DNA from: Acidobacteriota bacterium
GTDB lineage: Bacteria > Acidobacteriota > Blastocatellia > Pyrinomonadales > Pyrinomonadaceae
Length of the DNA: 26,974 bases
Direction: 5' to 3'
NCBI GenBank assembly: GCA_013140875.1
Contig: JABFSB010000248.1
Location: 1-26,974 of the forward strand
Shown here: piece after piece, positions 1 through 26,974 of the stretch
Layout of the letters: each line of letters opens with the position of its first letter
Position numbering within the stretch: position 1 is the stretch's first letter
Made by a program: the position numbers and the translations under genes
Notes under the pieces: model-generated
What the model was told of the DNA's origin: nothing
Database searches by the model: none
The model's input: the letters and a program-made list of their open reading frames with translations, nothing else

Positions 1-1506
1 GTCCTCGGGCTGGGCGACGTAATTGAACCGCGAGTAATCCATCAGTGTGGGCGTGTGGCCCATTTTGTGTACCCAATTGCGGTCGCGTACCTTATCCTGC
101 GGATAATTGGAGCTGGCCTTCATGTTGTGCTGGAAGCCAAGCGTATGCCCGACCTCATGGGCCGCAACATACTCGATCAAGGTGCCCATCAGGTCGTCGG
201 GCATCGGCAGTTTCTGAACGCGTTTGTCCAACGCTCCGGCCTGAAGGAAATACCATGAACGCTGGAGGTTCATGATGTTGTGATAGAACTGGATGTCCGA
301 TTCGAGGATCTCGCCGGTGCGCGGGTCGCTGACGTGTGGACCCGACGCGTTCTCGATCGTCGACGGCAGCCAGCGAATTACAGAATATCTTGCATCTTCG
401 GGGCTGAAGTCCGGGTCCTCTTTTTTGGTCGGAGCCATCTTCGCGATGATCGCGTTCTTGAAACCGGCGGCCTCAAAAGCTTTCTGCCATTTTTCGACGC
501 CCTTGATCATAAAGGGCCGCCATTTGACCGGCGTTGCGGCGTCGATGTAATAAACGATCGGCTTCACCGGTTCGGACATCTCGGCGTTCGGGTCTTTCTT
601 TTCCAGCCGCCAGCGGGTGATGTAGGTGCGCTGCTGGGCACGATGCTCGTCACGGCCGTAGTCAAAGTTATTGATCGAAAAATACCCGACGCGTTCGTCG
701 AAAAGACGCGGCATCATAGGATTTTCCGGCAGTTTGACCATGCTGAAATGAACCACGACCGTGGCGCTGCCCGGATTTATTCCGGCGCCGGTAAAGGGAT
801 TTCCCGGAGCCTGCGGAGCGCCGGCCGGCGGAGCGATTCGCGTGTAGGTTTGCGACGCTTCGGCCTCGATATTTTGTGGATAAGGCGAGATGCGTTCGAT
901 GAAAGAGCGGGTCGGGTCCATCGTCGTCGCGTTTAAACGCTGACGGGCGCTGAACTCGAAGATGTCGGTCGTAAACAGCCGACCGACCTCGATCACCGCG
1001 GTTTCGTTATTCGGCCCCCAGGCCGCAACATTGAATGCCATCAATATCGTGTCGTTGTTCGAGGCCTCGACCGCCTGCGCGATGGGCAGTTTCGGATCGG
1101 CGACCACACTGTAATTGATGTTGCGAAGGTAGATCTTATTGTTGTCGCCCATCTCCCAACGGACAACGCGGCGGCCAAGCGCCTGCCCGCCGTAGCCGAC
1201 GCCGAGCGTGGTGCGGGCTATTTGCGTAACCCACAAATACTCTTTGCCAAGCTCGCTTTTTGGGATTTCGTAATAAAACTTGTCCTTTACCTGATGAACT
1301 TTAAAGAGGCCGCTTTTGGTCTTGGCGTCTTTGGTGATCACCTTCTCATAAGGCTGCGGATCGTTCGACGGCGGCGTAAAGCCGGGACGGGCACCGGCGG
1401 CGGCCGGCGGAGTTTCCTGCGGCATCGGGTCCTGTGCTATAAGCACGAAGGCCGGCGCCATCAACAAAAGGCAGAGCGTCAATGCTAAGGTCGGGGTGCG
1501 TCTCAT
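1..1506 (-). CDS. Secreted zinc-dependent metalloprotease (metzincin-like, DUF5117/DUF5118/DUF4953 architecture), 3'-truncated by window edge
   Basis: Manual translation of the reverse strand from ATG at 1506 is open to base 1 (502 codons). N-terminus MRRTPTLALTLCLLLMAPAFVLIAQD is a signal peptide. It contains RLFDERVGYF, WQKAFEAAGFKNAI, DARYSVIRW, GPHVSDPRTGEILE, the zinc motif HEVGHTLGFQHNM (159-121) and TLMDYSRFNYVAQPED. Absent from the ORF track because it has no stop inside the window. Confidence 0.9.
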   Translation of the reverse strand, partial: MRRTPTLALTLCLLLMAPAFVLIAQDPMPQETPPAAAGARPGFTPPSNDPQPYEKVITKDAKTKSGLFKVHQVKDKFYYEIPKSELGKEYLWVTQIARTTLGVGYGGQALGRRVVRWEMGDNNKIYLRNINYSVVADPKLPIAQAVEASNNDTILMAFNVAAWGPNNETAVIEVGRLFTTDIFEFSARQRLNATTMDPTRSFIERISPYPQNIEAEASQTYTRIAPPAGAPQAPGNPFTGAGINPGSATVVVHFSMVKLPENPMMPRLFDERVGYFSINNFDYGRDEHRAQQRTYITRWRLEKKDPNAEMSEPVKPIVYYIDAATPVKWRPFMIKGVEKWQKAFEAAGFKNAIIAKMAPTKKEDPDFSPEDARYSVIRWLPSTIENASGPHVSDPRTGEILESDIQFYHNIMNLQRSWYFLQAGALDKRVQKLPMPDDLMGTLIEYVAAHEVGHTLGFQHNMKASSNYPQDKVRDRNWVHKMGHTPTLMDYSRFNYVAQPED

Positions 1507-1658
1507 CGGAAAAAATCCTCCTGGAAATATTGCAGGTTAGCGCTCACGCCCACTGAAAGCGTCCGAACGGCAGTGACAATTATGCCGTACCGACGCAGCC
1601 CGCGGGCGATCACATTTTCGAATAAACTTCTCTTTTTTTGAACTGAACGGGTCGAGTA

Positions 1659-1688
1659 TTTATAGCACCGAATGGCGCAGTAATGCAA
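1659..1688 (-). promoter_or_regulatory. Candidate sigma70 promoter for the metalloprotease
   Basis: Minus strand TTGCAT-N18-TATAAA with TG just upstream of the -10 (TGcTATAAA), about 150 nt upstream of ATG 1506. Confidence 0.35.
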
Positions 1689-1749
1689 TGAAATGGGAGT
1701 GTGGCGGCAAGTTATTTAAAATTAGAGCAGGGACAAAGTTCGTCAGGAG

Positions 1750-1980
1750 TTATTTAGCTTCGGCCGGTAGCGAACCCATCGAACGCAGGAACGCTTCAAG
1801 GCCGCCGATCTCGGAACGTGTCTTGGCGACCATGACGTTGGCGGCCGAAACGGCATCGCTCACTACAAGGCGCGGAAGCGGCGTTCGCGGCGTGTCGGTA
1901 ATTTTTTCATCAAGGATCGAGCGGAGCGCCGAACGTCCGCTGACGACATTAAAATTCTGTTCTGATAGTGTATTTTTCAT
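1750..1980 (-). CDS. Small hypothetical protein (76 aa, MKNTLSEQNF...)
   Basis: Strong SD-like GGGAGGGGAG directly before ATG 1980, inside track ORF 1750..2013; sigma54-type promoter about 50 nt upstream. No family recognised. Confidence 0.6.
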   Translation of the reverse strand: MKNTLSEQNFNVVSGRSALRSILDEKITDTPRTPLPRLVVSDAVSAANVMVAKTRSEIGGLEAFLRSMGSLPAEAK

Positions 1981-2028
1981 TTGCTCCCCTCCCAAAGGCC
2001 CTACCTCGGCCATTTCGATAGATGTTAG

Positions 2029-2044
2029 TGCAAGCTACGTGCCA
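2029..2044 (-). promoter_or_regulatory. Sigma54 (RpoN) -24/-12 promoter
   Basis: Minus strand TGGCACG-TAGC-TTGCA is an exact match to the consensus TGGCACG-N4-TTGCW, correctly oriented toward ORF 1750..1980. Confidence 0.72.
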
Positions 2045-2228
2045 TGTAAGCCAACACATTGTATCTGCTGGGTTTACGCGATCTCACCTTTCTCGCGTCG
2101 GTTGAGAAGGACACCAATTTGCACGATTTCCGCTCATTCCGTGCAGAACGATTTCTTCCGCGGCCACGTCTGACAGGCCGTCGGTATACCGCATTGCGTT
2201 ATGCTAACCTGAGTGGGTTCTAATCGAG

Positions 2229-3305
2229 ATGAATTTTTTCGAAGATATCAGGCGGCCATTCGAGTTAATGCGGGTCTCGGGCATACCCGTTCGAGCCGGA
2301 CGCGCGTGGTTTTTAGTGCTTATTCTGATGACCGTTATCACCGCGGCGAGCGTTCAGGGCCAGGTCGCAAATTGGATCGCAAGCATCGCACTTGGAGCCG
2401 CCGCCACGGTCGTATTTTTCGCTTCGATCTTTCTGCATGAGCTGGCCCACGCCGTCTCCGCCCGTTTGGAAAAGATCGGCGTGGTCGAGATCGTCCTTCA
2501 CCCGTTCGGCGGCTTGACGCGGTTCGTCCATGAGCCAAAAACACCGCGGGCTGAGTTTAGGATCGCGATCGCCGGGCCGGCGGCGAGTTTTGTGCTGGCC
2601 GTCGCCTTTGCGCTGCTGATGACGGCGGCAAGCGTGAGCGGGCTTGATATCCTCCGCGACCTGTTATTGCTGTTGGCCCTTGCAAACTTCTTGTTGGCCG
2701 TCTTCAACCTTCTTCCGGGTTATCCGCTGGACGGCGGCCGCGTCTTGCGGGCTTACCTGTGGCGTAACGGCAAAGACCTGAACGAGGCGACCATCCTTAC
2801 CGGGCGATGCGGACAAGTGATCGCGGTCGTGCTGGTCGTGAGTGGATTATTTTTTGCGGTTGGAAGAGGGCAGTTCTTTACCGGATTTTGGGCAATGCTG
2901 ACGGGATTTTTTCTGTTCGATTCGGCACGCGGGATCATTGCCGCCGGATACGCGGCCAGCCACAAACTGGTGGACGATGTAATGAGACTGCCCGCCGTTG
3001 TCAGGCCCGACATAACCTTGCAGGAGTTCATCGATAAACTGCTGCCGATGAATCGTCAGCCGGCATTTCCCGTCGCGGAAGACAGGCAGCTTTACGGTAT
3101 CCTGAGCCTTGAAGATATGATGGCGGTGCCGCGGCCCGACCTGCGGCGTCTAACGGTTCGCGAAACAATGAGGACCGTGACCGAAGAGATGTTCGTTGAG
3201 TTGGGTGCGCCGCTTTCCGAGGCCCGGGAGCTGATGAGCGGGAACGGCGTCAAAGCCGTAGGCGTAATAGATCACGAAGGAAAACTCGTCGGATTTCTGG
3301 TTTAA
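2229..3305 (+). CDS. Site-2 protease (peptidase M50, SpoIVFB-like) with C-terminal CBS pair
   Basis: HELAH zinc motif, FRIAIAGPAAS, NLLPGYPLDGGR (NxxPxxxLDGG), multiple TM segments, and two CBS-like repeats (VDDVMR...FPVAEDRQLYGILS; VRETMR...VGVIDHEGKLVG). Confidence 0.92.
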   Translation: MNFFEDIRRPFELMRVSGIPVRAGRAWFLVLILMTVITAASVQGQVANWIASIALGAAATVVFFASIFLHELAHAVSARLEKIGVVEIVLHPFGGLTRFVHEPKTPRAEFRIAIAGPAASFVLAVAFALLMTAASVSGLDILRDLLLLLALANFLLAVFNLLPGYPLDGGRVLRAYLWRNGKDLNEATILTGRCGQVIAVVLVVSGLFFAVGRGQFFTGFWAMLTGFFLFDSARGIIAAGYAASHKLVDDVMRLPAVVRPDITLQEFIDKLLPMNRQPAFPVAEDRQLYGILSLEDMMAVPRPDLRRLTVRETMRTVTEEMFVELGAPLSEARELMSGNGVKAVGVIDHEGKLVGFLV

Positions 3306-3318
3306 GAGGAGAAATTAA

Positions 3319-4248
3319 ATGCTGGCTGTTGTCGGTGCATTGGTTGCAAATGGAATAATCACGGCGTTGAAGTTTTTGGCGGCGGTGATGACCGGTTCGG
3401 CCGGAATGATGGCCGAGGCGTTTCACTCGCTGGCGGATACGACAAACCAGATCTTTCTATTGCTTGGATTGCGCTTCTTTCGGCGGCCGCCGTCGGAGCG
3501 ACACCACTTCGGGTACGGCAAGGAAAGGTTTTTCTGGTCGTTCATCGCGGCGGTTTTTATTTTCGGCGTCGGTGCAACCTATGCGATATATGAGGGATTC
3601 CAAAAGCTAAGGCACCCGCACGCTCCCGAGAATCTGGCTTGGGCCTATTGGATACTGGGAATTTCATTTGTGCTTGAGGCAGGCTCTATCGGTCTGGCCC
3701 TTTATCAGGAAACCCAGGAAGCAAAGCACGAGGGCCTTTCGCTTCGCGAGTATTTGAGAGAATCGAAAGACCCGACTGCGAAGACCGTTATCTTTGAGGA
3801 TTCGGCCGCTCTTATCGGGATCGTTATCGCTTTTGCGGGAATTTATTTGACCGATCACCACGTGATTCCCGGATTTGAGGCTTATTGGGACGGACTGGCT
3901 TCTATCCTGATCGGAGTTGTCCTGGCCATTGTGGCGTTCGTCCTGGCAAAAAGTACCCGCGGACTGCTCCTCGGCGAAGCGGCCACGCCCAAATCGCTGC
4001 ATGCGATTCGCGGGGCTATTAAAGAGCATCCAAATGTTAATAGGGTGGTCGAACTTTTGACGATGCACCTTGCTCCAAAGCAAATTTTGGTCAACGCGCA
4101 CGTCAATATGAAGGACTCTCTCACCAACACCGAGATAATCGACACCATCGCCGAGATCGAGGAAAGGATAAAGGCGGCCGAGCCGAAAGTCGATATGATA
4201 TTCTTGGAGACAGCGGGCCTGAAACCGACAAAAGCCGAAAAAACTTGA
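3319..4248 (+). CDS. Cation diffusion facilitator (CDF) family transporter, SLC30A9/ZnT9-like motif type
   Basis: AEAFHSLADTTNQ, HHFGYGKERFFWS, TM5 VIFEDSAA, YWDGLASILIG, C-terminal dimerisation domain (LLTMHLAP). Confidence 0.92.
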   Translation: MLAVVGALVANGIITALKFLAAVMTGSAGMMAEAFHSLADTTNQIFLLLGLRFFRRPPSERHHFGYGKERFFWSFIAAVFIFGVGATYAIYEGFQKLRHPHAPENLAWAYWILGISFVLEAGSIGLALYQETQEAKHEGLSLREYLRESKDPTAKTVIFEDSAALIGIVIAFAGIYLTDHHVIPGFEAYWDGLASILIGVVLAIVAFVLAKSTRGLLLGEAATPKSLHAIRGAIKEHPNVNRVVELLTMHLAPKQILVNAHVNMKDSLTNTEIIDTIAEIEERIKAAEPKVDMIFLETAGLKPTKAEKT

Positions 4249-4255
4249 GCTTCTA

Positions 4256-5095
4256 ATGCAGATCAGCGACTACATTCCGGCGATAAACAGCGTACGCAGC
4301 ATCATCGACATGGCGTTCGTATTTATTATCGTCTATGTGGTGCTGAAGCTGCTTCGCGGCACACGGGCAGTGCCGACGATCATCGGATTGGTGCTGCTGT
4401 TTTTGCTTTACTGGCTTGCGATCTCGCAGGACCTTTCCACTTTGGAATTCGTCCTTCGGTATGCGGTGGTTTATGTCGGATTCGCGATCATCGTCCTGTT
4501 CCAGTCGGAGATAAGGCAGGCGCTTATCTATTTCGCCAACCGGCTTCGATTTCCTATCTTGAGGCGGCAGCGTGGTCAGTTCGGCGGCAGCGTTTATGAC
4601 GAGATCGTTTTGGCGGTGACGACGCTGGCCTCGGAAAAGACCGGAGCCCTGATCGTGATCGAACGCAATGTCGGCCTTCGCAATTTTATCGACGCGGGCG
4701 TGCAGCTTGACGCAACCATCGGTTACGACTTGCTGGTAACGATTTTTAGTCCTTCGACGCCGCTGCACGATGGAGCCGTGATTATCCAGAACGAAAGATT
4801 GGCCGCCGCGTCGGTGTTCCTGCCGCTGACCAAAAATCCGGAAATTTCGCGTGAAATGGGCACGCGCCACCGCGCGGCCATCGGCATCACCGAAGGTTCG
4901 GATGCGATATCGATCGTCGTTTCCGAGGAAACCGGACTGATCACCTATGTCGAGGCCGGCCTGGTCAACCGAAAGGTAGACCCGACGTCGCTGCGAAGAC
5001 TTTTGCTTGAGGCGATGGAGATTCCGGTAACACAGCAGAAACGCGAGATCACCAAGACGATGAAGGAAGCCGACAGCGAATTAACCGTTGGATAG
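4256..5095 (+). CDS. cdaA: Diadenylate cyclase CdaA/DacA (c-di-AMP synthase)
   Basis: Three N-terminal TM helices, FQSEIRQAL, GALIVIER, LHDGAVII (DGA motif), LPLT, MGTRHRAAIGITE (RHR motif), VVSEETG. Confidence 0.95.
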   Translation: MQISDYIPAINSVRSIIDMAFVFIIVYVVLKLLRGTRAVPTIIGLVLLFLLYWLAISQDLSTLEFVLRYAVVYVGFAIIVLFQSEIRQALIYFANRLRFPILRRQRGQFGGSVYDEIVLAVTTLASEKTGALIVIERNVGLRNFIDAGVQLDATIGYDLLVTIFSPSTPLHDGAVIIQNERLAAASVFLPLTKNPEISREMGTRHRAAIGITEGSDAISIVVSEETGLITYVEAGLVNRKVDPTSLRRLLLEAMEIPVTQQKREITKTMKEADSELTVG

Positions 5096-5122
5096 AGGGC
5101 GCAAATTACCGAGACGGCCGTT

Positions 5123-6052
5123 ATGGTGACGAACACCGACAATTTTGTTCGCGATCCGCAAAGGAAACTCTATTTCAAGAATATCCTGCGGAAGATATTT
5201 TTTGAAGACTGGCTGATGAAACTGGTCGCGCTCGTCATCACGTTTGCACTTTGGGTAGGCGTAACCGGCCTGAGCAAACCGACCACGCAGCGGATGAACG
5301 GGATTCCGCTGACGCTTCGATTCGGAAACAATGTGGACGCGGCAACCACGACGCAGGAAATCGACATCATCATCAGCGGCGACAAGCGCAAGATCGATCA
5401 AATAAACCGCAACGATCTTGTCGTATCGCTTGATCTAACCGACGTTCCGCCGGGCGACCGGGTGATCCAAATGACGCCGAACACCGTTTCGATTACCCTG
5501 CCCAACGGCGTAAAGCTTGACGAGATTCAGCCGCCGCAGATTGTCGTAAAACTCGAGACCGTTCAGATAAAAGAAGTGCCTGTGAATGCCGTGACCGAAG
5601 GTCAGTTGCCGGAAGGTTTCGAGATCTACTCGCAGGCTGTTAACCCGCAAAAGATTAGCGTCCGCGGCCCGGCCACCTTGATCCGCGCGCTTTCGTCGGT
5701 CACCACGGACAAGATAGACCTATCCAACAGGAACGCCGATTTTACCGCCCGCCAGGTTTCGGTAAATGTTTCCAACCCCAAGGCCGTCTTGCTTGAAACC
5801 GTCGTGGACGTATCCTTCCGCATCGGCGAAAAACGCGTCGAACGCACGTTCCAGGTTCCGGTTAAAGGCGATTCGAAACATAAGGTGGCCGTCGTTCTTT
5901 ACGGAGCCAAATCTCTTTTCGACCAGCTAAAGCCCGAAGACATAACGGTCGAGATCGAAAAAGATGCGGCCGGAAAGGAAACGCCGACTGTAACGCTGCC
6001 GTCCTCGCTGGGGGCGAATGTCGAGATTAGAAAACCGAAAGCCGATCGCTAA
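5123..6052 (+). CDS. cdaR: CdaR/YbbR-like regulator of diadenylate cyclase
   Basis: Directly downstream of cdaA; N-terminal KLVALVITFALWVGV anchor; repeated YbbR-like beta domains (VSLDLTDVPPG, VNPQKISVRGP). Confidence 0.85.
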   Translation: MVTNTDNFVRDPQRKLYFKNILRKIFFEDWLMKLVALVITFALWVGVTGLSKPTTQRMNGIPLTLRFGNNVDAATTTQEIDIIISGDKRKIDQINRNDLVVSLDLTDVPPGDRVIQMTPNTVSITLPNGVKLDEIQPPQIVVKLETVQIKEVPVNAVTEGQLPEGFEIYSQAVNPQKISVRGPATLIRALSSVTTDKIDLSNRNADFTARQVSVNVSNPKAVLLETVVDVSFRIGEKRVERTFQVPVKGDSKHKVAVVLYGAKSLFDQLKPEDITVEIEKDAAGKETPTVTLPSSLGANVEIRKPKADR

Positions 6053-6090
6053 CTCTCAACCATTTAGAAAAAATCCTGCAAGTTGCTTTT

Positions 6091-6158
6091 GTCCTGCTCG
6101 TTCAGGACTTATCAGAAGTTTGTGCGGGCCCGCACGGACGATACCGCTTGATAAGTCC
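6091..6158 (+). promoter_or_regulatory. Structured intergenic element upstream of the beta-propeller gene (nested and alternative stems)
   Basis: Perfect 10-bp inverted repeat GGACTTATCA (6105-6114)/TGATAAGTCC (6149-6158) encloses hairpin GTTTGTGCG-GGCC-CGCACGGAC (6118-6139, two G.U pairs). A competing hairpin is GTCCTG (6091-6096)/CAGGAC (6103-6108). SD GGAG follows at 6164. Confidence 0.5.
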
Positions 6159-6175
6159 CCAACGGAGTGAAAGCA

Positions 6176-8152
6176 ATGAACAAAACCTTCTCGATCACAA
6201 CCGCGATCCTTGTAATAGCGGCGTCGGTATTTATCTTTTCTAACTCAAGTTTCAATGGTTCGGTCGCGGTTGCGAATACCGAAGTCGATCCAGCCGTCGC
6301 TGAATTGGCAAAGCCGAAGAGGGCGATGCGGGCATTCAGTTCGGAACAGGAACTGAAGGACTATTTCCGCGTGCTGGAAGAAAAACGCAAGCGCGATTCC
6401 GAGCGGCGGGCTGAGCAATCGAAGTCAGTGTCAACAAATTCGAGCGGCCTGGCGTCTCCGATGGCTTCGGCCGACGCCGAGAAATCGGCGAAAGAGGCCG
6501 ACGATTCCGTCACCAACAATCAGCACGCCGGTGTGGATGAAGGCGGCATCGTAAAACTGCACGGCGATCATCTTGTTATCCTGCGTCGCGGCCGGTTGTT
6601 TACCGTAAAGATCGGCGACAACGCGCTCAAACCCGTCGATGCCGTCGATGCGTTCGCTCCGGGCGTAAATCCGCAAAGCGATTGGTACGACGAGATGCTC
6701 GTGTCGGGCAACACGGTAGCCGTTATCGGATACAGCTACGGCCGCGGCGGGACCGAGGTCAATCTATTCGACATCGACGAACTCGGCGGCCTTGATTATC
6801 GCTCGACCTATCATCTTCGCTCGAACGATTATTATTCGTCGCGAAATTATGCCAGCCGTTTGATCGGCAGCAAGCTTATCTTTTACACGCCGATGTATCT
6901 CGGTTATTCCGGCGGCGATCCGATGAAGCAATTCCCGGCCGTCCGCAAATGGCATAACGGCGCAACGGACAAGGAATTCGAGCGGATAATTCCCGCGACC
7001 AGTATCTATCGGGCCGAACGGCCTGTGGAATCGAGTTACGGGCTGGCCCTGCACACTGTTACTACGTGCGATCTCGCAAGCCGCGAATTCTCATGCACCG
7101 CGACCGGAACGCTCGGCGCACCGGGCCGCGTATTCTATGTTTCGCCAAGTTCGGTTTATGTTTGGACGACCGATTGGCAGTACGGTCACCGCAACGGCGA
7201 TAAGCCGAAAAGCAATTCGATGCTATACAAAATGCCGCTCGACGGCACTGCGCCAAGCGCCGTCGGCGTGACCGGTTCGCCGGTGGACCAGTTCTCGTTT
7301 CTCGAAAGCGCAGACAATCATTTGAATGTCCTGGTCCGCTCGGACGGATACGGCGAGCAGATGTGGGGTTCGGAATTTGCCGCGGGCGACGTAGCTCTGT
7401 TCCGAATGCCGGTGGACAGTTTTTCGGATGGCAGCCTTGATGCTCCCGGCTATCGGTATCAGGAATTGCCGAAACCCGAAGGCTATACGTTCCAAAATAG
7501 ATTCGTCGGCGACTATTTACTCTACGGTACCGGCAGCGGCTGGGGCCGACCGGAGCAGAAAGATGCCGCTAATCTCTATGCCGTTAATTGGGCGAACGGC
7601 GAGGTCAACAACCTGCGGCTCAAGCACGGCGTCGACCGCATCGAGCAAATGGGCAAGGACGCGGTGGTCGTCGGAACTAATGGAAACGATCTGTACTTTT
7701 CACCAGTGCGTCTCGGTGAAACACCGGAAGTAAAGGAAAGCTATGCCCGCAAGAATGCGTCGCAAGGCGAGCTTCGCAGCCACGGCTTTTTCTACAAGCC
7801 CGACGGCCGCGATTCGGGCCTGCTTGGGTTGCCGATCGCCCGCGAAGGCCGTGCCGGCTATCGCCATCTGGTCGAGGGTTCGGCCGCTATTCTCTTCTTG
7901 CGAAACGAATCGCTGTCGTTCGACGAAATTGGAGAGATGGAAGCTAAGAACTTCTCTAACAACGACGGCTGCCGTGCGTCCTGCGTCGATTGGTACGGCA
8001 ACGCCCGACCGCTATTTGTTAAAAACCGAGTCTTCGCCCTGCTCGGCTACGAGATCGTCGAAGGCAACGTTTCTCGTGATCGTATACAGGAACTGCGGCG
8101 TATCAACTACTCGGCCCGCGTCAACGCAAAGCGAAGCGCCGATGAGGAATAA
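6176..8152 (+). CDS. Secreted beta-propeller domain protein (Beta_propel/COG4880-like)
   Basis: Signal/TM N-terminus; TNNQHAGVDEGGIVK matches the family TNxQxxGVDExDIVK motif; long beta-rich body. ATG 6176 preferred over GTG 6167 because SD GGAG lies at 6164-6167. Confidence 0.8.
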   Translation: MNKTFSITTAILVIAASVFIFSNSSFNGSVAVANTEVDPAVAELAKPKRAMRAFSSEQELKDYFRVLEEKRKRDSERRAEQSKSVSTNSSGLASPMASADAEKSAKEADDSVTNNQHAGVDEGGIVKLHGDHLVILRRGRLFTVKIGDNALKPVDAVDAFAPGVNPQSDWYDEMLVSGNTVAVIGYSYGRGGTEVNLFDIDELGGLDYRSTYHLRSNDYYSSRNYASRLIGSKLIFYTPMYLGYSGGDPMKQFPAVRKWHNGATDKEFERIIPATSIYRAERPVESSYGLALHTVTTCDLASREFSCTATGTLGAPGRVFYVSPSSVYVWTTDWQYGHRNGDKPKSNSMLYKMPLDGTAPSAVGVTGSPVDQFSFLESADNHLNVLVRSDGYGEQMWGSEFAAGDVALFRMPVDSFSDGSLDAPGYRYQELPKPEGYTFQNRFVGDYLLYGTGSGWGRPEQKDAANLYAVNWANGEVNNLRLKHGVDRIEQMGKDAVVVGTNGNDLYFSPVRLGETPEVKESYARKNASQGELRSHGFFYKPDGRDSGLLGLPIAREGRAGYRHLVEGSAAILFLRNESLSFDEIGEMEAKNFSNNDGCRASCVDWYGNARPLFVKNRVFALLGYEIVEGNVSRDRIQELRRINYSARVNAKRSADEE

Positions 8153-8166
8153 GCATTCCAATGAAT

Positions 8167-8234
8167 AAGCCTGCACGTTAGCAAGGGCGTAACATCCAAC
8201 GTTGAGCATTAGGCCCTTGCTAACGCGAGGGTTT
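8167..8234. repeat. REP/REPIN-like inverted repeat between convergent genes (likely also a terminator)
   Basis: Perfect 13-bp arms CGTTAGCAAGGGC (8176-8188) and GCCCTTGCTAACG (8213-8225), extendable to about 22 bp with mismatches. Confidence 0.62.
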
Positions 8235-9820
8235 CAACCGGCGACAGTGCCATCGAACCGTTGGCCGTCGCCGGAATTGCACACCTTTAACCCAATGCCT
8301 ATAAGCACATAAAACACCATGGCAACTTCCTGATCGCCCAGGTTGTAATGAACCAGACCGCTGGTGAAAAATCCAACCGTGCCGCCCAGGCATCCGAGCA
8401 GAATACCGGTCGAGCGCCAGTCCGGGTCAGAACCGGCAGCCGGATTTTGTCGTCGCCCTCGAAGATTCAAACCTCGAAATAATTTCCGAACATAAATACC
8501 CAGGATCGCGAGCCAAAATATCAAAGCCGGCAGCCCGCGTTCAGCCAGAAGCTGTATCGGCGTGGAATGAAAATGGCCCATCGGCTGCCAGCCTTTGTCG
8601 AACATTTGCCACTCTTGCCAGTGTTTTTGTATCGAGTCCATCCCGACACCGACGATCAGGCGTCGCGGGCTTTCCGTCCACAACCGCACGCCGTCGTTCC
8701 ACATCATTTGCCGGTACTGCGTTGAAAGATCGTTCGGGTCGAAGAATCCGACCTCGCGGCTTTGCTGGAGGATAAACAGTCCGATTAACACTGTCGGAAT
8801 GCCGACGGCAAATGCAAGGATGAGCCAACGGCGGCTCGCTCCGAGGATGAAGATGGCCAGTCCGGAAACTAACAACCCTAACTGCGATGCACGGGTGACG
8901 GTCAGCAACAAAGCCACAGCCATTCCTGCCACGGACACGAGGAGATCGGCGAACGCGATGTTGGGTCTATGTTCGTTTGCCGGTTTGTCCTTCGGTTTCC
9001 GGCCGGAAAAAAATCCCGCGACGAGCAGGCCGAGCGCGAGCGAGGCAATCAACTGGAGAACTTCGGCATACGTTGTGTAGTGGCCGTAAAATCCGCTTGC
9101 ACGCCAATTTCGCGTACGGCCCCAATTGGCAAAGCCGATCTGCTCCATCGCCGTCGTTCCGGGCAAAATGTTCGCTCGCTCCAGGTCGACCACTACTTCA
9201 TAATCTTTGCGATATGCGCGAACGCGACTCTTGAGAGTTTGTGACAGCGCGGCCGCGAGGTCGTCTGGGTTAGAAACTTTTTTATCGTTGACCTTAAAGA
9301 CCGCGTCGTTCTCAAGCAGACCTGCTTTCGCAAGCGGACTGTCCGGTCGCAAGCCGTGCACGGCGACACCGCGGCCGACGGCACGGTCGACAACGGTCAC
9401 GCAGACATTGACCATGCACGAAAAAATCAGCACACCGGCGGCGAAGTAAACCGCCCGCAAATTTCTGAGATTGTAGAGAACGAAATAAACGATCAAAAAA
9501 AGTGCCGCCCCGCGAAGGCGATCAAGCGAGACAGCCGGTTCGTACGACAGAAACGAACTGATCGTCGACCACGCGAAAAATCCCCACAACACGTAATCAA
9601 GCGCTCCGAATCTTAGCTTCACTCGCGGCCGGAAAAACAACCGAACGACCCAAAGGAACATTCCCGTGATCCAGGCCGTTTGCGTAGCCGCGATCGAATG
9701 CGGTGCGGCGGCGAGCATAATGATCAAAAAAACGAATGCCGCGCGCTCAAGCCATACGACGATGGCGCTACCGGTCGCAATACCCGCAAACTCGTCCAGC
9801 GTTTCGAGAAATTTCTGCAT
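8234..9820 (-). CDS. O-antigen ligase (Wzy_C/WaaL-like) family membrane protein with an inserted PDZ domain
   Basis: Many TM helices; LLLTVTRASQLG (TxSR-like), LIVGVG, GHFHSTPIQLLAERGLPAL (HxHN..E.G-like). Residues about 150-195 (VAVHGLRPDSPLAKAGLLENDAVFKVNDKKV) are PDZ-like. Confidence 0.82.
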   Translation of the reverse strand: MQKFLETLDEFAGIATGSAIVVWLERAAFVFLIIMLAAAPHSIAATQTAWITGMFLWVVRLFFRPRVKLRFGALDYVLWGFFAWSTISSFLSYEPAVSLDRLRGAALFLIVYFVLYNLRNLRAVYFAAGVLIFSCMVNVCVTVVDRAVGRGVAVHGLRPDSPLAKAGLLENDAVFKVNDKKVSNPDDLAAALSQTLKSRVRAYRKDYEVVVDLERANILPGTTAMEQIGFANWGRTRNWRASGFYGHYTTYAEVLQLIASLALGLLVAGFFSGRKPKDKPANEHRPNIAFADLLVSVAGMAVALLLTVTRASQLGLLVSGLAIFILGASRRWLILAFAVGIPTVLIGLFILQQSREVGFFDPNDLSTQYRQMMWNDGVRLWTESPRRLIVGVGMDSIQKHWQEWQMFDKGWQPMGHFHSTPIQLLAERGLPALIFWLAILGIYVRKLFRGLNLRGRRQNPAAGSDPDWRSTGILLGCLGGTVGFFTSGLVHYNLGDQEVAMVFYVLIGIGLKVCNSGDGQRFDGTVAG

Positions 9821-9839
9821 AACCGACGTGGTTAAGAAT

Positions 9840-9874
9840 AGCTAACAGCTAATAGCCGACAGCTATCAGCTATT
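9840..9874. repeat. Tandem heptamer array (AGCTAAC/AGCTAAT/AGCCGAC/AGCTATC/AGCTATT), self-complementary
   Basis: Five consecutive 7-bp units with an AGCT core; the ends AATAGCT...AGCTATT are inverted. Lies between divergent genes. Confidence 0.8.
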
Positions 9875-9965
9875 TTTCCAACCTGCCTTCCGACAGGACG
9901 CCCAAGATTTTCCATCATCGCATTATGCCTTTTAACTGTCACCGCGCGAATATGATAACCAAGAC

Positions 9966-10649
9966 ATGACCGACCAGAATTTACAAACCGACCTTTCGGT
10001 CACCACCGAGATCAAGCTTTATTACGATCTGTTCGTGCCGGAGGGAGCACAAGAATCGGCGCCGCTGTTGATTGCTGTTCACGGATACGGAGCGCACAAG
10101 CGTTACATGATGCGCGAGGCACGTTCCGTTGCTCCGGAAGGCTGGGTGATCGCGTCCGTCCAGGGACCGCACCAGCATTTTCGAAAAAAGGCGGACGGCG
10201 GTTATCGAATCGGCTTTGGCTGGCTGACCGAACACAACGCGGGCGAGTCGGTGGCTTTGCACCACAAATTCCTGCTCGATGTGATAGACAAGCTTGATTC
10301 GGACGATCTGATCGACCGTTCGCGAATATATCTATTTGGCTTCTCTCAAGCCTGTGCGCTGAACTTTCGCTTTGCGTTTACGCATCCCAATGTTGCCGCC
10401 GGCGTCATCGGCGTGTGCGGCGGAATTCCCGGCGATCTCGAGACGAACGAGAGCTATCGTCAGTTCAATTCGCGGACGTTATATCTTTACGGCGATGACG
10501 ATGAATTTTACACCCATGTAAAGTTCGAGCAGTTCGATCAAACACTCCGCGAACGCCTGCCCGATTACCGGTCAAAGCAGTATTCCGCCAAGCACGAGAT
10601 AACCGACGAAATGCGAGCGGATATTAAAGAGTTTCTGAACGAGCGATAG
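9966..10649 (+). CDS. Alpha/beta hydrolase, phospholipase/carboxylesterase family
   Basis: VHGYG oxyanion region, nucleophile elbow GFSQA, Asp in YGDDDEF, His in KHEIT. Confidence 0.88.
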   Translation: MTDQNLQTDLSVTTEIKLYYDLFVPEGAQESAPLLIAVHGYGAHKRYMMREARSVAPEGWVIASVQGPHQHFRKKADGGYRIGFGWLTEHNAGESVALHHKFLLDVIDKLDSDDLIDRSRIYLFGFSQACALNFRFAFTHPNVAAGVIGVCGGIPGDLETNESYRQFNSRTLYLYGDDDEFYTHVKFEQFDQTLRERLPDYRSKQYSAKHEITDEMRADIKEFLNER

Positions 10650-10669
10650 CATAAACTTCGCGCCGTGCT

Positions 10670-11833
10670 CTACTTTTTGCTTTTCGCCGGCGGCTTTTTC
10701 CTTAGAGTTACAAGTATCGCATCGCCGATCTTCCGCTCGCCTTCCTTGTCGGATGGCGTGTTAACGACCTTCCCGTCCAAGAACATAGTCGTCGACCCGC
10801 CGCCGTCAAGATTCATCGCATCGACGGCGCCGAGACTTAAGAGATATTCCGCGAGGTCCTGCAAGCTAATGCCGCCGCTCGATTCGCTCCGGCCATCGAC
10901 CGTAATCATTAGGAACTTGCCGTCGTTTAGTTTTGCAACGGCAGTTCTCGGGTGGCGAGTTTCCGCAAAGGCTTTGTTCGATTTTTCCTTCTCCCAGGTC
11001 AGGCTTACCTGTGATCCCGAAATAAGCTGCGAGACACCGTTTGTAATGTCTTCGGCGACAAAATCACCGGCATTGTTATCGAAACCTCTTCTCAATACTA
11101 TCCTGGACGGATTGGTGACCTTCAGTCGTTTATACGGATCGTCATTCCATTTGTCACCGGCCGAAAGGACAAAACCGTCTGCCGGTATCGGAGAACTGCC
11201 GCTGTAACTGATCTTTACGATTCGACCACGGCGCACGATGTATTCGGTGCCGGACGATGTCAGCGTCGAGCGCCCGAACTCCGGTGTGTAGAGAACAAAC
11301 TCATTGTCTTTTCTTTCTCTATTAACCCCGTTAAGCGGATATGAAAAACGGCCCATGTGCATGTTCGCCCAGATATCGAGATTTGCCAGCACAACACGGG
11401 TTGCGCCCGGCGCGTTTGCGATGAGTATCGCCGACCGTGAATCCCTGCTTTCGCTGAGGAGGTCGCCGTCAATCATCAGAGTTCCGGCGGCGTCGCCGGC
11501 AAATATGCTCGTATCCAGTCTAAAAAATCCTGCATTGATCGCGGCGGCCGCACCATGCCTCATGGCGATCGAGGAAGTCTTTTCGGTGCCGATGGCGGCG
11601 TCCATCGCGTGGTGGACATCGAGCCGAACTTTTTTGAGATCGAGCCGAAGCAGGTCGATGTTCACGTTGAGGCCGCCGATCTCTTTTGAAACTTTTGCGT
11701 ATTCGATGCCGTCGTGGACGGTTTTGAAATCCTGTGCAAGGGTTTGGCCACAGAGATTACAGAGGACGCAGAGAAAGAAAAACAACGATCGGGATCGGGC
11801 GAATGTGTAAATTGGTCGAATGTATGTGTTCAT
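10670..11833 (-). CDS. Phosphodiester glycosidase (NAGPA-like) family secreted protein
   Basis: AAINAGFF, RHPRTAV, ITVDGR, GISLQDLA, AMNLDGGGSTTM motifs; signal peptide ending TLA-QD. Confidence 0.9.
   Translation of the reverse strand: MNTYIRPIYTFARSRSLFFFLCVLCNLCGQTLAQDFKTVHDGIEYAKVSKEIGGLNVNIDLLRLDLKKVRLDVHHAMDAAIGTEKTSSIAMRHGAAAAINAGFFRLDTSIFAGDAAGTLMIDGDLLSESRDSRSAILIANAPGATRVVLANLDIWANMHMGRFSYPLNGVNRERKDNEFVLYTPEFGRSTLTSSGTEYIVRRGRIVKISYSGSSPIPADGFVLSAGDKWNDDPYKRLKVTNPSRIVLRRGFDNNAGDFVAEDITNGVSQLISGSQVSLTWEKEKSNKAFAETRHPRTAVAKLNDGKFLMITVDGRSESSGGISLQDLAEYLLSLGAVDAMNLDGGGSTTMFLDGKVVNTPSDKEGERKIGDAILVTLRKKPPAKSKK
11748..11774 (+). repeat. 9-bp-period CACAGAG repeat, copy 1 (inside signal-peptide coding region)
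   Basis: CCACAGAGATTACAGAGGACGCAGAGA; 24/27 identical to the reverse complement of 11902-11928. Confidence 0.7.
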
Positions 11834-11868
11834 TTTTCTTCTTTACGGGTCTTTCGGCTGTGCTCGTG

Positions 11869-11895
11869 CCGCCCGCTTACGCAGGCGGTTCTGCC
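11869..11895. repeat. REP-like palindrome (single arm unit)
   Basis: CCGCCCGC-TTAC-GCAGGCGG-TTCTGCC hairpin; shares a GCT(A/T)ACGC core with the arm at 8213-8234. Confidence 0.5.
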
Positions 11896-11901
11896 TATAT
11901 T

Positions 11902-11928
11902 TCTCTGTGTCCTCTGTGCTCTCTGTGG
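11902..11928 (-). repeat. 9-bp-period CACAGAG repeat, copy 2
   Basis: Minus strand CCACAGAGAGCACAGAGGACACAGAGA, three CACAGAG units at 9-bp period, intergenic. Confidence 0.75.
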
Positions 11929-11947
11929 CTCAACTTCTCTATAATAG

Positions 11948-13333
11948 ATGCCAATGCGGATCAACGAAAGGGTCGTTCAATTAAACGACAAACCTATAAA
12001 CACCAATGCCCGGTACGTGCTGTATTGGATGCAGATGTTCAAGCGCACAACGCATAACCACGCGTTGATCTGGGCGATCAGGAAGGCGAATGAGTTGAAG
12101 CTGCCGCTGGTGGTTTACGAGGGGCTGAAATATTACTACCCGTGGGCCAGCGACCGGCTGCACACATTTATTCTCGAAGGCGTCGAGGAAAAACGTCAGG
12201 CGTTCGAGAAGATGGGGATTCGTTACGTTTTCTATCTGCAAAAAGATAAAGAATCGCCAAAGAATACGGTCGCCCAACTTGCAAAGGACGCGGCGTTGAT
12301 CGTGACGGATGATTTTCCATGCTTTATCATTCCCGGCCACAACCGGCGTATTTCGGAACGGGCCGAAATTCCCGTGCACGCGGTCGATTCGAACGGCATT
12401 ATCCCGATGTCTAAGTTCGACAAGGAAGAATACGCAGCCTACACGATCAGGCCAAAGATAAAGAAGCTGCTCGGCAATTATCTAAAGCCGCTGCCGGAAG
12501 AAAAGATCGATCTTAAAAGCGGCGAACTGAAAGTCGATTGTCCTGAAACGCTTGTGACGCCAGACAACATCGCGAAACTTGTTGCCGGGTGCGACATCGA
12601 TCATTCGGTCGGGCCATCGAACGTTTATCACGGCGGCACGGCCAACGGCCGCAAGCGATTGAAAGTGTTTGTAAAAGAGATACTCCCCGATTATGACAAG
12701 GCCCGAAGCAAACCCGACCGCGACGGCTCTTCGCGGCTTTCGTCGTATCTGCATTTTGGCTATTTGTCGCCGCTTGAGATCGCGTGGGCGGTGAAGGAGG
12801 CGAAGGCACCGCAGGAATCGATCGACGCTTACCTGGAAGAGTTGATCGTCCGGCGTGAACTTTCCTATAACATGACACGGTGGAATCCGAAATACGATTC
12901 GCTCGCTGCTTTGCCCGCCTGGGTGCAAAAAACGATGCGCGAACACGCGGGCGACGAGCGGCAGTTCGTTTACACGCTTGAGCAATTAGAGGCTGGCGAG
13001 ACGCACGACGAGCTTTGGAACGCGGCCCAGCGGGAGATGGTTGTGACCGGTGAGATGCACAATTACGTCCGCATGCTGTGGGGCAAAAACGTTATCGCGT
13101 GGTCACGAAGCTATGAAGAAGCGTTCGAAACGCTCGTCCATCTCAACAACAAATACTGCCTCGACGGCCGCAACCCGAATTCGTACGCCGGAATATTATG
13201 GTGTTTCGGCAAACACGACCGCCCGTGGATGGAACGCCCCGTATTCGGCCAGATACGCTATATGACCAGCGGGAGCACGGGGAAGAAATTCGATTCGAAG
13301 AAGTATATCGAGTGGACGAAAGGGCTGTCCTAA
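11948..13333 (+). CDS. phrB: Class II CPD (deoxyribodipyrimidine) photolyase
   Basis: YVLYWMQ, SRLSSYLHFG, YLEELIVRRELSYN, THDELWNAAQ, MHNYVRMLWGK, LDGRNPNSY, WCFGKHDRPW, FGQIRYM are class II motifs. True start may be ATG 11954. Confidence 0.92.
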   Translation: MPMRINERVVQLNDKPINTNARYVLYWMQMFKRTTHNHALIWAIRKANELKLPLVVYEGLKYYYPWASDRLHTFILEGVEEKRQAFEKMGIRYVFYLQKDKESPKNTVAQLAKDAALIVTDDFPCFIIPGHNRRISERAEIPVHAVDSNGIIPMSKFDKEEYAAYTIRPKIKKLLGNYLKPLPEEKIDLKSGELKVDCPETLVTPDNIAKLVAGCDIDHSVGPSNVYHGGTANGRKRLKVFVKEILPDYDKARSKPDRDGSSRLSSYLHFGYLSPLEIAWAVKEAKAPQESIDAYLEELIVRRELSYNMTRWNPKYDSLAALPAWVQKTMREHAGDERQFVYTLEQLEAGETHDELWNAAQREMVVTGEMHNYVRMLWGKNVIAWSRSYEEAFETLVHLNNKYCLDGRNPNSYAGILWCFGKHDRPWMERPVFGQIRYMTSGSTGKKFDSKKYIEWTKGLS

Positions 13334-13815
13334 AAGCGGTTGATCATTTTTCGGTCCGGTATTGAAAGTTTGATGTCGCCCAGGTTCTCAAGAATACCGT
13401 CGGTGATTGTGAACGGGTTGGCCTTGCGATGCTCGTCGACTTCCCCTGCCGTTTTCGGTCCGCTAACGAAAGTCACATTCCCAAGTGCCTTCTCAAAGCC
13501 GATCCCGCCGAGAATACCCGCGATAAGCGCAAGACAACTGCCGGCGAGCCTTGAAACTTTTTTCTTAAGCCGTTCTAGTCCTTTCGGACAATCCTTCGTA
13601 ATTACGGTACCGTCCTTTCGGCGAAACACACGAAGGCAAACCCTTCCCTCGGAATTCAGCAGAAATGTTTCCGCTTCCGTTTTGGTCATGTTCGAAATAT
13701 TGTAAACGTTCAACCGACATTCGAAGCAAAAACGCTTGCGTTCATTGCCGTACATCTCATCCCAAACTGATCCGCACGGTGCGGCTATCCGGATTTTGTC
13801 GAGTGGATCGTTCAT
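13330..13815 (-). CDS. Hypothetical membrane protein with N-terminal Cys-rich domain (PCxxxWxxMxGxxRxRFCxxC)
   Basis: SD GAGGA before ATG; Cys pattern PC..W..M.G..R.RFC..C..NVYNIS.MT...VCLR...DGTVITKDCP followed by a TM helix. Confidence 0.75.
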   Translation of the reverse strand: MNDPLDKIRIAAPCGSVWDEMYGNERKRFCFECRLNVYNISNMTKTEAETFLLNSEGRVCLRVFRRKDGTVITKDCPKGLERLKKKVSRLAGSCLALIAGILGGIGFEKALGNVTFVSGPKTAGEVDEHRKANPFTITDGILENLGDIKLSIPDRKMINRF

Positions 13816-13834
13816 ATGAATATCCTCAACAAGG

Positions 13835-13862
13835 TTAGATGCCGGGACGAAGTTTTTGTTCC
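13835..13862 (-). promoter_or_regulatory. Candidate ECF (sigmaE/AlgU-like) promoter
   Basis: Minus strand GGAAC-N18-TCTAA, same spacing as GAACtt-N16-TCTNA, about 20 nt upstream of ATG 13815. Confidence 0.35.
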
Positions 13863-13925
13863 CTGTAACGCAAAATTTTGTGTGGACCGTTTGTTGCGCC
13901 CGCGTTTTTTAATGTCGGTCGATCC

Positions 13926-14597
13926 TCAAAAATTTCGCGGTACGCTCATCCACGTGCCATTCCACTGATAAACCTGGGTGCCGTGAAACCGCTTTTTGTA
14001 GTCGTAAAAAGAGCTTCCGTTGTAGCAATAGCCCTGATAATAGAATTCTTTTCCGGTCGAGACCGCGAATTCTATCTCTTTCAACATTGTGAAGGTGCCA
14101 AGCCCGCGATTCGATTCGTCGGGATCGAATACTGCGTAAATGCCGGAAACCGATGTGGAACCAACGTCGAAAAAGCTTGCCGCGATCAGCCGGCCGCCGT
14201 GACGACCGCTTAGCTGAAGCATTTCGCAAGGTTCACTAGACCTATCGCGGGCAAGGAATGTATGGATCGAATCGGGCGGATTGTGATCGAACCGCTGCCT
14301 GTGCCGGTAAAACAAATCTTCCAATTCGGGCGTGATGCCGACGGGACCGATCGCAAGATCGAGATCGTCATTTTTTTTCATCGTTCGCCGCTGGCTTTTA
14401 GAGATTAGAAAATCGGCGAGATGAATTCGCAAGGGCAGGACGCGGCGTATTTCGTTGTTATAGATTGCAAGGTTGTAGCGAAAGAACTGCTGGCCGAAGT
14501 GCCGCCAGCCCGCCGCGAGCAAACGGTCGAGTTCCGCCGCCGTTACCGACGGTTTGGTAAACTCTTCGTTAATAAAAAAATCTGCAAGGTCTTCCAT
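13926..14597 (-). CDS. Bpt/ATE1-family aminoacyl-tRNA--protein transferase (annotated arginyl-tRNA-protein transferase; N-degron pathway)
   Basis: LLAAGWRHFG, LPLRI, SKSQRRTMKKN, LIAASFFD, VSGIYAVFDPD, GLGTFTMLKEI, YYQGY, YKKRF. Start ATG 14597 preferred because track start 14636 overlaps the upstream gene. Confidence 0.85.
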   Translation of the reverse strand: MEDLADFFINEEFTKPSVTAAELDRLLAAGWRHFGQQFFRYNLAIYNNEIRRVLPLRIHLADFLISKSQRRTMKKNDDLDLAIGPVGITPELEDLFYRHRQRFDHNPPDSIHTFLARDRSSEPCEMLQLSGRHGGRLIAASFFDVGSTSVSGIYAVFDPDESNRGLGTFTMLKEIEFAVSTGKEFYYQGYCYNGSSFYDYKKRFHGTQVYQWNGTWMSVPRNF

Positions 14598-14617
14598 CCG
14601 GCCGTCCCGGGCTTTTT

Positions 14618-15511
14618 CTAGTGGCCCGAGTACCAATCGTATCCGAATACCGGCTGCGACCAGAAATCACGCGGCCGCTCATTGGTAAATTCGATCGTGC
14701 CGACGCGCTTTATCTGCTTGATGCCGTACTTCGCCGTGCTTGCCAGACGCAGCGGGGCTCCGTGCTCGTGCCGCAGCGGCGCCTCGTTCATCTCATAGGC
14801 GAGCAGCGTTTGCGGGTGAAGGATGCTTTCGATATCCCAGCCGACAAAGTATTTCTCGTCCGGTGTCAGCAGCAAAACGTATTTCGGCAGATCGCGCGGC
14901 GTTATGGTAGGCGAATAAGCGGCGATAAAGTCCGAAAATCTTACGCCCGCCCAATGCACGATCGTGCTCCAGCCCTCGATGCACTTGAACTCGGTAATCA
15001 TTTCCGTCCGCGGCAGCCGCTTAACGTCGTCGATCGTCAAAGTCAGGTCGGCCGTGCTCCCCGGCAAGCCTTTAACCTGCAGGCGCCAATCGGCCGCCGT
15101 GATCTCTTCGGCAAGGCCTTCGGCACCGTTGAAACGCTCAGGCCGCGTTATGCGCTCCGGCGGAAATTCGGCGGCCAGCCGACGCGTGCTGTAAAAAAAC
15201 TTGCTCACGCTTTCGTTAAACGCGAAAGTCCGCCTAAATAATGCGGCCTTTGTCTCATCGCCCATCCATTTCCAGCTGAATATGCCGACCAGGGCCGCCA
15301 CGCCGCCGACCAGGAATCCGCGTCGCGATCGCGCGAACATATCCCGCTCGGCCTCGGCCGGCGAGACAGGCTCGCTTAAATAACGATGCTCTTTCAACAC
15401 GGATGCCGTATTGTTCGGGTCGTCCGGCCATGAATCGGCCGTTTTCCCCGTGCGTCGCTCGAATTCGCGGACCTTTTCGATCAAAACCTCTTTATCTTTA
15501 TCTTCGTTCAT
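14618..15511 (-). CDS. Molybdopterin-dependent oxidoreductase, sulfite-oxidase family (MsrP/YedY-like), with twin-arginine motif
   Basis: Mo-ligand Cys in FKCIEGWS, LLAYEMN, HGAPLRL, KYGIKQIK; SRRGFL plus hydrophobic helix. True start ATG 15511 overlaps the upstream TGA (ATGA); track start 15703 runs into the upstream gene. Confidence 0.88.
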   Translation of the reverse strand: MNEDKDKEVLIEKVREFERRTGKTADSWPDDPNNTASVLKEHRYLSEPVSPAEAERDMFARSRRGFLVGGVAALVGIFSWKWMGDETKAALFRRTFAFNESVSKFFYSTRRLAAEFPPERITRPERFNGAEGLAEEITAADWRLQVKGLPGSTADLTLTIDDVKRLPRTEMITEFKCIEGWSTIVHWAGVRFSDFIAAYSPTITPRDLPKYVLLLTPDEKYFVGWDIESILHPQTLLAYEMNEAPLRHEHGAPLRLASTAKYGIKQIKRVGTIEFTNERPRDFWSQPVFGYDWYSGH

Positions 15512-16224
15512 GCGGTCACCTCTTCGCCGGTTTGGGTCGCGGCGGTCGCCGTCGGTTCGGTCGGACCGGCGGCGTCGACAATGTCGTATCCCGTTATCAT
15601 CGAGCGAAAATTCGCCCAACCCGCCATCGCCACCTGAAACACATGGACGGCGAAAAAGAGCACGAACAACACCATCAGCCAAAAATGCTCCCAGCGTGCC
15701 CATTCATAGCCGCCCAGCAGGCTCGTCAACCACGACAATTGCGCCGGTTTGTAGATTGCGAGACCGGTAATTACAGAACCCGCACCCATTGCGATCACGC
15801 TTGTGTATGCGATGCGTTGTGCGTCGTTGTATTTGCCCTGGGGCGGTTTGCTCTTAACAATGTGGGCGTCGTGCAGCGCAACAAGCGGGGCCCGCTTTAA
15901 GGACGCCGGAATCGGTAAAAGCGCCCGCCATTCGCCCGAAACGAACGTGTAGATCAAATAAACTATCCCGTTCACCGCAAAAAACCACATGAAAAAGAAA
16001 TGAAGCTGCAGCCCCTCGGCAAGGCGAAACGGGATCGACAAATATTCGTAAAACCATTGCGGGAAAAACTTGAACAACTCATAGCCAAGGATGCGTACAC
16101 CGTAGACCGGATTGGCCCAATAGATCAGGATCCCGCTCCAGATCATCATCGTCAGCAGAGGAAAGTTGATCCAGTGCATCCAGCGCACCGCGAGCGGATG
16201 TTTTTTTTCAAGCTGTTTTTGCAT
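15508..16224 (-). CDS. Cytochrome b/b6 domain membrane protein (Ni-hydrogenase/thiosulfate-reductase cyt b-like), probable electron donor of the Mo enzyme
   Basis: HPLAVRWMHWIN, LQLHFFFMW, GKYNDAQRIAY, ARWEHFWLM...FAVHVF with four heme-ligand-type His; translationally coupled to the Mo oxidoreductase. Confidence 0.88.
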   Translation of the reverse strand: MQKQLEKKHPLAVRWMHWINFPLLTMMIWSGILIYWANPVYGVRILGYELFKFFPQWFYEYLSIPFRLAEGLQLHFFFMWFFAVNGIVYLIYTFVSGEWRALLPIPASLKRAPLVALHDAHIVKSKPPQGKYNDAQRIAYTSVIAMGAGSVITGLAIYKPAQLSWLTSLLGGYEWARWEHFWLMVLFVLFFAVHVFQVAMAGWANFRSMITGYDIVDAAGPTEPTATAATQTGEEVTA

Positions 16225-16355
16225 ATTTTCGGATTACCCGCTTCCTATTTTGCGGGTGCCTCCTAAAAGAAAACAATATAACACCGCGGGACCAGGGGTT
16301 ATTAACATATAAACCTTCGATGGTGTAATCTTATTCCAACCGCCCTCAAAAAACG

Positions 16356-16386
16356 TTTTCGCCCACCCGCCGGTAACGGAGTCATC
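16356..16386 (-). promoter_or_regulatory. ECF-sigma promoter (SigK-like) for cyt b/Mo oxidoreductase
   Basis: Minus strand GATGACTCC-N16-CGAAAAC; mirror image of the plus-strand site at 16393-16423. Confidence 0.65.
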
Positions 16387-16392
16387 GACATT

Positions 16393-16423
16393 GATGAATC
16401 CGATCTCGACCGGCAAACGAAAC
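16393..16423 (+). promoter_or_regulatory. ECF-sigma promoter (SigK-like) for fasciclin gene
   Basis: Plus strand GATGAATCC-N16-CGAAAC, about 67 nt upstream of ATG 16491. Confidence 0.65.
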
Positions 16424-16490
16424 CTTATTCTGTAACCCCTGCTGAGCTTTTTAAGGTTTAAGGGAAATCTAACAAGGAAGGAAATCAAAA

Positions 16491-17084
16491 ATGAAAAAAT
16501 TTACTTTATCTCTGGTTTTTGCAGTAGGAATGTTCGCGATGGGAAGCATGGCGGTCGTTGCCCAGGACAAGATGGATAAAATGGACAAGATGGAAAAGTC
16601 CGATAATCCGATGGTCGGCGGGGCCGCGATGTACAAAACAAAGGACATCGTCGACAACGCCGTCAATTCGGCTGACCACACGACGCTGGTTGCCGCCGTC
16701 AAGGCCGCGGGCCTTGTCGATACGTTGAAGAGCAAAGGCCCGTTCACCGTTTTTGCTCCGACAAATGCGGCGTTCGACAAGCTCCCGGCCGGTACGGTCG
16801 ATACGCTTGTAAAGCCTGAAAACAAGGCTACTTTAACCAAGATCCTCACTTATCACGTCGTTGCGGGAAATATGGACTCAAAAGCCATAGCAAAGGCGAT
16901 CAAGAAAGGTAACGGAACGGCGTCGCTCACAACGGTTGCGGGCGGAATGCTCAAGGCTTCGATGAGCGGTTCGGACCTGATCCTGACGGACGAAAAAGGC
17001 GGTACTTCGAAGGTCACCATTGCTGACGTTAAGCAATCAAACGGCGTCATACACGTGGTCGACACGGTCTTAATGCCAAACTAA
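16491..17084 (+). CDS. Secreted fasciclin (FAS1, MPT70-like) protein with Met-rich N-terminal segment
   Basis: Signal peptide, then QDKMDKMDKMEK; FAS1 motifs TLVAAVKAAGL, TVFAPTNAAF, ILTYHVV, NGVIHVVDTVLMP; strong SD AAGGAAGG. Confidence 0.95.
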   Translation: MKKFTLSLVFAVGMFAMGSMAVVAQDKMDKMDKMEKSDNPMVGGAAMYKTKDIVDNAVNSADHTTLVAAVKAAGLVDTLKSKGPFTVFAPTNAAFDKLPAGTVDTLVKPENKATLTKILTYHVVAGNMDSKAIAKAIKKGNGTASLTTVAGGMLKASMSGSDLILTDEKGGTSKVTIADVKQSNGVIHVVDTVLMPN

Positions 17085-17106
17085 CTCCCTCGTTTTTTCG
17101 AGTCTC

Positions 17107-17156
17107 GGCCCTTGGTAGATCTTGCCTTTTTAGGTGTTATCGAAGAGGGCCTTTTT
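17107..17156 (+). terminator. Possible weak intrinsic terminator after fasciclin
   Basis: GGCCCT (17107-17112)...AGGGCC (17146-17151) followed by TTTTT; the loop is long and imperfect. Confidence 0.3.
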
Positions 17157-17259
17157 GTGTCTTGAGGGAAATGGCCGGAATAATTTATAAAGGAATGGTG
17201 ATTATCAGTAAACGGCGGTGTGCTCTCCGACGGTTCTTTTTTACTTTGAGGTAAATCAT

Positions 17260-17838
17260 ATGAAATTCAAAACAGGCTTTATTTTCGCACTAATATTATC
17301 GATCACGGCGATCGGATTTGCTCTTGGCTGCGGCCAGTCTTCGGCTTCGAAAAAAGAGGCCGAGGTCACGGCTCCGGAAACCTCGGCGACGCCGTCTAAA
17401 ACAGCGGCGGCATCCTCGACGGCTTCTGACAATGTTTTCGACGGCCAAAAGCTGGTTCGGTCGAACATCGAATGGAAAAAGATTCTCACGCCCGCCCAGT
17501 ACAGCATAATGCGTGAGGAAGGCACAGACATTCCTTACGAAAGCCAATATCACGACAACCACGAAAATGGCGATTACTACTGCGCCGCCTGTCACTTAAA
17601 GCTCTTCAGCTCGGAAACAAAATTCGATTCCGGCACCGGCTGGCCGAGTTTTTATCAGGCGATCAATTCAAAGAATGTAGTCGAAAAAGTTGACAAGAGT
17701 TTGGGCGAAACGCGTACCGAGGTAGAATGTGCCCGCTGCGGAGCACACCTGGGGCACGTTTTCGACGACGGCCCGAAGCCGACCGGCCTGCGCTATTGCA
17801 TGAACGGCACGGCGTTGAAATTCGAAAAGGGGAAATAG
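17260..17838 (+). CDS. msrB: Peptide-methionine (R)-S-oxide reductase MsrB with lipoprotein-like signal peptide
   Basis: SD GAGG then ATG 17260; MKFKTGFIFALILSITAIGFALG-C lipobox-like; YYCAAC, KFDSGTGWPSF, EVECARCGAHLGHVFDDGP, LRYCMN. Confidence 0.95.
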   Translation: MKFKTGFIFALILSITAIGFALGCGQSSASKKEAEVTAPETSATPSKTAAASSTASDNVFDGQKLVRSNIEWKKILTPAQYSIMREEGTDIPYESQYHDNHENGDYYCAACHLKLFSSETKFDSGTGWPSFYQAINSKNVVEKVDKSLGETRTEVECARCGAHLGHVFDDGPKPTGLRYCMNGTALKFEKGK

Positions 17839-17844
17839 GCCTTC

Positions 17845-17941
17845 TTCCCAAAAACTGAAAGGTTAAAACTAAAAGCTGAAAACGGCAGAAAGATTTTCCG
17901 CCGCTTTCAGTTTTTACTTTTTAGGTCTCAGTTTCTGGGAA
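17845..17941. repeat. 97-bp imperfect hairpin built of AAACTGA-like heptamers between convergent msrB and yggX (probable terminator)
   Basis: 47-nt arms 17845-17891 and 17895-17941, 38/47 complementary, 3-nt loop. Confidence 0.75.
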
Positions 17942-17952
17942 AACCAGCCGTT

Positions 17953-18249
17953 TTACCAATTCACTTTCCCCTCTTGTGAAGTATCGATCTGCGCAAGGTC
18001 GACGCCTTCGTTGTAGAAGAAGATCTTCATGTTGTCGAAAAGGAATTGGTGCGAATCGGGATTTGAAACATCAAGGCCGAAGTGGTTTATCAACTGCATC
18101 TGTTTCTTTTGCCACTCGGCCCAGCAGTCTTTGCACATCTCATCGCCGATCTTTTGTCCAAGCTCGGTCGGCACCGGTGCAAAGCCGATGGGCTCGTTTT
18201 TCTGCCCGCAGCGGGCGCATTTGAATTTGTCGTTTCCGAATAATGCCAT
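17953..18249 (-). CDS. yggX: Fe(II)-trafficking / oxidative damage protection protein (YggX family), four-Cys variant
   Basis: P.PTELGQKI....CKDCWAEWQKKQMQLINHFGL...FLFDNMKIFF matches the YggX pattern; CARC and CKDC pairs. Confidence 0.85.
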   Translation of the reverse strand: MALFGNDKFKCARCGQKNEPIGFAPVPTELGQKIGDEMCKDCWAEWQKKQMQLINHFGLDVSNPDSHQFLFDNMKIFFYNEGVDLAQIDTSQEGKVNW

Positions 18250-18262
18250 GTCGAGGATTTTA

Positions 18263-18289
18263 CCACACAGGACACAGAGAGCACGGAGA
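18263..18289 (+). repeat. 9-bp-period CACAGAG repeat, copy 3
   Basis: CCACACAGGACACAGAGAGCACGGAGA; 21/27 identical to copy 2; fills the bcp-yggX spacer and abuts TGgTAAAAT on the minus strand. Confidence 0.7.
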
Positions 18290-18293
18290 TAGG

Positions 18294-18743
18294 CTAGGCG
18301 GCCCGCTTGATCGCCGCAAGCACGTCTTCGTCAGCCTGTCGGAACAAACTCAGCGGCTGCACCTTGTGATACGCAATCTTGCCTTCTTTGTCTATCACGA
18401 CAACGCCGCGTGCCGAGCGTCCCGGCAGCCACGATTTCATTCCGTATAAGGCCGAGACCTTTCCGTCAGGATCGGACAACAATGTCAGCGGCAACTCGTT
18501 CTTCTCGGCAAACCCTTTATGCGATTCGACAGTGTCCGTCGAAATACCGACAACCCCGGCACCCGTTGCTTGATACTCAGACCAATGATCCCGCACCGAA
18601 CACATCTGCGCCGTGCAAACCGGCGTGTTGTCTCCGGGATAGAAAAGCAGCACGACTGTATGTCCTTTGTAATTACTTAGGGACCAATCGCCACCCCCGC
18701 CGTCTTTTAAAGTGAAATCGGGTGCTGTGTCGCCAGTGTTCAT
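18294..18743 (-). CDS. bcp: Peroxiredoxin, Bcp/PrxQ type (2-Cys, CxxxxC)
   Basis: APDFTL, LLFYPGDNTPVCTAQMC (PxxxTxxC peroxidatic motif plus resolving Cys five residues later), VVGISTD, LLSDPDG. Confidence 0.92.
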   Translation of the reverse strand: MNTGDTAPDFTLKDGGGGDWSLSNYKGHTVVLLFYPGDNTPVCTAQMCSVRDHWSEYQATGAGVVGISTDTVESHKGFAEKNELPLTLLSDPDGKVSALYGMKSWLPGRSARGVVVIDKEGKIAYHKVQPLSLFRQADEDVLAAIKRAA

Positions 18744-18756
18744 GAATTTGTCTGCC

Positions 18757-19122
18757 TTAGTCTGTTATGTATGCTCGGTTTACACGACCGTTTTCCTGTT
18801 CAAATTCTATATGCAGGTAGTGTATCCAAGGTCCATTGTTCGCCCCGCCAAGCCAAGCCCCTGGGTCTGTGAAGTATTCGAAGGAGCCCACCCTATCAAT
18901 ATTTTCCGGTTCACCCAACCTACTACGAAGCTCGTCAGACGACTTACCCGCCAATAGATCCCTCGTTAATAGATCATTTGTCATTCGCCCTCGTTCACGA
19001 AGATCTCGTGTTTTCCACTTCGTCGCGTCGAATTGAACATTGTTTGCCTTAAAGTCACGAGTGCAACTGCCTAAGAAAAAGCAGCAAATGGCGAGGAAAG
19101 CAAATGGAACTCGATGCTTCAT
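18757..19122 (-). CDS. Hypothetical lipoprotein (possible SmpA/BamE-like fold)
   Basis: Lipobox LGS-C; FDATKWK...R.RM..DLL...L.GKS.DELR..LGEP pattern. Confidence 0.7.
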   Translation of the reverse strand: MKHRVPFAFLAICCFFLGSCTRDFKANNVQFDATKWKTRDLRERGRMTNDLLTRDLLAGKSSDELRSRLGEPENIDRVGSFEYFTDPGAWLGGANNGPWIHYLHIEFEQENGRVNRAYITD

Positions 19123-19123
19123 T

Positions 19124-19203
19124 TAAGTCTCTAATTTCCTTGAATGGCACTCATTATCCGTAAAAAATCCGGTAAGTACCGTTATGCCGATTCATTGTGC
19201 ATC
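19124..19203 (-). pseudogene. Decayed copy C of the 3' end of the PflX-like radical SAM gene
   Basis: Minus strand reads GAA TCG GCA TAA CGG TAC TTA CCG GAT TTT..ACG GAT AAT GAG..CCA TTC AAG GAA ATT AGA GAC TTA = ESA*RYLPDF/TDNE/PFKEIRDL versus intact ESASLYYRPDFTDADKPFRDIRDF; small indels and a stop. Confidence 0.75.
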
Positions 19204-19223
19204 TACCAAAATGATTTCGGGCT

Positions 19224-20020
19224 TTACTGTTTCTCTTTCGGAGCCGCGATTTCTTTCAGGGCTGTTTTAGCATTTAGTCCTGATACCACCGTTTTTCCCG
19301 TTTTCTGTTCCAACTCCAACCTTGCCACGCGGGCCACATTACCGCCCTGCTGGGCTACGGTTTTATTTTCGTCAAAGGTTTTCGGATCGGTCGCCTGCGA
19401 AATATCCTTTGTCGAGGCTTCTGCAAGCATGTTCAGGATCAACTCCGTATTGGTCATATTGTCACGGAGGTTTTCTTTTTTCAGGTCCTTAAGCGTTTTA
19501 TATTCCTTCGTGTTTTTGCCCGACCACGTTTTAGTGATGATGTCTGTAAGCGTCGCAAACTGCATGCCTTCTTTCATTCCGCGCCGTTTCCATTCGTCTG
19601 TCAGCTCTTTGCGTATCTCGATGCTTTTCAGACGCTGATTGATCCAGTTTCGGAATAGCCGAGTTTTAGATATTGCTCCAAAGCCCTGTCGATGGTCAGT
19701 TCAGGGTCCTGCATTTCATCAAGACGCTCTTTGCCAAGTTGAGCGAGCCAGAGTTTGAAAAGCTCTGCTTTTGGCGATGGAATAGACTGGATAAGCCTGA
19801 ATATCTGTTCGGTGTTTGCAACGTCGGTAAGCCGCATCTTGCCGTCAGGTGCGGGCATTTTCAAAGCGTTACAATTTGTAACGGTTTCATTTCCTTCGTC
19901 TTTTAGTCTCTTTTTTAAAACACGCCAATAGACCTTGGGATTGGGACTCTCGGTAAGTACAGCAACAACATCTACAATTGCCAAGTACCACTTCTCTTGC
20001 TCATGATCCCAGAGAGATCT
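19224..20020 (-). pseudogene. BRO-N domain (antirepressor-like) gene, 5'-truncated and split by a 1-bp frameshift
   Basis: RSLWDHEQEKWYLAIVDVVAVLTES...KVYWRVLKKRL...PSPKAE continues into WINQRLKSIEIRKELTDEW...NLRDNMTNTELILNMLAE only if one A is added at GAAAC (19648-19650). An in-frame TAA lies just upstream of RSLW and no native start is left. Confidence 0.85.
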
Positions 20021-20105
20021 CGAATATCCTTAATTGGCTTATCTTTATCCACAAAATCCGGCCGTAGTATAGCGAAGCCGATTCGAGTTCCTGCATAAGT
20101 CCTTA
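20017..20105 (-). pseudogene. Decayed copy A of the 3' end of the PflX-like radical SAM gene
   Basis: Minus strand MQELESASLYY(R,-1bp)PDFVDKDKPIKDIRD versus intact MQEFESASLYYRPDFTDADKPFRDIRD: 22/27 aa identical, about 61/81 nt, with most differences at synonymous third positions. Confidence 0.92.
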
Positions 20106-20114
20106 TCTATATAG

Positions 20115-20405
20115 CTATGCAAATAGCTCATCCAAATCTCTCGCAGCGTAAAGAACGCGAACAATTGCGACTTTTCCGCCCCAAAGTCGGTAGAAGATCA
20201 AATAATTATCTTCGGGAAAACTGCGTAGCTCTTCTTTTAGTTCCGGGCGTTCGCGTCCTGCCTGGGTGTTATCGGCCAGCATTTCGAAAAGATCGGTTAG
20301 GCGGTTGTTAAAGACGAGGGCGGCGTCCAGATTATCTGTGGCAATGTAGATCAGAATTTCATCAATGTCCTTCTCGGCCTGAGCGGTAATAATATATTTA
20401 GCCAT
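20115..20405 (-). CDS. parE: Type II TA toxin, RelE/ParE family
   Basis: YIITAQAEKDIDEI..YIA.DN..AA..F...L......LA..P/T..GR.RPEL...LRSFP...YLIFY......V.IVRVL..ARD pattern; overlaps parD by 8 bp. Confidence 0.93.
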   Translation of the reverse strand: MAKYIITAQAEKDIDEILIYIATDNLDAALVFNNRLTDLFEMLADNTQAGRERPELKEELRSFPEDNYLIFYRLWGGKVAIVRVLYAARDLDELFA

Positions 20406-20664
20406 TTTGCCGTTTCATTCTGAGCAGCCGATCCTTGAATTCCGACATAACCTCGTTTCCATCCCGAATCCGTCCCCCCTCAAGATCATCAATGCCTTTT
20501 TGAATCTCAATACGAAGAGATTCGAGTTTCTTCTCACGCATCTCGTCACGCTGATGCAAGAGCCGGATGCCCTCGCGCACAACCTCACTAGCTGAGTTGT
20601 AAAGACCGCCTTTGACCTTTAGCTGGACAATATTCTCAAGTTCTGGTGTTAGGGAAACATTCAT
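20398..20664 (-). CDS. parD: Type II TA antitoxin, ParD/CopG-Arc-MetJ (RHH) family
   Basis: MNVSLTPELE..V..KV..G.YNSASEVVREGIRLL...L..LR.EIQKG; SD GGAG. Confidence 0.93.
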   Translation of the reverse strand: MNVSLTPELENIVQLKVKGGLYNSASEVVREGIRLLHQRDEMREKKLESLRIEIQKGIDDLEGGRIRDGNEVMSEFKDRLLRMKRQNG

Positions 20665-20727
20665 GATAAAACTCCATTCTAAGTTTTAATAATATATAAC
20701 ATACATTAGCATGAATAGCAATCTTTG

Positions 20728-21747
20728 TTATTGAAAATCACGAATATCACGAAATGGCTTGTCCGCATCGGTGAAATCCGGACGATAATACAGCGAGGCC
20801 GATTCGAATTCCTGCATAAAGCCTTCTTCCATTCCTAGGTCTTCCAAAAGTGACAGGGCCTGGAGCCATTCGGCTTCGGAGATGCGGCGGGACAATAGGA
20901 TATAGCGCTCGTCGGTGGAAGCTTTGTTGGTTGCGTAGTATTGGGCCATTAAAGAGATCGCTGTTTTGGGGGAAAGCTCGTCGCGTATCCAGCGAAGATT
21001 TTCTTCGATCCCGGCGATATCATTTGGCAGGACGAGCAGGCGAATGAGAAGGCCGCGTTTGAGCAGACCGTCTTCACTGAAAACCAGTTCGTCGCCCATC
21101 TGTCGGTGCATTTCTTTTATCGCGGCCCGGGCGTGTTCCTTATAATCGCGAACTTTCGAATACTGAAATCCGGCATCTGAGTCAGCATATTTCAGATCTG
21201 GAAGATAAATATCGACGATGCCATCGAGCAATTTCAAAACCTCGACCGAATCATACGCGTTGGTGTTGTAAACGATCGGCAGCCGCAAACCTTTTTCAGC
21301 CGCGACCAAAATCGCCCTCGCCATCTGCGGTGCGAAATGCGTCGGCGAGACAAAGCCGATGTTATGACAGCCTTTCGATTGCAGTTCCAACATCATCTCG
21401 GCCAGCCGCTGATGCGTAACTTCGTTTTTTTTCTGAGTTTTCCACGTCTGTGAGATTTGATAATTCTGGCAATAAACGCAGCGAAGGTTGCAGTTGCCGA
21501 AAAAAATATTCCCGGCACCGTGCGTGCCCGACAGGCACGGCTCTTCGCCAAAATGCGCCGTGTAAGAAGATACGATCGGCAGGCGGCCGGAATAACACGC
21601 GGCAATCTCGTCGTTCAGCCGATCGTTGCCGCAGTCTTTCGGGCAGACCGTGCAGGAGCGGAGCATTTCCTCAAGCGCGGTTACGCGCTCCTCAAGCTTA
21701 TTCTCCGCCAAGAGTGTTAGATACTTTGGGTTTTGATTTGAACTCAC
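20728..21747 (-). CDS. pflX: PflX-like radical SAM protein (PFL-activating-enzyme-related)
   Basis: CTVCPKDCG, HFGEEPCLSG, GNIFFGNCNLRCVYCQNYQISQ (CxxxCxxC), NIGFVSPTHF, VYNTNAYDS, DIYLPDLKY, LLIRLLVLP; GTG start with SD GGAG. Confidence 0.9.
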   Translation of the reverse strand: MSSNQNPKYLTLLAENKLEERVTALEEMLRSCTVCPKDCGNDRLNDEIAACYSGRLPIVSSYTAHFGEEPCLSGTHGAGNIFFGNCNLRCVYCQNYQISQTWKTQKKNEVTHQRLAEMMLELQSKGCHNIGFVSPTHFAPQMARAILVAAEKGLRLPIVYNTNAYDSVEVLKLLDGIVDIYLPDLKYADSDAGFQYSKVRDYKEHARAAIKEMHRQMGDELVFSEDGLLKRGLLIRLLVLPNDIAGIEENLRWIRDELSPKTAISLMAQYYATNKASTDERYILLSRRISEAEWLQALSLLEDLGMEEGFMQEFESASLYYRPDFTDADKPFRDIRDFQ

Positions 21748-22306
21748 CTGTCTCCAATTTCTTATACTTGCTCGCTACTTCGCTCGGCGACAGCCGTCGG
21801 GCCAATTCCCACGTAAAATCCATTTCGGCATTTATCGTCGCCGTCGCCATCCGTGTTTCGCGCAGCATCAATAGACTGCCGTAGAATAAAAACATTATCC
21901 CGACAATCCCGACCGGAATCGGCAGCCATTTGTAGATATCGAAAATACCCACGATGGCGATCGTCACGCTTGTCAAAATGAAAAAACCGAGACCGTAATA
22001 AAATGTACCCATAGCCCGCTGCAGCAGGCGGGATCGGCTGGTCACTTTGTCGAGCAGATCGACTATAACCTCAACGCGCTTTTCATAAAGCGGCACTTCG
22101 GATTTTTCTTCGGCATAGATCAGTTCACCTAAGCGTATTTCCAACGCTCTTACACGATCGACAACGCGCCCCAGCCGCGTCGACGTCGAAAGCACAAGCG
22201 AACCCGTTGCCGAAATTAAAAGGGCCGGCGTGATCATCGCCGTCAGAAACTCAATGGTCGTGTTTAGATTATTCGGGTTTACGTTGACAATTTCGCCGGC
22301 AAACAT
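21698..22306 (-). CDS. DUF2721 family membrane protein
   Basis: AMITPALLISATGSLVLSTSTRLGRVVDRVR family signature; three TM helices. Confidence 0.85.
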   Translation of the reverse strand: MFAGEIVNVNPNNLNTTIEFLTAMITPALLISATGSLVLSTSTRLGRVVDRVRALEIRLGELIYAEEKSEVPLYEKRVEVIVDLLDKVTSRSRLLQRAMGTFYYGLGFFILTSVTIAIVGIFDIYKWLPIPVGIVGIMFLFYGSLLMLRETRMATATINAEMDFTWELARRLSPSEVASKYKKLETGEFKSKPKVSNTLGGE

Positions 22307-22315
22307 AGTAGGGAA

Positions 22316-22330
22316 ATTCTAAGCTATAAT
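22316..22330. promoter_or_regulatory. Back-to-back -10 hexamers (bidirectional, near-leaderless promoter)
   Basis: Plus TATAAT (22325-22330) and minus TAGAAT (22316-22321), each exactly 9 nt from its ATG, in a 33-bp divergent spacer with no SD. Confidence 0.55.
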
Positions 22331-22339
22331 CAGGCTCAA

Positions 22340-23347
22340 ATGCACACAGTAATCACGGAAGAAGACGGCGGCGGTTCAATTGTTCGGGTAATTCACGAGA
22401 GCGAAATACTAAAAGGCAATCCGCTTGGCGACGCACACGTTCGCGAACTTTTTGTCTATCTGCCGCCCGGCTACGGCGAATCGAACGAGCATTATCCGTC
22501 GGTTTACTGTCTGACCGGATTTACCGGTCGCGGCAAAATGCTGCTCAACGACAGTGCCTTTACACCGAACCTGCATCAGCGTCTGGATAGTTTGATCGCC
22601 GCGGGTACGATTCGCCCGATGATCGCCGTCATGCCGAATTGCTTCACATACTACGGCGGCTCGCAATACATAAACTCGACGGCGACGGGGAATTACGAGG
22701 ATTACCTGACGAAGGAGATCGTGACGTTTGTCGATGAAAATTTTCGAACGCGGGCCGACAATAATACCCGCGCCGTAATGGGCATATCTTCCGGCGGCTA
22801 CGGCTCATTAATCATGGCCCTGCGTCACGCGGACCTTTTCGGCCTCGCTTGCTCACATGCGGGCGACGCTTATTTCGAACATTGCTACCCGAGCGATTTC
22901 GCGAAGGCATTTCGCGCTATCAAGGGCGATCCTTCGGCGTTTATGAAAAAATTCTGGGCTGCGGAAAAGAAAGGCAAGGACGATTTCGCCGCATTGAACA
23001 CGATCGGCATGTCGGCGTGCTATTCGCCCGACGGCACGTCATTCGATCTGCCGTTCGATCTCGAAACCGGCGAGATGCGGCCTGATGTCTGGGCCCGATG
23101 GCTCGAGCACGACCCGGTCAGGCTTGTGGAAAAGCATGTGGAGAACCTGCAAAGCCTTAAATTGCTTTATTTAGACGCCGGAACGCGAGACGAATTTGCA
23201 CTCGACCTGGGAGCCAAAATATTGTCAAAAAGATTAAACAGCCACGGCATCGATCATATTCACGAAGAATTCGACGACGGACATTTCAGCATCGGTTACC
23301 GTTACAATCGGTCGCTGGAATTGATCGCGCAGCGACTGTCGACTTAG
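22340..23347 (+). CDS. Alpha/beta-hydrolase-fold esterase (enterochelin-esterase-like, putative esterase family)
   Basis: VYLPPGY, YPSVYCLTGF, GGSQYINS, nucleophile GISSGGYG, YLDAGTRDEF, FDDGHF. Confidence 0.9.
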   Translation: MHTVITEEDGGGSIVRVIHESEILKGNPLGDAHVRELFVYLPPGYGESNEHYPSVYCLTGFTGRGKMLLNDSAFTPNLHQRLDSLIAAGTIRPMIAVMPNCFTYYGGSQYINSTATGNYEDYLTKEIVTFVDENFRTRADNNTRAVMGISSGGYGSLIMALRHADLFGLACSHAGDAYFEHCYPSDFAKAFRAIKGDPSAFMKKFWAAEKKGKDDFAALNTIGMSACYSPDGTSFDLPFDLETGEMRPDVWARWLEHDPVRLVEKHVENLQSLKLLYLDAGTRDEFALDLGAKILSKRLNSHGIDHIHEEFDDGHFSIGYRYNRSLELIAQRLST

Positions 23348-23886
23348 GTTACAGCCGAGTTCTTGAATTTTCGTAGGTTCAAAGCGAGCATGATGAACAT
23401 TACGCCGAAGAGTATCGCGTAAGCACCGATAATAAATCCGATGGCGAAAGCTCCGGATGCCGGATTGATCAAAACCAGTACGCCGAAAGCCACGGAAACA
23501 AGACCGCCCAGTATCAGCCACAGTTCGCCCGTTATAACTTTTCGCAGCCGAACTGCCGTAATTATCTCGAAAATTCCGGTAACAACCGCCCACGCCGCGA
23601 TCAGGATCAGCCACGCTTCGCCCATCGCCGCGGGCTGGATCAGCGTAAGAACCCCGATCAAAACTCCAACCGCGCCTTCCAGGATCAACCACCACCAGTT
23701 TTCGCTCTTTACGTTAGATGTGAATGCGGAGATCAAGGCAAAAATGCCGTCGACCAGGGCAAACGCTCCAAAGACGAGCACGAGCGAGAGAAAAGCCGCC
23801 GCCGGAAAGAACAGGGCAGCAACTCCAAAAACAAGCGCAAGAACGCCTCGGAAGAGAAACATCCACCAGTTTCTGGCCAAAAGCAT
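23344..23886 (-). CDS. HdeD/DUF308 family membrane protein
   Basis: RNWWMFLFRGVLALVFG, LVFGAFALVDG, WWWLILEG, WAVVTGIFEI, ILGGLVSVAFG. Confidence 0.9.
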   Translation of the reverse strand: MLLARNWWMFLFRGVLALVFGVAALFFPAAAFLSLVLVFGAFALVDGIFALISAFTSNVKSENWWWLILEGAVGVLIGVLTLIQPAAMGEAWLILIAAWAVVTGIFEIITAVRLRKVITGELWLILGGLVSVAFGVLVLINPASGAFAIGFIIGAYAILFGVMFIMLALNLRKFKNSAVT

Positions 23887-23901
23887 AAGTTGATACCTCC
23901 T

Positions 23902-24273
23902 TCAAAGTTCAGGCTGTGACGATCTTGTTTTTGTTCGTTCGACCTCGCGGGCCATGCGGCCGGTAATCATGTACCAGATCATCTTAAAATCGCTGATGAA
24001 CGACCAGAAAGGATGTTTGAACGTCGCGGGACGATTCTTTTCGACAACAAAATGCGCGAACCACGCGAACGCGTAACCCACGACAAAGAAAAAAGGGAAG
24101 AAGTACCAGCGGCCGGTTGCGATGAAGTAAACAAGAAGGGCAAGACCGATCGTCGTGCCGATCAGGTGGAGCAATCGTGTCAGGGGTTTGCTGTGCTCCT
24201 GCACATAAAAATCCCAAAATTCGGTGTATGTTTGCGGATCGGCGGCCATATGCGTTAACCCGTTCCCCGGCAT
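23902..24273 (-). CDS. DUF962 / Mpo1-like membrane protein
   Basis: FWDFYVQEHSKPLTRLLHLIGT, GYAFAWFAHFVVEKNRPATFKHP, SFISDFKM; alternative start ATG 24249. Confidence 0.9.
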   Translation of the reverse strand: MPGNGLTHMAADPQTYTEFWDFYVQEHSKPLTRLLHLIGTTIGLALLVYFIATGRWYFFPFFFVVGYAFAWFAHFVVEKNRPATFKHPFWSFISDFKMIWYMITGRMAREVERTKTRSSQPEL

Positions 24274-24282
24274 ACTAATACT

Positions 24283-25143
24283 TTACGCCGGTTGTTTCAA
24301 TGTCTTGACGATTGAAGCGGCCTGCTTTATCTCCGGCGTCTTGATCTGTTTTGCCCAACCCAGCTTTTCGAAAATGCGGATGGTGATCCAGTTCATATCG
24401 AACTGATACCAGCGAAGACCGTGTCGTGCCGATGTTGGAAAAGCATGATGATTGTTGTGCCAGCCTTCGCCAAACGTCAACAGAGCGACGAACCAGTTGT
24501 TGGTCGAATCGTCCGTCGTCTCGTGCGGGCGCGAGCCGTAGATGTGCGAAAGCGAATTCACGAACCAAGTGGAGTGCCAACAAACAACTGTTCGCGCAAA
24601 AATTCCCCAGACGATCATCTGCCATCCGCCGATAGCGAAAAAAATTCCGGCGAGAATAATATTCGGCAACAGATAATATCGCGCGATCAACACGTGACCT
24701 TTATCTTTAAGCAGGTCGGGCACGTAGCGTTTTAGCGTTTTTTCATCGTGGTCCTGTGCCGTTCCCCAAAGTGTCCACCCGATCTGTGCCCACCAAAACC
24801 CCAAACGGGTCGAATGTGGGTCTTTTTCGGTTTCGACAAATGAATGATGAATACGGTGAGTCGCCACCCATTTGTCAGGTGAATCCTGCATCGACATCGT
24901 TCCCAGGATAGTCAAAGTGTATTCGAGCCACTTCGGTGCCTTGAAACTGCGGTGCGTTAGTAAGCGATGGAAACCCAGCCCAACGCCCAAACTCCCGACG
25001 ATCCAATAAGTAAGGATAAAAGCCGCCAAATTGGGCCAGCTAAAAGTGAAAATTGCTGGAAGCGCTAAAAGGTGAACGGCCGCAAGGCTTGTCAAGTTTT
25101 TCCAGTTCACACCCGTTCCTGAGTACGTGACGACATTTTGCAT
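24283..25143 (-). CDS. Membrane fatty acid desaturase (delta-9 acyl-CoA/acyl-lipid type)
   Basis: His boxes FHRLLTH, HRIHH, GWHNNHH; VNSLSH; ARHGL..YQFD; SD AAGGGA. Confidence 0.95.
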   Translation of the reverse strand: MQNVVTYSGTGVNWKNLTSLAAVHLLALPAIFTFSWPNLAAFILTYWIVGSLGVGLGFHRLLTHRSFKAPKWLEYTLTILGTMSMQDSPDKWVATHRIHHSFVETEKDPHSTRLGFWWAQIGWTLWGTAQDHDEKTLKRYVPDLLKDKGHVLIARYYLLPNIILAGIFFAIGGWQMIVWGIFARTVVCWHSTWFVNSLSHIYGSRPHETTDDSTNNWFVALLTFGEGWHNNHHAFPTSARHGLRWYQFDMNWITIRIFEKLGWAKQIKTPEIKQAASIVKTLKQPA

Positions 25144-25236
25144 TGAGAATCCCTTTTATCGAAGAATGAGGACACCTTTAGAGTAACAGGTCGGCGACGG
25201 GGAATTGTAATAGTTGGGTAAGAGTGTCGGTGACGC

Positions 25237-25593
25237 TTACTTGAGCTTATCGGCCCTAAACTTAATGATCCTCGCTATCAGATCGTAGGGAATTGGTTCG
25301 CCGATCGGAAACTGAACCGTGCCCTTTCCGCCTTTGTAGGTCGAAAGTTCGGCCCTGAATTCCGCTTGGCCTCTCGGCGCTGGATAAACGCTGACGTGAT
25401 TTTTGAAGGCCGCGAAATAGATCAGTATCCCGTTAAGCCGATACGCCGGAATCTGGTAGCTGATAGATTCTTCCGCCTTCGGTACGGTTTTGCGTACGAG
25501 AGCGCGGATCTTCTTGAGGATCTTTTGCACGTCGTCCGGGAACATCGCAATATATTCATCGACGTCTCTTGGGCCTTGTCCGCGAGGCTTCAT
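25237..25593 (-). CDS. DUF1801 (YdhG-like) protein
   Basis: VDEYIA.FP..VQ..L..IR..V....P.AEE.ISYQIPAY, IYFAAFKNH..VYP, KGGKGTVQFP...PIPYDLI. Confidence 0.9.
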   Translation of the reverse strand: MKPRGQGPRDVDEYIAMFPDDVQKILKKIRALVRKTVPKAEESISYQIPAYRLNGILIYFAAFKNHVSVYPAPRGQAEFRAELSTYKGGKGTVQFPIGEPIPYDLIARIIKFRADKLK

Positions 25594-25629
25594 ATTTCAA
25601 CTCTGTGTTCAATGAACGACGCCTACAAC

Positions 25630-26853
25630 TTATCGGATGGGCTTAACATATTTCGCCGCCGCCAGCTCACCGATCTGTCTGCCCATCGCGGTACCGACTT
25701 CGGTCGAGTTGCGGTAATGCACGCCGTCGTAGATACGGCCGTTCGCTACCTCTTGCATAAAGTCTTCTACCTTCGGCCAACTGTGGATGGCACCGTTTGC
25801 GGTGGGGCTGGAAGTCTTTAGAGTGGGCATCGTTCCGTTTCCGATTTCCGCCTGCAGAACAGTGCCGACCGCGCCGGAGACAATGCAGTGAGCACAAGGA
25901 TACTCAGGGTGCATCGGGGTTTCGATGAATGGCCGCCACGCCGCCTCCCGCTCGGTGGCGTCATTGCCATCGATATCGCCGTTGCGGATCGCGGTGATGG
26001 GCCGCCAGAAGTTGTAGTGATACTTGGCGTCGAAAACTGCGACCATCGCATCGTCCGTGGCCTGGGTAACGGCCATGAAGAGACGGGCGTTATTCGTTAC
26101 GTCGCGTCCGGGCATGTCGGCAACAGACCGCACGATGCCATGATAAATTGCCGGTCCCGTGGCTTCCCAAAAGCGTGCAATCTCGGTTTGCTCATTGGAA
26201 CGACGTAAGCTGTCCTTGCCGCCAAATGTCTTCACTTCATTGTAGTCCCGAGCCCACAACTCACTGGTGAGCTTTGGCGGGGGGCCGGGCCGGAACTGGG
26301 AGGCACTTGTCATCAGCCATGGCTTTCGTTGCGGCCATTGCGGAACGGCCGGTATGATCGTGGGCACGTAAACGCCGGCAATTGTGTAAGGCCGGTATGT
26401 CTCGCCGACCATTGCTCCGTCAGCGGAGCGCATGGACATAACGATCTCAGCGGCCTTTACGCCAACGACAAGGCCATCCGTCTTCGGCTGTCCATCCCCT
26501 ATCTTAGCCAACACCGCCTGATAGATGGACTCGATTTTCGCTTGCTGCGAGGGTACGAGTTTCAACAACGTCGTGCGACTTGCCGCCGCAATGGCCGCAT
26601 CGATCGAAGCTCCCGAAGCAGCGTCTATTTTCAATCCGCTCGTCGGATACCGTTTTGTAATAGCATTTGCCGCTTCGTACATTGCCGTGTGCATGATCGC
26701 CATAACGCGATTCGCCGGTGGAGTTGCTAAACCCGCGTCGCTGACAATTTCGCAGGCTTTAGTGTTCCAATCGGTCACAGCATCGGCCGTAGCGGTAATA
26801 GACGCGGTCAAGATCAACAAGACAATAAGCGATAGCTTGCTGGAGTAATGCAT
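25630..26853 (-). CDS. Secreted vanadium-dependent haloperoxidase / PAP2-superfamily protein
   Basis: Signal peptide (ATA-DAV); three PAP2 motifs: DAKYHYNFWRP (KxxxxxxRP), HPEYPCAH (PSGH equivalent), GRIYDGVHYR (SRxxxxxH equivalent); SD GAGGAGAGG. Confidence 0.85.
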   Translation of the reverse strand: MHYSSKLSLIVLLILTASITATADAVTDWNTKACEIVSDAGLATPPANRVMAIMHTAMYEAANAITKRYPTSGLKIDAASGASIDAAIAAASRTTLLKLVPSQQAKIESIYQAVLAKIGDGQPKTDGLVVGVKAAEIVMSMRSADGAMVGETYRPYTIAGVYVPTIIPAVPQWPQRKPWLMTSASQFRPGPPPKLTSELWARDYNEVKTFGGKDSLRRSNEQTEIARFWEATGPAIYHGIVRSVADMPGRDVTNNARLFMAVTQATDDAMVAVFDAKYHYNFWRPITAIRNGDIDGNDATEREAAWRPFIETPMHPEYPCAHCIVSGAVGTVLQAEIGNGTMPTLKTSSPTANGAIHSWPKVEDFMQEVANGRIYDGVHYRNSTEVGTAMGRQIGELAAAKYVKPIR

Positions 26854-26881
26854 GAAATTCCTCTCCTCACGCTATTTTAAA

Positions 26882-26917
26882 GCAGACTGATTATATGACT
26901 ACTGTTTCAGTCTGCAA
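26882..26917 (-). promoter_or_regulatory. Sigma70 promoter overlapped by a perfect inverted repeat (probable repressor operator) for the haloperoxidase-like gene
   Basis: Minus strand TTGCAG (26917-26912)-N16-TATAAT (26895-26890); perfect arms GCAGACTGA (26882-26890) and TCAGTCTGC (26907-26915). Confidence 0.65.
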
Positions 26918-26974
26918 ATGCCGCGGTCGGTTTTTCGGCGCCGTCGATTTCTTTTTAATCGAGGAGCGTCAACG

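Follow-up and report, generated by a model that had tools for sequence, protein, structure and literature searches.

Two divergent gene pairs, cytochrome b–Mo oxidoreductase and fasciclin–MsrB, as a candidate module for methionine oxidised outside the cytoplasm in an uncultured acidobacterium

The locus and its gene products

We analysed 26,974 nucleotides (JABFSB010000248.1; hereafter the window) of an uncultured Acidobacteriota bacterium whose own genome (G000) was 76% complete. The public runs containing the window were drinking-water and biofilter metagenomes, with no RNA run among them; chlorine exposure at such a source is plausible on circumstantial grounds. Profile matches recovered all four genes that an earlier note on this DNA had proposed. 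They form two adjoining, divergently transcribed pairs, cytochrome b–Mo on the (-) strand and fasciclin–msrB on the (+) strand, and the features are as follows.

14618..15511, (-) strand: Mo subunit, 297 aa (PF00174, 92.6 bits)
15508..16224, (-) strand: cytochrome b (PF01292, 71.4 bits)
16358..16383, (-) strand: candidate ECF-type promoter-like element GACTCC-N16-CGAA, facing cytochrome b–Mo
16396..16421, (+) strand: candidate ECF-type promoter-like element GAATCC-N16-CGAA, facing fasciclin–msrB
16491..17084, (+) strand: fasciclin, 197 aa, single FAS1 domain (PF02469, 119.5 bits)
17260..17838, (+) strand: lipoprotein MsrB (TIGR00357, 174.9 bits)
17953..18249, (-) strand: yggX, YggX-like Fe(2+)-trafficking / oxidative-damage protection protein (PF04362, 63.9 bits)
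18294..18743, (-) strand: bcp/prxQ, Bcp/PrxQ-type peroxiredoxin (PF00578, 137.7 bits)

The genes yggX and bcp/prxQ adjoin the cluster, and this synteny was kept in relatives (loci L001–L013).

The cytochrome b is a di-haem protein of the PF01292 (cytochrome b561/HyaC) type, with His17, His75, His180 and His194 conserved in 50 of 53 homologues. It matched PF01292 and not PF01794, the MsrQ family, in agreement with the earlier proposal that it is not of the MsrQ/ferric-reductase type. The Mo ORF is open to 15703, and its ATG at 15511 overlaps the cytochrome b stop codon; the two genes are translationally coupled through this ATGA. Homologues of the Mo subunit were 288–307 aa long with a conserved N-terminus. 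The protein consists, in order, of a conserved stretch of ~60 aa assigned to the cytoplasm, a twin-arginine motif (SRRGFLVGG, residues 62–70), one transmembrane helix and the Mo domain. In a set of 33 homologues, R63, R64, F66, G69 and G70 showed at least 90% conservation, and the hydrophobic helix is not followed by an AxA cleavage site. The N-terminus is more suggestive of an anchor inserted by Tat than of a signal that is cleaved off; the PF00174 match and the SRRGFLVGG motif bear out the Tat-motif Mo enzyme that had been proposed.

The fasciclin carries a Sec signal peptide (residues 1–24), with Q-DKMDKMDKMEKSDN-PMVGGAAM as its mature end. [quoted passage not shown] The protein is thus the secreted fasciclin with a DKM repeat that had been described.

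MsrB scored well above the TIGR00357 cut-off of 113. It has the catalytic Cys within RYCMN and two Zn CxxC pairs, and a Thr takes the usual place of the resolving Cys. Its signal peptide is followed by a lipobox-like ALGC, whose Cys was kept in all genus orthologues, consistent with the exported lipoprotein MsrB that had been claimed. Exported MsrA/B proteins with a fused thioredoxin domain are known as the Neisseria PilB type. Three relatives (L001, L006 and L018) likewise carry MsrB fused to a TlpA-like thioredoxin domain at the same locus, and the window MsrB shares the export; it differs in having no fused thioredoxin domain, and neither MsrA nor a reductant for MsrB is encoded locally.

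Linkage of the two pairs and the Met-rich tail

On balance, we read the region as two gene pairs that handle Met oxidised outside the cytoplasm, with cytochrome b–Mo as an analogue of MsrPQ (YedYZ of E. coli, the periplasmic quinol-driven Met-O reductase). A possible but less probable reading is that the pairs are independent modules that became neighbours by chance in this sub-lineage. The fasciclin would then be an envelope or adhesion protein, its tail a flexible linker, and Met-O would be acted on by MsrB alone, perhaps also by the Mo enzyme.

Several distributions favour such a chance juxtaposition. Among 80 diverse Mo loci from Acidobacteriota, Bacteroidota, Planctomycetota, Armatimonadota and Actinomycetota, the cytochrome b gene adjoined the Mo gene in 78, and a fasciclin lay near it in one, the other 79 having no fasciclin. 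None of 40 fasciclin loci from other Acidobacteriota genera had a Mo, cytochrome b or MsrB gene nearby, and in a 401-genome sample of the phylum the fasciclin–Mo linkage occurred only in G000 and G042. The 'recurrent' fasciclin/Mo-oxidoreductase linkage of the earlier note was therefore not supported. The fasciclin–msrB pair lay away from cytochrome b–Mo in nine genus genomes, and genus-wide it also occurs with Met-free tails and without cytochrome b–Mo. Met tails characterise this fasciclin subfamily as a whole, also where the gene has no Msr or Mo neighbour; two Met-tail fasciclins (L021 and L022) had no redox genes alongside.

Other observations argue against chance. MsrB is the constant partner of the fasciclin within the genus, and the pair was retained as a unit in at least 13 species and also moves as a unit. 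A second, independent fasciclin–Mo–cytochrome b operon exists (L020), whose fasciclin has no Met tail. Candidate TCC-N16/17-CGAA elements faced both gene pairs in all six fasciclin-bearing loci; for the side facing cytochrome b, ~0.03 per strand would be expected by chance. Of 16 further genus loci, 12 kept the GAATCC-N16-CGAA element upstream of the fasciclin, and an element of this type also precedes the second fasciclin gene of the genome (C330). Genome-wide the motif was only ~2-fold enriched (26 matches vs 11–16 in shuffles). The cluster of relatives encodes a SigH/SigR-like ECF sigma factor and a membrane-bound anti-sigma factor with an HxxxCxxC zinc motif (ZAS type); the sigma gene's own promoter differs (GGAATAA-N16-CAT). 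We regard co-regulation of the two pairs as evenly balanced.

The composition of the tail also speaks against juxtaposition, since it matches that of stand-alone peptides specifically enriched beside cytochrome b–Mo. Over 116 fasciclin homologues the tail was 23% Met, 24% Lys and 18% Asp, and relatives had 0–5 Met. Secreted MrpX-like DKM/KM-repeat peptides (12–23% Met, 31–54% charged residues) were found in three phyla, at 12 of 100 Mo-centred loci drawn from five phyla (1.40 Mb; 13 if one locus barely below the threshold is included), vs none in 4.2 Mb of controls (0.72 Mb of loci plus the 3.49-Mb genome of the source organism). Met-rich DKM-type peptides are recurrent partners of cytochrome b–Mo. 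Their genes lie in the cytochrome b–Mo operon or divergent from it, with in-operon forms present in Acidobacteriota and Planctomycetota.

As for the proposed fusion of a Met peptide to a fasciclin, the start of the tail does align with the stand-alone peptides (AQDKM...DKME), but it is short, holds three Met only and belongs to the subfamily in general. We tentatively entertain the tail as a physiological substrate. Bulk scavenging by the fasciclin is doubtful, because fasciclin–msrB persists with Met-free tails and without cytochrome b–Mo, and we consider that role improbable.

The cytochrome b–Mo pair compared with MsrPQ

The Mo domain is a minimal YedY-like SUOX fold with its Cys ligand within KCIEGWS, a C-[VI]-E-x-W-S motif common to this subunit and E. 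coli YedY/MsrP. The nearest solved structure was E. coli YedY/MsrP 1XDQ (phmmer 4e-15; Foldseek 3e-11); the AF2 model had a pLDDT of 79.6. The twin-arginine motif, the pairing and co-transcription with a membrane haem b protein and a complementary distribution in the genus are further likenesses to MsrPQ. The pair differs from it in that the haem partner is a four-helix di-haem cytochrome b561 type (PF01292) and not a PF01794 MsrQ, the N-terminal anchor is kept after the ~60 aa stretch, and the cytochrome b gene comes first. The Mo subunit scored 79.4 bits against the MsrP NCBIfam profile (cut-off 207) and was rejected as an MsrP equivalog. It lacks MsrP's YNNFYEF segment (Asn45/Tyr47) and ~55-aa C-terminal extension, and its substrate pocket therefore differs from that of MsrP. 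The pair is a member of a widespread, functionally uncharacterised family.

Of 41 genus genomes, 24 had this Mo type, 13 had canonical MsrP (420–457 bits), none had both and four had neither; MsrQ adjoined canonical MsrP in all five such loci retrieved. In the 76%-complete genome of the source organism, the Mo gene was the only PF00174 match and PF01794 had no match, and canonical MsrP was absent from five cultured Bacteroidota that hold the cytochrome b–Mo pair. One Gemmataceae genome is a counterexample, holding both cytochrome b–Mo and canonical MsrPQ. The mutual exclusion may rest on few evolutionary events, since canonical MsrP is found mostly in the more distant genomes. An exported MsrB lay within 5 kb of the Mo gene in 12 of the 80 loci, with co-directional msrB–cytb–Mo in six Chitinophagales and one group-5 acidobacterium among them; MsrB, TlpA or DUF1223 was near it in 29 and an ECF sigma factor in 15. 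Comparative genomics supports a Met-O reductase role, and we think it likely that the pair reduces Met-O.

It is unlikely that Met-O is not the physiological substrate and that the pair instead oxidises periplasmic sulfite or a sulfur oxyanion towards the quinone pool, or acts on small S-/N-oxides or on sulfenylated Cys residues of MsrB or of Trx-like partners. Sulfite oxidases and dehydrogenases scored nearly as high as YedY in the fold search, and the absence of the Tyr47 segment and of the C-terminal extension that are specific to MsrP would fit such a substrate. So would Arg126-x-Asn128, in which a nearly invariant Arg stands two residues before an invariant Asn and which faintly resembles the RNH motif of sulfite oxidases, and the thiol-redox proteins TlpA and DUF1223, which are as frequent beside the Mo gene as MsrB. 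However, the Cys ligand sits in a YedY-type motif (CIEGWS), whereas sulfite oxidases have one of CAGNRR type, and no dimerisation domain was found in the Mo subunit. No sulfur-oxidation genes lay within the surveyed neighbourhoods, and both the distribution complementary to MsrPQ and the Met-rich peptides enriched beside the pair point to Met-O.

Copper handling in the periplasm, with the tails and peptides as Cu(I)-binding Mets motifs, has the MxxM spacing of MDKMDKM and the Cu(I) recruitment reported for Met-rich domains of CueO-type systems (PMC11494321) in its favour, but is very improbable: no CopA/B, Cus or multicopper oxidase genes lay in the window or surveyed neighbourhoods, what constantly accompanies the module is MsrB, Trx-like proteins and redox-type ECF sigma factors, and in composition the peptides equal MrpX, which was shown to be oxidised and re-reduced (PMC4436054).

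A possible mechanism and related systems

For the substrate, electron path, regulation and tail we infer the following scheme, in which cytochrome b–Mo probably repairs extracytoplasmic Met-O in place of MsrPQ. The di-haem cytochrome b would take electrons from the quinol pool and pass them to the YedY-like Mo centre on the periplasmic side, where methionine sulfoxide in proteins and peptides would be reduced. Lipoprotein MsrB would handle the R-sulfoxide, its reductant presumably being a TlpA-like thioredoxin encoded elsewhere. The fasciclin tail would be a small version of the DKM/KM-repeat peptides secreted alongside cytochrome b–Mo in other lineages. It would most likely serve as client or local shield, with exposed Met that can be oxidised and reduced again, and probably not as a bulk hypochlorite sink. 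Since the same ECF-type element stands before both pairs, they may be co-induced under envelope oxidative or chlorine stress. Of the earlier suggestion, the non-canonical MsrP-like/cytochrome b pair is supported, best read as an MsrPQ analogue; the fasciclin as a bulk scavenger is doubtful.

The pair appears to be a non-orthologous MsrPQ analogue and a split relative of fused haem–MoCo proteins of Actinomycetota. Sco3746-type haem–MoCo membrane proteins undergo dual Sec/Tat insertion, in a paper that covers biogenesis only (Tooke et al. 2017, PMC5449189); by description they share the layout of a four-helix haem b module, twin-arginine motif, further transmembrane helix and MoCo domain, whereas in the window each module has its own gene and the two genes are translationally coupled. 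In the ESM Atlas, fused PF01292+PF00174 proteins of 492 aa form a cluster, commonest in Actinomycetota, with a TM of 0.81 against the model that the Atlas itself has for the Mo subunit.

In Azospira, where SigF/NrsF is in control, YedY recycles MrpX (20% Met, 44% charged; PMC4436054), and Brucella bcrXQP is equivalent to this system (PMC8315932). SigF/NrsF–YedY1Z1–MrpX of Azospira suillum and BcrS/AbcS–BcrXQP of Brucella melitensis each combine an ECF sigma/anti-sigma pair, a haem-partnered Mo Met-O reductase and a secreted peptide rich in Met and charged residues, and the same three-part layout surrounds cytochrome b–Mo in Mucilaginibacter and Pedobacter (L075, L103, L104 and L107). The present system differs in its PF01292-coupled reductase pair, in the sigma factor of relatives (SigH/SigR-like with a ZAS-type anti-sigma, not ECF16/NrsF), and in the window having no free peptide, the fasciclin tail being the sole local DKM element. 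It may be a variant of the MsrPQ–MrpX kind, partly supported, with the PF01292-coupled pair as a non-canonical MsrPQ analogue.

The mycobacterial SigK regulon joins the fasciclins MPT70/MPT83 with the thiol-disulfide proteins DipZ/MPT53. It resembles the present locus in having secreted or lipoprotein fasciclins and extracytoplasmic redox proteins behind a ...TCC-N16-CGAA-like ECF-type promoter, and such an element precedes both fasciclin genes of the source genome; it differs in that no SigK/RskA pair was identified here and that relatives have a SigH/SigR-like sigma factor in the cluster. A DKM-kind tail also occurs on a Trx-like protein beside sigma–cytb–Mo in four loci (L003, L031, L035 and L046), and a homologue with the same kind of tail is encoded in the source genome at C561.

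The locus and the cytochrome b-molybdoenzyme pair

The source of the window is a metagenome-assembled genome (G000; 579 contigs; 76% complete) of a Pyrinomonadaceae-like acidobacterium. The earlier note had placed four genes of an extracytoplasmic methionine sulfoxide (Met-O) module at 14618-17838, and family matches confirmed all four in that interval:

14618-15511, minus strand: molybdenum (Mo) enzyme (PF00174), likeliest start ATG at 15511, overlapping the cytochrome b stop (ATGA)
15508-16224, minus strand: cytochrome b (PF01292), upstream of the Mo gene
16491-17084, plus strand: secreted FAS1 (fasciclin) protein, upstream of msrB
17260-17838, plus strand: lipoprotein MsrB, downstream of the FAS1 gene

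The Mo gene directly adjoins a gene for an arginyltransferase, and fas-msrB is followed by yggX and then by a bcp/prxQ peroxiredoxin gene. Between bcp and a radical-SAM gene, window 19124-20826 contains BRO-N fragments together with a toxin-antitoxin pair of ParDE type, which are absent or different at this place in relatives. Sequencing runs containing window DNA were drinking-water and biofilter metagenomes, and near-identical DNA occurred mainly in such metagenomes (X1, X2, X4, X5, X7, X8 and X20). This habitat fits chlorine stress without proving it. No RNA run holding the locus was found.

The Mo protein does not qualify as an MsrP equivalog: it scored 79.4 bits against NCBIfam NF003767 (cut-off 207) and covered only profile positions 92-257 of 320, against 420-457 bits for the canonical MsrP of sister genomes. 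Its nearest solved relative was E. coli YedY/MsrP, both by sequence (4e-15) and by fold (3e-11; model pLDDT 79.6), with 1XDQ/1XDY as the best fold match. The Mo-Cys motif KCIEGWS aligned to RCVEAWS (Cys102) of E. coli MsrP and has the form R/K-C-[VI]-E-x-W-S; C177, E179, W181 and S182 were invariant in 33 homologues. In the alignment with E. coli MsrP, the YNNFYEF segment, of which Asn45 and Tyr47 reportedly lie at the active site in the structure described in 2004, had no counterpart. The FY insertion was absent, solely Asn128 (R-x-N-G) was retained, and the C-terminal extension of ~55 residues was missing.

A twin-arginine motif (R63, R64) was nearly invariant, preceded by a conserved stretch of ~60 residues and followed by a helix after which no cleavage site is evident; this helix looks like a Tat-inserted anchor. 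The homologues were 288-307 aa long, and their N-terminus was conserved from about residue 3. The public gene call (P0001) starts at Met58 (240 aa) and excludes window 15340-15511 (minus strand). The call is probably too short, because the 57 residues upstream of Met58 are conserved at the protein level in homologues (alignment A1).

The cytochrome b scored 71.4 bits against PF01292 (gathering score 30.1). His17, His75, His180 and His194, at ligand positions in helices 1, 2 and 4, were kept in 50 of 53 homologues; no solved homologue was detectable by sequence search. This partner type is unlike MsrQ, a ferric-reductase-type haem protein (PF01794), and PF01794 had no match in the 76%-complete G000. 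The pair shares its layout (four-His di-haem b module, RR motif, TM helix, MoCo domain) with fused haem-MoCo proteins, and an ESM Atlas cluster contained fused PF01292+PF00174 proteins of 492 aa, commonest in Actinomycetota. In Sco3746, a described haem b/MoCo protein with five helices, the final helix is inserted by Tat (Tooke et al., 2017; PMC5449189). By its layout, the window pair looks like a split form of such fused PF01292+PF00174 proteins.

Neighbours of the pair and its distribution relative to MsrPQ

A scan of species-representative genomes yielded 80 Mo loci from Acidobacteriota, Bacteroidota, Planctomycetota, Armatimonadota and Actinomycetota. The cytochrome b gene was adjacent to the Mo gene in 78 of them. 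Within 5 kb of the Mo gene, an exported MsrB was encoded in 12 loci, any of MsrB, TlpA or DUF1223 in 29, and an ECF sigma factor in 15. The MsrB loci included co-directional msrB-cytb-Mo arrangements in six Chitinophagales and one group-5 acidobacterium. A secreted DUF1223 protein was encoded directly upstream or downstream of cytb-Mo in 10 of the 80 loci (L075, L103, L104, L107, L094, L095, L078, L089, L055 and L072), mostly from Sphingobacteriales and Cytophagales. It has a thioredoxin-like fold with a CxxC-type motif (...EGCSSCPPA) and is possibly a dedicated thiol partner.

A rule-based scan identified secreted Met-rich peptides with DKM/KM repeats in 12 of 100 Mo-centred loci (1.40 Mb), and none in 0.72 Mb of control loci or in the 3.49-Mb own genome. 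MrpX contains 20% Met and 44% charged residues (PMC4436054); the peptides, with 12-23% Met and 31-54% charged residues, match it. They occurred in three layouts:

Layouts of the MrpX-like peptide genes
cytb-Mo-peptide: Blastocatellia, Terriglobia, Bryobacterales
peptide-cytb-Mo(-TlpA): Gemmataceae, Tepidisphaeraceae
peptide<anti-sigma<ECF / DUF1223>cytb>Mo: Mucilaginibacter, Pedobacter

The Mucilaginibacter/Pedobacter layout mirrors sigF-nrsF/yedYZ-mrpX and bcrS-abcS/bcrXQP (PMC8315932). MrpX-like partners accompany a large unannotated cytochrome b-Mo family in three phyla, and we found no description in the searchable literature of such partners beside cytochrome b-Mo enzymes.

In relatives within the genus, the gene order is bcp - yggX - <msrB | cyt b - Mo - ATE. 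Here msrB either stands alone or carries a fused TlpA-like domain, and cyt b may be preceded by an ECF sigma factor and a membrane ZAS-type anti-sigma. A fasciclin between msrB and cyt b was limited to the sub-lineage of the window (the window, genomes G042, G178 and G118, and loci L023 and L038). In two relatives bcp was read in two frames, as was cyt b in L005 (L005:2025-2451 and 3729-4380; L007:11626-12061); these frameshifts are either assembly errors or signs of decaying genes.

Among 41 genus genomes, 24 carried the window-type Mo enzyme and 13 the canonical MsrP (420-457 bits); none carried both, and four carried neither. In all five canonical loci fetched, msrQ adjoined msrP. G000 had no other PF00174 gene. 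Outside the genus, five cultured Bacteroidota with the pair were without canonical MsrP, and one Gemmataceae genome held both systems. The mutual exclusion may rest on few events, because the genomes with MsrPQ are mostly those less closely related to the window's. An M50/CBS protein tried as a relatedness yardstick was present in only 17 of the 41 genomes, so the number of switches between MsrPQ and cytb-Mo was not countable.

The fasciclin tail and a reading of the system

The fasciclin scored 119.5 bits against PF02469 (gathering score 22). MsrB scored 174.9 bits against TIGR00357 (cut-off 113), with RYCMN, CAAC and CARC present in the translation. Neither the window nor the genome encoded a stand-alone MrpX-type peptide. 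The fasciclin is a FAS1 protein of 197 aa and had no NCBIfam hit. Only its 14-residue tail, the mature N-terminal (DKM)3 stretch, is MrpX-like in make-up (3 Met, 10 charged). Its gene adjoins a cytb-Mo pair with putative Met-O reductase activity; the window held no sigma gene, and candidates lay on contigs C195 and C551 of G000.

A tandem repeat of 9 bp (3.8 copies) codes for the tail, which aligned with the beginning of the stand-alone peptides. A chance strain-specific slip of this repeat was ruled out: a Met/Lys/Asp tail was present in 115 of 116 close fasciclin homologues. Following the signal peptide, these tails had a median length of 10 residues with 23% Met, 24% Lys and 18% Asp, and each contained 0-5 Met, indicating that the tail is a conserved family trait and not a local accident. 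Contigs from two metagenome runs extended across the tail, and in neither run did the repeat number change.

The recurrent fasciclin/Mo-oxidoreductase linkage to which the earlier note had hoped to give a function was not borne out. Just one of the 80 Mo loci had a fasciclin at a distance of 5 kb or less from its Mo gene, and the 5-kb surroundings of 40 fasciclin loci outside the genus contained no MsrB, TlpA, DUF1223, cyt b or Mo gene. In 401 Acidobacteriota genomes (including the unpublished genome G223, which underlies no individual claim), comparison of ~160 fasciclin matches with 150 listed Mo matches gave at least two linked genomes, a lower bound; among the matches listed, only G000 and G042 showed the linkage, and a general one was rejected. 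A single independent fasciclin-Mo-cytb operon was found (L020), and its fasciclin had no Met tail. Two tailed fasciclins on megabase contigs had no Msr, Mo or cytochrome neighbours. The constant neighbour of the fasciclin within the genus was msrB, and fas-msrB occurred in nine further genomes away from cytb-Mo, mostly with GAATCC-N16-CGAA upstream; some of these tails contained no Met. We found no paper on a fasciclin with MsrP, on PF01292-coupled MsrP-like enzymes, or on MXKDX with a fasciclin.

The core idea of the earlier note is that a cytochrome b and a non-canonical MsrP-like enzyme act together with sacrificial sequences rich in Met and with an exported MsrB; it gained support from distribution and context. 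For the fasciclin tail with its three Met, a role as an exposed patch of Met that can be recycled is more plausible than bulk scavenging. We consider it a serious, if tentative, possibility that a PF01292 cytochrome b and a minimal YedY-like Mo subunit form a second widespread quinol-driven system for envelope Met-O reduction, split here and fused in Actinomycetota. It would be distributed over the five phyla Acidobacteriota, Bacteroidota, Planctomycetota, Armatimonadota and Actinomycetota, often without canonical MsrPQ, and have its own MrpX-like DKM/KM sacrificial peptides and ECF control; in some lineages a shorter version of the peptide would have become attached to exported proteins at their N-terminus. 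On the N-terminus of a thioredoxin-like protein or a fasciclin, such a tethered peptide would act as a built-in, enzyme-recyclable methionine shield.

To our knowledge, no respiratory-chain-driven system for envelope Met-O repair and scavenging has been described apart from MsrPQ with MrpX, which has been studied only in Proteobacteria. As far as we know, published work has treated the cytb-Mo family only as a curiosity of Sec/Tat biogenesis, and we found no paper that gives it a function. The reading offers a testable function for a large family annotated merely as "molybdopterin-dependent oxidoreductase" and "cytochrome b". If true, it would explain the survival of hypochlorite- or chloramine-type stress by soil and water Bacteroidota, Acidobacteriota and Planctomycetota, including drinking-water organisms. 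It also points to a functional redox role for the short Met/Lys/Asp tails that exported proteins carry. Some organisms with the pair are in culture (Mucilaginibacter, Pedobacter, Hymenobacter, Fibrella and Ginsengibacter), so the idea is directly testable.

G000 encodes a second fasciclin (C330:295-960, plus strand; L027), a lipoprotein with an Asn/Met/Ser-rich linker and GAATCC-N16-CGAA upstream. The genome thus has a secreted and a lipoprotein fasciclin, and MPT70/MPT83 are also such a pair. Besides the window fasciclin, the only secreted protein with a Met-rich repeat tail found in the 3.5-Mb genome was an exported thioredoxin-like protein (C561:5266-5748, minus strand; L170), whose N-terminal tail is of MKKDD type. 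In relatives, a similar tail occurs on a thioredoxin-like protein beside sigma-cytb-Mo, whose G000 homologue is the one on C561. Upstream of the C561 gene lies GGAATAA-N16-CATCTT, a promoter form also found before the SigH-like ECF sigma gene on C195.

Promoter-like elements and sigma factors

In 6/6 fasciclin-bearing loci, a [GA]N[TG]TCC-N16/17-CGAA element faced each of the two divergent pairs (chance ~0.03 per strand); genome-wide, the strict motif was only about 2-fold above shuffles. We infer from these promoter-like elements that fas-msrB and cytb-Mo may be under shared control. The cluster sigma of relatives, whose G000 homologue is on C195, had SigH/SigR-type as its best family, was accompanied by a ZAS-type anti-sigma and carried GGAATAA-N16-CAT as its own promoter form; a SigK-like identity was not supported by these features.

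An orphan ECF sigma gene without an adjacent anti-sigma gene was found at C551:250-798 (plus strand; L026). In its upstream region, 21/22 bases (GATCTCGACCGRCAAACGA...) are identical to the spacer found in the promoter-like element of the fasciclin (window 16396-16421). As a candidate regulator, the C551 sigma would control both fas-msrB and cytb-Mo.

The membrane anti-sigma of the cluster contains a cytoplasmic HxxxCxxC zinc motif (L001:4345-5268, L003:4411-5295 and G000 C195:1202-1981). Its extracytoplasmic domain of ~170 aa, which has no Pfam family, carries conserved H-K-x-C and H-x-C motifs and is possibly a periplasmic oxidant sensor.

What the first reader, a model, noticed from the sequence alone, without database searches (positions are those of the whole stretch)
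19124..20826. Stack of cassettes each carrying its own 3' end of the pflX-like gene: an integrase-free, chronological insertion array
Seen directly: the last ~27 codons of the radical SAM gene occur three times on the minus strand. Copy B is intact (20737-20826, MQEFESASLYYRPDFTDADKPFRDIRD). Copy A (20017-20105, MQELESASLYY-PDFVDKDKPIKDIRD) has one 1-bp deletion. Copy C (19124-19203, ESA*RYLPDF/TDNE/PFKEIRDL) has several indels and a stop. All share GAATCGGC and CCGGATTT, with periods of 721 and 891 bp. Each copy is followed by different cargo: B by parDE (intact), A by BRO-N (pseudogene), C by a lipoprotein whose ATG abuts it. Decay of the copies increases with distance from the live gene. 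Inference: a unit of [pflX 3' end + cargo] repeatedly entered by single crossover near the MQE/ESA codons, gave the gene a new tail and pushed the old tail downstream. This resembles target-gene reconstitution by tRNA-targeting integrative elements, but here the target is a protein gene, units are under 1 kb, and no recombinase is in view. I know of no named system with exactly this layout.
Basis: partly seen in the sequence, partly recalled or inferred. Interest (0 to 1): 0.88.

Follow-up and report, generated by a model that had tools for sequence, protein, structure and literature searches.

The report
Displaced gene-end copies mark cassette hotspot
Small toxin-antitoxin and candidate phage-defence genes were inserted several times just after a housekeeping radical SAM gene in an uncultured soil/water acidobacterium; each insertion gave the gene a new 3' end and pushed the old end downstream, apparently through the cell's own recombination and without a dedicated integrase.

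Summary
A profile of 35 orthologous gene ends finds copy A (20015-20105, E=4e-18) and copy C (19125-19196, E=3e-5) downstream of the live end. The layout is live tail B, parDE, tail A, broken BRO gene, tail C, lipoprotein gene, bcp.

The window comes from an uncultured Pyrinomonadaceae MAG. In this genus the rSAM|bcp junction is a hotspot. The gap ranges from a 4-nt overlap to 3.6 kb and holds co-oriented small cassettes in varying order. At least 11 of 132 genomes carry displaced tails, always after parDE or BRO cassettes.

Live and displaced tails differ mainly at third codon positions, so they diverged as coding sequence in different lineages. They are imports, not local duplications.

No integrase lies at the locus in more than 100 relatives, the tails form no hairpin, and the left boundaries vary. 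In two genomes the "half tail" is a bcp-5'::tail chimera joined at an 11-nt microhomology.

At least five other conserved genes in the same genome (ThiC, SecA, NuoE, an Fe-S protein and another) show the same signature.

Best reading: homology-anchored, partly illegitimate recombination. This is the housekeeping-gene counterpart of Rhs "C-terminal displacement" and of T6SS immunity arrays, so it is a new variant of a known kind. The sub-mechanism (linear HFIR, circle, or tail-armed module) is unresolved.

The parts
20728..21747 (-). Radical SAM gene (PflX/activase-like, 339 aa), the conserved anchor gene
   Evidence: Pfam Radical_SAM, E=2.8e-13. Orthologues at 83-92% aa identity in 33 of 36 genus genomes.
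20731..20838 (-). Live tail B: the last 36 codons of the rSAM gene (profile positions 1-108); stop codon at 20728-20730
   Evidence: nhmmer 99.9 bits; alignment A2.
20115..20727 (-). parDE cassette. The upstream operator-like palindrome starts directly at the rSAM stop. parD is 20398-20664 and parE is 20115-20405, both intact.
   Evidence: Pfam ParD_antitoxin and ParE_toxin; NCBIfam ParD family. The same cassette, with the conserved upstream motif 'aacaaagattgtt', is in 7 or more relatives. It groups with the G153, G079 and G021 cassettes at 97/97 support.
20015..20105 (-). Displaced tail A, a pseudo-3' end with a 1-nt deletion. Detectable homology starts 10 nt after the parE stop. Its last codons are lost in a fusion to BRO.
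   Evidence: nhmmer E=4e-18; CM E=6e-17; boundary. Differences from B by codon position are 6/3/12.
19224..20020 (-). BRO-N / PDC-S13-type gene, now a pseudogene. It is 5'-truncated at about codon 16 by an ~80-nt deletion that fused it to tail A, and it is frameshifted near 19580-19650.
   Evidence: Pfam Bro-N. Two-frame match to the intact 276-aa homologue of G027, with 3 in-frame stops. Junction read. The intact homologue matches PADLOC PDC-S13 at E=8.5e-137.
19125..19196 (-). Displaced tail C, the oldest copy, with several indels and a stop. Homology is detectable from profile position 22-32.
   Evidence: nhmmer E=3e-5; CM E=8e-5; boundary.
18757..19122 (-). Lipoprotein-like ORF (121 aa). 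Its ATG abuts tail C.
   Evidence: ORF; no Pfam, NCBIfam or PADLOC match. A homologue follows the live tail directly in G033/L046 and L124.
18294..18743 (-). bcp (AhpC/TSA peroxiredoxin), the conserved distal flank of the hotspot. In the simplest relatives its ATG overlaps the rSAM stop.
   Evidence: Pfam AhpC-TSA, E=2.5e-40. Gap of -4 (ATGA) in 5 genomes.
17953..18249 (-). Fe(2+)-trafficking protein gene; conserved synteny marker beyond bcp
   Evidence: Pfam Iron_traffic; syntenic in nearly all relatives.

Best explanation
The junction between the radical SAM gene and bcp is a recombination hotspot in this Pyrinomonadaceae genus. DNA from related species that carries the homologous rSAM gene plus a small selfish or defence cassette next to it recombines into the chromosome. 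The cassettes are parDE or a BRO-N/PDC-S13 gene, and earlier the lipoprotein ORF.

One end of the exchange is ordinary homologous recombination inside the conserved rSAM gene, or in some events inside bcp. The other end is joined within or just upstream of the resident gene end. That second joint forms either at short microhomology (an illegitimate, HFIR-type joint) or by pairing of an already displaced tail carried by the donor with the recipient's live tail.

The result is a live gene with an imported 3' end, then the new cargo, then the former 3' end as a non-coding remnant, then whatever lay there before. In this window three rounds happened in this order: lipoprotein ORF (tail C then live), BRO (tail A then live), parDE (tail B live now). 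Displaced tails and older cargo then erode by deletion and point mutation. No dedicated recombinase is involved.

Shown: the copies, the hotspot, the foreign origin of the tails, the microhomology chimeras, and the lack of integrase and of att/attC features. Inferred: the uptake route (transformation or another), RecA dependence, and the order of events.
For: 1. Copies A and C are significant against a profile that does not contain them.
2. The locus is a hotspot. The rSAM|bcp gap ranges from a 4-nt overlap to 2232 nt in 31 genomes and up to 3616 nt in 65 further loci. The recurrent cassettes are parDE, BRO, two membrane ORFs, a 160-aa ORF, the lipoprotein ORF, SnoaL and DUF6884, all co-oriented and in varying order. 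Architectures are patchy on the rSAM-body tree; the window's sister has only the 125-aa ORF.
3. Displaced tails occur in at least 11 of 132 genomes and always follow a parDE or BRO cassette. Some are nearly intact: G146 98.6 bits, G153 95.5 bits.
4. The tails are of foreign origin. Differences between displaced and own live tail fall at codon positions 1/2/3 as 1/3/12, 0/3/11 and 3/1/16 in G146, G153 and G079, and as 6/3/12 and 3/6/14 for window A and C. The live-versus-live baseline is 18/10/72%. Displaced tails are usually not closest to their own live tail.
5. Illegitimate joints are present. In G024 and G094 the half tail is preceded by the spacer, ATG and first 9-10 codons of bcp, with the switch at the shared 11-mer CCGGATTTTAC (bcp 'APDFT', tail 'RPDFT'). 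The bcp part of the G024 chimera is orthologous to sister G030's true bcp start. Its tail part plus spacer matches the live tail and spacer upstream of the same 205-aa ORF in G031.
6. There is no site-specific machinery. No tyrosine recombinase is on the contig and none at the locus in relatives. Tails have no hairpin, with fold z-scores from -1.5 to +1.0. Left boundaries vary.
7. The signature is general. In the same genome it occurs at an Fe-S protein gene (Unstab_antitox/ParE cargo), ThiC (KilA-N/PDC-S22 cargo), NuoE, SecA and a 172-aa gene. Pooled over these five loci and the rSAM locus, 49 of 79 differences are at third positions, p=2e-7. The Fe-S locus repeats the pattern in G023, G024 and G027.
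8. In this window, decay increases with distance from the live gene: 99.9, 63.8 and 22.4 bits, with parDE intact and BRO broken.
Against: - No donor could be identified. Species are about 20-25% divergent at the DNA level, and tails are too short to place phylogenetically.
- In the parDE clade (window, G153, G079) the displaced tail starts at nearly the same position (profile 0-14), immediately after the parE stop. At the Fe-S locus the displaced piece is aa 201-227 in three genomes. Such constancy is not expected from independent random illegitimate joints. It hints at a pre-formed module or a defined mechanism.
- Displaced pieces are all about 80-160 nt, although random joints could lie anywhere in the gene.
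- Natural competence is not shown. comEC and dprA are present, but they are in most bacteria.
- Metagenome depth is 4-5x and only contigs are kept, so excised or empty forms could not be tested.
- Vertical inheritance of an old array with many losses cannot be fully excluded for some genomes.
Confidence: 0.65

Rival explanations
1. Circular [gene-end + cargo] units are excised by recombination between two tail copies in a donor array. They re-enter by a single Campbell-type homologous crossover within the live tail. proposed for rhs tips.
For: - The layout is exactly what a single crossover gives: tail, cargo, tail.
- Tail boundaries are nearly constant within the parDE clade and at the Fe-S locus.
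- The parDE cassettes with full-length displaced tails are monophyletic.
- PMC2935791 proposes this for rhs.
Against: - No circle or joint was seen, though the data are too shallow to count against it.
- Non-replicating circles of under 1 kb need a transfer route.
- The bcp-5'::tail chimeras cannot arise this way.
- Boundaries differ among lineages.
Confidence: 0.15
2. The cassettes are non-autonomous elements moved by a site-specific recombinase encoded elsewhere. Candidates are a CIME-like satellite of an integrative element that targets the rSAM 3' end, or integron cassettes inserted at a secondary site.
For: - Direct repeats of a gene 3' end flanking inserted DNA are the hallmark of integrase-mediated insertion into gene ends.
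- The cassettes are compact, co-oriented and stacked as in integrons.
- Integron integrases above the TIGR02249 cut-off exist in 13 of 81 genus genomes.
- Six tyrosine recombinases lie elsewhere in this MAG.
Against: - No intact element and no integrase was found at the locus in about 100 genomes.
- IntI is never near the locus and was not found in G000 or in most tail-bearing genomes.
- The tails lack attC-like structure.
- Boundaries are variable and some joints are at microhomology.
- The same signature at six unrelated genes would need six target specificities.
Confidence: 0.1
3. The gene end was duplicated locally (by slippage or unequal crossing-over), the spare copy then decayed neutrally, and the cargo arrived independently.
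For: The copies are direct, close together and progressively decayed.
Against: - Differences between live and displaced tails are concentrated at third codon positions: 49 of 79 over six loci of this genome (p=2e-7), and 39 of 50 in the three best-preserved copies in relatives. Neutral decay predicts one third.
- Displaced tails are usually no closer to their own live tail than to those of other species.
Confidence: 0.05

Closest known systems
Rhs 'C-terminal displacement' (Jackson et al. 2009, PMC2935791), and orphan CdiA-CT/Rhs tips
   Same: - A conserved gene body receives a new 3' end.
- The former 3' end, attached to a fragment of conserved core, is left downstream, so arrays of displaced ends build up.
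- Homologous recombination, not an integrase, is proposed as the mechanism.
   Different: - Here the gene is a housekeeping radical SAM enzyme and the successive ends are isofunctional, with the same conserved 35 residues. They are not polymorphic toxin tips.
- What is gained is unrelated cargo placed after the stop codon (toxin-antitoxin, BRO-N/PDC-S13, small ORFs), not an immunity gene.
- The pattern is seen at several unrelated genes of one genome.
Sequential displacement of T6SS effector-immunity modules in Vibrio cholerae, attributed to homology-facilitated illegitimate recombination (Kirchberger et al. 2017, PMC5361080; HFIR: de Vries & Wackernagel 2002, Prudhomme et al. 2002, as cited there)
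   Same: - There is a one-sided homologous anchor in the conserved upstream gene.
- The new module enters proximally and older material shifts distally, sometimes with the 3' end of the old gene.
- No integrase is involved.
   Different: - In Vibrio the joints were inferred. Here two joints are directly readable as chimeras at an 11-nt microhomology.
- The anchor can be on either flank.
- The cargo differs.
Minimal mobile elements of Neisseria (Saunders & Snyder 2002, cited in PMC1538595) and core defence hotspots (Johnson et al. 2023, PMC10250203)
   Same: - A fixed site between two conserved genes holds different small cassettes in different genomes.
- It has no mobile-element hallmarks.
- Exchange through flanking homology is assumed.
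- The cargo here includes candidate defence genes (PADLOC PDC-S13, PDC-M57A).
   Different: As far as I recall, those descriptions do not report duplicated ends of the flanking gene between cassettes. I did not check the papers for this point. Here such ends record the order and the manner of insertion.
Integrase-mediated insertion into protein-gene 3' ends with reconstitution of the gene (e14/phage 21 at icd; ICESt1/CIME at fda).
   Same: The element supplies a replacement 3' end, and the original end is displaced to the far side of the insert.
   Different: - There is no integrase and no fixed core.
- Inserts are 0.6-1 kb and consist of cargo only.
- Some joints are at microhomology.

Membership tests
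Site-specific integrative element targeting a gene 3' end | A tyrosine or serine recombinase encoded in the element or adjacent to it | tested here: not met
   No PF00589 match on the contig. Cargo between the tails is only parDE and BRO. No recombinase was seen in the gaps of 47 + 80 related loci.
Site-specific integrative element targeting a gene 3' end | Direct repeats with a fixed boundary and a common crossover core | tested here: not met
   Left boundaries lie at profile positions -27, 0, 1, 14, 22, 43, 49, 53, 58 and 59. Two joints lie in the 5' end of bcp.
Integron cassette array | IntI gene and attI next to the array | tested here: not met
   TIGR02249 is above its cut-off in 13 of 81 genus genomes but on other contigs or far from the locus. 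It was not found in G000, which is 76% complete.
Integron cassette array | attC-type imperfect hairpin at the 3' end of each cassette | tested here: not met
   ssDNA folds of live and displaced tails on both strands give z-scores from -1.46 to +0.98 against shuffles.
C-terminal displacement arrays (Rhs/CdiA/T6SS type) | Live gene followed by displaced 3' ends, each carrying a piece of the conserved core | tested here: met
   Tails A and C in the window; displaced tails of up to 135 nt in 11 or more genomes.
C-terminal displacement arrays (Rhs/CdiA/T6SS type) | Polymorphic toxin tip with a cognate immunity gene as the exchanged unit | tested here: not met
   Successive tails encode the same conserved peptide. 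The cargo is parDE, BRO-N and small ORFs.
Homology-facilitated illegitimate recombination | Homologous tract on one side and a joint at a few bases of microhomology on the other | tested here: met
   For G024 and G094, the bcp-5'::tail chimeras switch at CCGGATTTTAC. For the window's own joints the evidence is inconclusive: tail A starts 10 nt after the parE stop, with no clear microhomology.
Homology-facilitated illegitimate recombination | Uptake of linear DNA by natural transformation, and RecA dependence | not testable with these tools
   comEC and dprA homologues are present in G000 and in 4 relatives, as in most bacteria.
Minimal mobile element / core hotspot | Different cassettes at one site between the same two conserved genes in different genomes | tested here: met
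ParDE type II toxin-antitoxin | Adjacent, overlapping small ORFs matching the ParD and ParE families | tested here: met
   PF03693 E=2.8e-7, PF05016 E=1.5e-17, TIGR02606 E=9e-18, and an 8-nt overlap of the two ORFs. Activity was not tested.

The most novel reading that the evidence does not exclude
The units [gene end, cargo, displaced gene end] are a recombinase-free kind of mobile cassette. A toxin-antitoxin or defence gene carries copies of a conserved host gene end as portable homology arms. It can therefore enter any related genome by the host's own homologous recombination, whatever lies downstream there. The addiction module then penalises loss by tail-to-tail deletion.

This would explain three observations. 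Displaced tails of parDE cassettes start at the same position in three non-sister species. The Fe-S locus keeps aa 201-227 in three genomes. The arms are always about 80-160 nt.
Probability: 0.25. Interest if true: 0.8.

Novelty: new variant of a known kind. Interest (0 to 1): 0.58.

Why it matters
How chromosomal toxin-antitoxin modules and small defence genes move between genomes without transposases or integrases is a long-standing open question. "Hotspots between core genes" are usually explained by flanking homologous recombination, without direct footprints.

Here the footprints are readable in three ways. Imported gene ends are identified by a codon-position signature. Displaced old ends date successive events. 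Two joints sit at an 11-nt microhomology. The pattern recurs at several conserved genes and across a whole genus.

This makes the mechanism testable by transformation assays with tail-armed cassettes and by population genomics. It also extends C-terminal displacement from polymorphic toxins to ordinary housekeeping genes. For annotation, it warns that short pseudo-3' ends downstream of genes mark acquired cassettes.

Tried and rejected
- Tail phylogeny and donor search. Identities of B, A and C to 50 or more live tails do not single out donors or the sister species. The tails are too short and the species too divergent, so this was uninformative.
- Mosaic or closest-relative analysis. The best relatives are only 76-79% identical at the DNA level.
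- bcp versus rSAM-body discordance for G024. Both are closest to sister G030. Only the 5' end of bcp differs.
- Read mapping for excised circles or empty sites. Only Logan contigs at 4-5x depth were available and no joints were reported. This is not evidence of absence.
- attC-like folding of the tails: none found.
- Integron involvement. IntI is present in part of the genus but is not linked to the locus.
- Large island downstream of rSAM in G019 (L052): the genes there are housekeeping genes, so this is a synteny break.
- Nuclease role for the BRO C-terminal domain. There is no informative family: a weak DdrC hit at 19.6 bits, and the Atlas neighbours are hypothetical proteins. Similarity to the KilA-N cargo protein is weak, E=0.005.
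- Assembly artefact: rejected.
- Local duplication: rejected.
Full report
**Observation**

The last ~35 codons of the radical SAM gene (20728-21747, minus strand) occur three times. The repeat finder reports spacings of 720/721 and 891 bp, and MAFFT aligns the three segments.

I built a profile from the 108-nt gene ends of 35 orthologues, without copies A and C. It scores the live end B at 99.9 bits. Copy A scores 63.8 bits (E=4e-18; window 20015-20104). Copy C scores 22.4 bits (E=3e-5; 19125-19195). An Infernal sequence-only model gives the same three hits in the whole MAG.

Between B and A lie intact parD and parE (Pfam and NCBIfam). Between A and C lies a BRO-N gene that is fused to tail A at about its codon 16 and is also frameshifted. 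The ATG of a 121-aa lipoprotein-like ORF abuts C, and bcp and an Fe-trafficking gene follow.

The window is a complete contig of a 76%-complete MAG from drinking-water metagenomes. Logan contigs of two runs bridge every junction at 100% identity.

**Comparative picture**

The organism belongs to an uncultured Pyrinomonadaceae genus (Acidobacteriota, Blastocatellia; record titles).

In five relatives the rSAM stop overlaps the bcp start (ATGA). In others the gap ranges up to 2232 nt. In 65 further loci it reaches 3616 nt, with a median of 353 nt.

The gap holds a small set of recurrent, co-oriented, tightly packed cassettes:
- parDE
- an intact ~275-aa BRO-N protein
- 125-aa and 205-aa membrane ORFs
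- a 160-aa ORF
- the lipoprotein ORF
- SnoaL/DUF4440
- DUF6884

They occur in different combinations and orders: parDE-BRO in the window and G027, BRO-parDE in G030, G017 and G072. On a tree of the rSAM body these architectures are patchy. The window's sister genome has only the 125-aa ORF, and the next has an empty site. Two species with 94-97% identical flanks differ completely in the middle of the gap.

In G033 and L124 the lipoprotein ORF follows the live tail directly, just as it follows C in the window.

**Displaced tails elsewhere**

I searched 150 genomes of the genus with the tail model, and 132 have the tail. Extra copies at the locus occur in G000, G146, G153, G079, G110, G027, G024, G173 and G023. 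nhmmer adds G072 and G094, with a weak one in G017.

Each extra copy follows a parDE or BRO cassette, or parDE plus the 125-aa ORF. Some are nearly intact reading frames: G146 at 98.6 bits, G153 at 95.5 bits. Many cargo-bearing genomes have no extra tail, for example G020, where parDE runs directly into bcp.

**The tails were imported**

Differences between a displaced tail and the live tail of the same genome fall mostly at third codon positions:

| Copy | Differences at codon positions 1/2/3 |
|---|---|
| G146 | 1/3/12 |
| G153 | 0/3/11 |
| G079 | 3/1/16 |
| Window A | 6/3/12 |
| Window C | 3/6/14 |

Live-versus-live comparisons give 18/10/72%. Neutral decay of a local duplicate would give equal thirds. 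So the two copies diverged as functional coding sequence in different lineages, and one of them was imported.

Displaced tails are generally no closer to their own live tail than to those of other species. Donors could not be named.

**How the joints were made**

No tyrosine recombinase is on the contig. None appears in the gaps of about 100 related loci. The one locus without bcp downstream is a synteny break with housekeeping genes.

Integron integrases exist in 13 of 81 genus genomes, but away from the locus. The tails have no hairpin potential.

Left boundaries of the displaced copies differ: profile positions -27, 0, 1, 14, 22, 43, 49, 53, 58 and 59.

The most telling cases are G024 and G094. 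There the half tail is preceded by the spacer, ATG and first nine or ten codons of bcp. The sequence switches to the tail at the 11-mer CCGGATTTTAC, which both genes contain (bcp "APDFT", tail "RPDFT").
- The bcp part of the G024 chimera is orthologous to the true bcp start of its sister G030.
- The tail part and the following spacer match the live tail and spacer that precede the same 205-aa ORF in G031.
- G024's functional bcp has a different 5' end.

This joint was therefore made at microhomology, with the homologous anchor on the bcp side. Insertion can come from either flank.

For the window itself, the decay gradient favours anchoring on the rSAM side, with the newest cargo next to the gene. 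The evidence is B intact, A 63.8 bits, C 22.4 bits, parDE intact and BRO broken. If cargo had instead entered from the bcp side, C would be the youngest copy, yet it is the most decayed.

**Unresolved sub-mechanism**

The parDE cassettes of the window, G153 and G079 form a clade with G021 (97/97). Their displaced tails all begin at profile 0-14, within 5-10 nt of the parE stop, although the host species are not sisters.

At a second locus (below) the displaced piece is aa 201-227 in three genomes.

This constancy suggests that a pre-formed [tail, cargo, tail] module spreads by homologous recombination using both tail copies as arms. The substrate could be linear DNA, or the circle proposed for rhs by Jackson et al.. 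Each transfer would "refresh" the displaced tail.

I cannot separate this from repeated joints at a favoured site.

**The process is general in this organism**

A self-comparison of the MAG, plus a search with the last 45 residues of every long ORF, found tail-only duplicates downstream of five other conserved genes:

| Gene | Cargo |
|---|---|
| 4Fe-4S protein gene | Unstab_antitox + ParE-family pair, followed by a T5orf172 gene |
| ThiC | 272-aa KilA-N protein, PADLOC PDC-S22 |
| NuoE | ~500 nt, no family recognised |
| SecA | two ORFs |
| 172-aa gene | DUF6036 nucleotidyltransferase |

The 5' end of dnaG is also duplicated around a DUF3368/PIN-like ORF.

Over these five loci and the rSAM locus, 49 of 79 differences between live and displaced copies are at third positions (p=2e-7).

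The Fe-S locus behaves as a second hotspot in the genus. The TA pair is present in six of 30 genomes, and displaced tails occur in G000, G023, G024 and G027.

**Cargo**

The intact BRO-N protein matches the PADLOC candidate PDC-S13 over its full length (E=8.5e-137). The DUF6884 cassette matches PDC-M57A. PDCs are untested candidates predicted by embedding in known defence systems. The hotspot thus collects addiction and candidate defence genes.

**Comparison with what is known**

The layout and logic match three described phenomena:
- Rhs C-terminal displacement (PMC2935791).
- Sequential displacement of T6SS effector-immunity modules, for which HFIR was proposed (PMC5361080).
- Neisseria minimal mobile elements and core defence hotspots, for the site concept.

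What differs:
- The genes are housekeeping genes whose successive ends are isofunctional.
- The gain is unrelated cargo after the stop codon.
- The signature occurs at several genes in one genome.
- The joints are directly readable.

I file it as a new variant of a known kind.

**Verdict**

- The best mechanism is homology-anchored recombination with partly illegitimate joints (0.65).
- The main rivals are a homologous circle (0.15), a trans-acting site-specific recombinase (0.10) and local duplication (0.05).

Noticed in passing
G000 contig C474 (L117:741-822 and 1412-1493): The tail of a 4Fe-4S protein gene is duplicated 671 nt downstream, around an Unstab_antitox + ParE-family pair. A T5orf172/MUG113 gene follows. 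The same TA pair and displaced tail (aa 201-227) recur in G023, G024 and G027. G001 has two TA pairs in tandem.
   Followed up: partly
G000 contigs C469 (L118), C476 (L119), C68 (L120), C149 (L121): Tail-only duplicates of ThiC, NuoE, SecA and a 172-aa gene lie 0.5-2.7 kb downstream of the live ends. The ThiC cargo is a KilA-N protein matching PADLOC PDC-S22.
   Followed up: partly
G000 contig C6 (L122:2682-2805 and 3548-3672): What reads as the 5' end of dnaG (zinc-finger region; recognised by eye from the translated repeat, not checked against a family model) is duplicated 866 nt upstream, around a DUF3368 (PIN-like) ORF. This is a 'head' displacement, mirroring the tail cases.
   Followed up: no
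G000 contig C26 (L116:5780-10196): A second BRO-N gene (334 aa) lies next to an N6/N4 DNA methylase. It is followed by two full-length exonuclease III-type genes (59% aa identity) flanking a FitA-like/PIN toxin-antitoxin pair. This may be a whole-gene version of the same process.
   Followed up: partly
L107 (G160:C83:5634-5717): In one relative only the rSAM tail (profile 22-105) remains, directly after the DUF2721 gene. The rSAM body and bcp were not found there.
   Followed up: no
genus genomes, e.g. G093:C70, G023:C34, G032:C1:1995671-1996609: Integron integrases above the TIGR02249 cut-off are in 13 of 81 genomes of this acidobacterial genus, and degraded copies are in four more. Their cassette arrays were not examined.
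   Followed up: no
L064 (G027:C17:1-8000): MAG G027 holds a second, partial rSAM end on another contig, followed by different cargo (DUF6884/PDC-M57A plus a 189-aa ORF). This suggests two strains or species in one bin.
   Followed up: no
window 20728-20731 region; relatives L032, L037, L038, L039, L060: In the simplest relatives the rSAM stop and the bcp start overlap (ATGA). This suggests translational coupling of a radical SAM activase-like enzyme with a peroxiredoxin. All cassettes are inserted into this operon in the same orientation.
   Followed up: no
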